A stretch of 63,022 bases of DNA, filler included, from Octopus bimaculoides (Eukaryota), in NCBI RefSeq assembly GCF_001194135.2. It is 10 parts of 10 records of this genome, joined end to end, with 100 filler letters (N's around TTAATTAATTAA, not from the genome) between each part and the next. Parts side by side here need not be neighbours in the genome. Positions count along the whole stretch, not along the records: positions 22,981 to 44,392 come from NC_068985.1; positions 44,493 to 48,871 come from NC_068981.1; positions 48,972 to 50,192 come from NW_026365867.1; positions 50,293 to 51,458 come from NC_069006.1; positions 51,559 to 52,752 come from NW_026413380.1; positions 52,853 to 54,332 come from NC_068983.1; positions 54,433 to 56,565 come from NW_026340853.1; positions 56,666 to 60,625 come from NC_069003.1; 2 more parts are not named here. One strand, given 5' to 3'. The position numbers were made by a program, and so were the translations under genes. This document shows, piece after piece, positions 1 through 63,022 of the stretch. The stretch's first letter is position 1. Each line of letters begins with the position of its first letter. The notes beneath the pieces were generated by a model. It did no database searches. It worked only from the letters and a program-made list of their open reading frames with translations, and had not been told where the DNA came from.

Positions 1-15479: not shown

Positions 15480-16000
15480 ATGTAAAGTGTGGCTATATAG
15501 ACACAGTGTGTAGAGGAAGACGTTGTATATATAGATACAGTGTGTAGATGGCGACTGGAGAGATACACGACATAGATGTTGACGAGAAAGATAGACATAA
15601 TGTGTAAATGATGATTAGATAAACACTGTGTAGATGGCAACCGGATAGACAGACACTGTAGGTAGATGTTGACTGGAGAGATAGACACAATCTATAGATG
15701 TTGAGTGAATAGGCACAGTGTATACGAGGAGGTGCTGATAAGTTCCTGGTTGAAAGACCTGGTTGGAGGCCCAACCTTTCGAGTTCTTTAACAGGATTTA
15801 GAAAAACGGAAGGACCGCTGAAATAAGTGTGTGAATCTGAGAGGGGAATATGTGGAAGGGAATCATAACTGATTCTCCAGCATTTTCTCTTACCCAGAGC
15901 CGGGAACTTTTCAACACCCTCTTGTATATTGTTGATTGGATAGATAGACACAATGCGTAGATGTTGACTGGATAGATAAACATAATGTATATATAAAGAC
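15480..16000. repeat. Degenerate ~30-32-bp minisatellite (tagatgttgactggatagatagacacaatgtg), split by the mariner MITE
   Basis: tagatg(t/g)(t/c)gac units repeat on both sides of 15723-15926. Confidence 0.75.
15723..15926 (+). mobile_element. Mariner internal-deletion derivative (MITE) with TA target duplication
   Basis: TIRs tacgaggaggtgctgataagttcctgg and ccgggaacttttcaacaccctcttgta. The interior reads DLEKRKDR*NKCVNLRGEYVE, the typical mariner transposase C-terminus (RWxKCxxxxGxYVE). Confidence 0.85.
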
Positions 16001-16430
16001 ATTTATACTTCGGACGCCTTTTCTTCCTGGGACTCTGTGGAGATCGCTGGTGAAACTGATGTTTAAGTCGAGAAGAATTTATCCTGATCTCATACTCAAG
16101 CTGCTTCATCCTGCTATCGGCTGCCAACTGATTAAGCATAAGAGCCTTAATCTTCTTCGTGCTTCCAGGTTGTTGACAGAGTCTCTGGAGGAAATGTGAT
16201 GTATCTTACACAAACATCTTTGCGGGAAGTTGTTCAATTCCTTCTCTCAGAGGCCATCATTCTCTGGTCTTAGTCAGAGGCCATCACTCACGGCCATTCA
16301 GAAGCTTAGAGAAGATAAAACTTGACAAAAGATGGATTTTGATCCTCTTACTCATCTTGTCAGCTTTCCAGATTCTGCTTAATTTAAGAAAATCACCATT
16401 TATAAACCACTACAATGTCCAGCATTTGCG
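16000..16430 (-). mobile_element. Old RTE/L2-like LINE fragment (post-RT region)
   Basis: Minus strand reads RIWKADKMSKRIKIHLLSSFIFSKLLNGRE*WPLT...ELNNFPQRCLCKIHHISSRDSVNN...PRKKRRPKYK, a degenerate version of the LINE LLYGxETW / RCLRRIL / GRPKxRYKD motifs. Confidence 0.7.
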
Positions 16431-16847
16431 TGCTTGTGTACCTCAAAGACCCTGAGAGCTATTCCAGCGGAGGACAAGCTCTTGGTATGGCTCTGAACAG
16501 GTCAAAGGAGAGAGGTCACGCTATGGACCACCTCTTTCCAAAGATAGAAGTGAGTTTTCATAGGGCCAACATCCCTATTTACAAAAGGAAAAGTTACAAA
16601 AGTATTGATGACCAACAAGGAAAATCTTTCTTTAGGGAAAGGAAAACTTCCCTTAGGGAAACATATGACGCAGTGCTGCAAAATCCGAAAGGAAATTACG
16701 AAGATGAAAAAGTAAGAATTTAACTGGAGAGAAACATAAAAGACAATAAAGAATCTGAGAACATTGGAGTGACGTCATCGATGTCCTGTGCTTTATTGGA
16801 AGTGAAGGGCTTAATTATAATGGTTATGATTTAGATTCTTACGTTGG

Positions 16848-17014
16848 TTTTAAATTTTGGCACAGGGTCAGAAATTTTGGGAGAGGGTGCTGGTTGATTA
16901 TATCAACCTCAGTACTCCATTGGTACGTATTATATTGACCCCGAAAGGATGAAAGACAAAGTCGACCTCGGCAGAATTTGAACTCAGAACGTAAAGACGG
17001 ACTAAGTGTCGCTA
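16848..17014 (-). mobile_element. SINE family A
   Basis: ccccgaaaggatgaaagacaaagtcgacctcggcagaatttgaactcagaacgtaa matches the family A core. Confidence 0.85.
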
Positions 17015-17520
17015 TTATACATGTATACACATGTATAATATTTTAAAACAGTGGGATGTGATTGGATTGAGATTTGGCTGCTGTTTCTAGCAGGTGAAGA
17101 AACTACATAGAGGCTCTCTCGTTGACTCACCTCTTTTCTCTATGCAGTAATATATGTATGTGTGTACGTGTATAGTATGTGTGTGCGATGTGCGTTTGTG
17201 TTAACATTTGTGCGTGTATATGTATGTGCGTATGTATGTGTATGCGTGAGTGTTTGCGTGTGTGTTTGCGTTTGTGTCTGTCTATATTTATTCTACAATT
17301 TTCAGAAGAATCCTTACATATTTCCAAGTGTATCGCCCTTCAAAGTCATTGATTCAGTGAAACAAAATGGCGCTATTTTTAGATCGTCTGCTACAGATAT
17401 TTTCATGAAATAAACGAAAAGTAATGGCGTCGCTATATTTGCATTACTTCGCTCACAGATAACTAATGGTTGACGACATATCTGATAAACATTGTATTAC
17501 GTGTTTTATTTTATCCACCC

Positions 17521-17583
<63 letters not shown>

Positions 17584-17898
17584 AGCCAATCTATATGTAT
17601 CTCGATTAACCTATAGATCCTTGTATCTATCGATCTACTGTCCTACTAACATGGAAAGAAATCACTATGATAATGTTCTCACCTTTTTTAGTTATGTGGC
17701 TTTGTCTGTCCTTGACCAGAGCAGAAACGCTTCCTTGTTTCCCTTAGCAATGGAGGTGAGATCACACAGAATTGCAACGTCTGGCTGATGGTGTGACAGG
17801 ATCAAATAACAACAAATATGACGTCATTTTGTCTTATGGCCTCTTTCTTCAGGGCTTCTAGCACTGTTCGTAGTAAAGGACGAAGGGACCTCAAAATA

Positions 17899-17972
17899 GG
17901 GGCCTGGCAGAAACGTTAGCACGCGGGCGAAATGCTTAGCGGTATTTCGTCTGTCTTTATATTCTGAGTTAA
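17899..17972 (+). mobile_element. SINE family A, head only
   Basis: ctggcagaaacgttagcacgcgggcgaaatgcttagcggtatttcgtctgtctttatattctgagtt. Confidence 0.8.
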
Positions 17973-18127
17973 TAATTTTTTCCTATGTATGGAGACTTTT
18001 GAATCACCCTGTGTATATAGAAAAACAAAAGACGAAGACAGGTGTATAAACAACAAACAGGTGTATTAGTTTAACACTCGGGAAAGTGAGAAAGTTTTTT
18101 ACGTTACACACAGAGAGAATATAGGTT

Positions 18128-18245
18128 TCGGTCGGCCCGAGGGTATAGTAGAAGACACTTGCCCAAGTTGCCACACAGTGGGACTGAACCAGGAACCATG
18201 TGGCTGGTAAGCAAGCTTCTTACCACACAGCCACGCCTGCGCCTA
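18128..18245 (-). mobile_element. SINE family C
   Basis: Reverse complement of the 30372 head: aaccatgtggctggtaagcaagcttcttaccacacagccacgcctgcgccta. Confidence 0.88.
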
Positions 18246-18732
18246 TTATGTTGTTATTGATTTTACACGCATACATAAACACATTGATACACAAATATAC
18301 GTTATTCAGATAAACAGACACACAAGCTCACACACACACACAAAGACACATACACACACGCTCGCGCGCACACACGCAACTGTACACCCAGACTCAAATT
18401 TACACGATCACACATACGCAAACACGTAGACATGCGCAGTCATACACACGTACACATATACGCTGACGAACGCAGTGAAAACAGACACACAAACACAGAC
18501 GTATATACACGTATCGTATACACACATACAAACACACACTGGAGCATAGACACACGCATGCAAATATACACACAAATCTACTTTCAAACAACTTCGATAA
18601 AACTCATGTGTGACTGACTGTCTGTCTGTCAGTCTGTCTACCGCCTCCTCTCCCTCTCTCTATGTATATATTTCTCTCTCTCTGTATACACACATACACA
18701 TACACACACGTATACATATCAATACATACATG

Positions 18733-18803
<71 letters not shown>

Positions 18804-18861
18804 AGAGATAGAGATAGATAGCTAGGTAGGTAGGTAGATAGATAGATATAGGTAGATAGAT

Positions 18862-18921
<60 letters not shown>

Positions 18922-19369
18922 ATAGACAGATAGACAGGTAGACAGATAGATAGATAGACAGACAGACAGATAAATGCTGCACAATGAAATAGATTAAATT
19001 TACACGTATTTATTAAAAAAATGCTTCGATGCAAATAGATTCTCTTGCTAGATTCTGCCATCAGATATCATATTTCTATAATTCGAAATATTATTTCAAT
19101 GTCTAAATTCGGCCATATTGGATTTAAATTCATTTGCCTTTTAGAGTGGGTGTAGGGTTACGCCACAGGTTCTAATCTATCTAGCGACTCCTATTTCCTC
19201 GTGGGATCGATGTCTTTACAAATTAAGAATCATATTGACTGTTTTCGAGTTATATTTCGGTGTAAAGAACACAAGAGAAATGTTCCATCTAAAGTCTATC
19301 TTTCTTCATTTGATCTGTGACTCCTCTCCACTAACTCTTCATATTAGCAATTCAGATGCTACTTGTGTA

Positions 19370-19443
<74 letters not shown>

Positions 19444-19474
19444 GTATGTGTGTGTACGTGTGCAGGTGTGATTC

Positions 19475-19594
19475 TACAGGGTGTCCACAAAGTCTGGGTA
19501 CATGGAGTAAATAAAACAAACAATTAAATATAAGAAATAATTTCTTAAAGTATGTGTTAATCCTCATGTACCCAGACTTTGTGGACACCCTGTA
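19475..19594. mobile_element. 120-bp Tc1/mariner-type MITE with perfect 30-bp TIR (including TA)
   Basis: tacagggtgtccacaaagtctgggtacatg (19475-19504) is the exact reverse complement of catgtacccagactttgtggacaccctgta (19565-19594). Confidence 0.92.
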
Positions 19595-19774
19595 TGTATG
19601 TATTTGGTTGTATGTGATTGTGTGCGTGTGTGCTCCGATCCGTGTGTATGTGTGCGTGTTCCTGCGCGTTCATGTGTGTGTGTATGTGCGTTTTCCTGCG
19701 TGTGCATGTGTATGTATGTGTGCGTGTGTGCATGTGTGCGTGTGTAATTGTTTGTGTGTGTATATAAAGGTATA

Positions 19775-19815
<41 letters not shown>

Positions 19816-20149
19816 NNNNNNNNNNNNNNNNNNNNNNNNNNNNNNNNNNNNNNNNNNNNNNNNNNNNNNNNNNNNNNNNNNNNNNNNNNNNNNNNNNNNN
19901 NNNNNNNNNNNNNNNNNNNNNNNNNNNNNNNNNNNNNNNNNNNNNNNNNNNNNNNNNNNNNNNNNNNNNNNNNNNNNNNNNNNNNNNNNNNNNNNNNNNN
20001 NNNNNNNNNNNNNNNNNNNNNNNNNNNNNNNNNNNNNNNNNNNNNNNNNNNNNNNNNNNNNNNNNNNNNNNNNNNNNNNNNNNNNNNNNNNNNNNNNNNN
20101 NNNNNNNNNNNNNNNNNNNNNNNNNNNNNNNNNNNNNNNNNNNNATATA

Positions 20150-20905
20150 TATGCGCTTCTATGTGTGCATGTATGTGTAAGCGTGTGACTGTGTGTGCGA
20201 GCGGGGAGGGCATGTGCCTGTGTTTGGGTGTGTATGTGTGTGTATGTGTGCGTATATCTGTGTGTAGGTGTGTATGCGTGTGTATGTGAATGTGTATGCG
20301 TGTGAGTATGTGAAGACGTGTGCCTGTGTGTGCTTGTAGATGTAAGCGTGTGTGCGCCCGTGTGTGTGTGTGCGCCTCTGTGTGTGTGTGTGCGTAGGTG
20401 TATATGTGTGCTTCTGTGTAATCGTCTTCTTGCGTATGCGTGATTGGAATTTAGAATTATGCGAAGATTTTGAACAGAGATTATACATACACACGTGCGC
20501 ACATACACACGCAATACATACACACATACACACACACACACATCCACGCACACACACAAACACATGTAAATACATGCATATGCATACACACACCGATTCA
20601 CGTAAATGTGTGTGTGCATATATGCATGCGTATGTATATGTACGTATGTGTGTGGGTGTGTATGTGCATGTGTATGTGTGTCTTGGTGGGTGTGTATGTG
20701 GATGTCTTCGTGTGTATGTGTGTCTGTGTATGTGTGTCTGTGTATGTGTGTGTGTTTATGCGTGTATATGTGTGTATGTGGGTGTGTTTGCATGTGTATG
20801 TGTGTATGTGTGTGGGTGTGGGTCTGTATGCGTGTGTATGTGTATGTCTGTGTGTGTGGGGGTGTGAGTGTGGGTGGGTATATGTGTGTGTGTGTGTGTG
20901 TGTGC
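20150..20905. repeat. Long degenerate (TG/TATG)n cryptic microsatellite with an inverted (CA)-rich segment at ~20480-20600
   Basis: Directly visible. Confidence 0.9.
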
Positions 20906-21014
20906 AGTTGACACATTCCGATGATAAGCAGCTCTGCATAAACAGATCCAAATGTTTTGTTCGATGCACCGTTTGCTGGCGTTGATAGTTTTTAACGCAA
21001 CAAGATGAAAGGAA

Positions 21015-21052
<38 letters not shown>

Positions 21053-22610
21053 AATGGGAGCCATTAGACCTGGTTATGTAATCCACTTCACACACACACA
21101 CACACACACAAACACACAAACACGCAAATACACACACACGTATACACATATGCCGACATATATGTATATATGTATATATAAATATATATATNNNNNNNNN
21201 NNNNNNNNNNNNNNNNNNNNNNNNNNNNNNNNNNNNNNNNNNNNNNNNNNNNNNNNNNNNNNNNNNNNNNNNNNNNNNNNNNNNNNNNNNNNNNNNNNNN
21301 NNNNNNNNNNNNNNNNNNNNNNNNNNNNNNNNNNNNNNNNNNNNNNNNNNNNNNNNNNNNNNNNNNNNNNNNNNNNNNNNNNNNNNNNNNNNNNNNNNNN
21401 NNNNNNNNNNNNNNNNNNNNNNNNNNNNNNNNNNNNNNNNNNNNNNNNNNNNNNNNNNNNNNNNNNNNNNNNNNNNNNNNNNNNNNNNNNNNNNNNNNNN
21501 NNNNNNNNNNNNNNNNNNNNNNNNNNNNNNNNNNNNNNNNNNNNNNNNNNNNNNNNNNNNNNNNNNNNNNNNNNNNNNNNNNNNNNNNNNNNNNNNNNNA
21601 TATATATATATATATATATATACATACATACGCTATCAACACATCACGTGACCGTTTCTACTGTTGCTGCTGCTGCTGCTGCTGTTGCCGCCGGCACCGT
21701 TGTCACTGCTGCTAATACTTCTGTTGCCGCTGCTGCCGCCGCACGCTGCTGCTTTCTATTGTAAGAATATCGACTCAGACAAGAGAACAGCGAGTAAATT
21801 CCAAATAATCGAATGAAAGAAAGAAAGAGGAAAACGGGAGATTCTGAGATTCTGCTTCGCTCATCAGATAACAGTAAACGACCGTTTTTGAGTAGAGGGG
21901 AAACAAGCTGGGGTTTGGAAAAGCATAGTGAGGGCTTGTCGAAACCTTCGGTTAAGAAATCCCTCGTTTGAATGAAATTTAAAGAAGGCCTTTACGCTCT
22001 CCTTTCGGAATTGTTTTCTTGTCTGCTTCTTACGATGTACGAAATAATCTAAATTTTCCGAAGAAGACTCGTGATGCACTGAGATGATAAACAATGTTAC
22101 GTCATAATTATGGGTCCTTCGCTCCTTGGTACGGTCAAGGGGTGCTATCGTGCGATACGGTATGTCTTGAGAATTTTAGACACACAACGAACCACACACA
22201 CACAAACACTCGCACACACATACATACACACACGTACACACGACATTAGGAAATATGCCACAAATGTCTTGTACACGATACACGAAGGACAAATAGTTAA
22301 GGACAGTCTATCGTACTCGATGTTGTGGGTCGAAAATGATTTCTAGTGTATTGAAATTATAATCGCAATGTAAAAGAAAATCTTGAGCGTTAATGAAAAT
22401 CACTCTCAGAATAGAAATGGGAGAGAACTCTGTGATCTCAGTGACCCTAAAAAAATAAAATGGAGAGATAACAAGTTTGTGAGCTGGATGAATCTGACCC
22501 TGGATTATGTAGTGTGATACATTTGGGTCTTATTTGGCCTCCTCCGTGAAACATAGTACACTAACACACATAATATGTATATCTTTCTATCTATGTCTAT
22601 CTGCCTGTCT

Positions 22611-22715
<105 letters not shown>

Positions 22716-22880
22716 TGCATGCGCTTTCGCTGCTTACAGTTTTTCCAACACAAGTATTATGAGGTAATCTGTACAGATGATATTCCTTTTTAGTGGTATT
22801 GTTGACTATTTCCGATTTAGTTTCGGATTTAGAATATTTGTAAAGTTTACTTTTATAGCCTTTGGTAGTTTATCATATGT

Positions 22881-22980
22881 NNNNNNNNNNNNNNNNNNNN
22901 NNNNNNNNNNNNNNNNNNNNNNNNTTAATTAATTAANNNNNNNNNNNNNNNNNNNNNNNNNNNNNNNNNNNNNNNNNNNN
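22881..22980. other. Artificial scaffold linker 44N-TTAATTAATTAA-44N (first of nine)
   Basis: The same 12-mer with six-frame stops sits inside N runs at 22925, 44437, 48916, 50237, 51503, 52797, 54377, 56610 and 60670. Confidence 0.97.
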
Positions 22981-23240
22981 GAGAGAGAGAGAGAAAAGAA
23001 AGAGAGACAGTAAAAATGAAGACAGAATGGGAGAAAGAAAGGAAGAAAGAATCTTTTATCTCGATACTGGAGTCGTGTTTCAGTTACCCTAAATGTAAAA
23101 CGGCGAAGTAGAACCTGGACACAATATGATCTTAGAAAGCACAATGCCGGAACAAAAGTCAGAATATTCTTCGAATTCATTTTGCATATATGTATGCGTA
23201 TGCATGTGTATGTGTGTATTTATATATGCATTATATACAT

Positions 23241-23288
23241 TTGCGAATATGACATAATTGCGAATATGACATAATTGCGAATATGACA
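23241..23288. repeat. 17-bp tandem repeat x2.8 (ttgcgaatatgacataa)
   Basis: Exact copies at 23241, 23258 and 23275 (partial). Confidence 0.9.
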
Positions 23289-23359
23289 AAATGATGTATT
23301 TATATACGCGCATAACTACACACAGACAGACACGTAGATATAGTTGAAATTTATTAAAA

Positions 23360-23495
23360 GAACAAAACCAAAACAAAAGACAAAGACAGGTGTATGAACA
23401 ACAAGCAAGTGTTATTAGTTTGACGCTCGAGAAAAATGAAAATGTCTTTTACGTTTCGAACCTACGCTCTTCAACACAAAGGAATAAGAGAAGTA
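23360..23495 (-). mobile_element. Penelope-like terminal-repeat fragment (partial second copy at ~18020-18110)
   Basis: aagacaggtgtat.aacaac.a.ca.gtg.tattagttt.ac.ctcg.gaaa is shared between the two copies. This copy contains gaagagcgtaggttcgaaacgt on the minus strand, a hammerhead-like motif typical of PLE repeats. Confidence 0.5.
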
Positions 23496-23779
23496 CATAA
23501 ATACATACATGCATACATACGTATGTATTTAGGTATGCATTATATGCATGCATGTATGTCGTGAAGGCAGCATGTTCTTTGTCTATCTCCTTACCTTTTC
23601 GGAGATTTTAGGTAGAATTATACTAATGTGTCCATCTATTTTAATTTAATTAAAGTCTATGTCTTTATGCAGCTGAGGATTGCTCTGCATTTAGATTGAT
23701 GCAATGATTGCATTGTTCAATTTAATGGAGTTGCTTGAAACGATTGTACTGCATTACCTCTGGATATCTTTGTTGCTTA

Positions 23780-23854
<75 letters not shown>

Positions 23855-24298
23855 ACAGAGACTCAAACGCACAAGTACACACGCACGCACATATGCACCC
23901 GATCTGCACACACAAACAAACAACTACTTAGAGAATAACTGATGGACGTGTATCAGGATATTCATCAAAGTCATCGTATATACATGTGTATAATCTTTGC
24001 ATGTGTTTGTTTGTGTGTGTGTTTGTTTGTGGGTGCACAAGCAAAAACATACATAGCACTTTAAACAATTCGGGCCGAACCAACAGCAACAAGAAGAGCA
24101 ACACACTCAAAATCAAGAGTAAACATAAGCTATAATTTCAAGGTAATAATGTATTTTCTTTCTTTACAACGGCAAATACGATTTTGACAACACCACTTTC
24201 CCGCTTCTATGTAATTAGTTATCTAGCTGGCTGATATAAAGAATATTCTTGGATAGTTGAGGACATCAGCTGAAACAGAAGGAGGAGAACAAGAAAGA

Positions 24299-24392
<94 letters not shown>

Positions 24393-25712
24393 GAGAGAGA
24401 AGGAGAGAGAGAGATTGCAATATAGAGGTTTCAGATATTTGTCACCCCTTCCGTTTTCGTATTTGGTTTTGCCGGCAAAATGTACAACATATTCATACGT
24501 GTTGGCGTCTGGTGGGTCCGTAACTACGTGATGGGAACGCTTACAGGAGCACGGGTTGTTTTGTGAGAACCCCGCACACGTAGATAAGACGTGTGTATAA
24601 GAGTGTGCGTATGTGTGTGTGTGTACAAAGTTCAGGTAAATAACCTTCCTTCAACACTGGTGCATGCTGAATGCTGGTTTGATTTATTCTGTTCTACTGG
24701 ATGGACCATCGTCCCTACCGCTGCCACCCCCCACTGCCCCCCACCACCACCACTGCCACCACCACCACCACCACCNNNNNNNNNNNNNNNNNNNNNNNNN
24801 NNNNNNNNNNNNNNNNNNNNNNNNNNNNNNNNNNNNNNNNNNNNNNNNNNNNNNNNNNNNNNNNNNNNNNNNNNNNNNNNNNNNNNNNNNNNNNNNNNNN
24901 NNNNNNNNNNNNNNNNNNNNNNNNNNNNNNNNNNNNNNNNNNNNNNNNNNNNNNNNNNNNNNNNNNNNNNNNNNNNNNNNNNNNNNNNNNNNNNNNNNNN
25001 NNNNNNNNNNNNNNNNNNNNNNNNNNNNNNNNNNNNNNNNNNNNNNNNNNNNNNNNNNNNNNNNNNNNNNNNNNNNNNNNNNNNNNNNNNNNNNNNNNNN
25101 NNNNNNNNNNNNNNNNNNNNNNNNNNNNNNNNNNNNNNNNNNNNNNNNNNNNNNNNNNNNNNNNNNNNNNNNNNNNNNNNNNNNNNNNNNNNNNNNNNNN
25201 NNNNNNNNNNNNNNNNNNNNNNNNNNNNNNNNNNNNNNNNNNNNNNNNNNNNNNNNNNNNNNNNNNNNNNNNNNNNNNNNNNNNNNNNNNNNNNNNNNNN
25301 NNNNNNNNNNNNNNNNNNNNNNNNNNNNNNNNNNNNNNNNNNNNNNNNNNNNNNNNNNNNNNNNNNNNNNNNNNNNNNNNNNNNNNNNNNNNNNNNNNNN
25401 NNNNNNNNNNNNNNNNNNNNNNNNNNNNNNNNNNNNNNNNNNNNNNNNNNNNNNNNNNNNNNNNNNNNNNNNNNNNNNNNNNNNNNNNNNNNNNNNNNNN
25501 NNNNNNNNNNNNNNNNNNNNNNNNNNNNNNNNNNNNNNNNNNNNNNNNNNNNNNNNNNNNNNNNNNNNNNNNNNNNNNNNNNNNNNNNNNNNNNNNNNNN
25601 NNNNNNNNNNNNNNNNNNNNNNNNNNNNNNNNNNNNNNNNNNNNNNNNNNNNNNNNNNNNNNNNNNNNNNNNNNNNNNNNNNNNNNNNNNNNNNNNNNNN
25701 NNNNNNNNNNNN

Positions 25713-25762
<50 letters not shown>

Positions 25763-26266
25763 CGTGCGCGCATGTATAGGTTTCTAAGTGGAATAATATG
25801 CATCTTAAAATAAATAGATATAATGCATGAACTGGTTTTCCATTAAGTTTGAAGTGTTGCTCTATAATATATTTTATATGTTTTATACAGACATACATAC
25901 ATATATTACATTATATTATACATGTTATATTATATTATATTATATTGTATATAATAGAGGGGTATTAGAACGGATTTGTTTCTTTGACTGAATTAGTGCG
26001 AGTACTGCCATCAATGTAACAACCACCAATGGTAGGCAGCAGGGCTTAAGGTTTATGTCATAATAAGGAAGTGATATCACCTCTTGTTAACAGCAATTCC
26101 AGGAATGCTATTGTTGTTGATCCACTCACCGTTATCATGGCCGCTTGTACTAATAAACTGGACCCGTACACTAAATACGATTACGCAGCTAAATTGTTAG
26201 TTGTATGCATACATATGGGCATACATGCACTTACATATATGCATACATATATGCATACATATATAT

Positions 26267-26298
<32 letters not shown>

Positions 26299-26329
26299 GT
26301 GTACATATGTATGTATATATATATGTATG

Positions 26330-26396
<67 letters not shown>

Positions 26397-26480
26397 GTAA
26401 ACATATATATATACACACACACACTCACATTCACACAAACACAACGAAGCCGCCTTATCAGTTTAATAAATAATAATGAA

Positions 26481-26689
26481 TTCCTATTTTGGCGCAAGGC
26501 CAGCAATTTATGGCTAGAGGATAAGACGATTACATCGATGCCAGTGCTTAACTGTACTTTTATTTATTGATCCCGAGAGGATGAAAAGCAATGTCGACCT
26601 CAGCAGAATTTGAACTCAAAACGTTAAGATGGACGAAATGCCGCTAAGCACTTAGTCTGTCGAGTTAAAGTGTCTGCCAACTGGCCTCC
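26481..26689 (-). mobile_element. SINE family A
   Basis: gatcccgagaggatgaaaagcaatgtcgacctcagcagaatttgaactcaaaacg core, with a ggcgcaaggccagcaatt tail. Confidence 0.85.
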
Positions 26690-26699
26690 TTGATGATGA

Positions 26700-27290
26700 T
26701 GATGAGGATTATAATAAGGATTTCATTTGTTAGCCACAAGGGCGAAGGATGAGGGGGACAATACAAAGACAGATATAGAGTATGGTGGGGCTACATATAA
26801 TGAAATGATAAAAAAAGAAAAGAAAAGAAGTATACACGGTGTACACTGAAAAAGAAGGGACATATGCATAGCACACAAAGGTTAAAAAACGAAAATTCAG
26901 CGTGGTGCAGAATGTAACAAGGTTGGCCTCTGAAATACAGGTACTACTCATGTTTGCCAACTGAGTGGTCAGGAGTAACGTGAAATATCCTCTATGGATA
27001 ATCGAGGAACCCCACTGTCCGTGGTTTCCCAGAACACCAAGAGTAGGTGCCCTCTCTAATTCCTTCCCTCCGATTTTCAGGTCTGCACCGAGAGAGGTAC
27101 TATTCACTCTTGCTGTTTTCACAACTTTGACCCACTTTCAATAAACTCACTCGAGGACTGTACTTCTACCACAGAGGAATGTATATGTCCTCATGTCTTT
27201 CAGCCTTGTCCACCAAACATCTTTCGCCACAACCACAGCCTCCAGGCAAAGGTAAACTGCCTTGCCTGTCCGATTGAAGGAGAGCGGTTG
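26700..27290 (-). mobile_element. L1/Tx1-like LINE 3' fragment (same family), with a SINE piece inserted at ~26895-26985
   Basis: Minus strand reads AVYLCLEAVVVAKDVWWTRLKDMRTYTFLCG...KWVKVVKTARVNSTSL. The 3' end ccctcatccttcgccc..tggc is shared with the 49211 copy. Confidence 0.7.
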
Positions 27291-27404
27291 AGTATAATAA
27301 TAATGATAACAACAACAACAATTATTCAAATAACAATTCTATTGCTAATATGCAACTGTATCATGATCTGAGAATATTGCAAACCAGCACAATCCCAGCA
27401 ACTG

Positions 27405-27715
27405 GCACTCCGTCGGTTACGACAACTCGGGTTTCAGTTGATCCAATGAAAGAACATTCTGCTCCTGAAATTAACGTGCAAGTGGCTGAACGACCCACAG
27501 ACACGCATACCTTTAACGTAATTCTCCACAAAACTCAATGTGACACAGAATGTGACAAGGCTGACCTCTGAAGTACAGGTACCACTATGCTTGGCAACTG
27601 AGTGGACTGGAGTAACCTGAAATAAAGTGTCTTGCGCAACGCCCAGCCGGGAATCGAACTCACGACTTTGCTATCGTGAGCCGAACACTCTAACCAATAA
27701 GCCACGCGCCTTCAC
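27405..27715 (-). mobile_element. tRNA-derived SINE sharing the family B long tail but with a different head
   Basis: Head ggcgcgtggcttattggttagagtgttcggctcacgatagcaaagtcgtgagttcgattccc. The tail gccacttgcacgttaatttc...accgacggagtgcca matches 38700-38785. Confidence 0.85.
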
Positions 27716-41743: not shown

Positions 41744-42843
41744 GACAACAACAGTAGCAGTAGCCGCAGTGGCAGCACAACACCAATATCAATAATAATA
41801 ATGAAAAAGTACGATGGCCGAGAAGAACATCTAAAAAGGATTCTTGTCTGTAATTGTCACATATAATAGATTATGGCATTTTTCAGGAAACAGCCGGAAG
41901 GGGATTACGCTGGTTCTTACTTCTTGCAATTTTTCATTGGGCCGACCGGCCTGGCATGATGGCCTCAACCTCCCTATCTTTTCTACCACACACGTTCCCT
42001 CTTTTTTTTATTTCCTCTTCTTCTACTTTTACCACCTCTCCTTTTCTCAAACAGTTTGCTCTATTTCGTTTGCCTTACACAACAGATTTTTCAGTATGGT
42101 GAGAGCTTTATTATTATTACTGTTTTTTTCTTCTTTTTTTTTTTTACATCGGTTTTTCGTGTTAGCAAAGCTAATACAGAGATATGCTTTTAAATTTCGT
42201 TTAATTCCATTTCCCTTTTGCTGTTACTGCTTCATATTGGACAGGGTCAAAGAGTTATAGTGCTATATTAGAGGATGACTAGACTTTTACGTTTTATGGT
42301 CAATTATTACAGGGTGTCGCCATTAGGCATTGCACAATTTGCATCGTGCATTCTGCCGTTAATGAAACTGGAAAGGCAATACCACACAAATCTGCTAGAC
42401 GGGACCAGGAAAGAGAGGACAAGAGCAAGGACATCTACATGACAGGACAATGTATAACAGGGGTCAGGGCATGGCATGGCACTCCTGGGCAAACTCTATA
42501 CAGGATGGATGGAAGCTGTCCCCAAAACTAATAACGGTAATGGCAGCAAAAGCAACATTCCCATAACTAGCCACCGAATAAAGGACCGCTTTAAGTGCGA
42601 GAAATAGCAGGATCTACCTCAAGCAAACCCTCATAGCTTTAACAATTAAAAAAGGGACACATTGGATAAAGTGGTCTTTGTACATTGTTCATGAAAGAAA
42701 ATAGATGGAACGTTCATGGTTGGAAATAAGCAACTCAACAGGGCAAATTATAACATTTGTTTAAATTAAAATAAAGATATTTGTTTATAATCTACCTAAA
42801 GAAATAAAGGAGAAAATTTTAGTTCTAATACATGAAATATGGT

Positions 42844-42952
42844 TAAGGTGGCTAGCTGGCAGAGTCGTTAGCACCCCGGGGAAAATGCTTAGAAGCATTC
42901 GTCCGTCTTTAAGTTCTGAGTTCAAATTCCGCCGAGGTCGACTTTGCCTTTC
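42844..42952 (+). mobile_element. SINE family A, 3'-truncated next to the RLE element
   Basis: agctggcagagtcgttagcaccccggggaaaatgcttag...ttctgagttcaaattccgccgaggtcgactttgccttt. Confidence 0.85.
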
Positions 42953-42959
42953 CGAAAGT

Positions 42960-43981
42960 ACTGTCTACCTGATGACCTTCCATACAACCCCAAATCAGTC
43001 GGACAAGTATACCTCAAAGAAGAATGGACGTGAAATGCCTAGCATACAAAAAAAAAAAAAGAAAAAGAGAAGTAAAAGGAACCATACATGGGTATGTTTC
43101 TCGTAGACTTGAAGAAGATAGTAACATTAGAATGAACCTAAGCTTTTCTTAGACTCGTGACTACTACATTACATCACACTTCGAAGGCGATGTACTTTCA
43201 ATCCGAGAACAGGAGATTGCTAAAAGATAGCTAATCAAAAAAAAAAAAAATGAAACAGTGAATCCCTTGGATTTTCAAGATGCAGCCGTAAATGTAAATT
43301 ATGTCATATTTCTTTGGAAGATATCACACATGGGATTAGCAACTGCTCAAAAATATCGAGGTACTACTCCTTATGCGACATGACGTTATTGCAAAACAAT
43401 ATACAATGCTATTCGGATAAAAGACTGTCCTGGAATAAATATAGAGAATCTCTTTGCTATTGAATATGTACACAAATATCAGCACAAGGAATACTGGTGG
43501 AATATTGCCATCAAAACATCTGTCAAGTGTAAACATAACAAGACGGATATTATAGTTTGGGATAGACAAGAAAAAGTATGTGCCCACATAGAGATCATCT
43601 ATCCTGCTGATGTGTGAATATCTCTTTGAAAATTAAAGAGAAAAAGGTAAATTATGGCAACTGGTTCGAAACCTCCGGCTTCTGTATCCGGATTACAAAT
43701 TTACATTTAAACCAATAATAATTGGAGCAATTCATTTGGAAATAAATGACTAATTGTCAGTTTAGGTAAACTTGGATTTTCAGAAAAAGAAATCAACCAC
43801 CTGATTCGCACATTAGAAATACAGTCTGTAAGTGGCACAGTAAAATTATGCAAGACATTTCTCAGGTATAAAACGTGACGTTGCTTTCGTTATCTACATT
43901 CAAAAGATGGAGTTTCGTGCCTTTGATAGAAACCAGCTCCTTTTTCAGAGGCAGAATTTAAATGATCAAATACAGAAGAGA
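42960..43981 (+). mobile_element. RLE-type (R2/R4/NeSL-like) non-LTR retrotransposon, 3' fragment, pseudogenised
   Basis: Frameshifted translation: HGYVSRRLEED...YITSHFEG..IREQEIA...KCKLCH..EDITHGISNC (CCHC finger)...MRHDVIA...KEYWWNIAIKTSVKCKHNKTDIIVWDR (PD-(D/E)xK-like)...RNLRLLYPDYKFTFKPIIIGA...GTVKLCKTFLRYKT* with the stop at 43876-43878. A ~100-nt 3'UTR follows and runs into (CATA)n. Confidence 0.85.
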
Positions 43982-44231
43982 CATACATACATGCATACAT
44001 ACATACATACACACATACATACATTCTTAATACATATTTACATACATGCATACATTTACGTAACTAAGTTGTGGGTACTTATTTTATCGATCCCGAAAGA
44101 ATGAAAGGCAAAGTCGACATCAGCGGAATTTGATGTTAGATACGTTTATATATTTACTCTCTCCGGATTATACATGCTATCTCACAAACTTAACATTTTC
44201 TCCGCCGAATTAACTCTATCTATTTATCTAA

Positions 44232-44285
<54 letters not shown>

Positions 44286-44348
44286 CCCTCTTTCTCTCTC
44301 GCTATATATATGTATGTATGTGTATATATATGTATGTGTATATATGTT

Positions 44349-44392
<44 letters not shown>

Positions 44393-44760
44393 NNNNNNNN
44401 NNNNNNNNNNNNNNNNNNNNNNNNNNNNNNNNNNNNTTAATTAATTAANNNNNNNNNNNNNNNNNNNNNNNNNNNNNNNNNNNNNNNNNNNNTACATCCT
44501 CGCCAGAAATAGGGAAAGAGGGCGGCTTATAAATGCCAAAACCTACCCTGGCAAAGAATGTACCCCACAACATAGATTAGTAGTTAGCGACTTTGGGATC
44601 AAGGCAAAATGGGTGCCCAGAATTAGACCGGCTTGGAGGAGAAGGGTGTGGAAGCTTAAAGACCTTGTAAATGGACAGAGACTTAGAGACAAGTTACTTG
44701 AAGCATTTAACGAAATAGAAGGGGATATAGCATCATACAATGTGGAAGACAATTGAAGAT

Positions 44761-45440
44761 TAGTTATAATTTATAGTAAATTACAATATAAGATTAGGTC
44801 TTAAGGTAGGCCACATTAGTGTATAATTTACCAATAGCAGTTGTGGTCTTTACTAAAACTCTTAGTGACAATTGAGTATTGAGTTCCATTGTAATAGAGA
44901 ATTGACTATAATCTATAGTACATTGTAGTATAATAATAATAATATAATATTAAATATTAAGGCAGGCCATATTAAAATATAAAAGTTACAAATAGCGGCT
45001 GTGGTTTTGCCATAAACTTCTAGGGGCAATATAGTATTGATTCCATTATAATGGAGAGTTATTTATAACTTATAGTACATTATAGTGTAATACTAGATCT
45101 TAAGGCAGGCCATATAAATGTATAACTTAAGAATAGCAATTGTGGGTTTTGCATAAGCTCCTAGAGGTATGATAACACACTATAGATCTCCATTATAATG
45201 GAATATAATTTATAATTTATAGTGCATTATAGTATAATATTAGGCCCTAAAGCAGGCCATATTAATATATAACTTACATATAGCAGCCGTGGTTTTTGCA
45301 AAAGCTCCCAGAGATAATAATTCCTATTGTATTTGAGGGTTATTTATAATTTATATTTTATAATACAGTGTAGTATAATATTAGGTCTTAAGACAGGCAT
45401 ATCAATGTACAATTTACCAATAGCAATTGTGGGCTTTACA
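44761..45440. repeat. Degenerate ~143-bp tandem array (~4.7 copies)
   Basis: The anchor motif (tt)aaggcaggcca recurs at ~44808, 44964, 45107, 45254 and 45395 (spacing 141-156). The motifs aatagc..tgtgg and tatagtacattatagt recur between the anchors. Confidence 0.8.
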
Positions 45441-46461
45441 ATATCTCATAGGATAATTTAATTTCTATTAGAATAGATGTTTGGTTAAAAATTGTGAACA
45501 TTTCCCATAATATTGCAAGGGGTTGCCTCCCCTTAATCGACTTTCGTTTAGGAAGGGACAAATTTAATGAGTCATTTAACGACAAATTTAAATATGGACG
45601 AAACCTAGAAATGTGGTATTGATCTCCTATTTTCAACTTTTGTTTGATTTTTGTTTGTTCTCAAATGTATTCCCTGAAGACGTGTAAGGCAACTTAAATT
45701 TGACGGTCAAATATAGCTTTATACAGAAATGTTGACATAGGAATAAATTACAATGATAATGGATATTAGCGTCAAATCTCTCTCTTAAATTTAAATTTAA
45801 AACTTTGGATATGTATATATATATATATATATATATNNNNNNNNNNNNNNNNNNNNNNNNNNNNNNNNNNNNNNNNNNNNNNNNNNNNNNNNNNNNNNNN
45901 NNNNNNNNNNNNNNNNNNNNNNNNNNNNNNNNNNNNNNNNNNNNNNNNNNNNNNNNNNNNNNNNNNNNNNNNNNNTGGAGGTTTCTGTGGGACAACCTCC
46001 TGAAGGCCACTCACCAGATCTGTGGATGGTGCATAGTCCCCTCTTGACCCAAAATAGCGTGGTGGTGGGACAATGTTGTTGACAGGGTTATTAGACAAAA
46101 GAAACAGGCTTGGAAAGACTGGAAGAATGGTGGTAGCAGGGAATTGTATCAGACTGCTAGAAGGGAAGCTAGGAGACAGGTTTATCTAACCAGAGGGGAA
46201 GCAGATAAGAAAAAATTTGCCAATGTTCTGCGCCGTGAGGACCAAAGACTTGAGGTATTTCGTGTTGCAAGTCAGTGTGTGAGAGAGAATCATGATGTTG
46301 TTGGAGAGAAATGTGTCCACATAGATGATGGTTCACTTGCACTAAACATGGCTGCAAAGAGAGAGGTTTGGTGATGCCACCATGAAAGTTTGCTCAATAA
46401 AGAGAATGAATGAGAGAAAGTCAACCCAACAGACGGACCAGCTATCCGAGTTGACAGTACC

Positions 46462-47316
46462 ATGGTAGATAAAGCAATTAAGAGTATGAAGACAGGGAAA
46501 GCCGCCGGCCCATCAGGAATCACTGCAGAGATGCTCAAAATATCTGGCAGTGTCGGCTATAGCCTAGTCACCCGTATAGTTAACCAGGTTATACACGAAG
46601 GAGTCATACCTAATGGCTGTTGTAGCAGCACCATAGTCAACTGCTACAAAGGTGAAGGTGATGCTTTAGATACAAGTAATTACAGAGGTATCAAGTTGTT
46701 GGATCAGGTAATGAAAGTTACAGAGAGGGTCATAGCTCAACTAATTAGGGAGAGAGTCAGTTTAGATGAGATGAAGTTTGGGTTTGTGCCAGGGAAAAGC
46801 ACCACTTATGCTATATTTCTGATAAGACAGCTGCAGGAGAAATACCTAGCCAAAGATAAACCTCTGTACCTGGCTTTTGTTGACATGGCGAAAGCCTTTG
46901 ACACGGTCCCCCGTTCTCTTTTCTGGTGGTCAATGAGGAAACTAAGGATAGATGAATGGATAGTTAGAGCTGTGCGAGCCATGTACAGGGATGCTGTCAG
47001 TAAGGTGAGGGTTGGCAATGAGTACAGTGAAGAATTCCAGGTAGAGGTAGGGGTCCACCAAGGTTCAGTTCCCAGCCCCCTTTTATTTATCATAGTCCTC
47101 CAGGCAATAACAGAGGAATTCAAGACAGGATGCTCCTGGGAGCTCCTCTGTGCTGATGACCTTGCACAAGTTGCTGAGTCACTATCAGAACTAGAGGGGA
47201 AGCTTCAGGTGTGGAAGCAAGGACTAGAATCGAAGGGCCTTAGAGTCAACCTAGCTAAAACCAAAGTCCTAATAAGTAGGAAGGTAAACAAAATGCAAAC
47301 CCCTTCAGGTAGATAG
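46462..47316 (+). pseudogene. Reverse transcriptase domain of the RTE LINE (longest intact stretch, 284 aa)
   Basis: ORF motifs KAAGPSGI, YRGIKLLDQVMKV, FGFVPGKSTT, FVDMAKAFDTVPR, VGVHQGSVPSPLLFII and LCADD (YADD mutated to CADD). Stop codons flank it on both sides. Confidence 0.93.
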
Positions 47317-48646
47317 CCCTGCTCGATCTGTAGAAAAGGCGTAGGTAGAAACTCTATAAGATGTACCTAGTATAAGCTATGGACACATAAGAGATGCAGC
47401 AATATCAAAGGAATGCTAACTAGAAGTCGTTGATTGCTTCCATTACCTATGTGACCAAGTCAGTAGTGGGGGCAGGTGCTCTGAAAGTGTAGCTGCTAGA
47501 ATAAGAATAGCCTGGGCAAAGTTCAGAGAGCTCTTACCTCTGCTGGTGACAAAGGGCCTCTTGCTCAGAGTAAAAGGTAGACTGTTTGACGCATGTGTAC
47601 GAACAGCCATGCTACATGGCAGTGAAACATGGGCCATGACTGCTGAGGACATGCGAAAAAGTGCCACACCCTAGCAGTTGAGGGAACCTGTGGAAGAGGT
47701 AGACCCAGGAAGACCTGGGATGAGGTGGTGAAGCACTATCTTCGAACATTAGTCCTCTCTGAGGCAATGACTAGTGATTGAGACCTTTGGAAATATGCTG
47801 TGCTTGAGAAAACCCGTCAAGCCAAGTGAGACCATAATCTATGGCCTCTGCCAGAAGTGTAGCCAGCCCACTGATGCATACCTTTCCTTCATTGGACACT
47901 AAACTCTGCTTGCGAAGACCTGTTGAGGCGAGTGAAATTGAAATTGTAATTGAACCAAATTCGATGACTGGCACCTGTGCCAGTCTAATGCTAACAGCTC
48001 TATCTGAGCATGATCATTGCCAGAGTAGCTGTCTAGCTTCCGTGCCAGTAGGACATGAATAGCACTATTTGAGCATGATCGTTACTAGTAACACCCTACT
48101 GGCACTTGAAAAAAACATTCGAGCGAGGTCGCTCCCAGTGCCGCTGGTCCGACTGCTATGCAGGTGGCACATAAAAAACACCATTTTGAGTGTGGCCATT
48201 GCCAGTACTGCCTGACTGGCCCTCGTGCTGGTGGTACGTAAAAGCACCCACTACACTCTCGGAGTGGTTGGCGTTAGGAAAGGCATTCAGCTGTAGAAAC
48301 TCTGCCAGATCAGATTGGAGCCTGGTTCAGCCATCTGGTTTGCCAATCCCCAGTCAAATCGTCCAACCCATGCTAGCATGGAAAGCAGACGTTAAACGAT
48401 GATGATGATGAATACACAAACTTTTATATATTTTCATATAAACATATGATATGTTTATTTCTCCATTATTCTTTCCTTTATGGAGTAGATGAAATGCTGC
48501 GGGAAGTGGAGAGGGGTTATTTTTGTTCATTCACGTAATCTAATTCGTCATCTATTGTTTTGAAAGGCCTTGACATTGTTATGGTTGGTTTATTGATAAT
48601 TGATAAAATAAAACAAATTAGGCAAAAATGTGTGTGCGGGTATATA

Positions 48647-48871
48647 TCTATATATATAAAAATGAGAATGTGTGTCTGTCTGTCTGTCTGTGTGAATTCC
48701 TAAAACTCGAGAACTACGCAACCAATTTCATTCAAATTTTACACATGCCTTACTTAGGGTTCCAGTTGTGTTTTAATCAAAAAAAATGTTAACTTCTTCC
48801 AGAGTTCGAGCCCACAGCAACATAATATCTCCTCCACTATTTAAGTATTACGTGTCAAAAGTGAAACAAAA
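48647..48871 (+). mobile_element. Helitron-like non-autonomous element, 5' end (3' end lost in gap)
   Basis: Begins A|TCTATATATATAAA, then a (GTCT)n tract and aactacgcaaccaatttcattcaaattttacaca. This is the layout of the 5' ends of small animal Helitrons. No CTRR 3' end is visible. Confidence 0.55.
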
Positions 48872-49030
48872 NNNNNNNNNNNNNNNNNNNNNNNNNNNNN
48901 NNNNNNNNNNNNNNNTTAATTAATTAANNNNNNNNNNNNNNNNNNNNNNNNNNNNNNNNNNNNNNNNNNNNGGTAAGCAAGCTACTTACCACACAGCCAC
49001 TCCTGCGCCTATAATAATAATGATAATAAT

Positions 49031-49195
49031 TTTTGACCAGATCCTCAGGAAAGCCAGGAACCTTGTAGATTGCTACTAGATTAAAAAATTTGTGCTGACA
49101 TCAACTGCTCACCTCAGGAAGTTTCTCTCCATTTAATACATAGATGTCTTAGGTCTTTAGTTGAGACCCTGCTGGAAGATGAAATAAAATGGAAA
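49031..49195 (+). mobile_element. R4/Dong-like RLE retrotransposon extreme 3' fragment
   Basis: 49080-49136 translates IKKFVLTSTAHLRKFLSI*, resembling the R4-clade C-terminus (QKxVLLGTAHILRKVL). It is preceded by a (TAA)n-like tract. Confidence 0.55.
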
Positions 49196-49210
49196 TCAAG
49201 CATAAAATTT

Positions 49211-49745
49211 TTAAAATGATGATGATTTCTTTTCTTTTGCCACCAGGGCGAAGGATGAGGGGAACAATACAAAGACAGACATAAAGTGTGGGCATTTACA
49301 TATAAGGAAAGGATTTAGAAAAATATAGCATACATGGTATACATTAAAAGAAGAGACGTATACATAGTATATGACAGTAAGAGAATTAAAAGAAAAAGGT
49401 GATAGTGATGGGGTCCTCCTCATACAGAAGGACATCTATGGATAATCAAGAAACCCCATTCAAGATGTCCCTTACTACCAAGGGCAAGTGCCCTCTCCAA
49501 CCAGACTACCAGCAACAAACACCAAACTTTTCACTAACACCTTGGCCAAAATCTTAAACTCTGTGTTCTGCCATATAAAAGCTTTCCAACAAGTATGCAT
49601 GGAGAGGAATTTTCCACACGTAGATCCATGCTCTCACAAGCCCAATTGGTGGCAGCTCTGCTTTGTGGTAGACTTCCAAATTGGAAACACATAAAAAAAG
49701 AAGTTGATAGTGATGGGGTCCTCCTCATACAGGAGGACATCTAGT
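49211..49745 (-). mobile_element. L1/Tx1-like LINE derivative: RT N-terminal piece fused to the 3'UTR
   Basis: Minus strand reads NTEFKILAKVLVKSLVFVAGSLVGE (L1-type RT), followed directly by 3'UTR gagagggcac...gattatccataga and an (ATC)n tail. Confidence 0.65.
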
Positions 49746-49750
49746 GTTCC

Positions 49751-49869
49751 ACCAAAGTCAGCCTTGGTAGAATTTGAACTCAGAACATGAAGACGGACGA
49801 AATGCTGCTAAGCATTTTTTTCCGGGGGTGCTAACGATTCTGCTAACGATTCTGCCAGCTTGCTACCTT
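49751..49869 (-). mobile_element. SINE family A, 5' half, in the intron just upstream of the TERT exon
   Basis: gaatttgaactcagaacatgaagacggacgaaatgctgctaagcat...gctaacgattctgccagcttgctacc. Confidence 0.8.
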
Positions 49870-49913
49870 TCTCAATAATGATTCGTTAAATTGTTGGTGT
49901 TTATTTCTTGCAG

Positions 49914-50007
49914 GTTTTTATATTTTGTTAAAGTGGATATAAAAAAGTGTTACGACTCTATGAAACATGATGTTTTGATGGAGATAATTACAGATGCCTT
50001 GAAGCAG
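49914..50007 (+). CDS. TERT: Single internal exon of telomerase reverse transcriptase (RT motif A region)
   Basis: Acceptor gtttatttcttgcAG ends at 49913 and donor GTgagt starts at 50008. The exon is 1 nt plus 31 codons with no stop: FLYFVKVDIKKCYDSMKHDVLMEIITDALKQ. It aligns by eye to human TERT [30 protein letters not shown]; the catalytic Asp codon GAT is at 49936-49938. It is too short for the ORF track, and no other TERT exon was recognised. Confidence 0.8.
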
Positions 50008-50336
50008 GTGAGTTATGTGCAGGTATGCGTTTTAGCATGGGAGTGTGTGATAGTGTGGTAGTATGCACATATATGTGTATTTAGTAATAAACTCTAACAA
50101 AGGACCTAATATTAACTTAATAGATTATATACTAACACACACATGCATATAAAGCTGCTGATTGGTTGCAACTCAGTAAGAAATAAGGCGGTNNNNNNNN
50201 NNNNNNNNNNNNNNNNNNNNNNNNNNNNNNNNNNNNTTAATTAATTAANNNNNNNNNNNNNNNNNNNNNNNNNNNNNNNNNNNNNNNNNNNNTATATATA
50301 TATATATATATACATGCACACACACACACACACACA

Positions 50337-50375
<39 letters not shown>

Positions 50376-51132
50376 GTGTAATCCACAGTTAATCTTTCCC
50401 CGTATGCACGATTTTTTTCCTGATTTCCTTCGTCTACCTAATTATCCTACCTCTCCGACATAATTTCTAGAAATATGGATTTGTCTGTCTACCCATCTAA
50501 CTGTTTATCTACCTTGAAACATACACCTCCCTACCACCGCACATACCCAAATACAATCCCCCCCACATACGCACACACACGCACATATATATATATATGC
50601 ATACACATACTAAGACACACATGCACATATCTTTATATCATATAAGTACAACTACATATGTATGCATTTGTTTACGTATTTCTGTATACCCGTGTGTCTG
50701 TGTATATATGTATATATATGCTGTTTTACATGTGCGTACTCTTGGATGATTGTATGTGTGTGTGATACAACGAGATGGAGATTAAATGTGTTGCAGTTTA
50801 AAGAAATAAAATGTGACTTCTCTTCTGTGTTCGTCTTCGGGTTTGATGGATGAATGGATCCTGCAGGCAGGCATCAATAAACGTATTGCGCTATGGGTGA
50901 CTACACTGACGCTCAACCATTTGTAATATATATACACGTGTATGTATGTATATATGTGAGTGGAAGTGTGTATGTTATACAATCAGCGATCATCTTTATA
51001 TTTGCGATTTTATGATATATGAATGCATGATTTTACGACATTATATTGATTGCGTATTTTCTTTTCTGTGATCACGATCTCACTCTATTCTATTTCTCTG
51101 TCCGCCTTTATATATATATATATATCACTTTC

Positions 51133-51181
<49 letters not shown>

Positions 51182-51734
51182 ATATCTTGTTCTTGTCTTC
51201 TCCATCTCTATGTCTGTCCGACTGTCTCTGTCTCTGTTCTGCTCATATGCTGTGGGTATCCATCCCACTCTGTATTGTCCTTTATGTTTCCACTTCTTTT
51301 TATTATTCTAAACAACCATGGTACCTGCCTTTGTCTCCGTATTGTCAAACCTCTACAATTCGCTGATATGTGTCCACAGAGATTGTGTGTGTGCATAAAT
51401 TCTCTTGGGACGTCATATAGATATATATATGTAAATGTATGTATATATATATATATATNNNNNNNNNNNNNNNNNNNNNNNNNNNNNNNNNNNNNNNNNN
51501 NNTTAATTAATTAANNNNNNNNNNNNNNNNNNNNNNNNNNNNNNNNNNNNNNNNNNNNGTATGTACGTGTGTATGTATGTGTGCATGTATGTATATCACA
51601 TGATTACCAGATCAACCAGACTATACATCACTGGTCACAATGCACTTTGCATTATCTTAGCTATCGAATGATGCAACCCAGTTGGCTAGATAAGCAGCCA
51701 GGCATTCTCCCTGATCAGAAAGGTTGTATGTCGA

Positions 51735-51875
51735 AGGGTTAACTATTTACAGCTGAGTGGACTGGGGCAATGGGAGATGAAGTGTTTCGCTCAAGAACAC
51801 AACACAGTCCAGGAATTGAAACCACAATTTAGAATTCATAAGTACAACATTGTAAATACTTGACCACGTGTCTTC
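51735..51875 (-). mobile_element. Diverged tRNA-derived SINE
   Basis: Minus strand: gaagacacgtggtcaag...gtggtttcaattcctggactgtgttgtgttcttgagcgaaacacttcatctc..tgccccagtccactcagctgtaaat. Confidence 0.65.
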
Positions 51876-52942
51876 ACACACACACACACATACACAAATA
51901 TATGCTATGTAGACTTTAAAAACGTGTGTATATGTGCACATATGCCATCAATGCAGACATATCACACATGCAATGGCATGCATCAGTGCACTCACATATG
52001 CATATAGACACATACATACATGACTACTTAATCGATGTGATGCTAACTAAGTTATAATGAAAGAGTATCATTCCTGGGCTAGAAGCCAGCTTTTTCTCCA
52101 TTTAAAAATAAAACCATCAGATAGAAAGAACACATATACATTTATACACACATACTCATACATTACATACATACTTATACATTATATAATATATACATGC
52201 ATATTACAAACATCAATCCATATTAAACTAATTACATATATATCCACATACATACATACACAAATANNNNNNNNNNCCATATTAAACTAATTACATATAT
52301 ATCCACATACATACATACACAAATATTACATAAGTATACACATAACACATACATATTACACGCATACATAATATATACATATATCCATTCAACCAGTGAT
52401 CTTATTCATCCATCCATACACATCTACATACATATGTACATAATGCATATATATACATATATACATAATATATACATACATATATACAAACATTCATGCA
52501 AACTTGTGTATACTTATGCTTAAGGAGATCATTGTATTTCAGAAACAAAACTCTCAAACAGACAAATGTAATGTTATTCAGAATTAATAAATTGAACACA
52601 GTTCCTGCTGTTTCGTAGATAATGGCGTTGGAATATAGAAAAGAAATCAGATGGAATCAATTAGAAAGGCTGCAAGAGGCTATCACATTACTATTGATAT
52701 AAGTGATGTGTATAAAAGCATAAAAGCAATATATATCAAATATATATATATANNNNNNNNNNNNNNNNNNNNNNNNNNNNNNNNNNNNNNNNNNNNTTAA
52801 TTAATTAANNNNNNNNNNNNNNNNNNNNNNNNNNNNNNNNNNNNNNNNNNNNTCAAAAATATCGAAGCAGTAACTTTCATAAATAAGGGTATAATTGTTG
52901 AAGACTCTTTCTGAACCCAGTCAACGACGGGTATTTCTGCTA

Positions 52943-52981
<39 letters not shown>

Positions 52982-53725
52982 ACTTTGTGACATAAAACAT
53001 GAGTAGATTGCTAATGACAATGATTTACCCAATGTAATTGAAACCGCAACCATAACGAAAGAGCGTGATATTTTATATATAGTACTCTAGTGCTTTGAGC
53101 TATAGCAAGCCTCTATAGCATCATTCAACCTGATAGAAATACCAGCTAAATTTCTACACATGTATCCAACAGTCTAAATAAAAAAAAATGGGTATAGTTA
53201 TGCCTGGAAGCTCTTTGATCATAAGTCTATTTAGTCAGAGTAAACTACTAGTTAAATAACAACTGTGATACTGTTTATATATATTCTAGTAAATTCACAC
53301 CATCAGACTAACGATTGTGATAATATTTATATGAAGCCTAGTGTACATAATCACATCACATATTATAAGTGTGATAATGTTTACATATTGGTAGCCTAGA
53401 AAAAATATTTTTTTCTCTCTTGCAGTTCCAATTTCTATAGACATATTTGAATATTAAATGAGAAAGTTAGACTTTTTTTCCTGAGATGCTCTCCACATTT
53501 TGGTTGTTTATTCTGCGCACTTTTTGCAGGATTATAAGAAATATCAAAATTATAAATAACCGGTTAATTATAATGTATGTTACATAATTTGACCAATGAC
53601 TTTTTAGTGGAAACAGGTAGACGGAAAGTGTGAACAAGCCAGTCATATACATGTATGTGTCTATATGTGTGCGTGTGCGCGCGCGCGTTAGTGTGTGCAT
53701 ATGTATATATAAATATGTATGTATG

Positions 53726-53876
53726 ATTTAATATGCACAGGATTTAAATTCGAGCTACTATTAGTTTCATACAAAGAAAACACGATGGTCGGACACACTA
53801 GTAGTACGTGCCGTGTGTTTCCAAAAAAACCTTCAGACTATAAGTAGCTAGAATTTAAACCCCGTGCATATTAAAT
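53726..53876. mobile_element. ~150-bp MITE / foldback with ~35-bp imperfect inverted repeats
   Basis: atttaatatgcacaggatttaaattcgagctact versus agtagctagaatttaaaccccgtgcatattaaat. Confidence 0.72.
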
Positions 53877-54279
53877 GTTTCTGAGTGGAGTACGTTTTTG
53901 TTGATCCCATCAATAACAGAACACTATGTATATACATATGCATATATAATTGTCATAACAATTACATTTTCCGCATTATTTTACAGAATTTTAACACTTG
54001 CAAAAACTGTTCGTAAGTGTATGAACAATTCTCATGATAAGAGTAACTTGAAGTAATAGTGAAACATGTTTTGTATTACAAATTAAGCTCTGTGTCCAAC
54101 ATTGAGCGTTTTTCATCAGTAAATGCATGTTATCAGGCTTTACTTATTAACCCTAAAGTTTTTAGTTCGAATGCATATATCTATATATCTATCCTTATAC
54201 ATACCTGTCATTCTGTCAATCAATCTATCTATCTTTGTCTATCTACCCACCTCTTTCTCTCTCACTCTTTCTCTCTCTC

Positions 54280-54332
<53 letters not shown>

Positions 54333-54432
54333 NNNNNNNNNNNNNNNNNNNNNNNNNNNNNNNNNNNNNNNNNNNNTTAATTAATTAANNNNNNNNNNNN
54401 NNNNNNNNNNNNNNNNNNNNNNNNNNNNNNNN

Positions 54433-56565
54433 ATCGCTAACTGTAGATACAGATAGAGGCGGGGCTGATAGAGAAGATGTGCGTGGGAGAGAGGAAGAAT
54501 GTGGAGTAAAAGGAGCTCACTTTCGTCGCTAACTGTAGATGCAGATAGAGGCCGGGCTGATAGAGAAGATGTGCGTGAGAGAGAGGAAGAATGTTAAGTA
54601 AAAGGAGCTCACATCCATCGCTAACTGTAGACGCAGATAGAGGCGGGGCTGATAGAGAAGATGTACGTGCGAAAGAGAAAGAATGTGGAGTAAAAGGAGC
54701 TCACCTTCGTCCCTAACTGTAGATGCAGATAGAGGCTGATAGAGAAGATGTGCGTGAGAGAGAGGAAGAATGTAGAGTGAAAGGAGCTCACCTTCGTCGC
54801 TAACTGTAGATGCACATAGAGGCGGGGCTGATAGAGAAGATGTGCGTGAGAGAGAGAAAGAATGTGGAGTAAAAGGAGCTCACCTTCGTCGCTAACTGTA
54901 GATGCAGATAGAGGCGGGGCTGATAGAGAAGATGTGCGTGAGAGAGAGGAAGAATGTTGAGTAAAAGGAGCTCAACTTCGTCGGNNNNNNNNNNNNNNNN
55001 NNNNNNNNNNNNNNNNNNNNNNNNNNNNNNNNNNNNNNNNNNNNNNNNNNNNNNNNNNNNNNNNNNNNNNNNNNNNNNNNNNNNNNNNNNNNNNNNNNNN
55101 NNNNNNNNNNNNNNNNNNNNNNNNNNNNNNNNNNNNNNNNNNNNNNNNNNNNNNNNNNNNNNNNNNNNNNNNNNNNNNNNNNNNNNNNNNNNNNNNNNNN
55201 NNNNNNNNNNNNNNNNNNNNNNNNNNNNNNNNNNNNNNNNNNNNNNNNNNNNNNNNNNNNNNNNNNNNNNNNNNNNNNNNNNNNNNNNNNNNNNNNNNNN
55301 NNNNNNNNNNNNNNNNNNNNNNNNNNNNNNNNNNNNNNNNNNNNNNNNNNNNNNNNNNNNNNNNNNNNNNNNNNNNNNNNNNNNNNNNNNNNNNNNNNNN
55401 NNNNNNNNNNNNNNNNNNNNNNNNNNNNNNNNNNNNNNNNNNNNNNNNNNNNNNNNNNNNNNNNNNNNNNNNNNNNNNNNNNNNNNNNNNNNNNNNNNNN
55501 NNNNNNNNNNNNNNNNNNNNNNNNNNNNNNNNNNNNNNNNNNNNNNNNNNNNNNNNNNNNNNNNNNNNNNNNNNNNNNNNNNNNNNNNNNNNNNNNNNNN
55601 NNNNNNNNNNNNNNNNNNNNNNNNNNNNNNNNNNNNNNNNNNNNNNNNNNNNNNNNNNNNNNNNNNNNNNNNNNNNNNNNNNNNNNNNNNNNNNNNNNNN
55701 NNNNNNNNNNNNNNNNNNNNNNNNNNNNNNNNNNNNNNNNNNNNNNNNNNNNNNNNNNNNNNNNNNNNNNNNNNNNNNNNNNNNNNNNNNNNNNNNNNNN
55801 NNNNNNNNNNNNNNNNNNNNNNNNNNNNNNNNNNNNNNNNNNNNNNNNNNNNNNNNNNNNNNNNNNNNNNNNNNNNNNNNCCTAACTGTAGATGCAGATA
55901 GAGGCTGATAGAGAAGATGTGCGTGAGAGAGAGGAAGAATGTTGAGTAAAAGGAGCTCAACTTCGTCGGTAACTGGAGATGCAGATAGAGGCGGGGCTGA
56001 TAGAGAAGATGTACGTGTGAAAGAGAAAGAATGTGGAGTAAAAGGAGCTCACCTTCGTCGCTAACTGTAGATGGAGATAGAGGCTGATAGAGAAGATGTG
56101 CGTGAGAGAGAAAAAGAATGTGGAGTGAAAGGAGCTCACCGTCGTCGCTAACTGTAGATGCAGATAGAGGCGGGGCTGATAGAGAAGATGTGCGTGAGAG
56201 AGAGGAAGAATGTTGAGTAAAGGGAGCTCACATCCATCGCTAACTGTAGATGGAGAGAGAGGCGGGGCTGATAGAGAAGATGTACGTGAGAAAGAAAAAG
56301 AATGTGGAGTACAAGGAGCTCACCTTCGTCGCTAACTGTAGATGGAGATAGAGGCTGATAGAGAAGATGTGCGTGAGAGAGAGAAAGAATGTGGAGTGAA
56401 AGGAGCTCACCTTCGTCGCTAACTGTAGATGGAGATAGAGGCTGATAGAGAAGATGTGCGTGAGAGAGAGAAAGAATGTGTAGTGAAAGGTGCTCACCTT
56501 CGTCGCTAACTGTAAATGGAGATAGAGGCTGATAGAGAAGATGTGCGTGAGAGAGAGAAAGAATG
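54433..56565. repeat. 92/87-bp satellite array (about 14 units visible, more in the internal gap)
   Basis: Unit cgctaactgtagatgcagatagaggcggggctgatagagaagatgtgcgtgagagagaggaagaatgtggagtaaaaggagctcaccttcgt (92 bp). The short variant lacks 5 bp in gaggcggggctg. Confidence 0.95.
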
Positions 56566-56665
56566 NNNNNNNNNNNNNNNNNNNNNNNNNNNNNNNNNNN
56601 NNNNNNNNNTTAATTAATTAANNNNNNNNNNNNNNNNNNNNNNNNNNNNNNNNNNNNNNNNNNNN

Positions 56666-56697
<32 letters not shown>

Positions 56698-57159
56698 TAT
56701 ATACATATATATGTGTGTGCGTGCGGATATATACATATAAATTTATGTATGTATATATATATATACTTATGTGTACATATATATATTTTACGTATATATG
56801 TATATATACATATGTATGCATATATATGTACATGAAGTTGTTTGTACGCGTGTCTGTGTGTGTGTATGTATGTACAGAGACGGAGTGTGTAAGCGTGTGT
56901 ATGTGTGTGTGTGTATCTATGTCTGTGTGTACGTGGCTGTTTGTGTGTATGTTTGTGTGTGTGTGTGTGTTTGTGTGTGTGAAGTACCACTCATTTGTCA
57001 TTTCTTTGTCTTAGTCATTAATCAAAGATTAATTAACCGTTTTTCACTTTACTTCAGACGAAATGGTTCAATGATATCTGGCTTCTGTTTATGTCATTAA
57101 ATGCCTCTCTCTAATAGCAAACCGTTAATTACAATGATTCCTAACAAAAACATAAAAGC

Positions 57160-57305
57160 CACAAATTTTGAGGTGATGGTCATAGTTGTGTAGATTCGAT
57201 TATTGTTGATATCAACAATCGATAAGAACTTAATATTTTATCGATCCTGGAAGTTATTAAAGGCTAAAACTGACCACAGTTAAATTTGAACTCAGAACGT
57301 AACGG
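57160..57305 (-). mobile_element. SINE family A, diverged
   Basis: ttttatcgatcctggaag...ttaaatttgaactcagaacgtaa. Confidence 0.65.
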
Positions 57306-58410
57306 AAGGCGAGTGTTTCTTATATACCACGAAAAACCTTGCTTCATGTCATACAAGAAAACCCACAAACAAAATTAAAGAGAAAAAGTTTCAAAAGATC
57401 GCCTCCGGGCCTAAGAGCAAAGTTAAAGTTAAAACAAATTTCCTCCTAAATATGAACTGCTGAAGTTGGTGCTTGTCTGAGACACCCATATCGTTTATTT
57501 TATACCATTAAACTACNNNNNNNNNNNNNNNNNNNNNNNNNNNNNNNNNNNNNNNNNNNNNNNNNNNNNNNNNNNNNNNNNNNNNNNNNNNNNNNNNNNN
57601 NNNNNNNNNNNNNNNNNNNNNNNNNNNNNNNNNNNNNNNNNNNNNNNNNNNNNNNNNNNNNNNNNNNNNNNNNNNNNNNNNNNNNNNNNNNNNNNNNNNN
57701 NNNNNNNNNNNNNNNNNNNNNNNNNNNNNNNNNNNNNNNNNNNNNNNNNNNNNNNNNNNNNNNNNNNNNNNNNNNNNNNNNNNNNNNNNNNNNNNNNNNN
57801 NNNNNNNNNNNNNNNNNNNNNNNNNNNNNNNNNNNNNNNNNNNNNNNNNNNNNNNNNNNNNNNNNNNNNNNNNNNNNNNNNNNNNNNNNNNNNNNNNNNN
57901 NNNNNNNNNNNNNNNNNNNNNNNNNNNNNNNNNNNNNNNNNNNNNNNNNNNNNNNNNNNNNNNNNNNNNNNNNNNNNNNNNNNNNNNNNNNNNNNNNNNN
58001 NNNNNNNNNNNNNNNNNNNNNNNNNNNNNNNNNNNNNNNNNNNNNNNNNNNNNNNNNNNNNNNNNNNNNNNNNNNNNNNNNNNNNNNNNNNNNNNNNNNN
58101 NNNNNNNNNNNNNNNNNNNNNNNNNNNNNNNNNNNNNNNNNNNNNNNNNNNNNNNNNNNNNNNNNNNNNNNNNNNNNNNNNNNNNNNNNNNNNNNNNNNN
58201 NNNNNNNNNNNNNNNNNNNNNNNNNNNNNNNNNNNNNNNNNNNNNNNNNNNNNNNNNNNNNNNNNNNNNNNNNNNNNNNNNNNNNNNNNNNNNNNNNNNN
58301 NNNNNNNNNNNNNNNNNNNNNNNNNNNNNNNNNNNNNNNNNNNNNNNNNNNNNNNNNNNNNNNNNNNNNNNNNNNNNNNNNNNNNNNNNNNNNNNNNNNN
58401 NNNNNNNNNN

Positions 58411-58444
<34 letters not shown>

Positions 58445-58446
58445 CA

Positions 58447-58476
<30 letters not shown>

Positions 58477-58477
<1 letters not shown>

Positions 58478-59005
58478 TTTGGATAGAGAAGAGGAACTGT
58501 GTACAGTTGTGGAAATTACCTGCCGAGCAGATGTTAACGTAAAGCTGAAGATCAGTGAAAAAGAGAACACCTATGCTGAACTATTGAGAAATCTGCAGTT
58601 CCTCGATCCAGATTACAAGTTCAGTTTTATACCTGTAATTATTGGGGGCCTTGGGATATGTAACACACTACCTAAATAACGATCTTGAGAAATTAAGCTT
58701 CTCAAAACCAGAAAGGGGAAATCTAATTCGAAGACTACGGATCCAGTCATTCACTGGGACTGTAAAAATCTGTAAAACTTTCCAGAAGTTTATCATTTAA
58801 ATATATATGAGCATGTCTAGATATGCAACTTTAGGCATGAGAATACATACATAAAACATACAAATCTGCACATATACATACATACTTGCAAGCAAAAATA
58901 CCCTGTTGTTGATGTGGAAATTGCAATGAAGGAGCCTTGGCTTCTAGGTTAGAAACCGACTCTTTCTCTATTGGTAAGAAATTTTGAAATAAAACTGAAC
59001 AATGA
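58477..59005 (+). mobile_element. Second, divergent 5'-truncated copy of the same RLE-type retrotransposon lineage
   Basis: LDREEELCTVVEITCRADVNVKLKISEKENTYAELLRNLQFLDPDYKFSFIPVIIGGLG, then a frameshift, then ...LEKLSFSKPERGNLIRRLRIQSFTGTVKICKTFQKFII*. The 3'UTR shares a tagaaacc motif with the 42960 copy. It is flanked by (CATA)9 on the left and CATACATAC on the right. Confidence 0.85.
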
Positions 59006-60387
59006 CATACATACTTATAACAGTATAAGTATACAGAATTACCTGACAGGAAAAAAAAATAGGTGTTTTTACATGCTTATATCTCTACTTATACAAACAC
59101 ACACACATACACTCATGCACACACTCATACACATATGTATACGCATATGTGTCTATAAGCTACACACCCACACACAGCTGCTTGAGGTTACAATTTTGAC
59201 GTAAGTTGACACAACCTGTCTCAACTTTGTCGACCGTACGTTGGTATTTATGTTTTCTTAGCGACTTCCATAAACTCTGAGTACATTTCATCGGGGTTAG
59301 TGGTAGCACAGGCGATGGTAGCGGTGGTGACGGTTGTTGTAATAGAAGTTGCTATTGTGGTTGTGGTGGTGGTGGTCGTCGTGGTCGTCGTCATTGAGGT
59401 GGTTGTGGTGAAGATGGCGGTAGTGGTGAAGATGGCGGTAGTGGTTCTCTATTGAAATGTGTTTTGAGTTTGTTTTTCTTTTCCAAAACGCACTTATTTT
59501 ACGTGAGGAAAATTTGACTGCTATTTCTTGCATTGAGGAACCTTTCCCGTTAAATATCTGATACCGTATATTGCACTGCCTTATTACAAAGAATTGTCTG
59601 AGAAAATGCTTAAAGGATACATGTAGCTGTGAAATATTGAACCTATATTTATTTTACACAGTCTAAGAACCAGGAGATAGTTCAGTTATCAGAAAGTGTG
59701 TATGCGTGTGCATGTGTGTGTAGATATGTATNNNNNNNNNNNNNNNNNNNNNNNNNNNNNNNNNNNNNNNNNNNNNNNNNNNNNNNNNNNNNNNNNNNNN
59801 NNNNNNNNNNNNNNNNNNNNNNNNNNNNNNNTAGGCGTATACGTGACCAGACAGCTATCTCTAAGAAACTGGGATCATTACAGTTGTGATAGAAAAACAG
59901 TGAGAGGAGACAACTACAGCAACGAATACGACAATGAGAGGAACGGCTGAGACGATTTCGGTCAATAAGAAAAGAATTATTGTATGATTCTGTTTGTTCC
60001 TGCGTTCCCGTCTGTTTCGTCCGTGTGTTACGCTTACGTCACCAAGCGAAGTTACAACTCGAATGGAGAAACATATCTAGAGAGAGGTAAGAAGGCGAAA
60101 AATGGAGACAAAGAAAGAAACGAAATGGGAATAGTTGAATCAGCGGAAAACTAGTAAGGGCAACAAGAAGGAGAGGGGGAGAGAAGGGGGATAGAGAGAG
60201 AAAGAGAAAGAGAGAGGGATAAAGAGACAGATAGACAGAAGGAAAAGATCTATACCAATAGAGAGAGAGAGAGGGGGGGAAAAGGTATATATTGAGAGAG
60301 AATAGGAGGGGAGAAGGTCTACATTTGTGTGTTAAAAACGCAGGTACAATCGAAATGTTTAACATAATGAAACGATGTCATGCTGAT

Positions 60388-60424
<37 letters not shown>

Positions 60425-60725
60425 TACAGAGGTAGGTACATAAGTAGGTAGGTAGGTAGGTAAGTAGGTAGGTGAGTCTACCGATATATCAATACAGATA
60501 TATAAATATATGCAAATAGTAGGACAATTAAAAGTGTAGTATGTTTAGATATGTTTTTTATTTCTTTGAATTACCTCACTCAACGCATGCGCTTTTGCGC
60601 AATTAGAGAGAGAGAGAGAGAGAGANNNNNNNNNNNNNNNNNNNNNNNNNNNNNNNNNNNNNNNNNNNNTTAATTAATTAANNNNNNNNNNNNNNNNNNN
60701 NNNNNNNNNNNNNNNNNNNNNNNNN

Positions 60726-61396
60726 GGCTTCACAAGCGGGCTTCACAAAGTACTGTTACTTTCTGTGTCTCTGGGACAGTCGGGCTGAGTCTAAGCACTA
60801 CAAACAGAAGGACTGGAGATCTAGGAGCACTTTCGTGCCTGGTAAACACAATGTCCAAGAAAATCCTCTGGTGGACATGAACAAAGTGCTTCTTTCTCCT
60901 CTTCATATCAAGTTTGGTTTATTGAAGAATTTCGTGAAGGCCATGGACAAAAATGGTGCTGCTTTCCAACACTTATGCAATCTGTCCCCAGCTCTGAGTT
61001 CTGCTAAGCTCGAGGGGGGCATCTTCGTCGGACCTCAGATCCGAGAGGTGCTGACGGATAAGGATTTTGAGGAGCTTCTTACCTTAAAGGAACTGAGAGC
61101 ATAGGAAACATTTAAGTCAGTCTGCCATGACTTCCTTGGTAACACACAGGTACTAGATTACAAAGAGTGTATCGAGAAGTTGTTACAATCTTATGAGGAT
61201 ATGGGATGCCGTATGTCACTCAAAATTCACTTTCTCCACTCCCACCTCAACGTCTCCCCCCCCCCAAGCTCGGAGCAGTGAGTGATGAACACGGAGAAAA
61301 GTTCCACCAAGATATTACTAAGATGGAGAGCAACTGTCAAGGCGTGACATCCTAGAGGTAAAGTACAGAAGATCGTCCAAAAACACTCACTTCTGA
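60726..61396 (+). pseudogene. Chapaev3-like (CMC superfamily) DNA transposase, C-terminal half
   Basis: GFTKYCYFLCLWDSRAESKHYKQKDW...PLVDMNKVLLSPLHIKFGLLKNFVKAMDK...GIFVGPQIR...ELRA* (TAG at 61102), then FLGN...MGCRMSLKIHFLHSHL, a poly-C frameshift, LGAVSDEHGEKFHQDITKME, a short deletion and RDILEVKYRRSSKNTHF*. The family call rests on recalled Chapaev3 motifs, not a database search. Confidence 0.8.
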
Positions 61397-61615
61397 CTGC
61401 CTGCTGTACTATGATTTGTGTGTATTGTATTATCGAAGTAATTTAGTTCCATCAATGTTCTGTATTTACGTCGCTTTTTTTATGTAATATGCCTATGTAA
61501 CAGATGAAATAAACACGTCATATTTTGAATTTATATGCAGTATAATTAAAATGGGATATGTGAAAGCAAAACAAAAATTGACAGAGAAAAACTGTTCAGA
61601 AAATTGAATTCACCA

Positions 61616-61797
61616 CAATATGTACCTGTTTGCTTGAAAGAGGAGTTAAAACCCTCCAAAACCACGCATCATTTAATATAGCAAATATATTTCGGAGAAA
61701 CATATTTGTTATAGTCTCCGTGCGTGTTTACATATAGTGAGAGGTGCGTACTTTTGGAGGGTTTTAACTCCTATTTCAAGCAAATGGATACATATTG
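61616..61797. mobile_element. MITE with ~55-bp imperfect TIRs, inserted downstream of the Chapaev3-like ORF
   Basis: Left end caatatgtacctgtttgcttgaaagaggagttaaaaccctccaaaa. Right end ttttggagggttttaactcctatttcaagcaaatggatacatattg. Flanks are CA and TA. Confidence 0.8.
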
Positions 61798-62100
61798 TAC
61801 CCTGACTTTTATCATATATTTTCTTTATTTGAATTATGTTTGCTGGCCACTTTATCATTATTTTTGTAGATAATGATAACTTATTTGAATTTTAAATCTA
61901 TATATGTTCACTAACGTTCGTTTGGAAGTCGCGGGGCCTTCAGTTGAACACCTCGCACGGTGAGGTAAATATATGTTTTGAAATATTTTATGTTGTAAGC
62001 CTAGCTGACGAACTTTAAGTGTTGGTTCGACACAGAAAGCGAAATCAATTGATACTAGGATGTCTATGATCTTATTTGTATCTTACAAGTGGGAGGACTG

Positions 62101-62177
62101 TTTCGGATATTCTCCGTGCATATTTACATAGAGTGAGAGATGCGTGCTTTTGGAAGGTATTAACTCCTCTTTCAAGC

Positions 62178-62179
<2 letters not shown>
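62101..62179. mobile_element. Partial second copy of the 61616 MITE (right half), running into (CA)n
   Basis: tctccgtgcatatttacatagagtgagagatgcgtgcttttggaaggtattaactcctctttcaagcaa matches ~61715-61783. Confidence 0.75.
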
Positions 62180-62244
<65 letters not shown>

Positions 62245-62254
62245 NNNNNNNNNN

Positions 62255-62285
<31 letters not shown>

Positions 62286-62344
62286 ACACACACACACACA
62301 CTCACTCACTCACTCACTCACTCACTCACACACACACACATACA

Positions 62345-62469
62345 CACGATGGGCTTCTGTTCCGTCAACCAAATCTACTCACAAAGCTTTGGTCGGCTCG
62401 CAGTTATATAAGAAGAAATTTGATCAAGGTATCACGTGGTTGGGAAGTAAACTTCTTACCACATAGTCA
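62345..62469 (-). mobile_element. SINE family C, internally deleted
   Basis: cacgatgggcttctgttccgtcaaccaaatctactcacaaagctttggtcggc...cttcttaccacatagtcac. Confidence 0.75.
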
Positions 62470-62825
62470 CTATCGGTGTCTGTATATCATATTTAATAGA
62501 TATACACCATTACTGCTTCAGTTACATGCAACGGACTTTAATTTAATCTGACTGTTATTCGACATATTGGTGTAAGTACTATTCACTGTTTTCCTATATA
62601 TATCCTATATATTTCCTTTAGGCATATAGATGCGTGCACACGTCATTTACAAGGTCCCCAGAAGGCAAAAAGGCTTTGTAGCTAACCGCTGCCGGGAGGA
62701 TTTTTATAACACAGCATGCCTATAAAAGATTTCATCACGGACGAAAACTGCAGTATTTTGCGTCCTAACAGTATATGTACGCTATCTTACATAGATGGCT
62801 GTTTTGATAATCAAATCTTGATTAA

Positions 62826-62990
62826 TAGGCGCAAGCTTGGATGTGTGGTAAGAAGCTTGCTTCCCAACCACATGGTTCCGAGTTCAATCCCACTGCGTAG
62901 CACCTTTGGTATGTGTCTTCTACTATAGCCTCGCGCCGCCCATAGCCTTGTAAGTGGTTTTGGTAGACGAAAACAGAAAAGAAGTCCGTC

Positions 62991-62995
<5 letters not shown>
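62826..62995 (+). mobile_element. SINE family C
   Basis: taggcgcaagcttggatgtgtggtaagaagcttgcttcccaaccacatggttccgagttcaatcccactgcg...gaagtccgtcg(ta)n. Confidence 0.88.

Positions 62996-63022
<27 letters not shown>

What the first reader, a model, noticed from the sequence alone, without database searches (positions are those of the whole stretch)
42960..59014. Candidate (CATA)n-microsatellite-targeting RLE retrotransposon lineage (copies at 42960-43981 and 58477-59005)
Seen: two clearly divergent copies encode the same RLE C-terminus (WDRQEKVCAHIEI...RNLRLLYPDYKFTFKPIIIGA versus LDREEELCTVVEI...RNLQFLDPDYKFSFIPVIIGG). Their 3'UTRs differ in length, yet both end at the same junction, GA|CATACATAC (43981 and 59005). 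The 5'-truncated copy also starts right after a (CATA)9 tract. Established: RLE-encoding non-LTR elements (R2, R4, Dong, NeSL) are often sequence-specific, and Dong targets (TAA)n microsatellites. Inference: this lineage cuts (CATA/TATG)n tetranucleotide arrays, a target I do not recall being described. That would make it a site-specific element exploiting this genome's abundant microsatellites.
Basis: partly seen in the sequence, partly recalled or inferred. Interest (0 to 1): 0.75.

Follow-up and report, generated by a model that had tools for sequence, protein, structure and literature searches.

The report
Dong retrotransposon targeting CATA microsatellites
The two fragments are decayed ends of a high-copy jumping gene, likely from an octopus, whose copies sit with CATA repeats on both sides in one fixed direction, likely because its enzyme cuts repeats that were already there; I found no paper giving this target for this group, whose known microsatellite target is TAA.

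Summary
Both fragments are 5'-truncated, decayed 3' ends of a ~4-kb RLE LINE of the Dong/R4 group, with at least three subfamilies (A, B, young C) and thousands of candidate copies.

CATA lies directly upstream of 41/47 C, 55/85 B and 24/61 A 5' junctions. The reverse orientation (TATG) occurs at 2/193. Background is 1.1%, and a SINE control gives 0/30. The 3' junction has a fixed phase (|ACAT). Two young copies split a CATA tract that is ancestral inside older copies. So CATA is not only a tail, and targeting is the best reading, though no empty site was recovered.

Metagenome relatives in the same clade are flanked by (CATA)n or (CTTA)n; more distant ones by (TAA)n.

Dong-R4 in octopus, microsatellite targeting by Dong (TAA) and ACAY targeting by the APE-type Waldo are all published. 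This scan already reported the CATA idea on another genome (e1-10354414). Verdict: real, a new target variant of a known kind.

The parts
42956..43981 (+). Copy A: decayed, 5'-truncated 3' kilobase of an old subfamily (A) of the Dong/R4-type LINE: thumb/linker, CCHC finger near 43290-43347, RLE (RPD motif decayed to KTD), short 3'UTR
   Evidence: 77% to another A copy over 42956-43981; tblastn to full-length homolog P0004 aa 893-1149, E 2e-26
43982..44024 (+). Imperfect (CATA)n tract after the 3' end of copy A
42838..42955 (+). SINE fragment abutting the 5' truncation of copy A, with no CATA here (counter-example); start approximate; the SINE label rests on my recall of octopus SINEs plus its copy number
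58441..58476 (+). (CATA)9 tract directly upstream of the 5' truncation of copy B, preceded by (TA)n and an assembly gap
58478..59005 (+). Copy B: 5'-truncated 3' end (RLE C-terminus plus 3'UTR) of subfamily B
   Evidence: 86% to a full-length B copy
58843..58890 (+). Internal CATA-like tract in the B-subfamily 3'UTR; the homologous tract is the insertion site of young C copies at L215 and L252; bounds approximate
59006..59014 (+). Short CATACATAC after the 3' end of copy B

Best explanation
These are decayed copies of a ~4-kb single-ORF LINE with reverse transcriptase, CCHC finger and restriction-like endonuclease, which sit with (ACAT)n repeats on both sides in one orientation, likely because the element inserts into pre-existing (ACAT/ATGT)n microsatellites by target-primed reverse transcription.

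Shown: domain order; grouping with Dong/R4; CATA at 5' and 3' junctions on one strand; fixed 3' phase; variable 5' phase with mostly 0-3 nt overlap; nesting into an ancestral CATA tract.

Inferred from R2 biology: the RLE nicks the ATGT strand; the freed 3' end primes cDNA synthesis at the RNA 3' end, perhaps helped by a few ACAU units on the RNA; the truncated cDNA joins the upstream tract by microhomology.

More speculative: the N-terminal three-helix domain reads the upstream tract, as the R2Bm Myb reads its upstream motif. That would explain why 5' tracts of young copies tend to be longer than 3' tracts.
For: (score at least 16/20 to CATA within 8 bp of the junction): 5' junctions 41/47 C, 55/85 B, 24/61 A; TATG 0/47, 1/85, 1/61; background 1.1% CATA and 1.4% TATG in 25,197 windows from 20 fixed 10-kb regions.

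SINE 5' flanks 0/30.

CATA is the best unit at 41/47 C junctions, although TA, TG and CA are commoner in background; the score rises with copy identity (Spearman 0.35, p 7e-7, n 193).

CATA precedes full-length 5' ends (6 of 6 B; 2 of 2 A, one of them CA-rich). One search shows the same for one C 5' end.

33/45 C ends read TA|ACATA; 27 of the 30 B ends with a recognisable terminus continue ACA (18 of 48 had none).

two C copies split the B 3'UTR tract, which the anchored pattern found in 28 B copies at 13-119 bp.

8 of 9 distinct head-to-tail pairs join different subfamilies.

relatives L297 and L298 have CATA on both sides; L302 has CTTA on both sides.
Against: No empty allele or orthologous empty site was seen, so apart from two nested cases the prior existence of the 5' tract is inferred.

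73 of 193 5' junctions miss the threshold, including the window's copy A. That fits decay and later rearrangement but is not shown copy by copy.

The 5'-longer-than-3' asymmetry is weak in C (18/26, p 0.048; two of the 26 rows used a wrong 3' end), absent in B and reversed in A.

No TSD can be read inside the repeat. The Myb-like fold match is weak (best Z 5.0). No intact ORF was found; the longest stop-free stretch was 433 aa. Loci were best hits of capped searches, not a random sample.
Confidence: 0.82

Rival explanations
1. CATA is an element-encoded tail, and the 5' tracts are made during insertion: the RT jumps to the (CAUA)n tail of another RNA, or slips and adds repeats, at sites with little or no prior repeat.
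For: 5' tracts of young copies are long and pure (median 25 vs 16.5 bp). All four phases occur at 5' junctions. Some 3' tracts are only 5-9 bp. No empty site was recovered.
Against: Two C copies sit in the one internal CATA tract that is ancestral in B. Chains mostly join subfamilies of different age. Many 5' tracts grade into long, mixed, aged microsatellites. An unrelated RTE-like LINE uses the same arrays from the other strand.
Confidence: 0.12
2. Insertion is unspecific, and copies pile up or survive in microsatellite-rich DNA.
For: The genome is very rich in microsatellites; 43 perfect CATA runs of 12 bp or more lie in 181 kb of background.
Against: Strand bias of 120 CATA vs 2 TATG among 193 junctions; unit specificity; SINE control 0/30; the signal is strongest in the youngest copies.
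Confidence: 0.03
3. The microsatellites arose after insertion, by slippage at the junctions.
For: The B-subfamily internal tract does vary from 13 to 119 bp among copies, so slippage acts on these tracts.
Against: Truncation points fall all along the 4 kb with unrelated sequence, yet all gain the same unit in the same orientation. The youngest copies (mean 98.6% pairwise) have the most and purest tracts, which is opposite to the prediction.
Confidence: 0.03

Closest known systems
Dong elements of the R4 clade (B. mori Dong, DongAg, DongBg, ostracod Dong1/2)
   Same: Single ORF with RT and RLE, no N-terminal zinc finger, microsatellite insertion site. RT is 33-38% identical to TAA-flanked relatives and to Bombyx/Pediculus proteins.
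   Different: The published target is (TAA)n (PMC3812793, PMC7998251, passages read). Here it is (ACAT)n, and the elements form a separate well-supported clade.
Octopus 'Dong-R4' LINE families in repeat annotations (PMC8967140, PMC13282606, PMC9115989)
   Same: Likely the same or overlapping families: abundant, expanded in coleoids, with 51 families and five recently active ones reported in O. vulgaris.
   Different: The passages found by term search give no target sequence. I could not match sequences to those libraries; one supplement file searched held no Dong entry.
Waldo (WaldoAg1/2, WaldoFs1)
   Same: Targets ACAY microsatellites, which include ACAT (PMC3812793, passage read).
   Different: Waldo has an APE-type endonuclease (R1 clade by my recall). 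The element here has a C-terminal RLE, so the shared target would be convergent.
R4 of nematodes (28S rDNA, 13-bp TSD; PMC6895275, passage read)
   Same: Same clade architecture. An R4-like element (L313, in 28S rDNA with a 13-bp duplication) was recovered with the same query, at 28-32% RT identity.
   Different: rDNA target and a readable TSD.
HERO and Togen microsatellite-specific RLE families (PMC4640811, passages read)
   Same: RLE elements with microsatellite specificity; Togen targets (TG)n.
   Different: Different clades; no reference sequences were on hand for a direct comparison.

Membership tests
R4/Dong clade | Single ORF: RT followed by CCHC finger and PD-(D/E)xK restriction-like endonuclease | tested here: met
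   RVT_1 E 3e-15; CRLC...H...C and HNRPDI...VVEI in young copies; the family profile aligns to an R2 structure from RT through RLE, E 1e-48
R4/Dong clade | No N-terminal zinc fingers | tested here: met
   0 of 86 full-length homologs have the pattern in their first 300 aa; none seen in translated 5' ends of A, B and C copies
R4/Dong clade | Divergent N-terminal Myb/SANT-like domain (PMC7998251) | tested here: inconclusive
   Three-helix model, pLDDT 85; best VIA matches ISWI Z 5.0, Sap1 4.8, GT-1 4.4, all below a trustworthy level; Foldseek none at E<=0.001; the region aligns with the Bombyx and Pediculus N-termini
R4/Dong clade | RT closer to Dong/R4 than to R2 | tested here: met
   Bombyx and Pediculus proteins E about 1e-66 vs R2 structures 1e-14; 33-38% identity to TAA-flanked relatives, which are 30-36% to the R4-like L313. 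That the Bombyx and Pediculus proteins are Dong-type is inferred; no source names them so
R4/Dong clade | Monophyly with R4/Dong in a tree rooted with R2, NeSL, HERO and CRE references | not testable with these tools
   No such reference sequences could be fetched; trees are FastTree trees without an outgroup
Dong in the strict sense | (TAA)n target | tested here: not met
   TAA or TTA is the best unit at 2 of 193 5' junctions, CATA at 114
R4 in the strict sense | 28S rDNA site with 13-bp TSD | tested here: not met
   Copies are dispersed over many contigs in microsatellites
Waldo | APE-type endonuclease | tested here: not met
   The N-terminus is a short helical domain and the nuclease is a C-terminal RLE
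HERO / Togen | RT phylogenetic position | not tested
   No reference sequences available

The most novel reading that the evidence does not exclude
A distinct, unnamed Dong/R4 subclade, probably of marine invertebrates, has switched from the trinucleotide TAA to tetranucleotide targets that differ by one base (ACAT in octopods and two metagenome elements, ACTT in six others). In octopus, one subfamily carries its own target inside the 3'UTR and each insertion leaves two usable tracts, so the element multiplies its own landing sites and helps build the genome's CATA microsatellite load. The ACAT/ACTT pair would be a natural experiment for mapping RLE-LINE specificity.
Probability: 0.35. Interest if true: 0.6.

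Novelty: new variant of a known kind. Interest (0 to 1): 0.42.

Why it matters
Dong elements were thought to use (TAA)n across insects, molluscs and cnidarians (PMC7998251). A tetranucleotide-targeting branch with ACAT and ACTT variants at about 55% RT identity gives closely related proteins with a one-base difference in target. That is a handle on how zinc-finger-less RLE retrotransposons choose sites, which matters to R2-type gene-insertion work. It also gives a site preference to one of the most abundant and reportedly still active octopus LINE groups, which affects how its insertions are called in short-read data and how octopus microsatellites are interpreted. Target switching among microsatellites is itself well known, so the surprise is moderate.

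Tried and rejected
Empty-site search with read laying on L211 and L219, using three related organisms and same-species runs: uninformative, because contigs break and reads are skipped at the repeats.

L266 looked like a paralog of L211 but shares only the RTE-like piece.

Paralogous empty sites among my loci: only the two B-3'UTR nests were informative; a search for copies of the repeat flanking L223 found none.

One search was run on unoriented loci and discarded.

One search had false junctions from a reference with an internal deletion and was redone. still holds at least two doubtful rows (L153-, L204+) and one misplaced junction (L117, true CATA tract 32 bp upstream); none were removed from the counts. 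Rows classed as duplicate, edge, N-gap, internal break or reference end were excluded (146 rows).

IQ-TREE did not run and the intended outgroups were too short, so one search is a midpoint-rooted FastTree.

Pfam gave no significant hit for the RLE fragments. Foldseek gave no significant hit for the N-terminal model.

The original Dong paper was not held. Literature searches that found no CATA/ACAT target for an RLE element. Repbase Reports, Dfam and Kojima & Fujiwara 2003/2004 were not searchable, so absence from print is not established.
Full report
Observation. Both fragments and both junctions are as described. They lie in separate stretches of the pack and on different contigs of a 2.34-Gb genome. 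The genome is likely an octopus. The basis is my recall of its SINEs, an Argonauta protein in the same RT clade and published Dong-R4 expansions in coleoids. Copy A spans 42956-43981 and copy B 58478-59005. Both are 5'-truncated and decayed. Copy A abuts a SINE fragment and lacks an upstream CATA tract.

The element. Searches of the own genome gave 5,667, 4,159, 2,776 and 12,254 first-look candidates, of which only 40 or 150 were scored each time. Three subfamilies were resolved: A (old, 69-85% between copies), B (78-91%) and C (young, mean 98.6% among the top hits). B and C are about 72% identical and A about 65%. A fourth type of 3' end flanks L212. A full-length B copy is 4,036 bp. Full-length 5' ends were found for B, A and one internally deleted C copy. 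The ORF has an N-terminal helical domain, RT, a CCHC finger and an RLE with HNRPDI...VVEI. No intact ORF was found; young copies end at assembly gaps. The family covers 1,325 of 180,760 background bases, 0.7%, a rough figure.

Target test. I mapped junctions against natural reference copies and scored the flank for a match of at least 16/20 to (CATA)n within 8 bp. At 5' junctions the counts are 41/47 for C, 55/85 for B and 24/61 for A. The reverse unit TATG gives 0, 1 and 1. Background is 1.1% and 1.4%. At 3' ends the counts are 33/45, 29/48 and 20/41. A SINE in the same loci gives 0/30. CATA is the dominant unit although TA, TG and CA are commoner in background, and the score rises with copy youth. 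This rules out a tail-only reading and passive accumulation. Caveats: the loci are best hits, 146 rows were excluded as duplicate, edge, gap, internal or reference-end, and a few doubtful rows remain in the counts.

Junction anatomy. The subfamilies end in different sequences (C ...GATTGATA, B ...AATAATG, A ...GAAGAG) and then continue ACAT: 33/45 for C, 27 of 30 recognisable for B, and less clearly for A (7 exact of 19 recognisable, 41 in all). A fixed phase fits a defined nick on the ATGT strand, but a few ACAU units on the RNA would look the same. At 5' junctions of 46 C copies, 39 had a run of 8 bp or more, all four phases occurred, and 25 showed 0-5 nt overlap with the element, as expected for microhomology joining. 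In C, 5' runs tend to be longer than 3' runs (median 25 vs 16.5; 18/26; p 0.048), but not in B or A. R2Bm needs an upstream motif read by its N-terminal domains and not the downstream sequence (PMC10499050, passages), so the upstream-reading idea is an analogy, not a result.

Did the tract exist first? Two C copies split the single internal CATA tract of the B 3'UTR, which is present at 13-119 bp in 28 B copies found by an anchored pattern. Eight of nine distinct head-to-tail pairs join different subfamilies. An unrelated RTE-like LINE has TATG at 15/26 5' junctions and CATA at 0/26, so it uses the same arrays from the other strand. Attempts to see an empty allele failed, so synthesis of the 5' tract during insertion is not excluded.

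Relatives. A metagenome scan returned 33 loci; I read the ends of 19 with a C-terminal match and scanned the ends of all 33. L297 and L298 have (CATA)n on both sides. L302 has (CTTA)n on both sides, L296 at the 5' end, and L300, L303, L304 and L312 at the 3' end. L310, L311 and L321 have (TAA)n next to the element. L313 lies in 28S rDNA with a 13-bp duplication, as published for R4. In the RT tree, all CATA- and CTTA-flanked elements that were long enough to include (L312 was not), the octopus subfamilies and the Argonauta protein form one clade of 47 with support 0.997, apart from the TAA-flanked and insect proteins. ACAT and ACTT elements are interleaved within it. Several members have no readable flank, and these contigs are collapsed assemblies, so their targets are less firm than the octopus result.

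What is known. Dong targets TAA and Waldo targets ACAY (PMC3812793, passages; that review groups Dong with APE elements). Dong uses TAA in most insects, molluscs and cnidarians and has a divergent Myb (PMC7998251, abstract and passages). Some HERO and Togen families are microsatellite-specific (PMC4640811, passages). Octopus Dong-R4 is abundant (PMC8967140, PMC13282606, PMC10294476, passages). One study found no sign of recent activity for an O. bimaculoides Dong consensus (PMC9115989, passages); whether that is subfamily C is unknown, and two of its supplements were too large to read. PMC7650587 (passages) added nothing on targets. Nine searches found no CATA/ACAT target for an RLE element, but Repbase and Dfam were out of reach.

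Verdict. A real, strand-specific association of a Dong/R4-type LINE with (ACAT)n, best explained by sequence-specific insertion (0.82). It works like Dong but fails Dong's TAA criterion. It is a new target variant of a known kind, already noted once by this scan on other DNA. The additions here are the quantified controls, the nested insertions and the ACAT/ACTT subclade. Interest 0.42.

Noticed in passing
L211:1087-1490 (minus) and loci L265-L294: A high-copy RTE-like LINE 3' end (label from my recall of the C-terminal motif) has (TATG)n at 15/26 5' junctions and 14/27 3' ends and never CATA upstream, so it shares the arrays in the opposite orientation. Some copies sit in B-subfamily tails or the internal tract.
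   Followed up: partly
L296, L300, L302, L303, L304, L312: Metagenome relatives flanked by (CTTA)n, a second tetranucleotide target in the same clade; some have 3'UTRs of about 1 kb.
   Followed up: partly
L313:1-126 and 4961-5050: R4-like element in 28S rDNA just downstream of the R2 site, with a 13-bp duplication.
   Followed up: partly
L212:1190-1390: 3' end of a further, more divergent subfamily of the same LINE, followed by ACATACAT and then a young C copy.
   Followed up: no
L250:1040-1832: Internally deleted young copy joining the subfamily C 5' end directly to the 3' end; possible non-autonomous derivative.
   Followed up: no
window 46414-47316 (+): 300-aa stop-free RT fragment of another LINE clade, probably RTE-like, 22% to the R4-type homolog.
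   Followed up: no
window 54433-56565: Tandem array of roughly 90-bp units filling this stretch (repeating peptide pattern).
   Followed up: no
window 60726-61104 (+): ORF fragment with a KQKDW...R/LLxPLHIKxGL motif typical, by my recall, of a DNA-transposon-derived family.
   Followed up: no

Follow-up and report, generated by a model that had tools for sequence, protein, structure and literature searches.

Organization of the locus

The window was a 63,022-nucleotide stretch of Octopus bimaculoides DNA (NCBI RefSeq assembly GCF_001194135.2), and the feature considered here was located on a piece of 1.2 kb at positions 48972-50192 (record NW_026365867.1). Reading this sequence directly, we found a 94-nt open segment flanked by a strong acceptor and a consensus donor (Table 1). 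The G at 49914 completed a split codon and was followed by 31 codons at 49915-50007 (FLYFVKVDIKKCYDSMKHDVLMEIITDALKQ). The acceptor was ...gtttatttcttgcag/G (in its short form, ttatttcttgcag/G) with the AG at 49912-49913, and the donor was CAG/gtgagt with the GT at 50008-50009. The stop-to-stop ORF enclosing the segment (49891-50061) was only 56 aa long. Therefore, the exon would be missing from a default list of ORFs with a threshold of 60 aa. Both the exon of 31 codons bracketed by strong splice sites and its invisibility to the ORF track had been reported in the first-pass annotation of this DNA, and the sequence was exactly as described there.

Table 1. Features of the piece at 48972-50192 and its aligned blocks in the TERT locus of Octopus vulgaris (L001)
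Feature	Position in the window	Strand	Position in L001	Identity	Basis or remark
Probable TERT exon with RT motif A	49914..50007	+			Translation, phmmer, PDB matches, orthologues in two octopods
GAT codon, putative motif-A catalytic Asp (VKV-D)	49936..49938	+			PDB alignment
3' end of upstream intron, polypyrimidine tract and AG acceptor (ttggtgtttatttcttgcag)	49893..49913	+			Sequence
5' splice donor gtgagtta of downstream intron	50008..50015	+			Sequence
Partial upstream intron, 5' end beyond the piece	48972..49913	+			BLASTN blocks; coding signal absent
Downstream intron, first 185 nt	50008..50192	+			Alignable to O. vulgaris up to ~50057
SINE-like multi-copy repeat	49753..49870	-			49753-49843 (up to ~49870) recurs at 35-39 places across 62 kb of L001
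BLASTN block 1	49074-49188		43119-43236	88%	Intronic
BLASTN block 2	49762-49818		43314-43370	91%	Intronic, part of the SINE-like repeat common to both species
BLASTN block 3	49887-50057		43379-43539	85%	Includes the exon

The remaining 1.1 kb of the piece was repeat-rich intron. The SINE-like repeat was located 44 nt upstream of the exon and was partly shared with O. vulgaris at the orthologous site. By eye, it contained words resembling an A-box and a B-box; Rfam and ARAGORN searches of the piece revealed no RNA gene, and this repeat was not recognised as a tRNA. At the left edge of the piece, we observed the end of another multi-copy repeat (48972-49013), which recurred at about 16 places in L001, counting both strands, and was followed by an ATAATA-type microsatellite (48972-49030 for the two together). 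The stretch at 49189-49761 was without a counterpart in O. vulgaris and could be either an insertion in the window or a deletion in O. vulgaris. Within it, two direct copies of a 52-nt sequence (49387-49438 and 49692-49743) stood 305 bp apart at 92% identity and had no match in L001 or in the corresponding locus of Argonauta hians (L002). None of the repeats of the piece matched the A. hians locus. An inverted repeat at 49506-49537 and 49882-49913 (72%) looked like a chance occurrence and was rejected.

Identity of the encoded peptide

The exon peptide read LYFVKVDIKKCYD and showed the TERT form of RT motif A (h-Y-F-h-K-h-D ... Y/F-D), including its catalytic Asp. We searched 1.84 billion representative proteins exhaustively with this peptide (phmmer, HMMER). 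Just three of them matched at E<=1e-3, and all were TERT or very likely TERT. The top match (P0001) was CAI9741690.1, annotated as 'telomerase reverse transcriptase-like [Octopus vulgaris]', with 86% identity and an E-value of 2e-7. This protein carried the Pfam domains TEN_TERT (4.4e-9) and Telomerase_RBD (1.3e-12), both above their cut-offs. The other two matches were a fragment from A. hians (P0002) and a marine-metagenome protein labelled K11126 (P0003), which matched human TERT at E 3e-45. When the O. vulgaris TERT was used as a tblastn query, it matched the 49914-50007 exon at E 2.5e-13. Both this value and that of phmmer lay well outside what chance would give.

Similar evidence came from solved structures. 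A search of the PDB with the exon peptide produced 17 matches, and the nine best of them were all TERT, with E-values from 2.8e-4 to 0.055. The best match was 9swn_A (E 2.8e-4), where residues 524-552 aligned to residues 3-31 of the query and the motif-A Asp was residue 530 of the 884-aa chain. Residues 706-734 of human TERT (7qxa_A) aligned to the same residues 3-31 of the query at E 0.044, placing the Asp of VKVD in register with D712. D712 of human TERT is the established motif-A residue of the catalytic triad. The LYFVKVD...YD signature followed by an amphipathic helix was common to the exon and to solved TERTs such as human TERT (7qxa), 9swn and 6d6v, whereas identity outside the LYFVKVD core was only about 40-55%.

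Pfam recognised only the generic RVT_1 domain in the 31-residue peptide, and the score was below the cut-off (E 0.0031; 17.7 versus 29.6 bits). Such a low score was expected because the query had just 31 residues. A search of a 5.8-billion-protein index with the exon peptide padded to 41 aa gave no candidate, and we found no protein containing the peptide of the window in the protein collections. The O. vulgaris TERT shared long identical stretches with the query and yet escaped the index search as well, and the negative result was therefore uninformative. A search with the O. vulgaris TERT protein itself found only that protein and one fragment with a TEN domain (P0004).

The first-pass annotation had suggested BLASTp of the peptide against TERT proteins as a check; in the protein collections searched here, the best matches were TERT proteins rather than other reverse transcriptases. 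The earlier assignment, namely that the segment is a TERT exon with motif A and includes the first of the catalytic Asp residues, was borne out, since all significant matches were TERT and the piece was orthologous to the O. vulgaris TERT locus, as described below.

Orthologous exons in other octopods

As references, we considered the O. vulgaris locus L001 (OX597840.1, 10001-62157), which contained the TERT model at L001 10001-52157, and the A. hians locus L002. The piece was collinear with L001 in three BLASTN blocks of 85-91% nucleotide identity, two of them intronic (Table 1). The comparison of introns was based on these blocks, since a global MAFFT alignment was unreliable outside them. 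In this way, not only the exon but also the flanking intron blocks and the SINE-like fragment were found in the same order as in the O. vulgaris TERT locus. Overall, the octopod of the window differed from O. vulgaris by about 11-15% at the nucleotide level, with ~11% in the exon, which marked it as a close but separate species. In contrast, the upstream intron of the window contained ~500 bp more DNA, which was located within 49189-49761.

The orthologous exon of O. vulgaris (L001 43406-43499) was also 94 nt long and in the same phase, and 26 of the 31 residues were identical. It had the acceptor ttatttcttgcag/G and the donor AAG/gtgagtta, and the split codon was AG/G, encoding Arg. The annotated O. 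vulgaris protein used exactly the same boundaries (...KDE-R/CLYFVKVD...AIKK/DSGNF...). Moreover, tblastn located exons for motif 1/2 (L001 40527-40685) and for motifs B'/C, the latter with VDD (L001 51864-52076), in the same locus, where the TERT model was followed by a second gene model with a TERT_C domain. In A. hians, an exon of the same length and phase was located at L002 14529-14622, with the splice sites cattgcag/A and CAG/gtcagt, and adjoined a TERT_C gene model. Each of the two reference loci had one copy of the exon.

The splice signals were well conserved. There was one difference in 20 nt between the window and O. vulgaris in the acceptor region (49893-49913), and TTGCAG was kept in A. 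hians. The donor gtgagtta was identical in O. vulgaris and was gtcagtca in A. hians. Past these signals, the A. hians introns were unalignable to the window.

Compared with O. vulgaris, the exon had six amino acid replacements, all of them conservative (F/C, Y/F, M/I, I/L, L/I and Q/K). The residues LYF-KVD, the D of the Y/F-D pair and HD were invariant. In the C-Y-D motif, both O. vulgaris and A. hians had F where the window had Y, while human and yeast-type TERTs had Y like the window. The estimates were dS 0.26 and dN 0.09 against O. vulgaris (dN/dS ~0.35), and pS 0.88, which was saturated, and pN 0.27 against A. hians (pN/pS ~0.3), each from 31 codons only. At the nucleotide level, the identity of the exon to O. 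vulgaris (89%) was no higher than that of the adjacent intron blocks (85-91%). We consider the substitution pattern to be supportive of a working exon rather than decisive, as selection estimates are weak at 31 codons.

Intron lengths and the absence of neighbouring exons

When four TERT fragments of cephalopod or marine origin were used as tblastn queries against both strands of 48972-50192, no further TERT-like coding sequence was found at E<=10. Pfam searches of the nine other longest ORFs of the piece revealed nothing credible. Accordingly, the earlier observation that no motif T, 1, 2, B' or C exon was located nearby was correct for this piece, where tblastn found only the motif-A exon.

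The O. vulgaris locus provided an explanation for this absence. The intron upstream of the orthologous exon was 866 bp long (the preceding exon ended at L001 42539), the downstream intron was 4,666 bp (the next exon started at L001 48166), and the gene spanned >52 kb. In addition, the window had ~570 bp (49189-49761) where O. vulgaris had ~78 bp. With the leftmost aligned block as the anchor, the preceding exon was projected near 48495, at ~480 bp outside the piece on its left side. On the right, the piece stopped 185 bp inside the downstream intron. Thus, the absence of motifs T, 1, 2, B' and C was expected, because the introns were longer than the 1.2-kb piece. The possibility of very large introns, which had been mentioned in the first-pass annotation as one alternative, was supported by these numbers, whereas the description of the exon as an orphan was not supported: missing neighbours were what an excerpt of 1.2 kb should show given such intron sizes.

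The introns around the motif-A exon in A. hians were ~0.5 and 1.0 kb long, and the whole region (L002 11905-18444) was much more compact. Intron length therefore varies among octopods.

Interpretation and alternative explanations

We propose that the segment at 49914-50007 is very probably a true coding exon from the interior of the octopod TERT gene, which would be single-copy. This reading is supported by the sequence itself, by its homology and orthology, by the conserved splice sites and by the pattern of substitutions. The exon would encode RT motif A, with its Asp serving as one of the three metal-binding carboxylates in the polymerase active site, and also the helix after motif A, which would lead into the TERT-specific insertion in the fingers. 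Through its canonical AG acceptor and GT donor, it would be spliced upstream to the preceding exon, whose last two bases open an Arg codon, and downstream to the following exon, which would begin around DSGNF. Presumably, the source species splices and expresses this exon and has the remainder of the gene in intact form. As a kind of feature it is already known, namely an ordinary conserved TERT exon. In human TERT, motif A is located in exon 6 (PMC3377688).

The most serious alternative was that the source assembly really does carry TERT in broken or mis-ordered form, with the exon on a stray short contig, as had been suggested earlier. The octopod TERT introns were full of SINE copies and microsatellites, and O. 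vulgaris also had a 3.5-kb satellite with a 184-bp unit. Repeat-rich DNA of this kind breaks short-read assemblies. However, the edges of the piece were excerpt cuts rather than assembly features and provided no evidence of contig ends, and the expected intron sizes alone accounted for the missing neighbours. We therefore regard fragmentation as unlikely; even if true, it would be a technical matter and not a biological one.

It was considerably less probable that the segment is a pseudo-exon, i.e. a non-functional duplicate or a decaying fragment of the TERT locus. The view was restricted to 1.2 kb, the intron of the window had gained ~570 bp of extra DNA, and the exon was as similar to O. 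vulgaris as its flanking intron blocks were. On the other hand, the open frame and both splice sites were intact, and the length and phase were those of two other octopods. The replacements relative to O. vulgaris were all conservative and preserved the catalytic Asp and YD, and the pN/pS ratio against A. hians pointed in the same direction. Moreover, the flanks were collinear with a single O. vulgaris TERT locus. With frame, phase and splice sites conserved and the substitution pattern in agreement, the low rank given to a pseudo-exon in the first-pass annotation appeared justified. We assign a similarly small probability to an origin of the exon from another, incomplete locus derived from TERT (a duplicate fragment) or from a TERT gene truly broken up by its repeat-rich introns, and there was no sign of either within the 1.2-kb piece.

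The last alternative, a fragment of a retroelement reverse transcriptase (Penelope-like/Naiad, LINE or group-II-like) flanked by AG and GT by chance, was effectively refuted, because such proteins, though abundant in the library of 1.84e9 sequences, were absent from the matches at E<=1e-3, the group II intron, retron-type and R2 reverse transcriptases in the PDB reached only E 0.25-1.3 in comparison to the much better values for TERT, the orthologous exon was inside a gene encoding TEN, TRBD and TERT_C domains, and no contiguous RT-like coding sequence was located beside this exon on the piece, the exon being single-copy in the reference loci. The generic, sub-cut-off RVT_1 match in Pfam was compatible with a retroelement. 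In addition, Penelope-like elements, including the Naiad families found in Octopus spp., form the sister clade of TERT (PMC8557442). They share the general RT motif A with its Asp. However, these elements are intronless and repeated and are without TEN, TRBD and TERT_C, whereas the exon of the window was bounded by introns and syntenic with TERT. The earlier conclusion that the motif was of the TERT type rather than of the Penelope or LINE type was in agreement with the phmmer result.

Returning to the octopod TERT exon as the preferred reading, its value is mainly in annotation. In our search of the literature, no work on the structure of TERT genes in cephalopods came up. The analysis provides exact exon coordinates for a gene that is poorly handled by automated pipelines in cephalopods, and it illustrates that a TERT exon of 31 codons can be recognised from raw sequence alone. 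For studies of how short-lived, semelparous octopuses maintain their telomeres, a correct model of TERT in cephalopods would be modestly useful.

Observations on the O. vulgaris TERT locus

The annotation of TERT in O. vulgaris looked imperfect, since the gene was divided between one model of 634 aa and a TERT_C model of 202 aa (OX597840.1). The motif 1/2 and motif B'/C exons that we located in this locus by tblastn were apparently unannotated. If the annotated junction is right, then the intron upstream of the motif-A exon had an apparent GC donor at L001 42540-42545 (GAAAG/gcaaga). Most of the intron downstream of the motif-A exon was occupied by a 3.5-kb tandem array (L001 43944-47485) that consisted of 19 copies of a 184-bp SINE-derived unit with 98% matches. 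A shorter array of the same unit was located at L001 52208-52758.
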